64,000 bases of DNA from the sequence record LR535917.1. The stretch is one strand, 5' to 3'. A program made the translations under genes and the position numbers. A model generated the notes under the pieces. It made no database searches, was not told where the DNA came from, and worked only from the letters and a program-made list of their open reading frames with translations. Shown piece after piece: positions 1-64,000 of the stretch (positions are counted from its first letter, which is position 1; each line of letters begins with the position of its first letter).

Positions 1-1058
1 AACCAGTTACTGTTAGTCTGAATCATCGCGCCAGACTGGAGAATAATCTGGTTATTCACATCAGATGGGTCTTCGACTTTATCTGCTGTGGTTTCAAGCA
101 TTTGGACTTCAATTTCAAATCCGGTATAGTCCTGATTGAAATCTTCATCAGCAAACCATTCCATTGCCTTTTCGACTACAGATTTCACAGCCAAGAAAGT
201 ATCAACCGGTAATATCGGGTACGGATAACCGTCAGCTAATTCGTTAATCTTATTATGGTGATCCGGAAGGTTGAACCCTAAGGTGGAATCAAAGTCTTCC
301 TGGTCGTGCCAAGTATAGATGTTAGTAATCAGGCTAGTTTTAATCCTGCTCGGGTTACGACCCGCGCGTCCGTAGATGATAGCCGACATCGGTATCGGCT
401 TGACACCCAACGCCACAGTAAAACTGGAGTTTGCCAAAATGTAATCACGCAACGCTTGACGAATTGACCAACCGGGAACAATTGTGAACTTGGTGGTCGT
501 AAAGATTTCTGGGAACACGAAATCATATGGGAGAATCGGCGAGTATAATGCCGCAACGTCTTCCTCATTTGGAATCCCATTTTTTTCCGTAATGGTTTGA
601 ACAGTCCACTCCCCAAATCGGGAGATTGCTTTGACCCATGATTTATAGATGGACGGTAAATCCGTTACATCGGTAGTTGGAGTTGAGATTGCTCCACTAT
701 CGTGCAGGGTCGTTTTGCGTGAATCGTTTTCAGGGCCTGCGATAACTACAGCGTTTAGCTTCGACATTCTCGCAATATCTGCATTGTTAGTGCCGATTAA
801 TGCGTAGTCGGGAATCGTGTGATACTCTTCCGCTGCGATTAACGCCTGGAAGAACAAGTCCAGCCACTCGGTGGTTTTGTAAACGTTAGGATCGACGTCG
901 TCTACGAGCTTCACGATATCCAGCGGGGTGGAATGTGGCCAAACAGCTTTGCGGGCCAAGACACGATACTCCACGTTATCGAATTCGAAGACGTAGAATT
1001 AGGCAACAGTTGTGCCATTTAACCCTCCTTAGGCTTCTGGCTCTGCCGCAGGGACATC
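1..1058 (-). CDS. phiKZ-like virion structural protein, N-terminus outside window
   Basis: Re-joined reading ...SAIIYGRAGRNPSRIKQALRDYILANS...FPEIFTTTKFTIVPGW...YKSLNAVVIAGPEN...TIPDYALI...RMSKKTTEWL...DVPAAEPEA*. Motifs recalled from phiKZ-family virion proteins; not searched. Confidence 0.6.
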
Positions 1059-1718
1059 TCTGGCAACGTATAAGGTGCCTTAACCTTGAACAACCCCTCA
1101 AGGTTAACCTGAGGCGTGATATTATTACGTTGGAGTTTCGGAAAGTTCTGTACCGCGTCAACACGGTAAATCACTTTATCGCTGATATAGTCGTCACGAG
1201 TTAGGCCGACAGGTTTATAATACTTGTTATAAACGTCAAACTCGTAGACTTGACCGTCCCTCGACTTTAATGTTACAATCGAGGCTTCGACATTAGCGAC
1301 ATTGCGTCTATAATTTAACCCGTTCAGTCCAGGATACGTCTCAATGTACGTATCAGGCTCGTTCGTTAGCAGTGTGACATCGACGTATTCGGGTATTAAT
1401 GCCAGGTCAATAACCACCATCGATGTGATGTCCACACGTGCATCGATTCCTAAACCGCGTTCTAAGATGCTTTTCAGGGCTTTACGCACCGCTTCCATTT
1501 GCAAGTGTTCCTCTTCCGTCACCGTCCCTTCGTAATCCTGATTCTGCTTAGTGAGTGTTGCAACTTGTTCTGTCAGAGGAACCTGCTCACGGATTTTGTT
1601 TGTTAACCCGTTATCTTTCAGGATTTTCAACATCGCATCATTCAACGCCTGCAGTTCTGCGATAAAAAATAAAAGCCTACCTACTCCCTTGGGAGTAGGT
1701 AGTTCTTTTTTTCTTTAA
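999..1718 (-). CDS. phiKZ-like virion structural protein (~207 aa)
   Basis: RBS taaggagg then MAQLLPNTPQVNLEGLFKVKAPYTLP..., includes YNKYYKPVGL and PDTYIETYP, ends NGLTN* before a terminator. Confidence 0.65.
1665..1712. terminator. Bidirectional intrinsic terminator between convergent genes
   Basis: aaaaaataaaagcctacctactccc-tt-gggagtaggtag-ttctttttttt: hairpin flanked by A and T tracts. Confidence 0.8.
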
Positions 1719-2858
1719 AAAAGAAACGTACTGCTGCCACAATCAAAGCAATGGTGCGCGATATCATCGGTAAATAATCACAGGTACAGAAAACTCTGAA
1801 CCTGGATAAACTGTACGCGGAAATCCGCAAGCTGCCGAGCAAGATGCAGGAGCAGACCGTCGAAGTGAAAATCGACGAAGAGCAAATGCATATCGTTGTC
1901 GAACGTCCGAAATCAACCGCATATCCGGTATCGGTTGCCAGCGTTATTCAGGAACTGGAAAACTTGGTTGATATCGAAAATGTGTTTATTGACGACGAAA
2001 TCTTTGTTACCCTCGGTACCTACAAACGTCCATACCCGAATGCGTCGGAAGATGAAGACCACGATGAAATCATTCTGGTAACCTGGGAAGGTTTCGTACA
2101 ACTCGCAGATAAACTCGGTTATGACGTGTGGGATTACAGGGTGAAAGTCTTTACGGCCAACCCCGGTTTCCGTGGTCAGACTATCAACCCCGGCGAAGAC
2201 GAAGTGGGAGATCGTTACGCGCCGCTGGAAGAGTGTCGTAACATCGCGAACATCGACTAACCACACTCAGTTACTTTCGAGCGTTGTGAAGCAGAGCATG
2301 TTGAAGAGACTGACAATGCTCATGTCCAGTGGACTATCGAAGACTGGCGTGCTGCCTCCGTTATCTTCGGTGACGGTATTAAACCAGTAAGTGCCCCACA
2401 AGGTCGTGCTAAGGTTGGGCATTGTTACATTGAATTGAATGGTGTCTGGTATGCCATTGCACATTCTGACGGATTCTTCTTCGAACCAGGTGAGTTGAGT
2501 GTAGCTTTCCAAAATTGCCACGCGCCTTATAACTGGTCTATTCTCGTTGAAGGTGTTGAGTTTGATAACCTGCCACCACTGAAATATTCGCCAGATGACC
2601 GTTGGGGAAGTATGCTGGAGGCTTATCTGCCGCTGCCGCACCTGCGTAATAAGTTGTGCCTTTCTTCTCAAACTCTTCTCACTGGCACCGGTGTTATCAA
2701 CCCGGATCTTTACAATGCGCTGGTCGATAACAATGTGGCGTATGTGCTTAGCTACGAAGGTATTCGTGCATATTCAGAAGCTCTGATTGCACAACACGTT
2801 AACATGCAATTTCCAATTTCCGTAATCGAAGATATGGCTCGTGTAGTACGTGACCGTG
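1719..2858 (+). CDS. Hypothetical protein (~377 aa); joins ORF-track 2435..2863 and 1844..2260
   Basis: MQFPISVIEDMARVVRDR... continuous after re-joining (stop at 2258-2260 is a junction chimera); ends ...VRDIIGK*. Confidence 0.7.
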
Positions 2859-3218
2859 ACTAGTTTTTTACAGCAGTAACTAATCATCTGAAAATACCAT
2901 TGACTTTTATAAGGACTAGTTTCATAACCCGATTCTTTCGCTGGCGGAGTACCTGGCACGTCTTTAATTCCGACCGTACTCCATGGGCGCAACTCTTTCT
3001 TACCATCTGGATGTTGTTCTCAGGCTACCACATACGTGTATTCTCTACGGTAATGTTGGTGATCGGTGCGATTGTCGCGCATCTGATGGAACTCACGTAT
3101 ATTCTCTACTGGATGGAGAAACGCTATAGCCACAACATTCCGATGATGTATAGTTTGTCTTCGGGTCTGACCACCTTTTATTTAATTCTTGGGTGTGTGT
3201 TCGTGAAACGTTTAATAA
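2859..3218 (+). CDS. Small membrane protein (~86 aa)
   Basis: MKRLINILYW...LFSTVMLVIGAIVAHLMELTSPWAQLFLTIWMLFSGY...; two hydrophobic segments. Confidence 0.55.
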
Positions 3219-3278
3219 AATATGCAGTGGTACCGAACCAGCCGTTCTTTGAGGCCGAAGCGTAATTAACGGTCAGAC
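3159..3278 (+). terminator. UUCG-loop terminator split across a block junction
   Basis: ggtcagac (3271-3278) joined to cttcgggtctgaccacctttta (3159-) gives ggtcagacc-ttcg-ggtctgacc plus a T tract. Confidence 0.8.
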
Positions 3279-3878
3279 TGGCAACGTGCCACAAACTGTG
3301 GCGAGCAGAAGATGCCCCAGAACATCTTTTCGTGCTCGAACTGTTCTTCGGCGATCGTGCTTTCTGCCAGCTCAGCTGGTTGACCATCCTGGAAAAACGT
3401 TACGATAAAGAACTCGACTTCAAACAGGCGTATATGGATGTGTCGATTGCACTGCAGATACGTCCAGCAATTAACGAAACCGAAGCAGGCTTCGTGCTGA
3501 CGTGGCGACAGTCGGCGGAAGACGAAGGTATCGAATTCGACTGGAACGTTAATCTGGCGCTGATGTGGATTTGTGGTTAATGGTTCGCAGAGAACCACGG
3601 TTTCTACGACGCGTTAAACGCGGCGTTTGGTGATGACGGTCCTATCGGTGAAGTCGATGGGGAAGCTGTCGAAGCACCTGTCTACGTTGAGTACGGCGTT
3701 TACGAACTGATTCGCGCGGGTGCGGAACACGTTCAAACCAATCCGAACTACGTTGAGCTCGTAACACGCCCCTGGTATCCAGGTCTTAAAACAGCCGCAC
3801 AAATCACCGCCAAAGACGCCTGCGGCCGGTACATTACTGGCAAATAACACTATCATGAAAGGAGCATTGCTTTGACAC
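3219..3878 (+). CDS. Hypothetical protein (~197 aa)
   Basis: RBS aaggag, TTG start, (M)TLVTRPWYPGLK...; stop at 3578-3580 is a junction chimera; ends QPFFEAEA*. Confidence 0.6.
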
Positions 3879-4598
3879 CACGACCAACGCGTCGCCGAAC
3901 TTCAGAAAATCTGGGATACGCTGTACACCAAAATATCAGGTGCGAAAATGACACCACCGAAAGCTGAAACACGTCAGCTTGCTTTTGCGAAGGAAGACAA
4001 GAAATCACCGGTCGGGAAACGCTGGATGGCCAGCTACCGAAAAGACGCAGCATTCTACACAGCCGAAATCGCTTTAGGCTACCGCTTCGGTGAGGGTGCT
4101 GCTGTTGCGATGATTAAAGCCGTTTACATGAAACACATCGAGGAACATCTGACAAAACAACTCAAACGCAAGCCGAGCCAACTTAACATCCCAAAGAATG
4201 CGGACCTTAATAAACCGAAGTATGCTGTACAGCTTGCTAGTAGTGTTGTCCAAATGACGACAGGCACTAAACGCTCCATGATACGTCTGTATGGGAAAAC
4301 CATTTATCGTGAATCCCGTTTTAATAAAAACGTGGGTAAGAATAAATCGAGCAGTGCTAAACCTCTCATCGTCACCGCATCTCGAAAACAAGGCGTACAT
4401 GCCGGGATGCTCGCGACCACCACCAGTAACAAACACCAAAAAGAATTCGTCCTTATCCAGGACCAGTTCAATGAGATTCGCACCATTTTATTTCTTCTGG
4501 TAGCAATGACTACGTTCAACAGCAACGCTTCTTACCAGGCCGTCTTCCCGGATTGGGAACGGAAAAGTATAAATCCGTTTGGAGATACATCCATGTTT
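3819..4598 (+). CDS. Lytic transglycosylase (SLT / phiKZ gp144-like catalytic domain) with N-terminal signal-like segment (~240 aa)
   Basis: MFRTILFLLVAMTTFNSNA... then IYRESRF...SSSASSVVQMTTGT...MIRLYGK...VYMKHIEEHLTKQLKRKPSTAEIALGYRFGEGAA; ES catalytic motif retained. Confidence 0.75.
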
Positions 4599-5198
4599 AA
4601 TAGTTTCAAATAGATATTATCATCAGGGCACATTACAAAGGAGCACAATGCCGTCCGCCAGACTTATCGATTCTATTTACCGGACACCCTGCTGAGGGAA
4701 GCAGAGAAAATCATCCCACGTTACCATGAGCGATTGGAAATCTTTATACACTTACAGAAACGACTACAGCACACGGAGGGGGAAGACTTAGAAGGAGGGA
4801 TTGCGATACCGCCCCTAGGGATGGCTAACGGTTGGTTATTTCGCTATAAATCGCAGATTTACTATGTCACGTCCGGCATTGATGCGCTGGCGCGACTAAT
4901 CGGTGAGGTCTATTGTTATCCTGAGGAAGGGGTAATACTCCTTCCTACTAAAACCCATGAACGCTTCCCATCGCTTTATAATGACTATCGCCAGAAATGC
5001 CGTAAAGAGCAAATCGTTAAGGTCGTTACAGTTAACTGCGTTGGTGCAATGGGAAGGGGCATTGCCTTGGCGTGCCGACTCGAACTGATCGACGAGGCCG
5101 TTATCTCCCACGACTTGTTTAACGCGCCTGAGCGCTTCAGCTGGAATCGTTGCTTCAGTCTCCGGTTATTTCACAATGGGGTATGGCAATAGATGTCA
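4599..5198 (+). CDS. DarG-like macrodomain (ADP-ribosyl glycohydrolase, ~166 aa)
   Basis: Re-joined: MSLELIDEAVISHDLF...VTVNCVGAMGRGIALACRERFPSLYNDYRQKC...ILLPTKTHFRYKSQIYYVTSGIDAL...GIAIPPLGMANGWL, collinear with DarG macrodomain motifs including the PTK lysine. Confidence 0.85.
4607..4629 (+). promoter_or_regulatory. Putative phage promoter motif
   Basis: CAAATAGATATTATCATCAGGG in an intergenic gap upstream (native order) of the SLT gene; resembles motifs at 13371 and 17163. Confidence 0.4.
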
Positions 5199-6038
5199 GC
5201 AAACCTGACCCGGAAGTCCGTAAGTTGCGCGAAGAAGCAAAAGCCAGAGTTCTTACTGCGGTTGGTTCTTTCTGTGGCTTCCCTACCCCACAAACAGAAC
5301 CCCAATATTTGGGCGCAGCAGCGGTACAAGCCTGGGTGAAAAGGAATAGCTAAATGCAAAAAACAATCATCGGAATAAATAGCCTCAACACTATGTTGGC
5401 AATGAAACGGCTCGGTATCGAACACGAAGGTTTCGAGTTTGACCCGGAGAAGTGTTGGCGTAAGATGGACGACCATCGCTACCGTGAAGAAATTACGAGC
5501 CCTAAATTCTGGCGGCCTGGTATGGTGCGTGAGGCGTATCTACTCCAACGCTTAGGTGCGGTTAGTATTCTCGCGCACACGTTGGACATGACGCCCATGA
5601 TTGAAATCGCGATTACCCCCAAAGCAAATGTTCAGTGGTGGTTACGTTTAGCGCTACGTGATAAAGTTGGGGAAACGCCACTATACGATCATTTATCAGA
5701 AGAAGAAACAGCCTTATTCTACGACCTGTTACCTGAAATGGGAGGCAACTTTACCCTAAGGAGCATTAAAATGGTTACCGCTATTCGCGAAACAAAATCC
5801 GCTGAGTACGTGTATTAAAGCAGCGCTTGGTACGCTGCCTGAGCCTCACCACCACGACCCCGTAAATCCTAAACACATCAACGTGGGTACTATCGGGCGT
5901 GTTGCGTTCGATGATACTTTTTCAGCTTTAAACACCGATGTCTGTTGGGCTGAGTACGAGCGGGTGAAGGAGTTCTTACCTCACTATGAGTGGGGTATTT
6001 TTACGCGAGGAGTGCTATTTATGTTTCACCGTCCTGGG
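5079..6038 (+). CDS. Three short hypothetical ORFs (starts MFHRPG, MVTAIRETK, MQKTIIGI)
   Basis: Each has an RBS or overlap with the upstream stop and an open frame after re-joining; no motif recognised. Confidence 0.5.
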
Positions 6039-6578
6039 CAGATGAACCTTTAAGGACTGCGGTAGCATAGTCCTGTTTTAGCACTCCTTACGATTATGAC
6101 AAGACCGTCTCTACAGACGGACAATGGCTTGAATTTAAGAAGCAGGTTCCTGCGGAAGATGGGGGAATATACGCTTGCCAGGAAGCTGGTATTGCGTTCT
6201 TTACCGCTCGCGGTTTTGGTAAAACGATGACGCAGATTTTTGATGCGCTTGATGTGAATGAACAGTTCACCAGTGCGCGCGTAATCGCTGGGGTTCTGAA
6301 GATTCGTACGATGTTCGTGTCTGAAATGGCACGCCGTCCGGGGAACCGTGCTTGTGTTGCTCTGGAAGGGGGTACCCCTGTTGGTTACTGTTTGTATCGT
6401 ACCATACTCCATATCGAAAAAGGTGAGATTCCGAACCTCACTCTGGAGAAACTGTTGGTAACGGAAGCACAAAATAAACAGCTGTTGGGGCTGCATTATA
6501 AATTTCTGAACCACCAACAAGCTCACTTAGGAATTCAGCTCATGGCCGAAATTGTCATTCTTTCCTCATCCTCAGATT
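6039..6578 (+). CDS. GNAT-family acetyltransferase-like protein (~165 aa)
   Basis: Re-joined ...ACVALEGGTPVGYCLYRVIAGVLKIRTMFVSEMARRRKTMTQIFDAL...AGIAFFTARGF matches the GNAT motif A/B layout. Confidence 0.6.
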
Positions 6579-6998
6579 ACCGGTAAACTTAAGAAAACAC
6601 AAACGCAATTCTTCGTTACTCGCTTTCATCGCAGGTGAAAGACACGGTTCCGACAGAGAACTGGTCTTCACCTCTGGCGGTATACACCGCTAAGCTTTCG
6701 AATGTGGCGACGGAAGGTTACCTCAGCATCGCGACGTTTTCAACGTCGTTGCTGATTAGATTTTGCAGTTTCACGTACAGTCGGGGAAGACTGGCGTGGT
6801 AATCAGAAGCGCCATGAGATGGCTATAGGGTCTTCAAAGAACCTTCTAGCAGACATCGCGGAAGTCTGCGGGCCGGATGTGGTCGTGGGTTCAGGGGCGG
6901 CCGAGCCAACCCGGCGTATCGTTCTTTCGAGCGTGGGGCAGGAGGGTAATTACGAAGTGGGAGAAGTATCATGTAACAGTGAAACAGTCTCTGATCCC

Positions 6999-7718
6999 CT
7001 AGGAGCGGGCGCATACGCCCTAGGCGCAATCCTTGCATTGACGCAAGGTTGGTTTTAAGTTTGTAGCAACATGGTTATTTTAGTGAAATGGGTTGGGTGT
7101 ATCGTCTGTAGCCTGATAGTATGGTGGTGCCACATGGACAGATGTTGGTATCACGCTTATCATTTGCGCAATCGGAGCAGGGACCCGGCTTATGACAGTC
7201 GTGAATAGTGTCAACGCGGCGATGATTGCAACGGGTGCGTTTTGGTGTTCTTAGAAGGGGTTTACTTCGGTAATCTGTGGAGCAAGCCCCCGCGTTTAAC
7301 TGTGGTGCTGATGGGTATTTTCATGTCTCGCGCCACGCCTGCCTTTTGGGGCTTAGTTCGTTCCATGGCAAGACGTAAACCTGGTCGTTTAAAGTTTTGG
7401 GCAGTTGTGGTAATGCACGTATTGCACTGTGGTTGATTCGTGGTGCCTGGGGTTGGATTATCCGCACGAAAGGATGGGACGCGTTGTGAGTGGCGAGATA
7501 TAGGAGAACGGACATGATTGAAGGTATCGTATTAACCGGTAGTGGTTATCGCTGCGGTCGTTTATTTAGCTGCTGCTCTTAAAGAACGTCTGTTCGACTG
7601 GGGTTTTCAGTTCCTTCAGTTTGTTGTGATGGTACTGTACCTCTCCTTTTGTGCAACCTTTATAACGAAGGGGTAATAATCAAATATGCATCATAAAGGT
7701 TGGCGCTTATGGGCTTGG
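6999..7718 (+). CDS. Cluster of about five tiny hydrophobic ORFs (34-68 aa) downstream of sbcC
   Basis: Starts MHHKGWRLW, MIEGIVLTG, MARRKPGRL, MTVVNSVNA, MVILVKWVG; each has a TM-like stretch and they are closely packed or overlapping. Confidence 0.45.
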
Positions 7719-10238
7719 CTAAACTTAACGAAGCCACCTACTGTGTCGTGGAGCCAGAAGGTGTAACGCTTCCACCGGTGGCGTTGTCGGGAGAGTTTTC
7801 TCAATTGCTGGTCGTTTCGCATGAAGCGGAAGTTCATTAACCCTCTGAAGGCATGGATGAGGAACACAAAAATCGACTGGTCAACTTCATTAAATCGTTG
7901 TTTCGTTTAACGGCGTATAAAGCGCTTGGTTTACAAAACTATCCTTTGTTATTGGATGAAGAACTGGTGCCGGATGTGAAGAAAGGTTCGAAGGCACAGC
8001 GTATTATCTTTAACATGACATGCGATCTAACCGACGGGGATTTGGATTATACTTTCCCGGTGCGATTAAAAGACCATGTCATGGATTTAATGAATCGGTA
8101 TATCGAAATGGTGTGGGCATATCCGATGCAGGTTATTCATGCCGTCTCACCCGAAAAAGGATTATTGCGTCGTTACTTTTATGCTGCGATTACCCGCAAA
8201 TTGGAAAAAGAGCAAGCTGAGTTGCTCAAAGAACACCATCATGCCAGATTGATTATCACGTACACTTCCGCTCGTGAACGGTTTCGTCAAATGGAAGGGG
8301 CTATTGCACGTTTAGCGGTCTCCGTTAACAACGTCGTGGTTCGCGAGTTGTTAAACCGACGCGAAGCGAAGCTCGATGCCAAAGAAGCAATCGAACGTTT
8401 CCAAAAAGGCTACGAACATCTGGTATCGGAAATGAACATGATAGAATACCGCAGACAAGCCAATGAGCTGGAACGCGAAACCACCCAACTGCAACAAAGT
8501 GCGCTGAGTCAGAAAATTGAACACATCCGTTCACAACTAGACGGGGCTAACCGTCGACAGCTTGCAACAGCGGAACGGGAATGGCAAGAGGCTGTTGCCG
8601 CAGTAGGTAATGTTGATGTTGCACGTGCCTTTACCGAAGAGTTAGATTCGGCCATGATGTATCTGCGTCAATCGGCGATTTTCCGTAAACTGCAGGAGCT
8701 GGATATCTTCACCACGTCGCGGGATCGTTATGGTGCCAGCCTACGTACGATTCGCGAAATCGTCATGTCGTATTCCAACCATCCCGTTGTCGGTTTGTTG
8801 AAAGACGAAATGGATAGTCTTTTGCGTGACCGCAAAGAGATTGAAGAGGACGTCCGCAGTAAGTCGTTACCTGAAATTGAAAAGGCCATCAACGATAATG
8901 AAGGTTGGAAGAAGCAGCTCTTAGAAACTGCAGAAGTTGATTGTCCACAGTGTAACCACCGTTTCCGTCCTGGGATTCCTGAAAAGCTGCAACGTTGTGA
9001 GAACGTGCTACACGGTTTATACCACGACCGTCAACACTATCGCCTGGGAGCGTTAGAGAAGCGTTTACAGGGTATGGATTTAACCTCTGCGGGTCTATAC
9101 GATGCGTGTAACTGGAATTTACCGTTGTCCATGCATCTGGACCAGTTAAAGACAACAGTGTTCCCGGCTCTGTTTGAAGGTACCCGCATTGATGTGGATA
9201 GCATTCAGAACGCGTTAAGTCTAAAACAAACAATCGACAGCTTAAAACAGGAACTGGCAACGTTCCAACAGAACTGGAAGTTGTCACAGCTACTGGATGA
9301 GGAGTCGCGTCAAGCGTATCTGATGCGCAACCATACCGTGGTTGCCTGGCGTGAGCAAGCTGCCTCTGCTGAAACTGAATGCAACATGTACAATAAAGTT
9401 ATGGAACGTTATGGCGTTCTGCCTTCTGACGAACTGATTAACGAGTTTCAAAGTCGTGCCGTTTCGGTTGATAGTATCCGGAAACGCATTGCTTCGTTGC
9501 AACCGGCTGTAAAACTCATCGATGCTGAGCTTCAGGAATTAAACCGCACAATTGAAGCGAGACCCGGTTTAGATAACGAAATGCGCGTCGTTGATGATGA
9601 AGAAGATCGTGCACGTTTAGAAGTTCGTTTGAAAGAACAACTCGCTTCCAGTTTAAGTGGGGCCATTGAGCACACCGGACGAAAAATCGGTGAGGCAATT
9701 ACGTTAATGTCAGAATCTGATCTGACGTACGTTGTTGGTTGCTATCGACGTTTGCGTAAGTTAATTAATGGTGAGACCTTATTAACTGACGCCACTACCG
9801 AAGTTCGTCGTAAATGGTACGCCAAAGTTTACAACTCCATGGTGGAGCAATTAACCGGAATCACCAAAGAAATCAAAGCTTCTCTGTCTTGTAGTATCTT
9901 CAACATCACTAAAGGTGTCTCCATCGTAGACTCGGTAAACACTAACTACGCGTTAGTTGGGGACGACCGTCTTAAGTTTGAAGTCCTGCGTCGTGGCTTC
10001 CTATCTGTTTTTCTCCCCTTAGCTCCAGCAAAATCAGAATTCCGTGAAGGTGGTTCCTTCACCCTTAAGTCAACCGTTACCATCATCCTCGGTGGCAACG
10101 GCTGCGGTAAAACAAGCCAACGTATCATTTTGAAAGGATTTACCGGCATGGGGTTACATGAAATCGAAACGTTTGATTGACCTTTTGGATATGAACGACT
10201 AATACTTTCTCATTAGAAGGCAAACATGCTCAAGGTCG
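7659..10238 (+). CDS. sbcC: SbcC/Rad50-like SMC ATPase (~836 aa)
   Basis: Re-joined N-terminus MLKVERIILKGFTG...TIILGGNGCGKTSLL (Walker A), central CPQC zinc hook, signature GSKAQ, Walker B/D-loop PLLLDEPSEGMDEEH, H-loop LVVSHE. Confidence 0.93.
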
Positions 10239-10958
10239 TTCCGCAATAACTCTCCTCTCTGGAACCCTTCGGGGTTCCATTTCTTCTTTTTTACGCATAT
10301 GAATTAACCAAAGAGCGCACCGATATTTTTTGGGAATCACTCGGACACCGTAAGTTTATCAAATTCCTGCTTACTGAAACGTTAAAGGTTGTCGATTCTG
10401 ATGCCGGGCGGGCGTGGTCCGGCTATTTAATCCCGATATATCTCGACGGCGTGGCACCCGGTCGTAGTGCCGAACTGTGCGCTGCTGACGCCTGGGTTGT
10501 TGGCCAGCACCAATCGCAACCGTACGAAGAAATCAAAATGGCTGATACAGTTAACTGGATTTCTGATGAGTTGACGGTAAACACCACTTTGGTCGGTACT
10601 GGTTCGGTGGAGCAACCTAAACGTTTGGTTTTCTTCTACGTCAATGGCGATTCAATAACTATTGCAGAACGTAACCCTAACAATACGATCTTTACCGGAA
10701 CCACTGCATTAGATTTGGAGTGGTTTAAAGAAGCACTGCCGCGTAGCTGGGAACAGCTCGAAGCGTGGTTTGCTCTACTGCGTATCAATCTGATGGAAGA
10801 AGAAGTCGAAGGGTTTCTGGAATACCCGCGATTGGTGATGATTCGTTTCATCGACGACATGGTGACGTGTCAGAAAGCGAATCGTCAGGATACCAAACTA
10901 GCCTACGGGCTACCTTCTTTTTTTGTTGAAGAAGGATTAAACATGAACGAGATTACCC
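10239..10958 (+). CDS. Hypothetical protein (~208 aa)
   Basis: RBS aagg, MNEIT..., open after re-joining, ends ...GHRKFIPQ* before the terminator. Confidence 0.6.
10260..10292 (+). terminator. Intrinsic terminator
   Basis: tggaaccc-ttcg-gggttcca-tttcttctttttt. Confidence 0.8.
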
Positions 10959-11018
10959 TTCGTGGCCGTAAGGTCCCAATCATTTCCCTTATGCATATGG
11001 GGCTGTAAATACGAGAGG
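10899..11018 (+). terminator. Terminator split across a junction
   Basis: gagagg (11013-11018) joined to tagcctacgggctaccttctttttt (10899-) gives aggtagcc-tacg-ggctacct plus a T tract. Confidence 0.75.
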
Positions 11019-11498
11019 GTATTCCGGCCTGTGAGTTATTCGAAACTAACGCACAAATGTACGAACCGTATGCAATGATATTAGTGAATAACTTCTGGGG
11101 CGACCAAATTGAAGTCTTACAACTCTCTACCGGTGACCACGCCGCAGCCACTTATTGCAACACCCCTGAAGGTCGTGAAGACAACACCGTCGACCACGAG
11201 CTACGTCCGTACTATCGGATGCTTCATGCGGGTTATGAAGTATACCGCAAAGGTTGGTCAACCGTATTGATTAACAGCATCCACAGCGAATGGTTAGATG
11301 CTACGTTGAATGCCCCACGTTGGAAGTTGAAGTTGTTAGGCGAGTTAACCCTCAATCGCACCGACTGGCCAGCAGAAGCTTCTTTCTTTACTCAGATGAA
11401 CGTTAACCCTGAACGTACCCGTGCCATTCTTTCTACTGATCGACTATTACTCGTAAGGATTAAGCAAATGAACATGAACATTCTCGACGATACCCGTT
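10959..11498 (+). CDS. Hypothetical protein (~170 aa)
   Basis: RBS taagga, MNMNILDDTR..., ends ...SLMHMGL*. Confidence 0.6.
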
Positions 11499-11512
11499 AC
11501 CCATCTCACTTT

Positions 11513-11558
11513 GGCCCTGCGGTGATTTCCCCAACACTTAGCCGCAGGGTCCTTTTTA
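11513..11558 (+). terminator. Probable terminator after the exported-protein cluster
   Basis: gccctgcgg...ccgcagggtcc followed by ttttt. Confidence 0.55.
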
Positions 11559-12038
11559 CAGTAGCGCTCGACCAGTAACCGAAAAGTTTTCAGACAGATG
11601 TTATAACGTGAGATGACGACAATACGAAAACCAAACAACGCCTCCTGGTTATTGAACAGCAAGGGGTGGTGCGTGGTTAAGAGATTGTGCCAGTAGAGAC
11701 AATAACGTGCGACCCGACGCTTCGCGCGTCGCTCGCTTACGCAAAGGGCGAGGAAACTTGTCCGGCTGGTTACTACTTCTTGTTGAACTCAAAGGCACGT
11801 ACTGGCGACGATGGCAGATGTGAAGAAGTCAGCCGTCACGACGAGTATATCCTGGTCCGCGTAGAAGATTTACTGCCAGGCACACTGTATCAGTACAACC
11901 CGCCCTCATTCGAAGTCTGTGGACTTATGGGTATTATCGCGGCGGTGTTCTTGACCGCTTCTGCTTCAGCTACAACCATACGATTAAGAAAAACGTGGGC
12001 ATCAATAAACTCGACTTTTAAGTAAGGAAACAACATGC
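11559..12038 (+). CDS. Exported protein E4 (~127 aa)
   Basis: MRGLMGIIAAVFLTASASA signal peptide appears after re-joining; Cys-containing mature part. Confidence 0.7.
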
Positions 12039-12458
12039 CGTTGCTGAGTTTACTCGCGACCCAGGTGATAATGCCCTGACGGTTATCATGTACGACCCGG
12101 CAACAGGTCAGGCCGAATCCATGAACTACAATGATAACCAAGCCTGTAGCGGTGAAGCGTTAGTGAAAACGATGGGCGGTGTCGCATGTGGCGACCCTGA
12201 ATACGGGGTTATTAACATCTCTGACGTACAAGGCGGTAGCTGTCAGATCGTTGCGATGTCCGATAACAACCGTTACCTTATCGAGTTACCAAAAGTTGTT
12301 AACGATCACGAATACGGCGGGCCGTTCTGGTGCCAGAATTTTTTATTACCAGTTTTACTTGCTACTCTGGCCATTAGCTTCTTCGCTCGCGCTGGAAGAC
12401 CATCAAAACAATCGACTATTCAGAATAACTCAAAAAATTGAGGTACTATTATGAAACA
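11979..12458 (+). CDS. Exported protein E3 (~136 aa)
   Basis: MKHFLLPVLLATLAISFFARA-G signal peptide; contains PFWC motif and 4 Cys. Confidence 0.7.
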
Positions 12459-12938
12459 TTTGTACAGCGACCGGATACCAAAACTCTGGCCTCCATCGCT
12501 ATGTACTACGGTATGGAAATCCCTAATCGTGATGAACTATCAGTGGAGAAAATTTGCAGCAAAGATTTCAGGGCCGGTGATTGCCCAGGTGGTTGGTGGG
12601 GTGCAGTCGACCGTCACAATGGTGACGCGTTATGGCTTCGTGTAGTTGACATATCCTTCAACGGTCGTGTCGCTATCGTACACCGTCCTGGCGATAAAAT
12701 CAATCTTAATGATAAGCCGTTCTGGTGCAATGCGCGTAAGCTGCTTAAGAAACAGTGTGACGAATTCAGCGGGTTCCAGGGCAGTATTAACGGCAGCATT
12801 CCAGCATATACCCGCACCCTTTTTACTGTGCTGTTGATGGCAGTTGTTGTTGGGCTACGGATTTCTAAGGCACGCGCTATCGTGGAGATATCAAAAATGA
12901 AATGCAATAACGTTAATCGCCACTTGGCCAAAGTGGTG
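12399..12938 (+). CDS. Exported protein E2 (~163 aa)
   Basis: MKCNNVNRHLAKVVLFTVLLMAVVVGLRISKARA signal/anchor; contains PFWC motif. Confidence 0.65.
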
Positions 12939-13358
12939 CGAATTTGGTTGCTGTGAGCTTTTATCACAACGATGTGCTCGTCGGTCGCATCACCCTCATC
13001 GACATATCGTGCAATCAACCAAAAGTCACCTCGGTCAGTGTATCGCCACTGGAATTACGTAAGAACTGCACAGGGCTGGTTATCGCTGATAAGAAATTGA
13101 AAATGTATCAGCGGTTAAATGAAAAACCCGAACTGATGCGTGAGGTCGAACAGTTACAAATCTACAGACTGACGGACGTCGATAAGCCAGACGTGACTGA
13201 ATACACATCAGCTGATTCGGATTATGGCATTGCGCCGAAGAAGTTCTTACAAGCAGTAGTAGTTCTGGCCGCATGTGGTATTGCAGCAACTTATGCTTAC
13301 CCTCGGGTAGCCTATTCTTTTTTAAACCAATCGACTATAGAGTAAAACATGACTATCA
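12879..13358 (+). CDS. Exported protein E1 (~133 aa)
   Basis: MTIKKFLQAVVVLAACGIAATYA signal peptide. Confidence 0.7.
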
Positions 13359-14018
13359 TGTAAAATATCTCAGATATATATTACCTAGGTGAGAGTTAAG
13401 AGATTAACTCAACTGGCTCAAATATGCAAATCGCTAAGCGCGCGTTGGGTTTTCGTATTCTTAACACAACCTTCACATTGCTTCACAAGCTTTACGATTT
13501 ATCGATCGTTCAAATCAAACTGGTGGACTTTACGCCTGGCGAGATACCAACGACGATAGAGCTGCACCAAAAAACAGATTGGCGACACAAAATCGAAGCT
13601 CCAACTATAAACGGTAAAGTCCACCATCGCTTACTTGGAGCACAGTTGCCGAGACTAGTTATGGAATACGCTAAGCGAAATAACTACATCGATGCGCGGC
13701 TGATGGTCACGGAAGGCAACATCATTTACGAATACTTTCGCAGCATTCTATACGAGGAAAAGATAAACGTCAAAACTTTCTCTGCGATTTTCATCGATAA
13801 GGTTATTCCGGACTCGGAAAGTGGTAAGGCGGCGGGACTAACTTCTGCGCAGCACGGGGACAAGGTCATTACAATGCATTCACGTGGGAACGAAGTGGAC
13901 CTGCACGTAATGCGTAGTCGTGGCTTGTTCCCAGTGGGGCTTGACGTAAGTGGGTTAAAATTTGAGGTGTGGTATATGACAGAACGTATTTTACGACTGC
14001 AAGAGAACAGGTTAGAAG
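13359..14018 (+). CDS. Hypothetical protein (~195 aa)
   Basis: RBS gaggtg, MTERILRLQENRLE..., open to a stop at 13361-13363. Confidence 0.6.
13371..13393 (+). promoter_or_regulatory. phiKZ-type early promoter (TATATTAC core)
   Basis: CAGATATATATTACCTAGGTGAG lies intergenic, directly upstream (native order) of E1; TATATTAC is the reported phiKZ early-promoter core. Confidence 0.7.
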
Positions 14019-14020
14019 TA

Positions 14021-14061
14021 TCTCCAGTAACCACGAGGGTTACTGGAGTCCTCTTATTTTT
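14021..14061 (+). terminator. Intrinsic terminator
   Basis: ctccagtaacc-acgag-ggttactggag then tcctcttatttttt. Confidence 0.75.
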
Positions 14062-14078
14062 TACACTTAACTCAAATT

Positions 14079-14618
14079 TGTTTATCACACATTTCACCCA
14101 GCGCGCATCACTTTCATCGAAACGTTGAGTGTGTAGTTGTTGCTGAGCGGATACGATGGCGCAATACACGCAGCCGAAGGCCCGCACACGCCGGTAACTG
14201 ACAAATTACCTCTGTGGGCATCGGTGGCGTATAACTGCAGTGGGATATATGACCATCTCCAAGAGCGTCATCCTGAAAAGGGTTTAATGGAAATTTATCA
14301 CCAACACCCTAAAGAGTTCCAGACAGTGGCACAGAAGAAAGGGAGGCTGCTCACTGAAACGAATGAGTGGGAGCGTATTCCAACCGACCCATTTGTCGAC
14401 ATGGGTAATTTCCGCGATATTCTTTCCCCGCATCAATAGAATCCCAGCTGGCTAATCAACCACGTTTCTTTGGAAATCACCAATCCGTTTATCAACGACC
14501 TGTCGCGTTCACAGGTTGTTTATAAAGACATCGATGTGCCTGCCGAAATCGTTAAAGCGAGCTTTATGATGAAACTCGAAGGCTACGTTGTTACTGATAA
14601 ACCTTTTGCTGAAGCCAA
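14079..14618 (+). CDS. Hypothetical protein (~170 aa)
   Basis: MMKLEGYVVTDKPF... overlaps the upstream stop (ttATGA); joins ORF-track 14137..14439. Confidence 0.55.
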
Positions 14619-15218
14619 TACACTTCTTTGAAAGCCAAACCTGCCATCTTGTAGAAAGCTTAACATACCACTTTAAAGCCGGATTAAAGCAGGACGTAAT
14701 CGTTTATAATCTCGGCGGTGTGCCTATTGAGCCCATTTTTACTCTTTCCTCGTCAGAGAGTGAACTCGCAACCGAATCGTTTCTTAGCGAAGTCGAGGTA
14801 CCGACCGTTTTGCGTTTACAGGATGTGTCTGGTAGTAGCGACGACGGGGAAACAACGAAAGTCCGTACACCGCTACTGGAGGTTACACTCCCGCCAGATA
14901 TTCGTATCAGTAAAACCGGCATTTGCTGTGGCGTCAGTGAGCTTGATCCCAATCTATTCGCCAACTATCTTGCGCGTACCAAACAGATCAAGGGGATATT
15001 TGAACGCAAAACGACAAGCTTGTCGACCTTACTGAGCTTTGAAAGTGATTTACCGGATAACCCCGACCAGCTGCTGGTGTTCCTTTATAGCGATAAAGTA
15101 GAAATTCGAAACGATATCTGGCAAGAGCACATCCGCAACGATCCGGAGTGGGAAGGAGACGGTTTCCGTAACCACCGCGGTATTTACATTGCGTAAGGTG
15201 AATGTATGTTCCGTTTAC
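14559..15218 (+). CDS. Hypothetical protein (~200 aa)
   Basis: MFRLLEIRNDIWQEH... ends ...FKGAL*. Confidence 0.55.
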
Positions 15219-15818
15219 ATCTGGTTTGCTACACCCCATCCGTTGAGCACACCTATGCGCGTTACCTTACCGAAGAACACGGCGGGATGGATTGGCTAAA
15301 CGTCATGTTACCGGGCCTAGCCGAAGGTCAGGAATTGCACAGTAACCCAGCGCATATTGTTCAGCCACTAACGCTGTCGCAAGATACGTTACAGCAGAGC
15401 ACGGTACTAGTAGATGGTTCCCGCCCGGCTATTCTTCGTTTTACGAAAAGCGAAGACGTACGTCGTTATAAATCATCCTACGAACAGAAAGCGAAGGTGG
15501 TTGCTTTTGACTTACCACCCCGTCTAGTGATGTTGTATAACGTGATGGCTACCGTACTAGATACCGATATTGGACTGTTCCAACGCGAAGGTGTTCCGAT
15601 GATGGTGTTCGTAAAACACGTCACCACCGATAACGACGTGAAAGCCCCACGGGTAGTAGAAGGTTGCGAGAAATACAAAGAAGCAGACTTCGTGGTATCA
15701 CAACCAATTATTGAACAACATGAAATGAACTACGAAGAACTGACCCGCCGCTATCGCGGTCATCGGGGGTCTTGTACCCCCTTCTTATTTTTTAACCGTA
15801 AAGAGTATTTAACCATGC
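15159..15818 (+). CDS. Hypothetical protein (~195 aa)
   Basis: MPQPIIEQHEMNYEEL... ends ...HRGIYIA*. Confidence 0.55.
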
Positions 15819-17078
15819 AAGTGACTAAGTACGGCCGTCAACTGTTGTTTGTCGCAGATTTGCGTTTACTGTAATCTCAACTGAAACAGTGGCATTACGA
15901 CGCTATCATCAAATGGGGTGTTAACAATGGCTGGAAAGTTGCCGAACCTGCTTATTTGATGTCGGCGAAGGCGGTACGGGATGCGTGGGGTACCAGCGCG
16001 CTGCAGCGTGTGAACAGTTCCGTTGTTTCTCGCCTGCCAGATTCTGAAATGCGCTCCGTGTTTGACTGTCGACCGACAAATACAATATCGCCTGCGTTCT
16101 GGATACAGGTGTCAGGAAAAATACTGTTAAGCATCTATAAGCGTAAGACCCCGGCCAGTGAAAATGACACGGCCTGGGATGTGGTTAATGAGAAGGTCGT
16201 CACCCTTCTTAACGTTTTCCGCGAAGTTATCCAATCGGCAGTAATGCCGATAACAGAGCCAGGAAACCTTAAAGATTACTATAAGGTCGAAAAAGGCGGG
16301 ACATCTGATGAAAACGCTAACCATTATTTCGGTGAGATGTTAGACGCCGATGTTTGGTACACCAAAGAAGCACTGCGTGATCTAGTCACCATAGCCAATG
16401 ATGGCAATACGATGTTCTGCAGATTCTACACGAAAAACGCACCGCGTGAAGCAGCCAAACCTGTGGAAATTGACGAAGAGTTCCCCGAATTCACTGCGTA
16501 CCAAATTACTACCGTATGGAATAGAGCGGTAAGCAAGCAGAAATTACAAAACTTTAATTCAGAGCGACTCGATGTTGATGCGGAAGTGTTGGTGCAGCTG
16601 CCGGCACTAAGCGATAGCAACTGGTGGACTGGCGGAGAGCTGAATACAGGGTTTAATGGGGTGCACTACATTCTTACTCTGCTGACCGGTAAACCGGTGT
16701 TCGAGTTAACACCTGACATAGCTTACCTATCGGGTAATCAAAACATCGGACGCGCCATTGCTGAGGGTAACACAATGTACGTCTCTGACTTAGCGCCGTG
16801 GGTTGAGTTAACCATGACATTCGAAGGGGATTCGCGGGCAACCGTTGTCGAAAAGCGGCTGCTTGACAAAGGGGAAGTAAAGTGCCGTTTAGGCCACCGG
16901 AGTATGGCTTACAGCGACGTAACGTGGCAGGATTGTGCGTACCTGCCACAAAAGCTCTCATTCTTTAATGCAGTAATTACTAACTCAATTGTACTGTTGG
17001 GAATGCAGTTCAGTATTCTTTAAAGGAAATACCAAATGTATAACGAATACGAATTAGTTTACCAGACACCGAAAGAAG
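15819..17078 (+). CDS. Hypothetical protein (~400 aa)
   Basis: RBS aaagga, MYNEYELVYQTPKEA... ends ...FVADLRLL*. Confidence 0.6.
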
Positions 17079-17138
17079 CCCACAGTCGCTTAAACACCAA
17101 CTGTTCTTTAGTAACAGTTTTTGGTCACTTTAGTGTAC

Positions 17139-17558
17139 TGCTGGTCGTATACTAAGTTTTTACAGATAGATGTCATCTTAGTGAGCATTGTGTATAAAGT
17201 TACCAGCGGTTAAGTAACGACTACGCATTACTGAATCTGGCTATCGATGACTGCGTCGTGCAAAGCGCGGTATACGCCATGCCGACTGAACAATTAAGTC
17301 AGTTTGAAAAAGGGATGCTGCGCTTTTACAAAGTCGGGGAAGTAGACCAATTCTACGACGAACTGTTTACGGGGGTAGCTGCGTTACAGAAAGCCAGTAA
17401 CGGGAAGCTAGACAGCGTCTTTGCTAACAATCAAAGAATGTCTTTATTTCAAACCATTAAAAGTGCATTAGAGCGTAATGATGCAGACAGTGCCTTTACA
17501 TCCTTTTTTGTTTTTGTAGTTGACCTTGACTTTTAACCTAACGAGGAGTGCAGTACCA
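17139..17558 (+). CDS. Hypothetical protein (~105 aa)
   Basis: RBS gaggag; ATG is formed across a junction (a17558 + tg17439-40); MSLFQTIKSALERND...VLVVY*. Confidence 0.6.
17163..17185 (+). promoter_or_regulatory. Putative phage promoter motif
   Basis: CAGATAGATGTCATCTTAGTGAG, 17/23 identical to the 13371 motif, intergenic and upstream (native order) of the 15.8-17.1 kb gene. Confidence 0.55.
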
Positions 17559-17678
17559 GGGGTAAGGGGGTTTATGTATTGGATGCGAACATAAACGGAG
17601 GTATCCGTAGGATACCGACCTCTCATACTACACTTTTTTACGTTTCGATCTCATCGTTTGACAATCGAGGAGAGTACG

Positions 17679-18638
17679 CCGCGACGATACCTATCGAGAA
17701 GATGTGCAACCCTGACTTAGATTTATTCATACCACCCTTAATAAAGTTAACTTCGATAGGGATGACTTTAACTCGAGTGGCACCACGAGGTTTATCTTCA
17801 CTTAAACTGTTGTGTTGCTTCTCTACAGGTGTCTCTGTTGCATCGACAGCTGTAGGATTGGACTTCATCCATTTTGCAGTGATGGCATTACCTTGCTTTA
17901 CAGTAAGGTTGTCAGTACTACGCCAGATTCTTACGTAGTCTTCTTTTTTCACATCCGGAGGGTTAACCCGGTTGCTGTCCAGTCGCTTAACGTTACTATT
18001 GTTTAAATCTTCCCAGAAGTACATATCGGTTTCACCGATAGAGAGGTCATCGGCCATCTGGTTTACTGGGTCAGCAGACCAGGCGTATACCCCATCTTTC
18101 ATACTGGTGCGTAAAGTAACGTGACCATCCATCGGGGAGATATTCAGTACGTAGGCGTACTGGAAAAACCCATCGCGCGTGTTCAATTGAAATAGATACG
18201 CGTTTTTCTCACCGTTAGCAAACCCTAAGTCATCCTCTGGGGAGTTAAGGTAGAACTTACGCCCTTCGTCATCTACTAGTTTAGCATAAATGAAAGCGTC
18301 CTCTTTATTGATATTAACCTTCGATCGGCAGGCGTTTTCTGTAGAGTTGCGAGTTTCGCACTTCTCGTTAATCGTTTTTGTCTCGAGATTAATAGAACAT
18401 AGATTCGTTGGACAATCGGTCTTCCAGTCTTCAGTCGTCCATGCCATGTTTTTCGACGCCTTACCTTCACCCTTGCCCTTATAGAGGAAGTCCTTGCCTA
18501 CTTCCAGGTTGCCGGTAATATGCAAGTGAAGACTAAAGGTAATACCACCGATGATCGATTCACTAACCGTGAACGTACCAGCTCACACGTAATTAAATTA
18601 GTGCGGTGTGCTAGTGTCGTTGCCCGGACCATGGCCAG
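17679..18638 (-). CDS. Baseplate central spike (gpV/gp5-type, phiKZ-like, ~310 aa)
   Basis: MNKSKSGLHIFSIGIVAEDKP...ITAKW...NRVNPPDVKKEDYVRIWR...FQLNT...HITGNLEV...; C-terminal SLHLHTG is an HxH iron-binding apex motif. Confidence 0.75.
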
Positions 18639-18818
18639 TAACTGTGTACAAGCGATTCGGGTTATCGTTACAGTTAGGAGGTTTATTGTCACAATATATA
18701 ACTGCCCCGACTCGTAAATTAGTTGACAATAAACCGGCTTTTGTGCGAAAAAAGTGGCTCCATTAACAAATGATAGCAGAAGAACCCTATGTTCAACTAC
18801 TTGTACTTCGAGGCATAT
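18579..18818 (+). CDS. Small hypothetical protein (~60 aa)
   Basis: MIAEEPYVQLLVLRGIL...SQYTAHT* open after re-joining, convergent with the spike gene. Confidence 0.4.
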
Positions 18819-19058
18819 TTCTACCAGACCAGAAACGTCGCTGCCTGCGGTGATTTCACGAATGCTCATTTACTTATCAGCCAGCGCTTCGGTAACTTCG
18901 GTAACGGTGCTCAGTCCAGAAACCTGAACAGTGCCTGCGTTGTTGCCGCCACAAGCGGTAACTTTGAATGCTACGCCGCCTTCAGCTTCAGCTTTTTTTC
19001 TTTTTTGCCTGCAGGCCGATTACGCGTTTACGTAATAGATGGCGTTGCCGAACATTTT
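18819..19058 (-). CDS. DUF1471 (YdgH/BhsA/McbA-like) protein, 69 aa, no signal peptide
   Basis: RBS ggag; MSIREITAGSDVSGLVEAGTVQVSGLSTVTEVTEALAKKAEAEGGVAFKVTACGGNNKMFGNAIYYVNA* matches the GxV...LAxKA...G...IT...N....AxIY pattern. Confidence 0.75.
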
Positions 19059-20378
19059 TACAAAGCAAGAAAAAAATAAAAGGTAAACCCTACTCCCATT
19101 GGGAGTAGGGTACCTATAGCGCAGGCAATCGTCGGGCCTTTCGGGGCTTGGGGTAAGCCGTTTGTTGAAATGCATCGCGATCGGGAAAACTTTTTGTTGG
19201 GGAACGCGCGTTGGTATAACCAGAATTTGGTAAACGACTGTGTAGGGTACTGGCCGACCTGGGAAGAAGGGGAGTGGGTCTTCAATACCACATTCTTCGA
19301 CCCGACTGACCCAGATGGGAAGAAGACGCTAGGTCCTATCTTTAACCGTATTGGTAAACTCGAAAAAGAGATTCACGGAATAAGCCACAACGCTATCTGG
19401 GGCCGGTTCTATTTAAAAACGTTAAAAGCGTTGCTGACGCACGAATCCTCGTTTATCTTTACGATAGACAACCCGTATGCCATCGGTGTAGGTGATTTAA
19501 GTACGCCTACGTCCGTTCAACGTATTCGTAACTCAGAACTGCCAAACCTTAGCGTGGCGAAGATTGTATTGGAAACCCGTCGCTATTACGATTGGGACGG
19601 TATTCTGCATTGGTTGCCACCGCAGGGCTATTTCAGCGACCGTGCGATTATGCTGAGTTCGTTAATGTTGACCTTACCCGATTCCATTACAGGGAAAACC
19701 GTTGGGTTCGTCATCGGGACTTACCCCATATCCGGTTTAACGATGAACAAACTCGATACTACGCGAGATTACTATTCTCGGAGAGCCAACACACCCGACA
19801 TCGGCTGTCTAGTGATGGCGAATATTGGTAAAGTGAAGTGGGTACCGCACCAATCTGACCCAGTGGGTGTTCGCTTAACCGGCGCTGGTAACATCGTGTG
19901 CGACGATGAGTGGAAAGAGAAATACCGTACTGGGGTACTGTACAACATCAACGGTCAACCTGGGTACCACTACACTCAGGACTTCAATCCTGATGATGCA
20001 CACGACGTTGTTGTAGTCGTTGAGGCACACTACCAGTCTATTAATGCAGATGTGCCCGTAGAAACGCACCTGTGCCCTAACACCAAGTCAGGAATCGCAA
20101 TTCCAACGCTTGGGAAGGGCCTACCGAAGCTCGAATTCTATAGCCAGTATCACCTGGCTGATTTACAAAACCGTACGGACACGTTGCAAGATTGGTTATG
20201 TGCTAACTACCACTTTTTCGAAGTAGGACTAGAAGCACTAGGTGCTGAATACACCTTCTTCTCTCGAGACACCCGAACTTGGGGAACCATCGATGTCACG
20301 CAGCCCTTAAATACCCTTCCTTAGAGGAAACAGCCAGTGACTACTGCTTATCAAGTGCGGGCCGACAGCGCTTTTGGC
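19059..20378 (+). CDS. Hypothetical, probably virion protein (~420 aa)
   Basis: RBS gagga, GTG start (M)TTAYQVRADSAFGFSRDT..., ends ...YKARKK*; divergent from the tail gene array. Confidence 0.6.
19079..19118. terminator. Bidirectional terminator between convergent genes
   Basis: accctactccc-att-gggagtagggt; A tract before, T tract after re-joining to 18999. Confidence 0.8.
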
Positions 20379-23300
20379 ACGACAGCCATTTTACACTCCT
20401 TTTCTCTGAGGGCGTCGAGTTCATACTATGACCCGAATATCGGCGTTACCGCTTCACCGGTCTGCATATTCCCCGGTTCTTGATAGTGCGGGTCAGGGAC
20501 CAGGGATGTGGTATAAAAGGGGGCGTGTGCGGGGAACAGCATCCGGTACTTAGTACCGTACGCATGGGTGATGACGTAATCATCACCTAATGTTAATTTC
20601 TTGCCGCCACTCTTGACCGGGTTGGTAATCCACACGCCGCCGTGACAAACATGACCAGTGCGGGCCATGCCCGTAACGGCAGTGGCTTCACCGATGCCAA
20701 TTGCGTGGTAATCGAGTGTAAAGCCACTCTGATATTTCCATTGGCAGTCAACGGGATAGCGATCTTTATTCGCTTCTCGTTCTGCGGCGATCATTTCTTT
20801 TTCCCAGTCGAACTTAATATCGACCGGTGGGAAATATAAATCCCCAATGACGTTATCCTCACCGAGCTTAGCACCAACCGCAACAATGGCTTCCATCAAC
20901 TCGGATTCGCCACGCCAGCCGGCGCGATATTGAAGGTCTAACGTGTTACGAGCAATCGGGTCAACGCGACTGATCGCTTACGTGTAGCCGCCAGTACCGT
21001 CGTACGTCGCATACTGCTCGGATGTGATAAGCGTGACAGAATACGCATCGAATGTCGTATTCTGGTAAGATAACGAATAACGACGACGTGACGCGTTATC
21101 GCCTGGGTTCAACGTTGTTTCCGGTGGAATGCTCGGTAAACGGTATTTTACCGCTAACAACTGAAGACGCAGGATACTCGCCCCACCGTTTGCGTAACAG
21201 AGCATCCAATCGATCAACTAATTGGACGAACCGGAACCAATCGCTGTCGTTAAAGTAAGATAAATCGCGCGTTGCTTCCTAAACTCAACCTCACCCGCCA
21301 ACTCGGTATCGGTCAGGCCAGTCGTCAACGTATAGCTGGTTTGCTTGCTTGTTTTAACGGTGATGTCGTAAACGCCGTTACCATCGCGTCTGACCACGTT
21401 CTGATACCCTGGCGCAAATTCGCTCGGTGGGTTGTCAACGTTAAAGCTGTAGTTAACGCCTGCCCACCAGTTTAGGTTGACGCCCGATTTAAACTTCAAC
21501 CATTTTGCGACATCAGTTTTGTTAACGTCAGGTGCCGGTGCGCCTGGTAATGAACGAATCTGGACGTAATCGTTCTCAGCATCACGGTACAGTTTATCGA
21601 CAATCTGGTGATATTTTACCAGCAGCTGGTACACGTCAATTGCGCCCCACGAATCGCGATGTGGGTTATCCTTGCGCGGCACGTGCGCATGTGCCGGTTG
21701 CGTTTTTCCGTATACCAGTGTCGCGTCCGAAGCAATACCGTTATTCTCCAAAGCACGGTTATTCGCCAGCGTTGACAGTTTCGGCAACAGATTGTTAACG
21801 TAATCTGTCAGCTGCGGTCCAGGCTTCATACCGAACGTGCCGTTGATAGACTGTGCAGCCGCCGGTAAACGTAAAAGCAATTGTGCACCCACGCCTTCAG
21901 ACTCATCGGTACCCACTGCCGACGTTATCGAAGTCAGGCCGGCGTTAACGGTTTGCGAATCGCGTCCAATAAAACGGATAACCCTCGGGTCAACCGTGCG
22001 GGAATCCGGATAAAGGATGAGCTGGTTAGCCCCACTTTGCCATGTAATCGGGTTGTTCGGCAAATACGGCCCGACCGTAGTAGGGTCCAACAGTTTCTTA
22101 CCGTTGAACTCCAATCCAATGGTTACAGTAGCTGTGGAAGTTCCGTAAAACAGTCCATCGCCACCTGACTCGTTACCCTCGGACTCCGGTGGAACAAAGG
22201 TACAAATAAACGGAACAGACTGAATACCGTTACCGTTAAAGTCCTCACGATCGCCGAATTCAGTAGCCAACAAACGGACAGCCATCAGGCCAAGGTCAGC
22301 AACCAACTTGCCCGTAAACTGCTGATCCAATTTCTTGATGAGTGCCGGCGTTGCGGCCTTAGTTTTATCGATGTAAATAGAACTCGTCAGTGGCATGTCG
22401 TTGATGTACGATTTAACGTGGAGCGGGGAAATCGGCAATTGTACATCTGGGACGTTCTGTACGTTCGATAAGCCAAAGCCGAACGCAGCAGAAGTGTGTG
22501 TGTGACCGACGACTGCATACTTGTCCAGCTCAGCTTGTTCGTCAACCGCGGTGCCGAACTGTACTAAACCGAACTCCGTCGTTGTTGCACGCTTAATCAT
22601 CTCTGTGATGGCGTCCGCCTGTCGGATGACCTCACCACCGTCTAATGCCAGAGTGGCAAAACCGTAACGAATAATGTTGATTGAAGCACCAGAGTCGACT
22701 GTCTTCGCGACCTTCTCTTTAATAGTAACCATCCAGTCGGTGTAAGTGATGCCGTTTTCAATGATATCTGTGCCGGGTGCCAGGTTAAATGTGGAGAGAG
22801 GTACTTTGTACTCGCGACCAACGAAATAATCGTTCGCTCCCGCCGCGTCAACATACACGCCAAACTCAGCATCTTCGTGCGTCGCTGGGAATAGCTCCGT
22901 CATCGTCTCAGTTTCTGCCGTGTTTGGATTTTCGTAGATAATGTACTTGCCAGCATCGACGTTGCGGATTTCTACAAAAACCACACCGGTTTCACTGGTG
23001 ATGATGGAACCTATTTTGATATGGGCGTTATCATCCTCGATATGCTCGCCTAATTCACGAAACTCACCTAAACGCGTCCACACAGGCCCGCCTGTACCGT
23101 AAGTAAATCCGAATTCAGCTTGCGTCATGCCCCGTCGACTAGCCTGCGCGTAACGCCAATCGGCATCTATACGTTTTGTACCCGGTGCACCCGTGGACTT
23201 AAACGTCCATTTATCAGCAGCCGGATCGTAGTCCGCTTTCAACATAGGCGTATAGCTGTGGAACATCGGGAATGTGTTGTGGACAAAACGATAATCGGTT

Positions 23301-24158
23301 ACAGATAAACTGGTTGTTTCTAGCACACTGTCCGCTGTTGCGGTTAAAGGTGTCCACGTTGCGGTAATGCCGTTATTCACGAGTACAGAAATACGGTGCA
23401 TGAACGTGGCCGAGTGATGGCAACACCCAATTACCGTTGCGATTCCCGCATACGTGCTCACGCCGCCTGGAGTGGTAATACGCCCTGCGGTGCGTGCGCC
23501 GGAACCAGTAACGCCGTTCAAGCCAATAACAACCTGTGCAGCACGTCCGTAGTTAACCCCGTCCGCTGTTCGCGCGTGGCTGAAACGCACCGATGGATTA
23601 AGTGCCGTCCAGTCATGGAGCGTCAGCTCAAAGTTGATCGTTTTAGAATCGATGTTAATCGTTCCCACGAACGAAATATCAGTCCACGACTCGCCGGTCG
23701 ACTGCAAGGTGTATTTCAGCGTCTTTGTTGTCGCGGTTGGATCGGTAATCAGTTTCGTCAAGTCGATATAGTCAGGACGGAGACGGGTAGACAAATCCAA
23801 ACGCACTTCTGTGTCGGAACTAAACAAACCACCCACGCCGTGATAAATCGGCGTACTCTCAAGGAACGTGGCGTAATAACGATTCTTTGTCGGCATCGTG
23901 TTCAGGTTAGCGTAAGTCGCATCCACCACGCCAGTAAAGAATCTTGCGCGGTTTAAGCCGGAATAGTTAATCGCATAGCGGAACGAACTGTATGAATAGT
24001 TGCACATCGCGCTGTTCATCTCATTAATCGTTGAACCTTTGAACGTCATCATCTTGGATGGGTGCGCCGCCGGTGGAATTTTACCTGTATCCACTGGGTT
24101 CATTCAAAAATCTCCTTAATCACGAATAATAAGTGTTCGACCTGACGTGTTTTTCGGA
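20379..24158 (-). CDS. Large tail/baseplate fibre protein A (~1237 aa); joins ORF-track 20426, 20978 and 21218 ORFs
   Basis: MAVVPDPHYQEPGN...PAHAPFY...LTLGDDYV N-domain; fibre repeats ATTTEFGLVQFGT, HTHTSAAFGFGLSNVQNVPDVQLPIS, NPHRD; stop at 21218 is a junction chimera. Confidence 0.75.
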
Positions 24159-27100
24159 ATACGTTCCTCGATGAAGTGACACTCAGGATTTACACCCCGA
24201 GGATCGTAAGGATACGTTTCGAAAAACGGGCGATGATCTAGCATCACCACCCGATCGTTAGGATTGTCGGAGTCGATGTCATAGTCCGTCCCGCGGGTAA
24301 GCGGTATGGACGAGCCGGCGAGCCTTACCACCAATCCTACCCCGCAAAACACCGGGGTCGTCACCGAGTCGTCCAACGGTGTTAAAGCATACTCCAGCCC
24401 CCCGAGCATCTGGCCTTCAAAGACCACCGCACCACGCAGTTTAGGGTTAATAAGATGCGGGTTGTTGAGAGCCTTAATTAGCTCATCCAACATCTCAATC
24501 AAACCACTGTAAAACGTAGCAGGGGTGGCTGGGTAAAGGGAAGGTCGATTACCTAAAAGCAGCCAATCTGCAGCCGTTACATCATGCACTGCAGAGGCAA
24601 CATACTTTTTATTCAGCATGTCTGACCAAGCTACCGCTTCTTTCAGCTCAGTAAGCTTTTCACGAATCTGCTCGTTGGCCGCCCCGGCATCTAACTCCGA
24701 CGCAATGTGTCCGGGGTAGTTAAATGTGGCGATTTCAGTTCCTAAGCCCAAAACCGCAGTTTTTAGGTTGACAGGATGCGCACCGGCCTGCGCCGCGGTA
24801 GTCCCATGAGGGTTAGTCGCACGGACCTCGCTGGTTAACTGACGCAACGTCTTTCCATACGCCAGGAAAGTATCTGGCGATTCCTTCGATACCCATTTAG
24901 AAATGTACTTGTCGATATCCGATTGTTGCAGACCCAGTCCAGCAGGAGAACGGAACAGGGCACGAGTACCGGATATCGTCGCATTAAACACCCCTTTGAC
25001 AACAGAGCCATTAGATTTAAGAGTGAATGCCTCAGCAGAGAACACAATTTCGGATTCACCTGCTTTCCACTCCATAAACCGGGTGGTTCCAGTAGTGTCG
25101 GCATACCCACACGCCAACAGCGTCAGCTTATCCATCCCCAAGGCACTGCCAGTCGACTCAATACGTAATGTATTGATGGTACCAGGGTCTTGTTGATAGC
25201 CCATGAGAGCAGTTGTGGTCAGTAACGTCGTACCATTAATGCCGTTCACCCCGCTAATGTACAGTTTGTTGTCATCCGGGTCAACGGTACCACCGCCGGG
25301 TTTGGCTGTGACCTTCCCGGTGACGGGATCGGCTTTTGACCCTTTACCCGTGAAAGTATTGACTACATCGCTCGGCTTATCAGTCAGCGTCACAACGCCG
25401 GGTTCAGAGGTCGTCGCGACGTACGAAGACAGATCACCCTCGTACGGTAAGAGCGAAGCTGGGGTGACTGCTTGTCCCTTCGTTAGCGTTCGGCTACCAG
25501 TGTCCATCGGCTGGTTATTCAGCAGCGTTGTCTTCCGGTCAGAAAGTGGTTTATCGACGTCAGCTGTGTTATCAGCCAAGTCCAGACCCAAATCCTTTTC
25601 GGCGAAGTTGTGATGGTGACCTTTATCACTAAGACCGGTAACTGCTTCTGCCAACGCAAGGTTGGTAGAATATCGAGCGATACCGGGAACTGTTTGAGAA
25701 GCCGTTGGGATCTGTAAACGTTTTGACAGATCGTTCAGAACGTTCGGGGTAACGCCGCGATTATCCGACAAGCCGTTTGCAAAATCGGTCACGGAATCCT
25801 CTTTCGCGTTTGCTAGCGCAGCTGCAACTACGTCTAAATCCGTTACGGCGAGGGTGGTACGTGTAGATCCCACAGTCCAAGTCTTACCACGCACAGCGAT
25901 CGAACCAGATACCGTCCCCTCTTTACGTGCACCATTTAACAGATAGAAATAATTCAAAGTTCTTTCCATACGGTTATCTGGAGAGAACCACTGGAACATC
26001 GGTGTGGTTTGCAGGTCTGCAACCTCAAACCCACTAAAATCAATACCGGCACCGGTATTAATTACCGCGTTCTGCCACAAATCACCCATTCCAGTTGTCG
26101 TTAAACCAATCTGCGCACCGTAGTCCGTTTCCGGGACAATCCGCAGCTTACCAGAGTCGCAACGAACCCACGTTTTCGCCAAGAGGTTAACGACCGACCC
26201 CGCACCGATTATTTCGCCGTCCAGATAAACAGAAACAGCACCACCGCCACGAACCCAAAAGCAGTGTTGCTTCCACCCCTCCTTGACAGTCGCCTCCAGA
26301 TACCCCGCTTCTGTAATATAAATTGTGAAACGAATTGCGGCTGCTTTAGCGCTATCGTTACATTCTGCACGGAATGCTTCCTGCAGGCGGGCAACTTTGG
26401 TGTTTTTATCCGAGGCCCCAACCGCAAAGTCACCGTCGGCATCGGTTATCATGTTCACATAGAGGTAATGCCTTAAACCGTTCGGCGTCTTAACAAACTA
26501 GCCGCGTTCCAAGTTAATACCTTCCGTGTCCACAATAGGTTCGGCGCGCGAATATAACTCAAACTCGTAAGTCGTGCCTGCAACCAATCCCGCGTCAGGG
26601 ACATCGATGTGGCCGATAGCTAGACGTGTTTCGAAGTGCCGTTTAAGTTCGGACGCCATGCCGAAGTCAAACGTCGTTTTCAACGGCAGCATTTTCGGGT
26701 TATCCGTCAACGACCAGTCGGTGTTACTCACCCCGTGTGAAACAGACGGGTTAGTTGGATACGCATACAGCCATTGTTTAGGTAATGGATCAACCTTAGT
26801 GGCACTTACGAATTTATAATCAAATAACCCACGATCTAAACGAACGAGGTTATCCCCACAGCAATACGGGGACGCGTTTTCAGTGGAAACAACCGCCGCA
26901 AGAAGAATCCTGAGCGAGATTACCACCGAACCCTCGAATGTCGCCATTCCATTTTCTTTCGGGTTGCTTGGTGTAAACATGAAGTTTAATGAAACTTCGA
27001 CGTCCGAGGTTTTTGGGACTTCAGGATAATCAGTGTCGGTGTGGGAGTTACTCCACCGCAGGACTCTGGTTTTACCTTTCCCATCAGCAGAAGGGGCCGT

Positions 27101-28298
27101 GGCAATTCTTCCGGTTGGTTTATCGTACGGCGCAGCAATAAAGCCGCAGTTTAAACTGTCCACGCTCTTGATTACACGAGGAGCATCAACCAGCGTATTA
27201 GTAACGCTGGATTGTGTGGCTGCGAACTCGCTAGCGATTGAAACCGGGAGATAGTCTAAACAGTCGGGCGACTGAACAATTCGCAGTATCTGCGTATCAA
27301 CAATATAGCGATAACGAATAAGCCAGCGCGAACCAATGTCGTATTCTATCTCACGAATAGTTGCCGAAGCCTGGCCGCCTATCTTACTAATCGACGATCC
27401 AGTAACACCAATCGATAAAGCGCCGCCTTTAAAATAATCAATCGCGTCAAACGGAAGGTCTGTTGTGGAAGGGTCCATCAAACCGTGGTTGATTGTGACG
27501 CCTTCACCAGTTTCGATGGAACGCTCAATATACGACTCAAATAGCGAGCGTAGATAATGGAAACGATTTAAATCTACTTTCGCGAACTCGACGGTTGATA
27601 TCGACATCTCCTCATGCCCAGAAGACTGGCTGTCCGGATCACTTGCAGCAGACATCGTGATGTATTCCGTAACCGGGTTATCGACGTTATCTCCAAAGTG
27701 CAGCCCTTTGTAAAACGGCGCGGGGAGTTTACCGTTCGGTGCAAGTTCCGGATAACCCTCACCACCGTTAGACGTATAGTCTGCAGGAGCCGACTCAAGT
27801 AGCGGAGCACCACGTTTCACCGACACAAAACGCTCATTTTGAGTTGGGCGATAAGCCCGCATAAAGCCGTACTTCCATGGAATTTTCTCACTACCCACGA
27901 TGATATATCCAGGGTAGTTAGAGAGCATTGTCCCATTTGCAAGAATCCCAGATATCTGAACAGCTGTTGTCGATGCACTGAAAGGTATAACATTACCCGG
28001 CACAGAACCTTCCGGAGGCACGAACACGATGTGAATTGGCTGCATCGGTTTCGTGCGGACGAACATCGGATTACCACTACTACCCACACCATTAATAGTG
28101 AACTTCGCTTGCAGCGGCTTCTCAATGAGAATCGTCTCGCCACCCGTGCGAAGTTCCACCGGTGTCGTTTCAGTAATCGTATCCAACGTTTGTAAAATCC
28201 AATCCCATGTCCTGGTGGGGATGTGGAATGGATTACGCGTAGGCAGTCCGTCCTAAGAGGCCCACTCACCCGAGTTGTTGCCTTCGTTTCTACGTTCA
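24099..28298 (-). CDS. Large tail fibre protein B (~1376 aa); joins ORF-track 24116 and 26498 ORFs
   Basis: MKTYPYDPRGVNPECH...HRPFF...LTRGTDY N-domain; repeats NPHGTTAAQAG, ATTSEPGVVTLT, DLGLDLADNTADVDKPLS, ASQTVPGIARY; stop at 26498 is a junction chimera. Confidence 0.78.
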
Positions 28299-28358
28299 AT
28301 AAAACGGAGACCGCCCTCCCAATAACGGAAGGGCGGTTTACCTACGGACTACCCGCCC
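28239..28358 (-). terminator. Tandem hairpins/terminator between tail genes B and C
   Basis: Re-joined minus strand: acggact...agtccgt hairpin, then accgcccttcc-gttatt-gggagggcggt-ctccgtttt. Confidence 0.6.
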
Positions 28359-31300
28359 GAGGGTACCGTTAAACTGCGCCGCATCTTCTCTCGGCATTGC
28401 AAACACTCCTAATCTGTAATAGAACGGTGCTTCGACGGGAATGACCGTCGAATAACGGTTCGGGTAAGTAGCGGTACTTATTAACTTACGTTTGGTTCCG
28501 GTTGTTTTATCGGTAACTGTTAACGTTAACCCGATGCGATCGTTCTCAGCCTCGGCTAATTCCTGGAAGTAATGTCCTAAGAAATAATCAAGACCTTCCG
28601 ACAACAACTCGTATTCTACCTCTGTGGCGTTCAGCAGCATTATGCTGCCGTATATTGCATCCGTCTTAACCAGATACTTGCCGATTTCAGAAGCAGGGAT
28701 GCGATACTGTCGACCAACCGAAATAATCGGCGGATATTTCATCAGCTCAGACCAATCGCAGTTGCGCGGGTCTTTCATCGCCTTTACGATTTCATCGCGA
28801 AGAATCGCTTCTTCGAGATCTTTTGGCGGGTCGATTGGGGCAAATGCCTCATCTAGTTCGTGGGCGCGCTCTAAAATACCCAGACGGATATCTTCCAATT
28901 GATACATTTCGTCATCAAACACCTGTTTACCGTTCTGATAAATCAAATCGGTAACTTCCACAGGGAGTGCGCCAATGTCACCGCAGGTGTAACCATGTGC
29001 ATTTTTAATCAGGTGGTGCGTCACTAACTCTGCCAGTGTACGTCCAAACGCTTTAGTCGCATCCACGGCCTTACCGAGCAGGGTATTATCCAGAAGCATG
29101 TCAACATGTTTCTGTTGGATACCGCTGGTAGACATTAGCGTTGTTTGGAATGTAATTGCGTCGTTATTCAGAACACGCATACGGCCCAGTAAATCACCCA
29201 GCGGTTTTGTCGAGGTGATAATGAACTTCTCACCTTTCATGCTGATAACGTGACCGGAACCAGCACTGAACTCCGTAGCGATACCCGGTTCGTTGTTATC
29301 CTGGTCAGCTTTTAATACTGCATCATAAGCGCCCCACTTGTCACCTGCTTTACCCGAGTGAACCCAAAGCGTGTTCAGCATCTTAACCATATCCGGTGTA
29401 ACGAGATACACGCTGTTATACACAGGTGCAAGCACACCCAACGTGTCGCTGGACTTGAAGTAGGCGTTTGCTGGAAGTATCTTCACCGAGGTCAAGTATG
29501 CAGGCAGCTCCGCATTCATGTAAACTTTGTTTGTTTCTTTACCAGAGCCGTAAATCTTCGCTGCAGCGGATGCCGAGAGGTTAGTAATCGCAAACAAACC
29601 CTGCACAGTTGTGGTTGCCACATATCCGTCGAGTTTGTTCTTCAAGTCAGTAACAGCTTTTTGGGAAATCGCTGTGGAATGCATCTGCCCGTTTGCGTCT
29701 AACACAAACCCTTTACCATTGACCGTATACGTGTCGTCTTCTAACGGTCCGGTATTGTCCATTTTCTCAATACCGAAATCTGCCGCGGTTAAGGTCAGGG
29801 TGTGCGTTGTAAGCGCTTTGCCTGATAGCACGGTACGCAATGCGTTAGTAACTGGCTTAGCCAAACCTGTAACAGACGTGGATGCGTACGGCACGTTATC
29901 GAGATCTGCAATGGTGTGGAAGCCCTGACGCGAAGTGACCATCTTATCCGAGGTAGTGTCGATTGCATCCCACAGTTTCCACGCCGGTAATAACGTACCA
30001 ATCTTGTCATTCAGTGTGTCAATCTTTTGTTCAAGCAAGTTCCCCTGGACTGGTATAGGCAAGAAGTTATTGTTGCCGTACGATGATCCGCCGACAGTAC
30101 CAGACTCGTAACGCGCCAAACCTTTCTGCCAGGTTTGGTTTTTGGTATACCCTTCGTAATAGATAGCCCAGTCACCTGGTGGATTCCCGTTAGAACCGTT
30201 ACGGAGCGAGTAAACCTTTACGGACGTCTGCTGCATATTTTCCAGCGTATTGCTTGGCGACACATCAGCATAGGCGTAAATCACAATAGCAACCAGATTC
30301 ACCCCAGGATACGCCGACATTCCAGCGGGTCGATAACGAAAGATGACCAGGTAGTACGCACCGTCACTGCCTAAGCAGATCATTGCATCTGTACCGGTGT
30401 AATCGCCCAACTGAACTTTAACAACACGATGATGTTTTGCATGGTCAATGGTGCCGTCTGTTGATGGATCAACAACCCATGGAGCGGTTGTAATCACACC
30501 GGCCGCGTTACCATTTCGACCGGAGGTAAGCACAGTACGGAGCAGATAAACCCGCTCGTTGCAAACGATCAAATCGTTGTTGCTACCACCCAGATTAAGT
30601 TCGTCGAGTGCGATGCTACGCATACTCACGAAATAGTCCAAGTAGATATTATCTCCCGACGTTAACATCCCACCTGTTAACACATCCGCCACAAACGTGT
30701 AGATTTGTGTTACTGGCGCTACCAACACATCTGTATCAGAACGTTTCTGACCCTGACGATTACATTCCGGACCATGGACGAAATTTCGCGCACTATTCCA
30801 CTTCGCCGATGCGTCTGCAAACCAAACCGTTGGAGTTAAACCAACACGAAAGTTCAGCCCATCCACACCAATCGCGTGATCAACAACAAAGCTTGACACC
30901 CATTGTTTAAAGTTAATAGTTTGCCCTGTAGTAGAAGCAAGATCGGCCACAATAGGGAATCGATCAGCACCTTCCAGCGTTATCGTCATTGAACTACATT
31001 CGCCCCATTTCCGGCTCGGAATCCCAATCTCAGCGCCACCGTTATAACGAACCGTGGTTCCTTGCGAAACGATATACTTGTCTTGCGATGTTGCAAAGGT
31101 TCGGTTATTAGCTTGACCCACACCGTCATCTAACGTTGTAATCGTGACATAAGGCATTAGGTCGCGATCGCCTGCATGTACCGCACTAAAACTTCTGGCA
31201 GTGAAGTTGTAGTCGCACGACAGGTACTCGTACCAACTCAGAGTCAGCGGATACGCCATGCCCAGCTCGTAGATAGAACCACGACCTTGGTTTAACATAA

Positions 31301-33578
31301 CTTCAATTGCCAAACGGGTACGCGGCTGTGACAACCAGATAAGTCTGGAATTCGCTCCACGATTGTTAGTTGGTCCATACCCCGCTTTACCTGAATAAGT
31401 GGTGTTCGGATCAAACTCCGGTGTAACAATGTGGCACATCTGCGACAGATTCTCGTACGTGGTAGAATCTACTACACGGTAAGGGAATGTTTCTGGTCCT
31501 GTGCAATACCAGCCGTTTAACTCTGTACCAGGCGACGCTTCGGCTTGTGACAGCGTCAACCGATCGGCATGAATCGTGAAAGTGCCAGAAACGTTGTGAT
31601 AACCATTCGCAGCGCCAGCCGGTGCACCGTCGATGATCATCTGCTTCATCTTATCCCAGAACCAAATGGAGAACAGTGCCTTTCCGGCGTTATTTGCGGC
31701 AAGGATAAATTCCGAAGCCACAGTACGCATACATGCTACTTGTGCTAACGTGAGCGGTGTGGCCGTACCAATGCCGATCCCGTTGCTGATCGTTGGTTTC
31801 AGTGTAAAGTAGTAGATATCCAACACGTTAACATTGTTGTAGTCGAGGTTGTTATAGAAGTCAAACAGTGCCAATATCGCTGCGGGGAATGTTACCTGTT
31901 GTCCCGGCCGGCGTGTTTTTCCTCCCGTTATCTCGCCCAACGTAGCATAGTTCAAGCCGGTTAACGTGTGTGGAAGATACAACCCGAACTGAGTACCATC
32001 TACTGACACCAGTGTAGGGTTAGACAGCGTAAGACCAACACCGTAGTTAAGCGCACCCAAGTCGCCAATTTGGCGCAAAGTGTGGGATGGTGCCATGCGT
32101 CCAATGCCGTGTGGAGCAGAAGAACGCGTCCAGGTACCGAGAGATGAGTTGTGTAGCATCACCTGATCACGATGAGCCAGATAAGCTGGGCTGACTGGAT
32201 TAGGAGCCGCGACAAAATCACTCGACGACATTGCGATACCACCACAATAGACGTAGTCCAGCCAACCTTCGGCTGTTTCCACACCAGCAATGACGACCGA
32301 TTCAGTCGGGCCACTAAACGTAGGCAGCTTATAAGTGCTCGAGCCGAAACGCAGGTCAACTTCCTCAGTCACATATACCAGGTAGAATGTCCGGTTCTGA
32401 TGGTTTGTTGGAAATGCTGCGCTGAGGTCAATATACCAGTCTGGATGTTGAATCACGTCCATTACGTACTTCGGTGTACCATTTTCTACCTTGGCGTGAG
32501 TCTCGACGACTCGCGACGAGCCCGTTTTAACATACCCGATATAGAGTTCCGTTTCAGTAACCGCCGCATGTTCCAACAGTTGTTTCACCGCCCCCAATCG
32601 CTTAGCATGTTCGACGTTCAATGGTGCCAGTCTGCCCGTTGCTGCATCCCTTCCCACTTCCACATCATGCTTATTCTCCTGACTATCCAGATAGCCTTTC
32701 GTAGCATCGATCGACAAAGGACCCATCGCTTCTTTACGGAAACGTTTGGACACCATCGCTTTACCGCGACGCTGTGCGTCAGATACGGTATAAAGCAATT
32801 TCCAAAACGCCCCCGATTTGTTTGCCTGAGTAAACGCCGGCAAAGTTTTCAAGCCTTCTCCCAACGATGCCGCTTCACCGTTCTCATCAGCCGTTACCGT
32901 CGCGATTGTTGTAGGATGCACCATCAAGTTCGTTGAGGTCGGTGAGAAAGCGGGCGTTGGAATACCTACCCACTCCATGACATTAAAGGTCGTTTCTACT
33001 CCCGGTGTACCTGGGACGACGAATTTACTTTGCACCACCGTACCTTCCGCCTCGACGTTGTAGAAAAAGCCATCCACCGCCTCCCATGGGGCAACGTGGT
33101 GGTGCACGGTATGTGGTGACGGCAATAACACTTCTGGATTTTCGTCAATGTTAACATCACTTACCGCCGCGACAAATGTAAAGGTGCACGGCACGCCTGC
33201 TGGCAGAGAGTGCTGTTTCCCAGCGTCAGTGAAAAGCCAAGAGCAAATATGCTGGTTAGCTGTTTCGAGCGCTGAAGATCCCGGCTGTGGTAAGATTTGA
33301 ATCTTACTATCCGAAAGATCGGTGGTGATTGGTAGTCCTGTCACATTCGTAAACGTGTAGCTACGACTGTTCAGAACAACTGGTGTGCCGTTGGTCTCCG
33401 CCACGATCGGTGGTGGGAATAAACCCTGAGCGCCCGTGGTAACAACCGGGATTGCACCACGTCCTCTCTCGTTCACCCAATCGTGCGCAATCGTTAACGT
33501 AAGATCATCGCCATCCCACCATAGCGCTATCTGTTAGGTACGGAACATAAGATTGACCTGGATAATATCAGGCTGTTG
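28359..33578 (-). CDS. Large tail fibre protein C (~1727 aa)
   Basis: RBS aggag, MPREDAAQFNG...VIPVEAPFY...LSEGLDYFL N-domain; repeats NAHGYTCGDIGALP, ADFGIEKMDNT, ASTSVTGLAK; ends ...NLMFRT*. Confidence 0.78.
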
Positions 33579-34838
33579 GCGGGTACTGATGAATGATTTC
33601 GGCCATTGCCAAACTCCTTTGATTGGGGCTTCCTTGCCCAGAACCTAACGTAATACGCCGTGTAACGGCGTTCGACGTTAATGTCCCGGTAAGGTCGAAG
33701 CGGAAGGTATCCGCGTAGAAAGCTCCGTCAGGAAAAGCAAAAGCCCGGTTAACTTTACTCAGTTCGTAGTCTGTGCCGCGTTTATACGGGTAGACACCTG
33801 GTTTATTCGCAGCTGCCACCACACCCATGACCACTTCGCGGTTCTTGGTCATTTTCTGATATGCAGTATGTGCAAAAAAACCACCAACGACTTGCGCAGA
33901 GACTTCGATATCAGTAGGAATGGCCGAGTTAGTTACCAGGTCTTCAATTTTCAGCGACGCGATCGCTTGTCGGATACCTTCGACGTTCGCGGACTGAAAC
34001 GTCGGGGCGGACGGGAACGTATCGGGTACGTTTCGAAGATCCTTGAAGTCCACCACACTAATCCCCGCGAGTACGGTAATGATATACTCAAAACCGTAGA
34101 TATCGCCAAGGTCTTTATCGTCCAGAATACCTTTAATTTCTTCCAGCTGTACTGCAGAGCCGGAGTTAATCGCATCTTGTACGTTACCTTCGGCGTTGAT
34201 GTGGGTATTTAAGGCGTCGAGGAAGTCGTTTCTCAGACGAATCAGGGCACGAATCTCCGTCTCCGTCAGGCCATTAACCTGATGAATGTCGAGATTGTCT
34301 GCTGCTCTTAAGTCGCCGATATCGTTGATAGTGGCGTCAATGGCAGTCTGTACACTTTGGTCGTTCCACGCGGCTAACGAAGCCACAATTGCATCGATGC
34401 GTTGCCCCAACGCCGTGTAATTAAGGTTAGCTAATGCTAACGACATTTTCTGGTAATTTTGAGCAACCACGTTAAGCTTTGTTTCATTCAGTGCAGACTG
34501 AAGATCGTTAACCATCTTCTGTAATTGCAACACCAGAGGGTTATCAATTTGCTGTTGGAAGTCTTTGCCCTGATTCTCAAGATCCGTGACGCGCTGATGC
34601 GAAATTGCGTTGGTGTTGTTTATAACCTGAGTTTTAAGACTGTTGATTTGTCCTTGCAGGAGGTAATTCGGGTGTGGGTTATCCGCAGCCGCATGGTTCG
34701 CCAGATTCTGGTTTGCCTGCGAGGTGAGGTTGTTGTTGACGTGAACAGCAGCCTGCACAACACCTCCATACTGTTTATAAACATAGTCCGGCTCGTAAAC
34801 AAGTTACTTAGTACCCGCTTCAGCTTGAACATCGTCGC
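33579..34838 (-). CDS. Tail/baseplate protein D (~400 aa) with C-terminal coiled coil
   Basis: RBS aaggag, MAEIIHQYPLDLTGTLTSNAV...RAFAFPDGAFYAD...KRGTDYEL (same N-domain as A-C); HAAADNPHPNYL motif; ends ...EAGTK*. Confidence 0.7.
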
Positions 34839-34894
34839 TCTTTAATAGATATCGCCATTACGCTTCCTTAAAAAGTAGAACGAGCGGACTATGT
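34781..34894 (-). terminator. Strong hairpin between tail gene D and the Cys-rich peptide genes (split by a junction)
   Basis: Re-joined: acgagccggactatgt-ttatgg-acatagtccgctcgt-tctacttttt, immediately followed by RBS aaggaag and the P1 ATG. Confidence 0.65.
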
Positions 34895-35318
34895 CCATGC
34901 CTCGATGCGGGGGCCTGTCGCCATGTTAGCTTCGACTATCTGGACGCGGTTTCTGACGTGTGCTTTCGTCCAACCCCCAAATCGGTCTGCTGCATTATGG
35001 GCTTTAGAGGCCACTTGCGAACAGCCATGCGAGCAACCGTTAGAGCACGTCCAAGAACATGTCCCGCCGCAATCTAGCCCGCCACACGTCGAAGAACAGC
35101 TACCGATACAAGAAGCAGAACAGCTTCCTGAACAGCTCCAGTTACCGGTACAGCTACTACTGCAACCACCAGAACAACCAGAGCAACCAGAACAGTTACA
35201 GCCGCCGGAGCAGGCCCCGGAGCAGTTTGCGGAACAAGAGCCGCCGCAACCACCTGAATTAATCGGTTATTCAGTTCTTTTAATCCAATTGCCATTTAAT
35301 CCCCCTTAGCGACCTGAA
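34839..35318 (-). CDS. Cys-Xaa3-repeat precursor peptide P1 (130 aa, 21 Cys)
   Basis: MAISIKDVRNRVQIVEANMATGPRIEAQVASKAHNAADRFGGWTKAQLDCGGTCSWTCSNGCSHGCSSCSGSCSASCIGSCSSTCGGNCSGCSGCSGGCSSSCTGNCSGGCGGSCSANCSGACSGGCSGR*; every junction was translated by hand. Confidence 0.9.
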
Positions 35319-35738
35319 TATTGCGAATGTAGTTTTGCACATTCGTGGTGTTCTTTAAAGCGTTTGCATCGATCGTGTCACCACAGTCATAGTGCGAACG
35401 GCCTTGACCTGCGAACAAGTCGGCGTTATTCGTAGCTTCACCCGTAGCAGACCCAGTACACCCGCCAGAACAACTCGAGCAACTAAAAGAGCATGTGCAA
35501 CCCGTACAGCTGCTGCTACAGCCCGATACACAGTTTGCGGAACAAGTCGACCCACAACAGCCGCCAGAGCAGTTACCAGTACACGTTCCGCTACAACCAC
35601 CAGAACATGAAGAGCTGCTAGGACCTGAACAACCACCAGAACACGCGCCGGAGCAGTTTGCGGAGCAGGATTTGCCACTCTACCGTAACGAGACGGTTTC
35701 GAATAGTCTTGAGACTGATCACATAAGCCTCCGTCAGT
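35259..35738 (-). CDS. Cys-Xaa3-repeat precursor peptide P2 (133 aa, 20 Cys)
   Basis: MAIGLKELNNRLNTIDANALKNTTNVQNYIRNKATNNADLFAGQGRSHYDCGGTCSFSCSSCSGGCTGSATGGCGSTCSANCVSGCSSSCTGCSSSCSGGCSGTCTGNCSGGCGKSCSANCSGACSGGCSGPN*; RBS ggggg. Confidence 0.9.
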
Positions 35739-35918
35739 GTCGACACGGTGCCCTGGTTAGCGATATAGTTGTTTGCCTGTGCGGTTGTAATGTAACCTCA
35801 GCTACACCCACCATTACAGTTATAGTGAGAAAGCGGTAAGCCAGCCAGGTTATTTGTGACTCCGAACGTTTTCTGTTATCGATTCCCCGCTCCACGGCTA
35901 CAGCTTCCGCTGCAGGAC
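35679..35918 (-). CDS. Short Cys-Xaa3 precursor peptide P3 (68 aa, 4 Cys)
   Basis: RBS ggagg, GTG start: MISLKTIRNRLVTVEGYITTAQANNYIANQGTVSTTNNLAGLPLSHYNCNGGCSWSCSGSCSRGAGNR*. Confidence 0.85.
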
Positions 35919-36818
35919 GATGCAGCGGGTGGTTGAATGTGGTTTTATACGCAAGATGCAAATCGTTTTTCATTTAATTCTGTGCAATCAGTCTGACTTT
36001 GTCAGCGAGGTGTGCACGCACTGAATCTGGGGAAGATACGGTGTAGTTCTTCTTGTCGGTCAAGAAGCGACCACGAACCTTTGGCCACTCACCAGGAACG
36101 CCGTTAAAGATAACGATGGCCTCTGCAACCATATCACGGATCTTAAACGTATTTTCTATCAAAATCCCTTCACTGAAGAAATACTTACCGTCGACTAACA
36201 CGCCACGAGAGTTACCATTCGGTTTTGCTTCCAGTTCGTCAAACGGTGTAAACATCAGTTCTAAATCGACGCTGTTGTCCAGTACAAAGTAGTAAGGGAA
36301 CGAGCCCAGATAGTCCGGACTCCACCAACGGCGCGCCATATACCCCTCGATATCGATGTATGGTTCGGTGTCGAAATACGTTTCCGTATCGGCAGGTACC
36401 CACACGAACTTATAGCTATACGCCATCATGTCCGCTAAACGGGTGATGCCGAGTTCTTGAATACGTTTGGTGATTTCGAAATCGTCAGTCAGTGCATACC
36501 AGACAGAACGCTTTTTATCTTCCGTCGCCGGATAATCCCCATATCGGGTTTGAACCAGATGTTGCATCCACGGTTTACCTTCTTCTTTCGTTAAATCCAC
36601 CTTCGTTAAGAGGAAACTTACCAGCTTACTCAAATCCGTCAGACGTTTCAAATCGGCCAACGTTACCGAACGACCACGAATCTCAGAAACAGCTTCTGCC
36701 AGTAGCATCGGGTCGTGATAGGCAGCTAAAATTTTGTTCAGGTCGGCGTGTCTTTCGTTATATTTTTAAATATAATCAATGGCGAATAAAGGATCTTCGT
36801 CTACGTTAGCGCCAGGCA
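35919..36818 (-). CDS. Unknown accessory protein of the peptide/radical SAM operon (~295 aa)
   Basis: MKNDLHLAYKTTFNHPLHLSSPDSVRAHL...DPLFAIDYI*; sits between P3 and rSAM1. Confidence 0.75.
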
Positions 36819-37778
36819 GTCGTACAGTTCAGACGAGATCCTGGATTCTACTTGATCTGTCATTGCAGGTTGCTCCAGACAGAAGCTACAGTCTAAGTTA
36901 CACTTAGAAGTTGCGACAACCGACAGAATTGACGGTTTAATCTCTTCACGTTGAAACTCACGAGAAGTATCTTCTCTATCCATGTAATAAGCCCCTCCCG
37001 GCTCACCGCCCGTCCAATGAATCTCACCGATATCCGGATTCTTCTCTAAAATCGAGAGGTTCGGATGAGACTCCTTCAACTCGTTCACGAAGTCTTCAAT
37101 CTTGCGCTGCGCTAACAGCAGCAACGGCAGATGTGATTTACGCATCTTTAAACCGTTGGTGTACATGTGATGACGGAGAAACGGACGTTCCGACTTCTTG
37201 TAGCCGTCAATGGACACAAAGATAAGGTCGAACTGTTTGTTGTCCAGCTCGTACAGCACTTCCAGCGCTTCGTGATTACCACCGTTTACAAAGTTCATAT
37301 CTTCGTACCAGCGTTTATCACCTAACTGGTCACGCGTCATCACACCCCAGGTGTAATAAAACAACAACGACACACCACCTGGACGGTAATGATAGATTGC
37401 TCGGTGCAGCTCGATGAAATACCCGTACATGAAGTTCATGACGTGGTCTGGCGATAACGGTTTCGGCATCATCGCATCAAGCCCACATTCAGAATCGTTC
37501 TGCATGTTAAGGCGTTCGATATTGTCGAGTATTTTCCAGTTAAGCCACAGCACTTCACTGCACGTGTTGCACTCGGTATCGAACATTTTACTGATTGCAT
37601 TACAGCCGACTTCCAATATCTCTGGGGCGTTCTGAATTTGCTCCTGCGTACCGTCGGCAGCAGAAATTACACGGTTGATGTAGTTATACGCATCAACGCC
37701 GATAGAACGCGCCAGGCGCGTGGTGTGTACTGGATTTGCTGTTCGCTATTACTCATTGTTCGCCGCCCGTTTACGCTT
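36819..37778 (-). CDS. Radical SAM enzyme 1 with Twitch-like C-terminus (~304 aa)
   Basis: MTDQVES...VATSKCNLDCSFC (CxxxCxxC), WTGGEP, YTNG, VSIDG, and C-terminal ECNTCSEVLWLNADGT...GCNRL. Confidence 0.88.
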
Positions 37779-39098
37779 CGCTCGTAGCAGTATTCGCAGT
37801 CCAGGTTACATGACAGGTTAGTCACAACCTGATACGTGTCGAAACAAGCGTGGATAAAATCAATCACGTCTGCTACTTTGTTGTTACGCGGATATTTAAA
37901 CGGCTCACCACCGATGATATCGATGATGACTTCAACGTTCGGGATATCTTTATCACGCTGTTCTGCGCATAACTTCTCTGCGGTTTCAAAGGCCGCCAAA
38001 AGAAGTTTAGGCTGCATGTTCAGCGGACGGTCCAGAAGCGTACCGTTCGTGGAGATACTGAACATATACGGGCGATTGAAACCATCGATGGAGACCCCAA
38101 TAGACAGTTTGTCTTTCCAGCGCTCGATAATTTCTTTGGCTTCGTACGACCCTTCACGCGTCGTGGTAAAGATACGATATTTGTCATGGACTTCAGGTGC
38201 CTTTACGCCCAGCTCAGCGATGCCAACACTCTTCAGGTAATTGTAACCGCGTACCGCAATGTCAATTAACGATTTCATGCTGGCGGCATAGTGCGGCAAT
38301 GTATCGATCGTAAACGTCATATGGCGCGGCAGGATATCTTCGTACGTTACGTTACCAGAAATGGTACCACCGCCGGACAGACCCTTCTCAATCCAGTAGT
38401 CCATCACGTCCATCATCTGGTTCGCGATATCCAACGCCGCCATAAAGTTCAGGCCATCCGGGATGATGTGCGTAATCGTGTTACGCGGGTTGGTGTGCGG
38501 GTCGAGACGAACAGAGTCGTCATGTAAGAGTTTGTCACGCCAATCCGGGTCCCAAGTTCGATCAAAGCCGAGACAGGTCATGTGCGTCAACGTACCGCAG
38601 TACGGTTTCAGGCGTTCTTCTGCTACAGCAGAACGGGAAGTTACCGTGGACATGAAACGGTTACAACCGTAAATCTTGGTTTGAATCTCTTCTAACAGCT
38701 TACCACCGTCCAGGCTCACAAACTCACGACCGACCAGTCTACCGCAGCTGTGTTTCATCGGACACCCTAAACAGGTTTCTGGGTAGTTGGTGTACTGCTG
38801 ATACGCTTTACGGTCTTCCAGTGTACCTTCACCGTTTTCGTACGATGCTGCTGCGCAGTACCAATATTCCGCCGCCATCAGCTTCGCAGTAGTCCAACCA
38901 CACTGACGACGCTCGGCGGAACAATAGCACATGGATTTATCATGCAAATCTGATGCGCGAGTCGTACCAGTTTTCTGAACTTCATTCTGGGCTCCGTTTT
39001 GTAATTTTTCTGCTTCAGCACGTTGGCGTACACAACGTTGCGCAGGAAGCGATCGACCAAGTGCAGTTTACGCTTCGTAAAATTGTGAATCAGTATTG
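37719..39098 (-). CDS. Radical SAM/SPASM peptide maturase (CXXX-repeat-target type, ~442 aa)
   Basis: MSNSEQ...VVTNLSCNLDCEYCYE, IIGGEP, STNG, VSIDG; SPASM YCGTLTHMTCLGFDRKIYGCNRF and CLGCPMKHSCGSCAAASYE...QCGWTTAKLMAAEYW; ATG overlaps the rSAM1 stop. Confidence 0.9.
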
Positions 39099-39638
39099 GG
39101 ATTTCATCAGTGAAGTCTTCCCCTGCCACAATTGCGTGCACATTGTACAGCTTGCTTTCTTTCTCAACGCAGTAGACCGGGATCATCACATTCAGCCCGT
39201 ATTTAATCAACAGGCTTTCAAGCAGTCGCTTCTCAAAGCCAGGGTTGCGCTTTTCGATTTCCGCGACAGACTCGTGTCTTTCAGGACTGGCTTCATCAAT
39301 AGAGTGACGTAGCAGTTCGATTTTGTGGCGTGGGTATGTATTGGAGCGTAAGTTACGAATACGCATCCGCGGGAATGACAAGCCCAACGCCACTAAACAC
39401 TGCGGGAGCAGGTGTTCTTCGAAGATTTGACGCTCTGTGTAATAAGCGTCAACCGGGTAGTCCTGATCGAGGTTACCGGCCCACAACAGAGAAATGTTGT
39501 GTTGCTCTTCTTCTTCCAGACATTCGTCCTCCTCAATCAGGCCAAGTTCTAACAACAAACCGAAGTCCAGCATCTGGAAAATCACGCTGGAAATAACGGG
39601 CGCGGATCTCTTCGTTCGTTAAGCTTTTGTCAGTAACA
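38979..39638 (-). CDS. Unknown operon protein (~188 aa)
   Basis: MKSILIHNFTKRKLHLVDRFLR...ECLLLTKA*; start overlaps the end of rSAM2. Confidence 0.7.
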
Positions 39639-40298
39639 GTACGGCCCTGATCCTGCGCACCGATTCGTTCCATGAAATTACCGTGACGATCAATCGGCAG
39701 GGCTTCTTTATCAGACATCCCTTCGATGAGATGGTAATGGAGTAATGCACAAAATCCGGTGCGTTTCAATGTGAAGTTAGCTTCAATCTCCGACATCTCA
39801 TACAGCTTCATGCGTGCCTTCAGATTCCCGCGAATTTCGTCGAGGTCAATCTCCAGCACATTAGCAATAAACTCTTTCCGGTGGTCGAGTTCCAACAGCA
39901 TCTTCTGCACGTCTTCGTAAATGTAACGTGCGGTAGATTCATCGGCTTGAAAGTGACTACCTTCAAACTCGATATAACCATGGCGCTCATCTTCGTAGAG
40001 CCAGTATTCTGGTGCGGTATCTGCCTGAATGTATTGACCGAGGATGGTACGCGACGATGCCAGCAACGCTTTACATTGGGCTACTGTAAACGGACTGTGC
40101 TTAGTATTCAGCGTATCGATTTGGCGTTTGTTATCTGCCATTGCTGAGTGCAACACTTGGTCACGTGCAACAATAGCGCCGAGTGACTCGGACAATGTTT
40201 TTAATCCAGTGTAATCGCGCTTTTCAGCTAACTCACGGAAATAAAAGGTACCTACCTCCCTTCGGGGAGGTAGGGCCTTTATTTTCTTTGCTTACATG
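39519..40298 (-). CDS. Unknown operon protein (~223 aa)
   Basis: RBS gaggagg, MSVTDKSLTNEEIRARYFQRD...SESLGM*; followed by a terminator. Confidence 0.72.
40239..40290. terminator. Bidirectional terminator closing the radical SAM operon and the convergent virion gene
   Basis: aaataaaaggtacctacctccc-ttcg-gggaggtagggcctttattttcttt. Confidence 0.85.
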
Positions 40299-40898
40299 CC
40301 ACCAACGGTGAACTGGACGGATTCGTTTAACAAAACAACTTAGTAGTTTCTAAGAAATAACCTGCCAGCCTTGCAGTTTATACTGTAACGCAGCCAATCG
40401 TTAAAACTGACCTGAGCAACGGCGACAGTGGTGAGAAAATCATCACTGTTATGGTGAAAGAAGGCCACATTAAATACCTTGCCGCCGGTAAAACGGAAGA
40501 TGCGTTTGCATTGTCTGAACTCACCATTTCACGCGAGGCTGACCAGGCAGAATGGGATACCGATGAAGAAGTGCTTGCTTTTGTCAACGCAGATCTAAAA
40601 GAGCTGCATTATACCCGCCTCGATTCATCGAACATCATCGGTGCGAAAGCAGTTACCGCTCGCAACTCCAAACTCACCATCACTGCCACCGCGGAATCCG
40701 CTAACTTTACTGGCGAGACTTCTGCTGACGTTACATTCGGCGCTGTTGCTGACTATTCACCAGCAGATTCTGGAGACACAAAAGACCAACTCGTTGCGCT
40801 GTTTAATGCTGCAAACAGCGGACTGTCTAGTCCGTTAAGAACGATTTAGTATGCACCACAAACCTACTATAAGGAAACAACCATGGCAGTCATCTCTG
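40299..40898 (+). CDS. phiKZ-like virion paralog (~175 aa)
   Basis: RBS taagga, MAVISAKDQLVALFNAAN...RNSKLTITA...HYTRLD...TTNGELDGFV*. Confidence 0.75.
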
Positions 40899-40958
40899 AA
40901 AAATTTCTCGTTTAACAGCCAACTTTACTGCCATATTAAGCCCACTATGTTGTTTTTA

Positions 40959-41498
40959 AACAGGTTTATAATCGCGAATACGATAAATAGACGTTTCATA
41001 GAGTACCTTTCAGTGGTATTCTTTACTGGTGTGGCGCTAAATTGTCCTATGTTGCTTGGCGACTGAACACAACCGGCCGGACGGTAGTCTACAAACTTCT
41101 CCTGCGTCCCTGTGCATGTATAAATCACCAAGTCGTGATTTGCACCCACATCCATTACTGTTACTGACCGCGGCATCATTTGTAGGTTGTCCAGTACCAT
41201 TGTATCTTTAAACATCATCGGTGACTCTAGTTTGCCACCGTCCCACGCTGCTACCCAGTTATTAATACGGTAATAACGCTCACCTGTGGTGGTGTTAACA
41301 TTCCCGTCGATTTTGCCACCTTCGCCGGTATACGGGTTCACATCCGAAAAAGAGTAAGTGGGGCTATCGTTTACGGTTATCGGAGTAGGAACTTCACCGA
41401 TAAACCCGCTGCTGCAGCGAAAGAATGTCATCCCTTTACCCACTCCCCTTACGGGAGTGGGTAAACACTATTTATTTTCTTCTAACGGAACAATCGTA
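40959..41498 (-). CDS. Lipoprotein (~163 aa)
   Basis: MKRLFIVFAIINLLAG-CVQSPS: LAGC lipobox formed after re-joining; ends ...VPLEENK*. Confidence 0.75.
41439..41480. terminator. Bidirectional terminator between convergent genes
   Basis: (tta)cccactccc-cttac-gggagtgggtaa then tatttattttct. Confidence 0.75.
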
Positions 41499-41558
41499 AT
41501 ACGTTTAATGCGCGTAGAGAGCGTTACAGAGCGTTTTAGAGGGTAAATAAAGCCCTTA

Positions 41559-42158
41559 TGGAGCAAGCTAGTTAAAATCTAAGCCACTTTAATCAAAAGT
41601 AATATCATTTATCATTTGATCACCTTCTGGTCACCGACACGTGGTACCGTTAAAGTGGTTAAGCAACAACCCATCGATATTCACTTTATCGAGTGCGATA
41701 TTACCTGGCTGCATGTTGACGTACGCAACCAGCCTGATGATACTCCGTTGCAGAAAGTACACGACTATATTGCCGCGAACCCTAACGAGTTTCCGTTTCT
41801 GTACGCCGAATCGGGCAGTATGCATAAATTCGGTAATGCGTTTGATGCAACAATGCTTCAGTTCTTTATTAATCAAGAGAAACCAAAGGGTGGGGATTGG
41901 CAAACTCGTGCAAACAAACGTTTTGGGCGGATGGTGATTTTAACCAGTTCCCAGCAACAGCGTAGTCTGCGTACCCTGGAAGGTGCTATTCGTTTCCTTA
42001 ATCCGTTACTGCTAATCTCGCTCCAACAGATTCGTAATAATCCTGCCAACTTCGCGTTAAAAGAGTTGATGCCGCAGGAATACATCGCGAAATACGGTTA
42101 TTTGAATATCAAACGTGCGTTCCTGACTGCCCCTTAAGGAGAGAAAATGTTTCATCCG
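41559..42158 (+). CDS. Peptidase M15-family peptidoglycan hydrolase (~171 aa)
   Basis: MFHPNPANFALKELMPQE...LQQIRNRFG...SMHKFGNAFD (H-x6-D)...FP...ITWLHVDVRN (HxD). Confidence 0.78.
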
Positions 42159-42818
42159 TTAGCGATTCCTGAACACGAACGTGTTGACATTACTAATGGG
42201 CAACCGGTAAACGTGCAGCCGGTAGAAAAGACGTTGTCCTATAATCGCAACTACCTGTTCTTTAGAACGTCGCGTACGGTTCACGAGTTTGGTTGGCCGT
42301 CCTATGTAGACGATAACTCTAAGGTGGTTTATAGCCGGTTACGTATCATGGAGGCATTAGGCGTTGACACCTTTATTCGTAAGTCCTTCTACCATGCCGA
42401 CACTGTCGAAGGTAATCTATCTCGTGCATGTGACAAAACATTCGCTGACCTGATGTTCGCTGCCGCTTGTGTGCATGATTTGTTTTACCAGAAACGTTCA
42501 TCGGTAGGCTTTTACCCTGACCTGGCAAGCATTCCAGAAGCGTTACGTCCTATCCTGCATCCGGATGGGCCTTGGGCCTTAGCAGGTGTGCATCCGGATA
42601 CCCCGTTATGGGTAACGGTACCGAGAGGATTTGTGACGTTCGAGTTTACGTTGCGCAGCCTCTATCGTGAACAGACCGGAATGGATGCGATGGTAGCAGA
42701 AGCACTTAAGTATAAGTTGTTAGAGAAGCCGTGGTTTATCCTCACGGATGATTTCCATTTTTACTGGGATTAATGGTCCTCACGATGCTCGTGCGTTATA
42801 TGACGTGAGGTCAGTATG
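42099..42818 (+). CDS. Hypothetical protein (~213 aa)
   Basis: MEALKYKLLEKPWFIL... ends ...RAFLTAP*. Confidence 0.6.
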
Positions 42819-43058
42819 TGTCGGAGGGTAAAGCCATGCAATACGACAACGACGACTGGCCGAAAGGCTTAATGCCCACAAACCGTTCCGGAAACGTATT
42901 ACGATTCTGGGTTCTTCAAACTATTACGCGCGATCTTCTTGCCGCAAGGAGAAAACGTAATGACCCACCGTCCAACTCCGCCTAAGTTCCCCGAAGTATG
43001 CAAATGAAACAGAATTGGTTTGCTGCCTTAATGAAAGCTATCTGGCGCGCCCTTGTTT
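42759..43058 (+). CDS. Three overlapping micro-ORFs (33, ~50, 30 aa) after the GH108 lysin
   Basis: MKQNWFAALMKAIWRALVFAARRKRNDPPSNSA*; MTHRPTPPKFPEV...RKA*; MQYDNDDWPKGLMPILLGLMVLTMLVRYMT*; the last two have aaggag/ggagg RBSs. Confidence 0.45.
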
Positions 43059-43658
43059 TACGGCTGGTATGGCCGCGTCTATCAGGAAATGCCAGACTAC
43101 GTGGCTAAGTTGGGGATGCATCAGGTTGCGTATTACACGGAAATCAGTGAAGGGCGTGAGGATAACGAAGAGTTTACTGGCTTCATCAAAGCCCGTGGGG
43201 AAGAGGGCCTGAATCGACTGATGTTCGCTTTAACCTGTCTATACGATGATATCGATGCCGATGGTGGTATCGGGCCACGTACGTTAACAGCGTTAGAACG
43301 TGGTAACTGTATCAAGTCCCTGCAACGTATTCTGAACGTATTAAACCGTCAGGGTAAAATTATGAAAATGAATGTCCTGCTAGCTGACCGAATGTTTGAT
43401 TTCGGCATTAACGCAGGATTAGAAATCGCGTTAGACATTTACAACAAGCTCTGGTGGCAGCGGATGCGTTTAGACCAGGGTGTCACCGAACTCACTGCGC
43501 GCGAATATGGCTATAAAGGGGATATGCGTGACCTGAGCGTAAACATCGAAGCCGGTTACGTTAATAACCCGAAAGATTTGGGCAAAGCAACGAACCGCTC
43601 AACTCAGGAGGTTATCGTGGTCGATCGTTGGAGTAAAGAGGGCATTATTCGTGCCAAA
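42999..43658 (+). CDS. Glycoside hydrolase family 108 lysozyme with PG-binding domain (~196 aa)
   Basis: (M)VDRW...IEAGYVNNPKDLGKATNRGVT...YGYKGDMRDLS...MFDFGINAG...LQRILN...DGGIGPRTL...NEEFTYGW. Confidence 0.9.
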
Positions 43659-43673
43659 GCCTGAAGATAACCC

Positions 43674-43710
43674 ATGCCCTCTTCCCCACGGGGAAGAGGC
43701 TTTCTTTTTA
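43674..43710 (+). terminator. Intrinsic terminator
   Basis: gccctcttcccc-acg-gggaagaggc-tttctttttat. Confidence 0.75.
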
Positions 43711-43718
43711 TGACCCTA

Positions 43719-45938
43719 CCGTGGGTGCGGCCAACGATACCGTTATCGTAATTTAACGAGGAACTTGACGGGTTTAAATACGATGCGTATCTCGGTAAAA
43801 TGATGGAATGTAATCCGTATACCAAATCTGCCCCTAAAGTGAAATCGGCTACCAGTAGTGCACCGGTGGAGAGGTTCTATGTCGATCGCTTCGTGTATAT
43901 GTTCACCCTAAAACCTGCGCCTACCGGAGTGATTGGCCTCGCTGTGGAACGCAACCGGGCACACTGTGTATCGGAGTTTGATATTGTGCACGACACTTGG
44001 CGTTACAACCGCGCGGTAGGAACACCATACGGCGATGCTGTAGCCAACTTACCAGCCACCACATTGTTTGGTATCATGTTAGGTACGATTATTTCAGGTA
44101 CGCTGTTCAAAAAGCAAAACATACCCGGCGGTTTGGTGGCCAGTGCGGATGGGATAGATAAAGTCACCGACCCAACCAAACCTGTAGTTGTGGAGTTCGT
44201 CACCGACGAGTACCAAGAGTTCCTCGACTACCTCGCAGATTTAGATGCCAACCGATTGGCCGTCGGTGGGAATAAAAGTATCGTCAACTGGGTATCCGTC
44301 GGAACGGTGAAACCGAATGTCTATGTCTACGGTCGTGAAGACGGGATGTCATGGACTCGCCCTGGGATGGCAGGCGAAGGCCAGCCGGGACGATATACAG
44401 CGTTCGAGCAATGGAACACCCCGGCTACCGGCTCGCCGGTCGTCGCACAATTTACCGGCTACCAGAGTCGCTACTATGGCGGTCCTGGTGGCGATTGGGG
44501 CACCAATAACCGTAACGGCTTAGCTGGGTCCCGTGACAAAGGCGGTGCTACCCAGTTAACCACCAAGATCGGTGGAGCTGGTGGTGCGCCTCTCGGGCCA
44601 GGCGCGGCGGTACCCAGCATCGAAAACTACGGCACCATCGCCGGAGGTGGGGGTGGGGGCGACTACTATGCGTTTAGCACATCAGCAGACGGAGCTGACG
44701 CAATCCACATTACCGATACCTTCCGCGGCAAAGTCACCAACCGGGGAACCATTCTTGGTCGCGGTGGTTCGGGTATGGTCTATTCTCTGCCTGCGAACAA
44801 ACCGACGTTCGTTATCGACGAATTGCCGCAAATTGGCGAGGTGGTTTGGAACTTCGTTCGTTTGTTTGTTAACGTGACCGTAGATGCGGGGGCTTTCGTT
44901 TATCGCGACAGCAACCTGACGTCGCAAGTTTCGGACAGCTACTGGGCCACGACGTTGACCAACCATGCGGCGTGCGGGACGTTGAATGTGGCACGCTATC
45001 AAGATAACGAGCAAACCCTTAACCTGAACTACACAACTTGGCCAAGACAAGTGCAATTGGCACCCGTGGAGGGTTCGTACAAAGTCATGGGCAGTGCCGG
45101 CATTCGGAGTGTATTTGATGTAAACGAAATTGCTCCTGTAGAGAACTTGGCAGGCGAGACATACGTCCCGGATGATTTCACCGGTAGCCTGCACGATGCT
45201 CTGGCCATCGAGACACTCTTTGGAACGAAGTATGTGTTCTTTTCACGTAACAAACTCGAGACATATGCAGGCAAAACCGGCCAAACCTCTGCGTATAACA
45301 GCGTCGTGGCTTTGACCGCTAGACCGGGGAGCGGGATGAAACGGATCGTGGATCTTGATAAAGTCGATGTCAGCGCCCCGATGTCCCCGGAGGATATAAT
45401 TCTCACGCTAAAGGCTGCGAATAAACAGCAGTGGATTAACTTCTACTCTAATGCAGTCACGCTAGATGTGATAAACGGCGACGTGGATATCAACACCGTC
45501 TACACTGTTACCAATATCAATGCTGCGCGCATCACGTTCCAGGCGAAACAGACAAGTCTTGTCTGGTACGGCAGCCAATTACTGGGGATTACCTTTTTAA
45601 CCGACGACTTTGAAGACCTGCCTATCACTTGGACAAACAAGTTGGATGCCATTCCCACTTGTGCATCCATTCACGAACTGTTGCCGCATTTAGACACTTA
45701 CGGTCAAATTACGGCCCAGGTCACGAAACAAAATATTGCTGATTATTTCGCTAAGGTTGCGCATCGTGACGAAAAAACCCTAGACGTCACACTGACAGGG
45801 GGTCCGGGGTATTCGAATAACCGTAAAAACGCGGTCGCCAAAGCAGTAGACCCCGCTAACGTACGCCTGGTGTCCGTGGACTAAGGTGTCACCATGTCCT
45901 ACACTCCTGATTTAGTGGCGACCGTGATTCGGTCGCTC
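43719..45938 (+). CDS. Tail protein with internal T-even gp38-like glycine-rich adhesin domain (~725 aa)
   Basis: MSYTPDLVATVIRSLNRKN...; later VNRGTILGRGGSG...DGADAI...IENYGTIAGGGGGG...GGAGGAPLG...GGPGGDWGQPG...AGEAVGG...W. Confidence 0.7.
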
Positions 45939-47258
45939 CTATATGGTCTACAGTCCATATAGCAAAACCGCCCCGGTCCCTTGGTATCCACCGCTATAGA
46001 CGAGCCTCTACTCGAATTACTGTAACTATTTCATCTATTACGACCCAAGCAAAGGCGGCACGTCATCGGCTATTACTTACCAGGGACTATACCGTAACGG
46101 ATACCAATCCAAACAAATGATGTTCCAAGAAAGTATTGCTAACCGGCGTCGGGTACTGTACCACACTGCTTACACCACCACTCGATACTGTACCGGGAGT
46201 ATTCGACGGCTGATGCAACACGCGTTTCCGACCGAAGACGTGTTGACTCGGGCGGAAGCGCCTGAAACAATGGATGATTTAACGGGTTCCCCGTATGGCA
46301 TGAGGTTCCGGGAAACCAGCTCAAATTCGATGAGCGTCACGTTGTATCAAAACGAGTATCCGAAAAATAACGTGGCCTATTTGGCGCAGGAAAAGGACGT
46401 CGAACGTTATGCGCGTTAGAAGTTGACGCCACCTGAGGATATGGGTAATCTCCGTCGTCCGTTCTTCTTGCACTTTGGTACACGCAATAACAACCCAGGC
46501 TTAGACCCTGATATGCGTGGGGAGTACAATTACTGCGTCCCGTTCACTATCGGTAATGCTGCTACTGATAACCCGTATGACCTCTATGGGTATGTCGCAC
46601 TAAACAGTAACTCGTACATGACCCAGTTCATCGCGGCGCTGTCGGCATGGTCGGGCATACTCGACTGGAGCATGTACACCCAACAGATAATCAATATCCC
46701 GATGGGTACCCCGCTGCGGTACCACACCACCGAAACCGGAGCTTGGGAACCCATGGATGTTTACAGCACGGTCTATCGCGCATTCACGGGTCACATTCCT
46801 ATTAGCTTTATTCGTGAAGAGCCCAGCTTTGCCGACTTGTTTGCAATGATCACTGTGGCAACGGGCGATCGGACGGTGGCGATTAAATCGGATAACCCGA
46901 TTTCCGCAGCTTGTGGGTTGGTGCTTACTGCTGACGATTTAACGTATCCCGACAGCCACGTCAGCGTACCGGTTAAAGTACCTTATCGGGCGACGTCCTA
47001 CCGCGACATCATCGACCGTTACAGCGGTAAGATGGACATCTACTACGACCGCTTAAACCTTTCGCAGTATTTTAAAGGCAATGCCTTGCGCGATGGCCGC
47101 AACAGCCGTATAGTGGTAAACGGATTACAGGGTGGTGGCCCGCAGCTCAAGAAACCACTCAACGCAACCAACGTGGCGTTATTACAAGGTCCTTTAACAA
47201 TGATCAACTATAACAAACCTGTCATGCAGCTGGTTTGGGATCAGATTAATCGTGATAA
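45879..47258 (+). CDS. phiKZ-like virion paralog (~439 aa); joins 46423 and 46117 ORFs
   Basis: MINYNKPVMQLVWDQINRDNPQL...GRNSRIVV...IYYDRLNL; stop at 46418 is a junction chimera. Confidence 0.75.
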
Positions 47259-47438
47259 TTCACCATAACAGCTAAAAATAGGCCCCGAAGGGCCTATTTT
47301 CTTTTTTTAGGACGTTGCTTCAGCGGGATAATCCCCAACACGCAGGTCGAATCAGCTGGAGTTAAAGGGATAGCGTACTAACAGGAGCTAATATGGGGTT
47401 TTACTCATCCACTGCACTTGAGCTGTTGTGTCGGCTCA
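47259..47438 (+). pseudogene. Truncated type-A cassette gene fused to the 3' remnant of another paralog
   Basis: RBS caggag, MGFYSSTALELLCRLIQRDNPQHAGRISWS* (cf. MGLYSAPELELLCQQVVRDNPELAGRIS); another frame reads GVKGIAY..aacagctaa, like the GVKGVAYYHYNS* end of the 57.6 kb gene. Confidence 0.65.
47274..47308 (+). terminator. Intrinsic terminator
   Basis: aaaataggccc-cgaa-gggcctatttt-cttttttt. Confidence 0.85.
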
Positions 47439-48338
47439 TCGTACACCTCTTCGACCAATAGCGCGTCGGTAGTCCACGTTATCGAACTGGTTCTTAGCGC
47501 CAACGGTTATGACAACGCCACCCCCTGGTACTATCGCAGCAACTCACCAGACTCACCATTTGGCGACTTACCGACGCGCTCCGGCGGTAGTCCAACCGAT
47601 TCAAGCGCAACATTGTTTGACGGCGAGTGGCACAACACGTTCGCAAGCTTGTTCCGCTACGCGGGCGTCGTAAGACGTCGACTCGGAGACTACAGTTATG
47701 GGCACAGCACCTACCTAAGCAGCGGTGGTTATTTTCAAACCACTAACCAGCGTCGGACATTTAATAAAGACGGTTACGAGTATGTGGTACGTTTGCCTTA
47801 CCAGCAAGGTCTGGCCTGGGGAACAGATGACTACGGTTTCCCGCCACGGAGCGTCTCTGGACGCATTCTGTTCATTCCTGACACGGTGACCCGTTTAGGG
47901 ACGACGTGGAACGAACAATTAATTGGCTTTAATGCCTGGAACCAAGCTCCAACATTGTTCCATAAATTCGTTTTCAAAGGCTACTTTGGCACACTGACAA
48001 ACGAAGAATTTATTCTTAACCATGCCGAGCTGAATGGTGGCGACTTTCCAATGACAGGACCCGGCCCACAGGAACTTATTCGTGGCGACTGGCATCGTCA
48101 ATATCGCATCGTGGCGGTAAAGGGCACTGAAAAGGTTATGGGGCTGCCGATTGTACAGACACTACCAGGTAACACAACGACGTACGAGGACAAGACCACC
48201 GAAGCGTATAAAACGTATTATCGTTACGACAACCCTAGACAAAGTGTTAACCCAGTAGCACCGGGGGAACCTATTGTAATGTCGATTATCTTAAACTGGA
48301 AACAACAGCCAGGCCAGACTTTAGATTCCATTGAAATC
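47379..48338 (+). CDS. Virion cassette copy 3, type C (~300 aa)
   Basis: MSIILNWKQQPGQTLDSIEIYR...GPGPQELIRGDWH..YFG...HKFVFKG...IELVLS*. Confidence 0.75.
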
Positions 48339-49358
48339 ATTGACAGTGCTGAGAAGGTCGGTTTGTACGCATTCGTTATCGAGTTAGTGGAGTAAAACGC
48401 GCCTACCGATTCAAGTATAACCAATACGTCGAAACGTAACCTCTCCCAAGTTACGTTAAAAGGTTTCTTGTGCCAAGAACGTGATCCTGAATCGGGATTA
48501 GTTCTGGTTCGTGGGTCTCCTAACTGGACTAATATCAGTCCAGCGTCCATTTATGGGAGCGGTAGCGCTTACCAAGGCTGCGAATATAACGATTTTGTTT
48601 ATCCGTTCGGAGATTGTATCCCTAACAAACAAATGCTCGTAATGACGTTGGATGAATCGTTGCGAAACGCAGACCATGATGACTTGGAATATGGTCGCCA
48701 AGGCGACACCTATCGGATGCGATTGCTGCGCGGTTTAACCGACGGGGACGAACCGACAGGTCCTGATAACGGACGTGGTGATTTGGCTGGTGTTGACCAG
48801 AGTGGGTTGTTTGAATGGACACTTTACTCGTGGAATGACATTTATAACGCGGGGCTTGTGTACGGTGTTGATGGATTTAAGTTTTATCGTCATGGTAAAG
48901 TTTACTACATGATGAACAGCGGCGGACGATTTAACTCTTTGCCTGCAGGCTTTCGTGCATTAACAGGGATGTCGGGCACGGGCACGCTAATCATGAACAC
49001 TGACGACTTGGCGTTTCTGGGGCAGTTGCCGTTCGAAGAACAGATGACCTATGACGCGTCCATTGTCATTAAAAACCGTCGTGGTGTGGGTGGCGTCGAC
49101 CAGATTAACTATTCCGATCGTTACTGGTATCTTTTAACAGTAACTGTTAACGGTCGTACCGTAGGTAGTCCACAAAAAATTGCAACTTTAAGTAATGGCG
49201 AAACGGAATGGACGGACGAAACCGTTATTCTTAACACCTCAATTGTTAACATTTATCGGGGCACGGCTAAAATAAATACAGCCGCATTACCAGCCCCTGC
49301 TTCTAAGGAGTAACAGATGGCTTTCACACTACGCTGGAAAAATGAAAATCCGGCAGGT
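48339..49358 (+). CDS. Virion cassette copy 3, type B (~332 aa)
   Basis: MAFTLRWKNENPAG..IYRG...IATLSNGETEW...YRMRLLRGL...CEYND...VIELVE*. Confidence 0.75.
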
Positions 49359-50798
49359 CTACTCAGGCAGAACCTCCACTTAAAACAGATTTAGCAACCG
49401 CGAACGGTGAGTTGAACGGTACAGTTAGGCCGATGGTTGTACTTGAACCACACGTCGACGCACCGCGTCCACTACCGCTGGTGGGTGAACCAAACGTCGA
49501 TACTGCGCTGCCGTTATCGACAGTGTCGAACAGCGTAGATGCGCCGAGACCTCTAGCAACAACTGCGGAACAGGTGGAAGAACCTATCAGCCCGATTGAT
49601 GTACCATCACCACAACCTGATAGCATTCGCCCTCTTGCAGTCGAGGTTGCGACAACAGTCGTCTTACCTTTAGCTGATGTGGAAGGGGATGTTGTGTGGC
49701 GCGTTAGGGTTATTCCTATAACCCTTACAGATACCACTTACTGGTGGCCTGTTTTAGAGGAAATCAATAAGGACGACACCGGGGGTAACCCTGTTAAAGT
49801 ACAACGTTGCAATATGCGTGGTGGCTCAGTTGAATGGGACTGGGCAAATGACACCACGTTAACCAGAACCACCGTCTTCTTCACGCAACAACTGTTAATA
49901 TCAAAGGCCACGCCGTTGTGGCTTATTTCACAACTCGGTGACGGTTCTACGGGTGGCGCGAAAACTGAGAATAACAAGACGCATTATTACCGTGTCTCCG
50001 TTCCGGTTAGCCCTGATTCAGGAGGCGCTGGTCCGTATCCAGACGGTATCGAACCTGTTGACCAGGCTTTGATTGTCACTACCGGAACGTTAACAGCAAC
50101 CTGGACGGCCCTTTATCAAGCGGGTGCCATTTTCGGTACGAAAATGACTTTCGAGTGGTTGAAATTTTTCAAGGACGGTAAGATTGTTTATCTACCGAAG
50201 CAAGAGTTATTTACCTTTGCTGAACTAAACAACCTAATTCGTCCTGATGTTGCCCCAACAGGCAATAAATATTTGTTGGCAGGGGACAGCACAAACGGAT
50301 ACTTCGGCCACGTTTCTCGCGGCTATATCCCGGTCGATTATTTGAATGAAGCCGTGGGCTACTATCCAGATTCTGGGCTCAAATCGCTGGCAACGCCAAC
50401 ACGTATTAATTTAACCGCGTATAATAGCGTATGCTATCTACGCGATTTATACGGTGTTTGGTTATCTGATAGCAGTGTACAGTCGGTAGACGCGCCTATA
50501 GCTCCGCGCGTCTACGTACCACAAACGGCCAAGACCGTGCGGGATCTTCTCCCAGCTCGTTTCTCTGGGGAGTGCACGGTTTATTACGACCGTTTAACAT
50601 TATCAGATCTATTTAAAACCGAGACCACTAAGAATGGTCGTAACACGGTAATTACGTTGGTAGGAAAACCCGGTAAAGATAACCCTGAACTCGCAGGAAG
50701 AATCAGCGCTGATTCGATTGGGGTGAGGGGTATTCCTGACTTCATGGGATTGTATAGCGCACCCGAACTGGAATTACTCTGCCAACAAGTCGTAAGGG
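49299..50798 (+). CDS. Virion cassette copy 3, type A (~480 aa)
   Basis: MGLYSAPELELLCQQVVRDNPELAGRIS...GRNT...YYDRLTL...WLKFFKDG...ANGELNGF*. Confidence 0.75.
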
Positions 50799-51758
50799 TA
50801 CGGTACCACTACAATACGCTCCATTGCGGTACTTGAACTCGTTCTGCCTTAACAGGAGAACACGTCCAGTCAGTGGTACAACTGTCCACCTTACCCTGAG
50901 TCGCCGTCGTGGAGTAACCCGGTCGGTCCAATCGATTCGGTTACTGCCCAACAATCTGCATTCTTTGCGGCTATGAATTTTAACACCTTCGCGCGCCTGT
51001 ACAACTACAGTGGGCAGTTTCCGCGCTTTGACGACATTAAATTCTGGACGTCTTACGTTGGAAGCGGTAACACTGAGTTGTATCTCGACGGTGAGTGGCG
51101 CACGGTGACGAAAAACGGTTACGAATACGTGGTGCGCTTGCCGTATTTGTTCGACTACATGTACGGCCAGGATGGCAATGGATATGTACCGGGCTGGGCT
51201 ACTGCACGTAACCAACGGTTTATGTCCGATAACTCGATAATAAACGCTAGCCCGCAGTTCATTTATAACCAGGGGATGAATATGTTCAGTTCCGCCGTTG
51301 GTGCCTGGCATAAATTCATTTACAAAAACCGTATTCTGTTTGGAACAGTAACGCCAGCAGAGTTATTCACTAACACGGAACTGAACGGCCTCGTGGTGTT
51401 TTTAGACACCGGGCCTGGCCCCCAGAAACTGTTATACGGCGACTGGCACGCTGGATACTGGATAGCTGCGGTTAAAGACGGTGAGCGTGTCTTCAACACC
51501 CCTACCGCCCAAGGGTTCCCGGGTGACGCTACATCGTACGAAGACAACGCTGTGGAAAACAACACCACTTACCGTTATAAGACGCCGGGCAACGCCACCA
51601 TTGATGTTAATGCACCGGGAACGCCTCTGGCAACCCTTATTACATTACACTTTGCACAACGGAAGCCACAGGCGCTCGATAGCATCGAAATCTATCGCTG
51701 CGACCGTGGGCGGTATTTGGATTCCAGTAATCGAGCTTATCGAGGATTAATCATGCCT
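50799..51758 (+). CDS. Virion cassette copy 2, type C (~299 aa)
   Basis: MPITLHFAQRKPQALDSIEIYR...GPGPQKLLYGDWHAGY...WHKFIYKN...LELVLP*. Confidence 0.75.
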
Positions 51759-52718
51759 GGCGGCGGCGGATTCCACTGATACCGTGGATAACCTCCAGCG
51801 TATACAACATGTCCCTGGCCGTGGGGCGCATTGTCAGGAGTTTGACCCAGAACGTAAGTTGGGGCTGACGCGCGGATGGATGTCCCTGATAAAGTGGTCG
51901 AACTCCAGCATATTCGGAAATGGATCGCTGGTGGCAGGTAGCGAATACAACCGACTCATCTATGGGATAAGTAGCTGGTTCCCAGAAAAGAAAAAAGTCA
52001 TGACACTCGATGCACAGTGGGACGGTAAACTCCATGACGCGTCACCGTATACTGCCGAGGGTGACCGCTATCGGATGCGCCTGCTGCGCGGTTTAACACT
52101 CGACAGTGAAAGCCCGGTTCCGGAAGGCGGTCATGGCGATTTACCTGACGTTGACCAGGCTGGGGAGTTTACGTGGTTGCTGTATAGCCGTGATGCGATT
52201 TATAACGCGGGTTTGCTGTACGGTGTGGCGGGACCTGGGTTCCAGCTAGACGGTAAAATTCTGTATCTGTTTAGTGGTCTTCGTGTGAACGGCAACACTC
52301 CGCCAGGGTTTGTGGCCCTTTCTGGATACGACCCAACTGTTAAGCCGGGCTTGATGAATGACCGCTTTGCGTATTACGGGTACGTGGCGTACGGTGAATT
52401 ACCTAGCGCGGGTGATTAGAAATCAATTCTAATTCAGAACCGTCGCGGTATCGGCATCGTGGCTCCACAGTACGGTGAGACAACGTATTACTACATGACC
52501 ACCGTGACAGTGGGAAGTCGGACACTGTTCAGTCCGCAACCTCTGGCAACGTTCACTAACGGGGAAACTGAGTATACTGACCGAACAGCGATACTGGGGG
52601 CTTCGACCGTGAAGCTGTACCGCGACACCAAACCTCTGGTGCGTACGGCATTACCTGAATTCCAATAAGAGGTAACGACAATGGCTTTTACAATTCGTTG
52701 GACGAACAATAACCCTGG
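51699..52718 (+). CDS. Virion cassette copy 2, type B (~329 aa)
   Basis: MAFTIRWTNNNPG..KLYRD...LATFTNGETEY...YRMRLLRGL...SEYN...VIELIED*; stop at 52418 is a junction chimera. Confidence 0.75.
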
Positions 52719-54218
52719 TGACCAAATCGCCCAACCTTCAAAAATTACTCTGGGCGATACTAACGGTGAGTTGGATGGATATTCCGTCGCGGTAACAGGC
52801 ATGGCTAGCGTTAAGATTAGACCGATTATTCTCACGACGGAAGCGTCATCAGACTCACCACGTCCTCTGCTTGCCGCGACGGACAATGATGAACGTGCTC
52901 CACGTCCGTTAGTTTTCAACACCGACAACACCGAATCTGCCACCCCTGCCTGGCTGCGCATCGACCAAAATGAATCGCTTCGTGTGGTGCCTATTACGGA
53001 AACCTCCGCCGCAGCGAAGCCGTTGATTGACGAAGGTGCAGAATTAACATGGGCACCGTCCGTGGTTACTCTGACGGACTACACCTCTTCTGGCTTTTGG
53101 CCAATCCTGGAGATGTTTGATGTTGCCAATGAACCTGTCGGTGCCGACCAAGCGTATTACCAGTCTATCAGTGCGAGCTATCGTTCAAACACCTACATGG
53201 GAACTCTTAGCACGACTGATGCTAACTTCCTGGATTACGTGTGGTTACGACACCAGTTAATCACCTCTATCCTGTCACTGACCAGCAAATTGGGGTCGGT
53301 GAACGTATATGGGGAGTGAATGTCTATCCCGTATTACACCGAGAACGCCGCCGCGCCTGATTGGAGTAAACCGCCGTCCGATGTTGAACAGTTGAAATAC
53401 ATGGTAAAACGGGATGATGAAGGAACGCATTATTTCAGGGGTGCAATATTTGATTCCGGAGACGCAGGACCTCGCCCGAAGTCGACTTACACACCTGTGG
53501 TAGTGTTTGTTCCGACCCGTGCGATTTGCAACGTTACCTGGGCAGACCTGTACAACAACGGCACCACCTGGCCTAACCGCTACGCTATCAAGTGGCTCAA
53601 ATTCTTTCTGAATGGGGCTGGGCTGGTAAGCGCGGAAGAGTTATTCACATCTGATGAAATGGTGTATGCCCTCTATAATCCGAAGTCGGGTCCTGGGCCA
53701 AAAGGATTAATGGCTGGTAATGAGTTATACGGATTCTTCTCCTTGTGTTATACCGGGTCATGCAAGATGACCTATGTTTACGAACCGATTGCGATGTAAA
53801 ACGTTGCATTAATGAAATACGCTACGCCGGAAACTGTAACTCTGACGGCGCACGCTAAGTTACCGGCGTTCAATGAATTGAACGGGTTGAACTTAACCGC
53901 GAGTGATATCACCAGTCCATTTAAGTCTGGCCCGAAGATGGCGAGTATTCCACGTAGCGCACAAACCCATGCGGAAGCCGGTAAAGGATTTGCTGGGGAA
54001 ATAACGGTCTATTACGACCGGTTGAATCTGGCCAGTCTTGTTCCTGTTGCGAAAAACGTTAACGGACGAAACACACAGATTACGTTGGTAGGTAAACCTG
54101 TGCGTGACAATCCCAGTTTAGCAGGAAAAATCACCGCCGACTCCATTGGGGTCAGGGGCGGAGTAAAAGCCATGGGGTTGTATACAGAACCTTCAATGGA
54201 ACTGCTCTGCCAACAAAT
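52659..54218 (+). CDS. Virion cassette copy 2, type A (~498 aa); joins 53812, 53320 and 52681 ORFs
   Basis: MGLYTEPSMELLCQQI..DNPSLAGKIT...YYDRLNL...GPGPKGLMAGN..YGFF...TNGELDGFQ*; stops at 53798 and 53318 are junction chimeras. Confidence 0.75.
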
Positions 54219-55178
54219 ACTTCGGGTGTCGGGATCGCAGCCACGATGTTCTTTGCTTTTGAATTAGTCTTACCGTAACTGTGGAGCAACAACATATTTG
54301 CTTATGCGTACGGTTATGCGCCGGCGGGAATTACTAACCTTACGATACAAGGTTCAACCTCCCAGCCGAGCGAAACGGGTGCCGCTGCGTTGGCACCGGG
54401 TCGTTTATACCCAATCAGCTCGCAATTCCCACCTATCGGTCTTGGTGCTATTGACTCGCCGTACGACGCGGCTCTCTCGGGACAAGATTACAACAACGGC
54501 GAATGGCGGAACACGATGCAAGACTGTAAGGTTACAAAAGACGGCCGCACGTACCGAATCCGTTTACCCTACGCAGTCATGATGTACGGTACCGACGATG
54601 ACGGGAGCGTAGTCCCGCAGGGCGCGACAGCGACTAAATTCTTCCCAGCGACTATGCATTCGAGAAGTAACTCGGTACAAATGGCGTATCAGTACGGCAA
54701 CATGCTGACCAACGATCCCCAGGAATGGCACAAGTTTATTTTCCATGGGCGAATAGTGCCGAATACCGAGTTCTTTAATACCGCTGAGCTGAAGCTTATG
54801 TTGACCGCGCAACAGGGTGGACCGGGTCCACAAACTATTTTGCGAGGCGATTGGGCTTCGGGTTATTTCGGTACAGTAGTAAAAGACAACGAGCGTCTTA
54901 TTGGCAGCCCGATTACGCAAGGGTTCTATCCAGACACCTTCGTAGACGACATTGATACCCTGACGAAGAATACGACCTATCGTTATTGGGTGGCTGCTAC
55001 AATCGACGTTTACAACCCAGGTACACCACACGCGACCTTATCAGGCAGTGCGGTAGAGTCTCAAGCCAGCAAAGGTCTTACCGCGATTGAAATCTATCGC
55101 AAGGAAGGCTGGAACGCATACCCTATCTTTGAACTGGTTGAGTAAGGGGCAGTCATGACTATACGGTTAAGCTGGCCA
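54219..55178 (+). CDS. Virion cassette copy 1, type C (~307 aa)
   Basis: MTIRLSWPSQASKGLTAIEIYR...GPGPQTILRGDWASGYFG...WHKFIFHG...FELVLP*. Confidence 0.75.
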
Positions 55179-56198
55179 ACACCCGTATCCGCGATTCAGC
55201 GTATAAACTATTTATCACCCACCACGAAAGGGCGTTACGAACACGACACCACGGAAGACCGTGTGCTCCATCGTGGTATTTTTAACAATGCCGGTGGACT
55301 GGGGCAGGGTACTTTGGGAACCTCGGCAACGTATTTCGGCGGTGGTGTTCTCTGTATGGTTAACGAGGTGCCGTGGAAACAGCGTTGGGCTAACTGGGCA
55401 ACGAACAGTTATACTTTTCATGATGAAATCGCTTCTCTAACCAACCCGTGTGAGTATAACGATTTGCTTTACACGATGCTGACGATGTCTAGCGAGCCGC
55501 CTGCGTATCCTTTCGTAGCTGACTATAATGGGAAAACCCCACAAGACGCTAAGATAGTCCACAAAGGGGATACGTACATTATGCGTCTTCCTCGCGGCTT
55601 AGTCTACGGTACGGGCGATGCTGGCCCAGAGAACGGCCATGGAGCGCTACCGGCCACTTCTAACACGTCGCAGTTCCCGAATACGCCTGTGGACTGGGCT
55701 TCCCTCTATCAAGCTGGTTTAACCGATCGTGTGGCGTTGTATAAATTTACCCGAAACGGGAAAATCTATTACATGCTAGACGAACAATGGCTTCCGTCGC
55801 AAATGCCACCTGCATTTTTGGCGATGTTCCCTAATCTAGGCCCAATGACTATTCTAAACGGTAACGACCGTTTAGGGTTTATGGGTGCGGTTCCTTACAA
55901 CGGTAAAACAGTGGCATCGTCTAGCCAGAAATACACCATTGAGATAAAGCGTGGGATTTGGCGTGATACCACCGCCGCACCAGGCGCAACCTATTATTAC
56001 CTTCTGACGGTAACCGCCGATATCACACCGAGCGCTTTGCCTGAACCGATTGCAACGCTCTCAAATGGCGAGACAGAATTGCGTTGGAAAAATCCAAACG
56101 TAATCTCTACGGTAGTAAAAATCTACCGTGACGTTAAAAACGTCACTTAACGGTGAACTGGACGGCTTTAAGTAGAGGTATCATCCATGTCTTTTACT
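55119..56198 (+). CDS. Virion cassette copy 1, type B (~332 aa)
   Basis: MSFTLRWKNPNVISTVVKIYRD...IATLSNGETE...YIMRLPRGL...CEYND...IFELVE*. Confidence 0.75.
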
Positions 56199-57578
56199 CG
56201 ACTTCCAACCCATTGCGGCTACCGCTGAAATGTATACGCCACCCGACAAGACATCGTTTGTTACTTCAGAAAACAGTTTCGCACTGCATCCGCCTGCTTT
56301 AATGCTGCCGAAGACAGTGTTTAGTCTCAAGCCGTTGGTGCTCGGTAATCCAGATACTACCGATTTCGAACCGGTAGTAGATATCCATGGTGCGGTAGAT
56401 TACAGTCTCCAACCGTGCAGCGTGTCCGCAGAAAACACCTACTACTGGTTCCCGGTGCTAGAGTTGGTGGATAAGTCCACAGTTACCTTGGGTTTAGACA
56501 TGGCGACGTTGTCTGGAGCCAGTTGGACAAACTTAGGAAAATCATCGAGCGCAGGCAATTACTGGACGCTGTTCTGTTTATTGAAAGATACACTGAACAC
56601 CAACGTCGCCAATCATCGTAGTGAGTTTGAGATGTTCAACTTTCTGTATAATGGAACGTGGGACAAACCGATTAACAGACCTAGTGCCGGGAAAGACCCA
56701 TACGTCAGCGGCACCCCAACTGCCGCTGAGTTAGCAGGGGGACGCATCATTAGCTTTACAGGCGCAGACAACAAAAGGTTTTACTTCCGCGTTCGTCTCG
56801 GACTCGTTTACGGAACAGACGATAATGGTAAATACCCTGCGGCGACGCCCGTTAACCATATTTACCTCCCGATTAGTCCTGTCGCTAGCTCCATCTCCTG
56901 GAATACGTTATATACAAAGTTACCACCGGTACATTCTGGTGCCGAAGGTTGGTACAAGTTCTTTTACCAGGGTAGGGTCACAATTGCAGAGTTGTTTACA
57001 CACTCTCAACTTCTTAATGCCACTATATCGGCCGGTGCTGGACCTGGCCCTAAAACGTTGCTGCAAGGTAACACTATCGCGGGTTATTTCGGAACAACGT
57101 TTACAGGCAGCTTAACGATACGTTATACCGTCCCGAGTGGTGCAATTTACCCCGATTCACCTAAACCGAGCGCTTCGCCGCAGACGTTGAAATTAAATAT
57201 CTCAGGTAATTGCCCTGCAAACGACGCATTGGGGCTTACATTAGTTGCTTCTGATTTGCAGTCACCTGACGCAAGTTTTGTGCCGACTGTGGCTATCAAA
57301 GATACAGTCTTAACGGTACGAGACGCGCTACCTGCAATTGTACAAGGTAATGTTACCGTGTACTACGACCGGATTAACCTGGCCACTTTATTTAATTTTT
57401 CAGTTACGTTAAACCAGCGTAACACCAAAGCTGTTTTCACCGGGTATCCAGGGACAGGTAATCCTGATTTAGTTGTTAAGCTGACGCCGGCTATCGCTGC
57501 TTTAACCAGCGGCCCAACCCCTATGCTATTTTACTCGAAGGAGTCGGCACTGCTTGTATACGACCAAGTCAATCGGGA
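56139..57578 (+). CDS. Virion cassette copy 1, type A (~470 aa)
   Basis: MLFYSKESALLVYDQVNRDNPDL...QRNT...YYDRINL...GPGPKTLLQGN..GYFG...LNGELDGFK*. Confidence 0.75.
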
Positions 57579-58478
57579 ACCACTATAACAGCTAAGTGTA
57601 GGGGCTCTTCGGAGCCCCATCTTTTGGCGATGCGGAGTACGACCGCGTGGTTATCCAAACGGGCATCGATGAGGAAGGCGTGAAAGGCGTGGCGTACTTG
57701 AACAGTAACACCGTTCAGGATGTGCCGACTTCCACCGCTCAGTTCGCTAACAAATCGTAGTGGGCTGGTTTGCGTAAGGTGTTGGATGACCTGGGTATTC
57801 CGAACTACGCGGGGCCACACGGTATTGACTTTACCGCGTATAAAAACCTACTGACAGTAGATGCTTCTGGCCTACCGCATGCGATTCAAGAGCCTATTTC
57901 ACCGTCTCTCGGTAAGAAGTGTATTGATTTGTTGACGTCGTTGCGTTATAACCGTGGTTTACCGGTACTAGACACTTCGGTGAAATCAGATGTCTTGAAC
58001 ACCAATACACAGACCATTGCAGCGCTATCGACATCTCCGGCTTATATCGGTTCTGCGATAAACTTCTCCGCAATCGATATCCAAAACTACTCACTGTTTG
58101 GTGCCAATACCCCAAATTTCACGTTTGACGCGCCCAACCTCCACTCAGCCTTTTCGGTGCTCTTGGATACTTACGGAGACGACCGTGTGAACTTAGCGCG
58201 GTTATTGCCGTGGGGTCCTTCTGTCCAGGCGCAGTTCGCGTCGGCACGCTTGCGCGGTATTCAGGGTTCCGGATTTCGAGACGCAATCACCGTTTACTAC
58301 TGCTACGTGGAGAAAGTGACGCAGGTTCCCGTTAATGCAGCTTCCAACAACCGCAATATGGTCTTTGACCTCATTAACCGGGATAACCCAAACCTACCTA
58401 TTAAAGCGTCGCCGGCAAATCTGGACGATCCAAGCGAGGTATAATTGATGATCAACTATGCTAAGCCGTCAAACGAGT
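57579..58478 (+). CDS. Virion paralog G7 (~275 aa)
   Basis: MINYAKPSNELVFDLINRDNPNLP...NRNT-type motif, DRVNLARL...GVAYYHYNS*. Confidence 0.72.
57599..57625 (+). terminator. Intrinsic terminator
   Basis: ggggctc-ttcg-gagcccc-atctttt. Confidence 0.8.
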
Positions 58479-59378
58479 TGTTGAAACTGCCTGTTACCTG
58501 TACCACCATCGTCGGAACGTTGTATCTCCAGTTCAACGGCGTTGGTCTGAATGACCCTGTTGCAATGCCGACAAACGCGAAGTACAAGTATGCGCTGGGT
58601 ACTGCATGGGTAGCGACCACCTCCGCTTCCTACGGTTTGGCGGGCGCGGAGGTTATCACGGGTATTCTGTCCGGACAGCCGTTAACGGATATGGTTAACC
58701 TGCTGAAAGATATCACGGAGGTTTATTCCTACCCGTACAACTTCACCAAATACCGTGATGAGTTGCTGGCATACGTGCCCGGTCTGAAATACCCGAACGG
58801 TCAGATGGGTTCCGAAACCGTTACTGCGGTCATTGCAGCATTTAAAGTCGTGAAAGGCGATGAGTCGTTAGTCTCTGCGGTCACCACTAACGTCCTGACC
58901 GAAGGAACTGTGCGTGTTGTTGCACATCCTGAGTCTATCGGTTGGGTTGGACAGGCGAGTTTTGTTCTGGAAGAAGCTGACCTGCAGGACGCAGATATCG
59001 AATGGAACGGTGATAAGACGATCGGCCCATCCAACGAAACCTTGTATGCGGCCATTCCTGGACTGAACCAACGTTACGATGTCTTCTACAACCGCATGAA
59101 AGTCGAAGACTTGTTAGTGTTGATTGGTGACACGTTGGACACGCAAATTAAAATTACGGCAGATGGGGTAACGGGCTCTACCTGGTCGGGTAAGAAAATC
59201 ATCTGGTCCTCGCCAAAGGACATCCGTGGTACGGAGAAGGAAACGCTGACTAACCGTAAAGACGTCCTGTTGGCAGCAGTGAACGCACAGAACTCGCTTG
59301 CTGTTAAGATGACTGACACGAGTGTATGTTGCACTACAACAACTAGGAATTAGCGAATGGCTATTTATCAACCTTCTA
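58419..59378 (+). CDS. Virion paralog G6 (~295 aa)
   Basis: MAIYQPSKDVLLAAVNAQN...FYNRMKV...SIGWVG...CTTIVGTLYLQFN...SEV*. Confidence 0.72.
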
Positions 59379-60218
59379 TAAAGCGTACGATAACGTATTG
59401 CTGATTACCGGCATTCAGAACGACCCGAAAGTAATCGGGTTTGATCCGACGAACTGCACAATTACCCGCTACAAAACGAGTGAGTTGGCGACCGCCAACT
59501 TTGATTTGGGTTACACGTCCAATCTGATGGCCACATTGGTCGCACGTGGGGTACCGTCTACCGATGAAGTGCAGGTTATGGCCTCGTTTAAGAACGGGCG
59601 AATGGACGTAGGAAGTAACCCTGCAGCAGCAAGCACTGGTAAGAAATACATGGGCTTCTTGACGTACGGGGAAGACTTCCGGGGCAAGAATAGTCTCGAA
59701 GACCTCGTGGTAAACGACATCTTGTCGGCTTTGAACCACACGATGCGTATTAACGCTAGCTGTATCCAATACACTGGCAGCATCACCTTTATGTCTATTG
59801 GATTAAACCTGGTTGCAGACGATATCCCAGAACAATACGTTTATCTGAACGTAAACAACGGTTGGTTGAACGTGGAGTCGAAACGTACTGCGTTTGCGCA
59901 GAACCTGAACGGTCGTTACTTGTCGCTGAACGACTTATTTAAGAACATGACACCTCAGGTAACTGCACCGAATGCCTATATCATTCGTGGTCGTCAAGGT
60001 CGTGGCTATATCGGTCCTCAGACGTTCCGTTATAAGCGTGCTATCATCGGTACGCCGAAAGCAATCACACCGACAGCAAGCGGTGCCAATACTGAGATTC
60101 TGTACGATGCGATTAATGCCGAAAACCCGGATGCTGTTCTACCGATGGGTTTAGACAACCTTTCTTTTTTGGCCGAGGAGGCTATTATGGCTTTATATAG
60201 TCTGTCTCAGCGACAATA
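59319..60218 (+). CDS. Virion paralog G5 (~279 aa)
   Basis: RBS gaggagg, MALYSLSQRQYLYDAINAENP...GYIGPQTFRY...ECMLHYNN*. Confidence 0.72.
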
Positions 60219-60278
60219 CCTGCACTTTAATGCCTAATTAGGCCTCGCTGGGAGGAGGAAATCCTCCTCCTGGCTACT
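60159..60278 (+). terminator. Terminator with hairpin and T tract separated by a junction
   Basis: gggaggagg-aaat-cctcctcctgg (60250-60272) is followed by cctttctttttt (60159-60170) only in native order. Confidence 0.7.
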
Positions 60279-61178
60279 CCAGGTTCTGCTGCTGCAGCTG
60301 GATGACACTCTGTGCACCAACTTCCAGGGCGTCATGTATGGCACTGCTTCAGGCGACGATCCTAAGAAACCGGTTGAAGGTGCAAACACTGCTTACAAGC
60401 CTGCGGATTATAACCTGAAAGGTGCTAACGTGTTGTACGTTGGTTCTACTACTGATGACTCTGCATTCCCGGTTGAGCTGAATAAAGTTGTGCCGGAACT
60501 GTGGGTTGCATCTGATGAAGACTGCACAGCAATCGCAGCATTCCTGAAAGTACAGGCGAAAGGTGTTATCGCTGGCGAGGTTTACCCAGATGGTCCAAGC
60601 GAAGCGAAGGGTCAGGGCTACATCTACTCTTACGGTGTTAAGCCTCAGGTTGGTGAACGTCTGAGTCTGGTGGTAACACAAACCAAGCTCGACGGCCTCA
60701 TTACCTTCAAAGAAGACTGCTACGCTTATCTGGGCAGCATCCCGGTTAAAATCGGTGCAAATACCAACCCGCCGCTGACTAACCCGAACGATCCGGACCC
60801 AGCACCGGTTGACCATGTGAACACCCAATACGGATTGAAGCTGACCGAAGACGATATCGTTCCGGCGGCTATTCCGGATGTAACAGCATACCTCGACGTT
60901 AAACTGCCGAAAACCACCACAGACCTGCTGACGACCCTGTACATCGGTACTCAGGACGTGACTTATAATCGCCTGGAAGGCAGTGCGCTGTTCCGTAATA
61001 GCGATGAAGGTGCCGATCGCAATACCAGCATGACCCTGACTGCGAAAAAGAACTCCGGGAAAAACCCAGACGCAGAACTGGAACTTTCTAAAATAACGCT
61101 CGGCACACCGACCCCTATAGTAAGAATGAAACCTTTAAACAAAACGTCCGATCAGCTGGTTCTGGATTTTATTAATGA
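60219..61178 (+). CDS. Virion paralog G4 (~303 aa)
   Basis: MKPLNKTSDQLVLDFINE...DRNTSMTLTA...YNRLEG...VNTQYGLKL...CTNFQGVMYLHFNA*. Confidence 0.75.
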
Positions 61179-62078
61179 GAATTTTGGCGGGCGTTTGTAT
61201 TTGCACTACAACGACCCTGATTAATCCTGAGTAAAGGAATTACCAACCAACCCAGCAGTCGACAACGTGCTGATTGTGGAGCTGTCGTTGTACTGTCTCC
61301 CAATCGACTTTAACCTTCGTGAAGCCGTCGTCGTCTATAACGGGCGTAACAAAGCGGAAGAACGTCTGGCACAGATTCTCAAAACGGTCACCGGTGATAA
61401 CTGGACAACGTACCGTAATCCCTGGCGCTTTGATAATTTCGCGGAGGAATTTCAACGACTAGGTGCTGCGATAACCGCGACACCTTACGAGTATCCGTAT
61501 TTCAACATCAAGGTCGGTCAAGGTGCAGTCTATTCGTAACAGGTACAGCTGTTACCAGGCGATGCGTTGCTTCCTGCAAACTTCGAACCCTTAACAGTGA
61601 AGACATGGCGTGTGGATCTGATTGCCACGCCCACTTCTTTAGGTTGGATAGGGCAACATAACCAGTATTACGGTCTCAGCCTTAAACCTGCAGATGTGGT
61701 GAATACCGAAATCGACAGTTTACGTGTTCCTGCACGACTCGATACCGTATACCGGATGCACGACGTGGTCGGGTTAATCGTGTATTACGATCGTGTTGAC
61801 TTCGCAGACATGTTTACCGACCCAGACGGAATTCAACCTCATAACGCGATGGTGCGCATTCAGGCATTGGCCACCGCTAATGCTATCGGTGCCACTACTG
61901 TGGTTTTCGGCGTCCCTGCGATTCCGACGTCTGACGAAGACCTGGCAAAAGCCAATGGTGAAAAGATTATTATCGCGGAGGTTAACATCGAAAACAATCT
62001 CGATTTAAAAGTCGAAGAAATCTCATCCTTCACTATCTCCCGATATAAGGATTTTGACATGCCACTTTTAGCCACTGC
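61179..62078 (+). CDS. Virion paralog G3 (~281 aa); joins 61567 and 61267 ORFs
   Basis: MPLLATAEKIIIAEVNIEN...YYDRVDF...YYGLSL...SLGWIG...GRLYLHYNDPD*; stop at 61538 is a junction chimera. Confidence 0.72.
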
Positions 62079-62918
62079 AACCCCGATTATCAGCGTGTGG
62101 CGATTATCAAGCTAGCTGCGGACAGCAACTACGCCGGTATTGCGCTTCAAGGTGCACGATATATGGGGATAACTTCAGTCACACCGAACGATAGTTACAA
62201 CGAAGTGGTGCCATTAAAGTTTGCATATGTGACGGGGGCGACTGCGCAACCTGAACAACAGTTCACTACCGATTGGGCTTACAACCGCGCAATCACCGCG
62301 GCGGATGTTGAATTGCTTGCTAGTAAACCACAGGCTGAGTATGTGGCGTATGGTTACGATTGGACTGAACTGCAAAAAAACTTGGCGGATGTGGTTACGG
62401 ATGTTGACCTCAGCGCAATTATCGCGCCGTTCGTGGTTAAGCCCGGTTGCTTGGCCTGGCAAGGTGGTTTCCGTTTACGCTTTGCGAAGTTCTTCCCGGA
62501 TATCGTTGACCAGTCAGTAAAAGATTTGGGAGAAAGCTGGTTAATCGATGTGACTATTAAACTCTCTGAGTTGTTGCCGTTTCTGAATGCGAAATACGGC
62601 TTGTCTTTAGTTGCCGACATCGAAATGGAAATTCTGTTCAGGAACGTAATACCGGTAGTCGTTGCCGACCCGGTAAATCTCTTATACGGGTTGAACGGCA
62701 AGGGCTACAAAGGCAACGTTACGCTCGAATACGACCGTGTTGCAACTGGCTTCCCTGAGTCTGTCCAAACGCCTGGCGCTGACCGGAATACACGTGTGTT
62801 GTTAGATGCTATTAACCGACAGAACGGATTAACGGCCAATCCACTCACATGGGAGCAGTACACTTTAACAACTAGGAGGGTATAGGTGTCTATTTACGAT
62901 AAGCCCTCGAAAGAGATG
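62019..62918 (+). CDS. Virion paralog G2 (~280 aa)
   Basis: (M)SIYDKPSKEMLLDAINRQN...DRNTRV...GYKGNVTLEYDR...LNAKYGLSL...AGNLILHYLPI*. Confidence 0.75.
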
Positions 62919-63758
62919 CGAAAGTCGTGTCAGTGCAACTGACCGATAAATGTACGAACTTCCAGGGCAGCCTCAACCGTGCCACTGTCGTATTCGACGG
63001 CGTACCTGCAGACTTGCCGGGAGCAAATACGGCGTTCGACAAATGTGTTCCTGAGATTTGGGTAGCTGAAGATACCCCATCCCCGTATAACCTGCGTGTC
63101 CTGAGCCTCTTAGCGGTCGGTATCGAGGTAGATGACACGGCGTTGGCAATCGAACTCATCCAGTTGGGTCAGGCGTATATCTATTCGCGTGACATCGATT
63201 GTAGCCACATCTCTCGTTTGGCAGAAGTAGTAACCAATACAGAGTTGAGCGGTCTTCTGTACCCGGATCACCAGGACATTGAAACTTCCCACGAGTGGCG
63301 AAGTCAAGCGGTCATCGAGCTGAAACCTGCTACACCTCTCTTACCTGAGGATATCGAAGATAACCCCATTGATGGACAGACGCACACAGTCGTTGCTGAG
63401 GACGTGCAAACCACGCACGACTTACTCGCGGCGATTAACGAGCGTTTTAATCTGTCTATGGACTACCATCGTCGTCCATTAGAGGACTACCTTAAAGGCG
63501 ATGTTGCCTTTGGAGACGGTGATTCGGAGGTAGTCCTTACCTCAAAAATGCGCGGTGATGAAGGTACGCAAGTGATTGCACCGCTTACCTTTGACGATGT
63601 TGATATCGGACTGCCGGAGGTTGTGTCAGTAGACGGTCTGTCTTTTACTTCAAAACAGAATCTGCTAAAACTCATCAACGAAGAGAATAAGATAAGCCGC
63701 TGGCAGGGGGTCTAAAAATCTTACGACCTCAATAATCCCTTAACTCGAGTTAACGCGA
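62859..63758 (+). CDS. Virion paralog G1 (~265 aa)
   Basis: ATG is formed across a junction (a63758 + tg63639-40): MSFTSKQNLLKLINEEN...LLAAINERFNL...CTNFQGSLNLHFNN*. Confidence 0.75.
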
Positions 63759-63818
63759 TTCCTTTTCTTTTTTTGTTTGCTCTTGTTCGGATTCTGGTAC
63801 GCACTACGCTTTTAATAT

Positions 63819-64000
63819 CTGAATGGGAACTGCCGAAGTCGTGAAGAAAAGGGAGCTTCGGCTCCCCTTCTTTTTTGTCTGATCTTGTCCAGGAACTCTA
63901 CAAACACTACAAAGAACACAATGGAAACTTCGTCTATCGGAACGACTTCCCGCACTTTTGCTGGGATAGTTGGTTTCAAGAGTGCGGGGATAAGATTTAG
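63819..64000 (+). CDS. C-terminal fragment of a hypothetical protein (starts outside window)
   Basis: Re-joined ...NDFPHFCWDSWFQECGDKISDLVQELYKHYKEHNGNFVYPEWELPKS* followed by a terminator. Confidence 0.5.
   Translation, partial: MNGNCRSREEKGASAPLLFCLILSRNSTNTTKNTMETSSIGTTSRTFAGIVGFKSAGIRF
63846..63877 (+). terminator. Intrinsic terminator
   Basis: aagggagc-ttcg-gctcccctt-ctttttt. Confidence 0.8.

What the first reader, a model, noticed from the sequence alone, without database searches (positions are those of the whole stretch)
34839..40298. Phage-encoded RiPP-like operon: three Cys-Xaa3 peptides, two radical SAM enzymes, three unknown ORFs
Seen after reordering: P1, P2, P3, a 295-aa ORF, rSAM1, rSAM2/SPASM, and 188-aa and 223-aa ORFs, all on the minus strand, tightly packed with RBSs or overlaps and closed by one terminator. 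Established: SPASM/Twitch radical SAM enzymes next to Cys-rich leader+core peptides install thioether crosslinks (sactipeptides, ranthipeptides). From recall, rSAM2 resembles the CXXX-repeat-target maturases (TIGR04115; target repeat TIGR04114), not verified by search. Inference: a jumbo phage may make heavily crosslinked peptides, either as virion components or as host-/competitor-directed effectors.
Basis: partly seen in the sequence, partly recalled or inferred. Interest (0 to 1): 0.95.

Follow-up and report, generated by a model that had tools for sequence, protein, structure and literature searches.

The report
Radical-SAM-matured Cys-repeat phage fibre proteins
Once a scrambled database record is put back in order, this jumbo Salmonella phage shows a conserved gene cassette in which two radical SAM enzymes and a helper protein probably crosslink small cysteine-repeat proteins, and the same repeat module ends the tail fibres of many other phages, pointing to an undescribed way of hardening virus fibres rather than a secreted peptide antibiotic.

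Summary
The window is Salmonella phage SPFM20 (LR535917.1, Seoulvirus). The record is corrupted: every 60-nt block is in native orientation, but the blocks are in reversed order.

The recalled family link holds only as a resemblance. rSAM2's best NCBIfam hit is TIGR04115 (125.6 bits; cutoff 350), and the peptides fall just under the TIGR04114 cutoff. The closest solved structure is a thioether-forming SPASM enzyme.

The new point is context. The same junction-plus-CXXX module ends long tail-fibre-like proteins in at least five other phage or prophage lineages, each next to related rSAM gene(s). In two of them the rSAM is paired with a homologue of the 295-aa ORF.

I therefore favour crosslinked, fibre-associated virion proteins over a diffusible RiPP. 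The chemistry and virion location are inferred. Published SPN3US virion proteomics is uninformative, because P1-P3 are unannotated in the SPN3US record.

The parts
34839..35318 (-). P1, 130 aa, 21 Cys (native SPFM4 L001 9080..8688). It occupies 8 reversed-order 60-nt blocks; the start codon base is at window 34858 and the last base at 35306. N-terminal ~48 residues, then a CXXX-repeat module of about 80 residues ending CSGGCSGR.
   Evidence: reordering and coordinates; TIGR04114, 18.4 bits; phrog_6085, 7e-40; 21 Cys and invariant register in orthologues.
35259..35738 (-). P2, 133 aa, 20 Cys (L001 8677..8276), with an AAGGGGGA RBS. The junction reads KATNNADLFAGQGRSHYDCGGTCSFSC.
   Evidence: TIGR04114, 16.4 bits; phrog_6085, 1.8e-41.
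35679..35918 (-). P3, 68 aa, GTG start, exactly 4 Cys (L001 8264..8058). A short member with the same N-terminus and junction (HYNCNGGCSWSCSGSC).
   Evidence: phrog_6085, 2.8e-25; conserved in L004-L014 and L020, absent in L015-L019 and L021.
35919..36818 (-). 295-aa accessory protein (SPN3US gp165 family, phrog_8030; L001 8035..7148).
   Evidence: Homologous to the Deferribacter prophage 250-aa ORF and the L114 247-aa ORF (hhalign 96.7%). Confident AF2 model (pLDDT 86.7) with no PDB or BFVD neighbour except its orthologue.
36819..37778 (-). rSAM1, 304 aa (SPN3US gp164; L001 7125..6211): CNLDCSFC, GGEP, and three conserved C-terminal Cys.
   Evidence: PF04055, 9.8e-16; full-length match to the small rSAM of the Deferribacter prophage; C245, C248, C274 conserved.
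37719..39098 (-). rSAM2, 442 aa, SPASM-type (SPN3US gp163; L001 6218..4890). Overlaps rSAM1 by 8 nt.
   Evidence: TIGR04115 125.6 bits, PapB family 113.6 bits; SAM triad plus 8 conserved Cys; 5WGG/5WHY, E=3.5e-39, SPASM Cys aligned.
38979..39638 (-). 188-aa ORF (SPN3US gp162, phrog_7988; L001 4927..4361). Overlaps rSAM2 by 38 nt. Function unknown and specific to this clade.
39519..40298 (-). 223-aa DUF4376 protein (SPN3US gp161, phrog_8169; L001 4385..3714), followed by the operon's terminator hairpin (window 40251-40274).
   Evidence: PF14301, 1.4e-9; weak match to tail-protein phrog_2837; terminator.
33579..34838 (-). Upstream neighbour, same strand, 65 nt before P1: a 400-aa fibre-like virion protein (SPN3US gp167). 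Context, and possibly the attachment partner.
   Evidence: phrog_2163 plus weak tail-fibre families; gp167 detected in SPN3US virions and not flagged as head; no terminator-like site found between it and P1.

Best explanation
The true SPFM20/SPN3US-type genome carries a late structural-module operon. It encodes three small proteins (P1-P3) and a dedicated maturation cassette made of the gp165-like accessory protein, a small rSAM with one likely auxiliary cluster, and a large SPASM rSAM. Each of P1-P3 has a short conserved N-terminal segment, a 'pre-repeat' junction (NAxxLxGx5Y/LxC-x-G-x-CS[W/F]xC) and a CXXX Cys ladder. Shown: the genes, their conservation, the invariant Cys register, and homology of the junction-plus-ladder module to the C-terminal ends of tail-fibre-like proteins in unrelated phages that carry related rSAM genes next to them. 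Inferred: the SPASM enzyme, helped by the small rSAM and the accessory protein, recognises the junction segment and converts the Cys thiols into thioether crosslinks along the ladder. This would give a rigid covalent module that does not depend on redox state and can form in the reducing cytoplasm, where disulfides cannot. Also inferred: P1-P3 are separately encoded 'mini fibre tips' that dock through their N-terminal helices onto the tail or fibre apparatus (gp167-gp170 are encoded immediately upstream), rather than leader-cleaved diffusible peptides.
For: Genes and order. Conservation: 18 jumbo-phage loci with P1 always 21 Cys and P2 20-23 Cys, and 21 invariant Cys columns shared with two fibre C-termini. 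Enzymology: rSAM2's top families are TIGR04115 and PapB; the SAM triad plus 8 conserved Cys; the best PDB relative is 5WGG/5WHY with SPASM Cys aligned. Fibre link: the Deferribacter prophage has a gpJ-like gene, then a 302-aa fibre-like protein with HxH/RYYTE repeats ending in the CXXX module, then a gp165 homologue, a small rSAM and a large rSAM. A 213-kb phage has baseplate wedge and gp13-like genes, then a 568-aa fibre-like CXXX protein and two rSAMs. A 35-kb phage with an SU10-type adaptor has a 252-aa CXXX fibre protein, a small rSAM-like gene, a gp165 homologue and an rSAM. Clostridial prophages have baseplate and tail-fibre genes, then a CXXX protein and an rSAM. Library-wide, there are 801 module-bearing cluster representatives. 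In 93 of 146, the repeat ends within 12 aa of the C-terminus, and only 20 of 150 are under 200 aa. Two combine a 'tail collar fiber' domain with the module. Location: the operon follows the tail or baseplate genes gp167-170 on the same strand, with no terminator-like site in between. No peptidase, exporter or RRE was found.
Against: There is no direct evidence that P1-P3 are in virions or that any crosslink forms. Family cutoffs for TIGR04115 and TIGR04114 are not met. AlphaFold gives no structure for the unmodified core (pLDDT about 30-40), so the 'ladder' fold is conjecture. The long CXXX carriers are called fibre proteins mostly from context and sequence character; only some have PHROG tail-fibre hits. 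Short CXXX peptides with transporter-like neighbours, which look like classic RiPP loci, also exist in bacteria (L041, L042), so the superfamily does include diffusible-looking products. P1-P3 share a conserved N-terminal motif that could equally be a leader. gp161-165 were not found in SPN3US virions, which is what would be expected for enzymes but gives no positive support.
Confidence: 0.5

Rival explanations
1. It is a true RiPP pathway. The N-terminal ~48 residues are leaders, the rSAMs crosslink the cores, a host or unidentified protease removes the leaders, and the heavily crosslinked peptides are released at lysis to act on competing bacteria or phages, or on the host.
For: The layout is leader-like: a conserved N-terminal motif followed by a Cys-rich core. 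The nearest enzyme families are RiPP maturases. Bacterial relatives exist with 72-94-aa CXXX peptides, a fused 720-aa rSAM and transporter-like neighbours (L041, L042).
Against: The operon has no peptidase, exporter, immunity gene or RRE. Cores of about 80 residues with an invariant 20-21 Cys are far larger than typical RiPP cores. Part of the 'leader' (from about residue 17) is homologous to internal fibre sequence in long proteins that have no leader. The closest rSAM2 relatives all lie in phage tail modules.
Confidence: 0.22
2. The Cys-rich proteins act inside the infected cell without joining the virion, for example as metal or Fe-S binding proteins, redox buffers, or anti-defence factors, with the rSAMs tuning them.
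For: Cys density is very high, and nothing in hand places them in virions.
Against: The operon is embedded in, and co-oriented with, the tail and fibre genes. The module is fused to fibre shafts in other phages. Dedicated SPASM maturases argue for covalent modification rather than simple metal binding.
Confidence: 0.12
3. The rSAMs act on a non-peptide substrate (nucleotide, cofactor, sulfatase-type target) and only happen to sit next to Cys-rich ORFs.
For: rSAM1 shows only generic N-terminal rSAM similarity (MoaA, QueE, NrdG and viperin, all far below their cutoffs). One deposited annotation calls them AlbA and MoaA.
Against: rSAM2-like genes lie beside CXXX-repeat ORFs in every relative examined across unrelated phages and bacteria. 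rSAM2's best matches are peptide maturases. anSME scores much lower (1.4e-19 against 3.5e-39).
Confidence: 0.05
4. The feature is an artefact of the scrambled record and does not exist in nature.
For: The window as given is corrupted.
Against: The same operon is intact and collinear in SPFM4, SPN3US and dozens of independent phage genomes and metagenomic contigs.
Confidence: 0.01

Closest known systems
CXXX-repeat radical SAM system (NCBIfam TIGR04115 maturase, TIGR04114 Cys-rich repeat target; Pfam PF27846 tSAM_targ_Cxxx_rpt)
   Same: Cys-Xaa3 repeats rich in G/S/T lie next to a SPASM-type rSAM without an N-terminal extension. TIGR04115 is rSAM2's top hit and the peptides hit the repeat model. 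PF27846 is precomputed on the related 568-aa and 252-aa proteins.
   Different: Scores are far below the equivalog cutoff (125.6 against 350 bits). The phage lineage adds a second small rSAM and a gp165-like accessory protein, sits in phage tail modules, and often has the repeats as the C-terminal domain of fibre-like proteins. I found no experimental characterisation of the family in the searchable literature.
PapB-type ranthipeptide maturases and the SCIFF maturase solved as PDB 5WGG/5WHY (CteB, named from memory)
   Same: Full-length alignment of the rSAM and SPASM domains (PapB family HMM positions 12-319 of 330; 5WGG residues 99-444 with seven SPASM Cys aligned). PapB acts on repeated Cys-X3-Asp motifs (established knowledge), a similar in-line periodicity.
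   Different: Below cutoff (113.6 against 340 bits). It lacks the ~98 N-terminal residues of the solved enzyme, which from memory form its peptide-recognition domain. The substrates have no acidic acceptor residues, are about 80-residue ladders with 20-21 Cys, and are probably structural proteins.
Covalently or metal-stabilised phage fibre and virion modules (HxH iron-binding needle of T4-type fibres; HK97 isopeptide chainmail) - established knowledge, for functional analogy only
   Same: The proposed role is extra stabilisation of an extended virion structure. The Deferribacter fibre carries HxH-type repeats upstream of the CXXX module.
   Different: Those systems are self-catalysed or metal-mediated. 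Here dedicated radical SAM enzymes would install the crosslinks, which I could not find described for any virion protein.

Membership tests
TIGR04115 (radical SAM peptide maturase, CXXX-repeat target family) | Score at or above the curated NCBIfam cutoff (350 bits) | tested here: not met
   125.6 bits, E=3e-36. It is the best of 65 families, but the best stretch covers only residues 18-235. More distant relatives score 113-213 bits.
TIGR04115 (radical SAM peptide maturase, CXXX-repeat target family) | Encoded next to a CXXX-repeat target protein | tested here: met
   P1-P3 lie upstream in the same operon. The same adjacency is seen in every relative examined.
TIGR04114 / PF27846 (Cys-rich CXXX repeat target) | Repeat model score at or above the cutoff (20 bits) | tested here: not met
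   P1 18.4, P2 16.4 and P3 13.7 bits, so narrowly below. The local Pfam copy gave no hit. Direct inspection shows 20-21 Cys, mostly at 4-residue spacing.
SPASM-domain radical SAM enzymes | CxxxCxxC triad plus a C-terminal 7-Cys auxiliary-cluster motif | tested here: met
   C23, C27, C30 plus C280, C288, C298, C342, C345, C351, C354 and C379 are conserved in 15 family members. Seven align with the Cys of 5WGG. The Pfam SPASM model itself did not fire.
RiPP pathway (leader-dependent, e.g. sactipeptide or ranthipeptide) | RiPP recognition element (PqqD-like), fused or stand-alone | tested here: not met
   No PqqD/RRE hit in any of the 8 proteins at E<=1. The rSAM2 motif starts at residue 23, leaving no N-terminal domain. 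The gp165 model has no PDB neighbour. These tools may miss divergent RREs.
RiPP pathway (leader-dependent, e.g. sactipeptide or ranthipeptide) | Leader removal and export functions (peptidase, ABC transporter) in the cluster | tested here: not met
   None were found among the operon's ORFs. Transporter-like neighbours are present in the bacterial short-peptide loci L041 and L042, judged by gene size and position only.
RiPP pathway (leader-dependent, e.g. sactipeptide or ranthipeptide) | Thioether crosslinks actually installed on the peptide | not testable with these tools
   Needs mass spectrometry of co-expressed or native protein.
Phage tail-fibre or virion structural protein | Homology to fibre proteins and location in the structural module | tested here: met
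   phrog_6085 (the P1/P2 family) matches the C-termini of fibre-like proteins, including fusions with the 'tail collar fiber' phrog_910. The operon directly follows the gp167-170 tail genes.
Phage tail-fibre or virion structural protein | Physical presence in purified virions | not testable with these tools
   Published SPN3US virion proteomics lists none of gp161-166. However, P1-P3 are not annotated in the SPN3US record, whose 'gp166' is a wrong-frame ORF, so they were presumably not in the search database and the absence is uninformative.

The most novel reading that the evidence does not exclude
A widespread, unrecognised class of phage fibre modules: a C-terminal Cys ladder (CXXX repeats) covalently stapled by phage-encoded radical SAM/SPASM enzymes plus a novel-fold accessory protein. 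This would be the first case of radical-SAM post-translational crosslinking of virion structural proteins. In SPN3US-type jumbo phages the module is split off as three small docking proteins.
Probability: 0.4. Interest if true: 0.85.

Novelty: new variant of a known kind. Interest (0 to 1): 0.68.

Why it matters
If the reading is right, radical SAM 'RiPP-type' chemistry is used by phages of several morphotypes to build or harden adsorption structures. That would explain why rSAM genes keep turning up inside tail-fibre clusters; one paper calls this 'highly unusual' and leaves it unexplained (PMC12390700). It would give the CXXX-repeat rSAM family, for which I found no experimental characterisation, a biological role. 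It would also offer redox-independent covalent stapling as a design principle for stable fibres or receptor-binding proteins. It is directly testable, because SPN3US is an established genetic and proteomic model. Separately, the finding exposes a data-quality problem: 11 deposited SPFM genomes are block-scrambled, were annotated in that state, and have seeded chimeric 'proteins' into public protein databases.

Tried and rejected
1. I first read the window as it stands. The rSAM ORFs have reversed motif order, the leader starts are out of frame with the Cys runs, and Pfam hits cover only about 20 aa. A natural permutation, a programmed frameshift and stop-codon recoding were all considered. They were rejected once block mapping showed a record artefact.
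2. An ORF-length test for scrambling does not discriminate, because 60 is a multiple of 3.
3. Literature searches for SPN3US with radical SAM, CXXX repeat or TIGR numbers, tail fibre with radical SAM and thioether, and jumbo phage with radical SAM found nothing that describes this system. One search was badly framed and wasted.
4. SPN3US virion proteomics tables and supplements do not list gp161-166. I first treated this as weak evidence against a virion role, then withdrew it when the annotated gp166 proved to be a wrong-frame ORF.
5. The structure of the 295-aa protein is confident but has no PDB or BFVD neighbour and no sequence-level PDB hit. The 223-aa ORF has no PDB hit.
6. The AlphaFold model of P2 is unstructured in the core, so no fold search was run on it.
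7. The genome-wide scan was dominated by generic SPASM enzymes because the search patterns were short. Only about a dozen loci were informative.
8. The L029 224-aa ORF shows no detectable relation to gp165.
9. Pfam on the long CXXX carriers was uninformative.

Full report
**1. What the window is.**
The region as given yields odd ORFs. Both putative radical SAM ORFs carry CxxxCxxC at the C-terminal end, with GGEP, TNG and SIDG before it in reversed order. Pfam recognises only about 20 residues of each. The N-terminal 'leader' starts are out of frame with the Cys-rich stretches.

A megablast search shows the window is 100% identical to Salmonella phage SPFM20, LR535917.1 (window position = record position - 62000). 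Sister phages such as SPFM4 match only as 40 or more pieces of about 60 nt at about 99.5% identity. Block mapping shows the window is made of 60-nt blocks starting at 39+60k. Each block keeps its native orientation, and the blocks are in exactly reversed order. This is what one would get if the lines of a 60-column sequence file were reversed without reverse-complementing.

The artefact holds for the whole window. 1064 of 1066 blocks match SPFM4 exactly, the step between consecutive blocks is -60 in 1061 cases, and none of 1066 junction-spanning 60-mers exists in SPFM4. Because 60 is a multiple of 3, reading frames survive. That is why the corrupted record still gives long ORFs and was annotated in that state. 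Ten other SPFM records show the same fragmentation. Of those visible in the source paper's Table 1 excerpt, SPFM12, 14, 15 and 20 list 289-305 CDSs, against 249-261 for the intact records (PMC6614189).

**2. What is really there.**
Reordering blocks 33099-41978 gives 8880 nt identical to SPFM4. On the minus strand, in order of transcription, the genes are:
- a 400-aa fibre-like virion protein (SPN3US gp167);
- P1 (130 aa, 21 Cys), P2 (133 aa, 20 Cys) and P3 (68 aa, 4 Cys, GTG start);
- a 295-aa ORF (gp165);
- rSAM1 (304 aa, gp164) and rSAM2 (442 aa, gp163);
- a 188-aa ORF (gp162) and a 223-aa ORF (gp161, DUF4376).

Gaps are 10-22 nt, or genes overlap by 8-38 nt. A purine-rich RBS-like stretch precedes each start, clear for most genes and weak for rSAM2 and the 188-aa ORF. 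A hairpin with a 10-bp stem and 7 GC pairs follows the last stop by 18 nt. The limits 34839 and 40298 are block edges.

The operon is intact and collinear in SPN3US, many Seoulvirus genomes, and Erwinia, Cronobacter and Proteus jumbo phages. It is also present in 18 IMG/VR loci, where P1 always has 21 Cys and P2 has 20-23. P3 is conserved in the SPN3US and phiEaH2 groups.

**3. The enzymes.**
The PapB ranthipeptide maturase family comes next (113.6 bits). Both are far below their curated cutoffs of 350 and 340 bits.

An alignment of 15 relatives conserves the SAM triad plus eight more Cys. The best solved structure is 5WGG/5WHY (E=3.5e-39), and seven SPASM Cys align column for column with it. 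The anaerobic sulfatase maturase is a distant second (1.4e-19). The match starts at residue 99 of the solved chain. rSAM2 therefore lacks that enzyme's N-terminal domain, which from memory is its peptide-recognition element.

rSAM1 is a smaller paralogue (both map to phrog_1802). It has the SAM triad and three conserved C-terminal Cys, enough for one auxiliary cluster. No RRE/PqqD domain, peptidase, exporter or third 'CXXX-system' protein was detected.

**4. The substrates are not ordinary leader-plus-core peptides.**
P1-P3 score 18.4, 16.4 and 13.7 bits against the TIGR04114 repeat model (cutoff 20). The decisive observation came from the distant relatives of rSAM2 (34-39% identity).

- In a Deferribacter abyssi prophage, the homologue sits downstream of a lambda gpJ-like tail-tip gene. 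A 302-aa protein there has HxH/RYYTE fibre-type repeats and ends '...KATNADQLGGQAGSYYRCSDCSWTCSSSC...' followed by a CXXX run. This is the same junction as in P2 ('KATNNADLFAGQGRSHYDCGGTCSFSC'). It is followed by a homologue of the 295-aa ORF (BLASTP 1e-9; phrog_8030 1.9e-11), a small rSAM homologous to rSAM1 over its full length (2e-14), and the large rSAM.
- In a 213-kb phage contig, baseplate-wedge and T4 gp13-like genes precede a 568-aa fibre-like protein ending in the same module, and two rSAMs follow.
- In a 35-kb phage contig with an SU10-type adaptor, a 252-aa CXXX protein is followed by a small rSAM-like gene, a gp165 homologue (hhalign 96.7%) and an rSAM.
- Clostridial prophages show baseplate and tail-fibre genes, then a CXXX protein and an rSAM.

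An alignment of P1/P2 orthologues with two fibre C-termini has 22 invariant columns, 21 of them Cys. A profile search of 1.84 billion cluster representatives finds 801 proteins with the module (105 at E<=1e-10). In 93 of the 146 top hits with a CXXX run, the repeat ends within 12 residues of the C-terminus. Only 20 of the top 150 are shorter than 200 aa. Examples combine collagen-like or 'tail collar fiber' domains with the module. Short peptide versions with transporter-like neighbours also exist in bacteria (L041, L042), so the superfamily spans both lifestyles.

**5. Most likely mechanism.**
Shown: there is a conserved cassette of CXXX-module protein(s), a gp165-like accessory protein, a small rSAM and a SPASM rSAM, embedded in tail or fibre modules of unrelated phages.

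Inferred:
- The SPASM enzyme installs thioether crosslinks along the Cys ladder. The junction segment, rather than a removable leader, serves as the recognition element.
- The small rSAM and the accessory protein contribute a second modification or present the substrate.
- The product is a rigid, redox-independent covalent module at the end of a fibre. This makes sense for particles assembled in the reducing cytoplasm, where disulfides cannot form.
- In SPN3US-type phages the module is encoded as three small proteins. Their conserved N-terminal ~16 residues (MAIxLKxxxxRL...) lie in a segment that AlphaFold predicts, with low confidence, to be helical. I infer that they dock onto the tail apparatus encoded just upstream: gp167 is a non-head virion protein, and gp168-170 are baseplate or fibre candidates (PMC5694885).

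I put about 0.85 on 'dedicated rSAM maturation of the CXXX proteins', about 0.55 on 'structural and fibre-associated rather than diffusible', and about 0.5 on thioethers specifically.

**6. What does not help.**
SPN3US virion proteomics does not list gp161-166. However, the annotated gp166 (and SPFM4_00153) is a wrong-frame Val/Ala-rich ORF over the P2 gene, and P1-P3 are unannotated in those records. They were presumably never in the search database, so the absence is uninformative.

The 295-aa protein gives a confident model (pLDDT 86.7, pTM 0.82) with no neighbour in the PDB or BFVD other than its orthologue. It may be a new fold, and its role is unknown. The unmodified P2 core is not foldable by AlphaFold.

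**7. Comparison and novelty.**
The system works like a CXXX-repeat, PapB-type or SCIFF-type thioether maturation system. It fails the curated membership cutoffs and lacks an RRE, a peptidase and an exporter.

I found no paper that links CXXX repeats or rSAM enzymes to phage fibres. One paper notes eight rSAM genes inside the tail-fibre cluster of Aeromonas phage 332-Vera as 'highly unusual', without explanation. Among 50,697 phage records, rSAM2-type genes occur in 63, all from this jumbo clade except one faecal phage.

I class it as a new variant of a known kind. The genes themselves have been in GenBank since SPN3US was deposited. The fibre-module reading appears to be new, but it rests on comparative inference.

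**8. Verdict.**
The RiPP-like interpretation is partly supported, and the 'virion component' branch is favoured. Interest 0.68.

Noticed in passing
window 1-64000 (whole window); LR535917.1 and 10 other SPFM records: The entire window is a 60-nt block-reversed version of the real genome. SPFM1, 5, 6, 7, 8, 9, 10, 12, 14, 15 and 20 all fragment the same way against intact relatives. The four of these visible in the source paper's Table 1 excerpt (SPFM12, 14, 15, 20) list 289-305 CDSs, against 249-261 for intact records, so the annotation was evidently made on scrambled sequence. The accessory-gene and selection analyses in that paper may be affected.
   Followed up: yes
P0081-P0084: Chimeric 'radical SAM' proteins translated from scrambled SPFM records (SPFM8, 9, 15, and one from a 236,956-bp contig, the length of the SPFM20 record) sit in public protein collections. 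They match the real enzyme only in short stretches (6-22% query coverage).
   Followed up: partly
L003 7076-7411 (SPN3US gp166); L001 8179-8532 (SPFM4_00153); window about 35259-35918: The annotated 'hypothetical proteins' over the P2/P3 region are wrong-frame Val/Ala-rich ORFs. The real Cys-rich genes P1, P2 and P3 are unannotated in SPN3US (JN641803) and SPFM4.
   Followed up: yes
L005 4542-5453 and L020 4543-5454: Two metagenomic relatives carry an extra rSAM1 paralogue (303 aa) inserted between P1 and P2.
   Followed up: partly
L114 6817-7581: In the 35-kb phage contig, the small rSAM-like partner keeps GGEP and the C-terminal Cys but lacks the CxxxCxxC triad. It may be a non-catalytic partner.
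   Followed up: partly
window 35919-36818 (295-aa ORF); model ma32aee053e30: A high-confidence AlphaFold model (pLDDT 86.7, pTM 0.82) has no structural neighbour in the PDB or BFVD apart from its orthologue in Erwinia phage Asesino. This may be a new fold.
   Followed up: yes
P0115-P0121, P0126, P0127, P0137: Proteins of about 1,460-1,800 aa give up to 10 matched stretches to the CXXX profile. The two examined (P0115, P0118) also have a Listeria-Bacteroides repeat domain. Their origin (phage or cell surface) is unknown.
   Followed up: partly
L031-L034 (Margulisiibacteriota, Ca. Termititenax): Proteins of about 500-670 aa with ~130-210-residue Cys-repeat regions sit next to a single 399-aa rSAM and an XRE-like regulator, with no obvious phage genes nearby.
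   Followed up: no
PMC12390700 (Aeromonas phage 332-Vera): The paper reports eight radical SAM genes inside the baseplate and tail-fibre cluster of a Chimalliviridae phage, calls this highly unusual, and leaves it unexplained. It may be the same theme.
   Followed up: no
window 40251-40274: The operon's terminator hairpin lies between convergent genes (the 223-aa ORF on the minus strand and the abundant virion protein gp160 homologue on the plus strand). It scores as a terminator on both strands.
   Followed up: partly
window blocks 21339-21398 and 50859-50918: These are the only two of 1066 blocks that are not identical to SPFM4. They are presumably true SNPs or indels between SPFM20 and SPFM4.
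   Followed up: no
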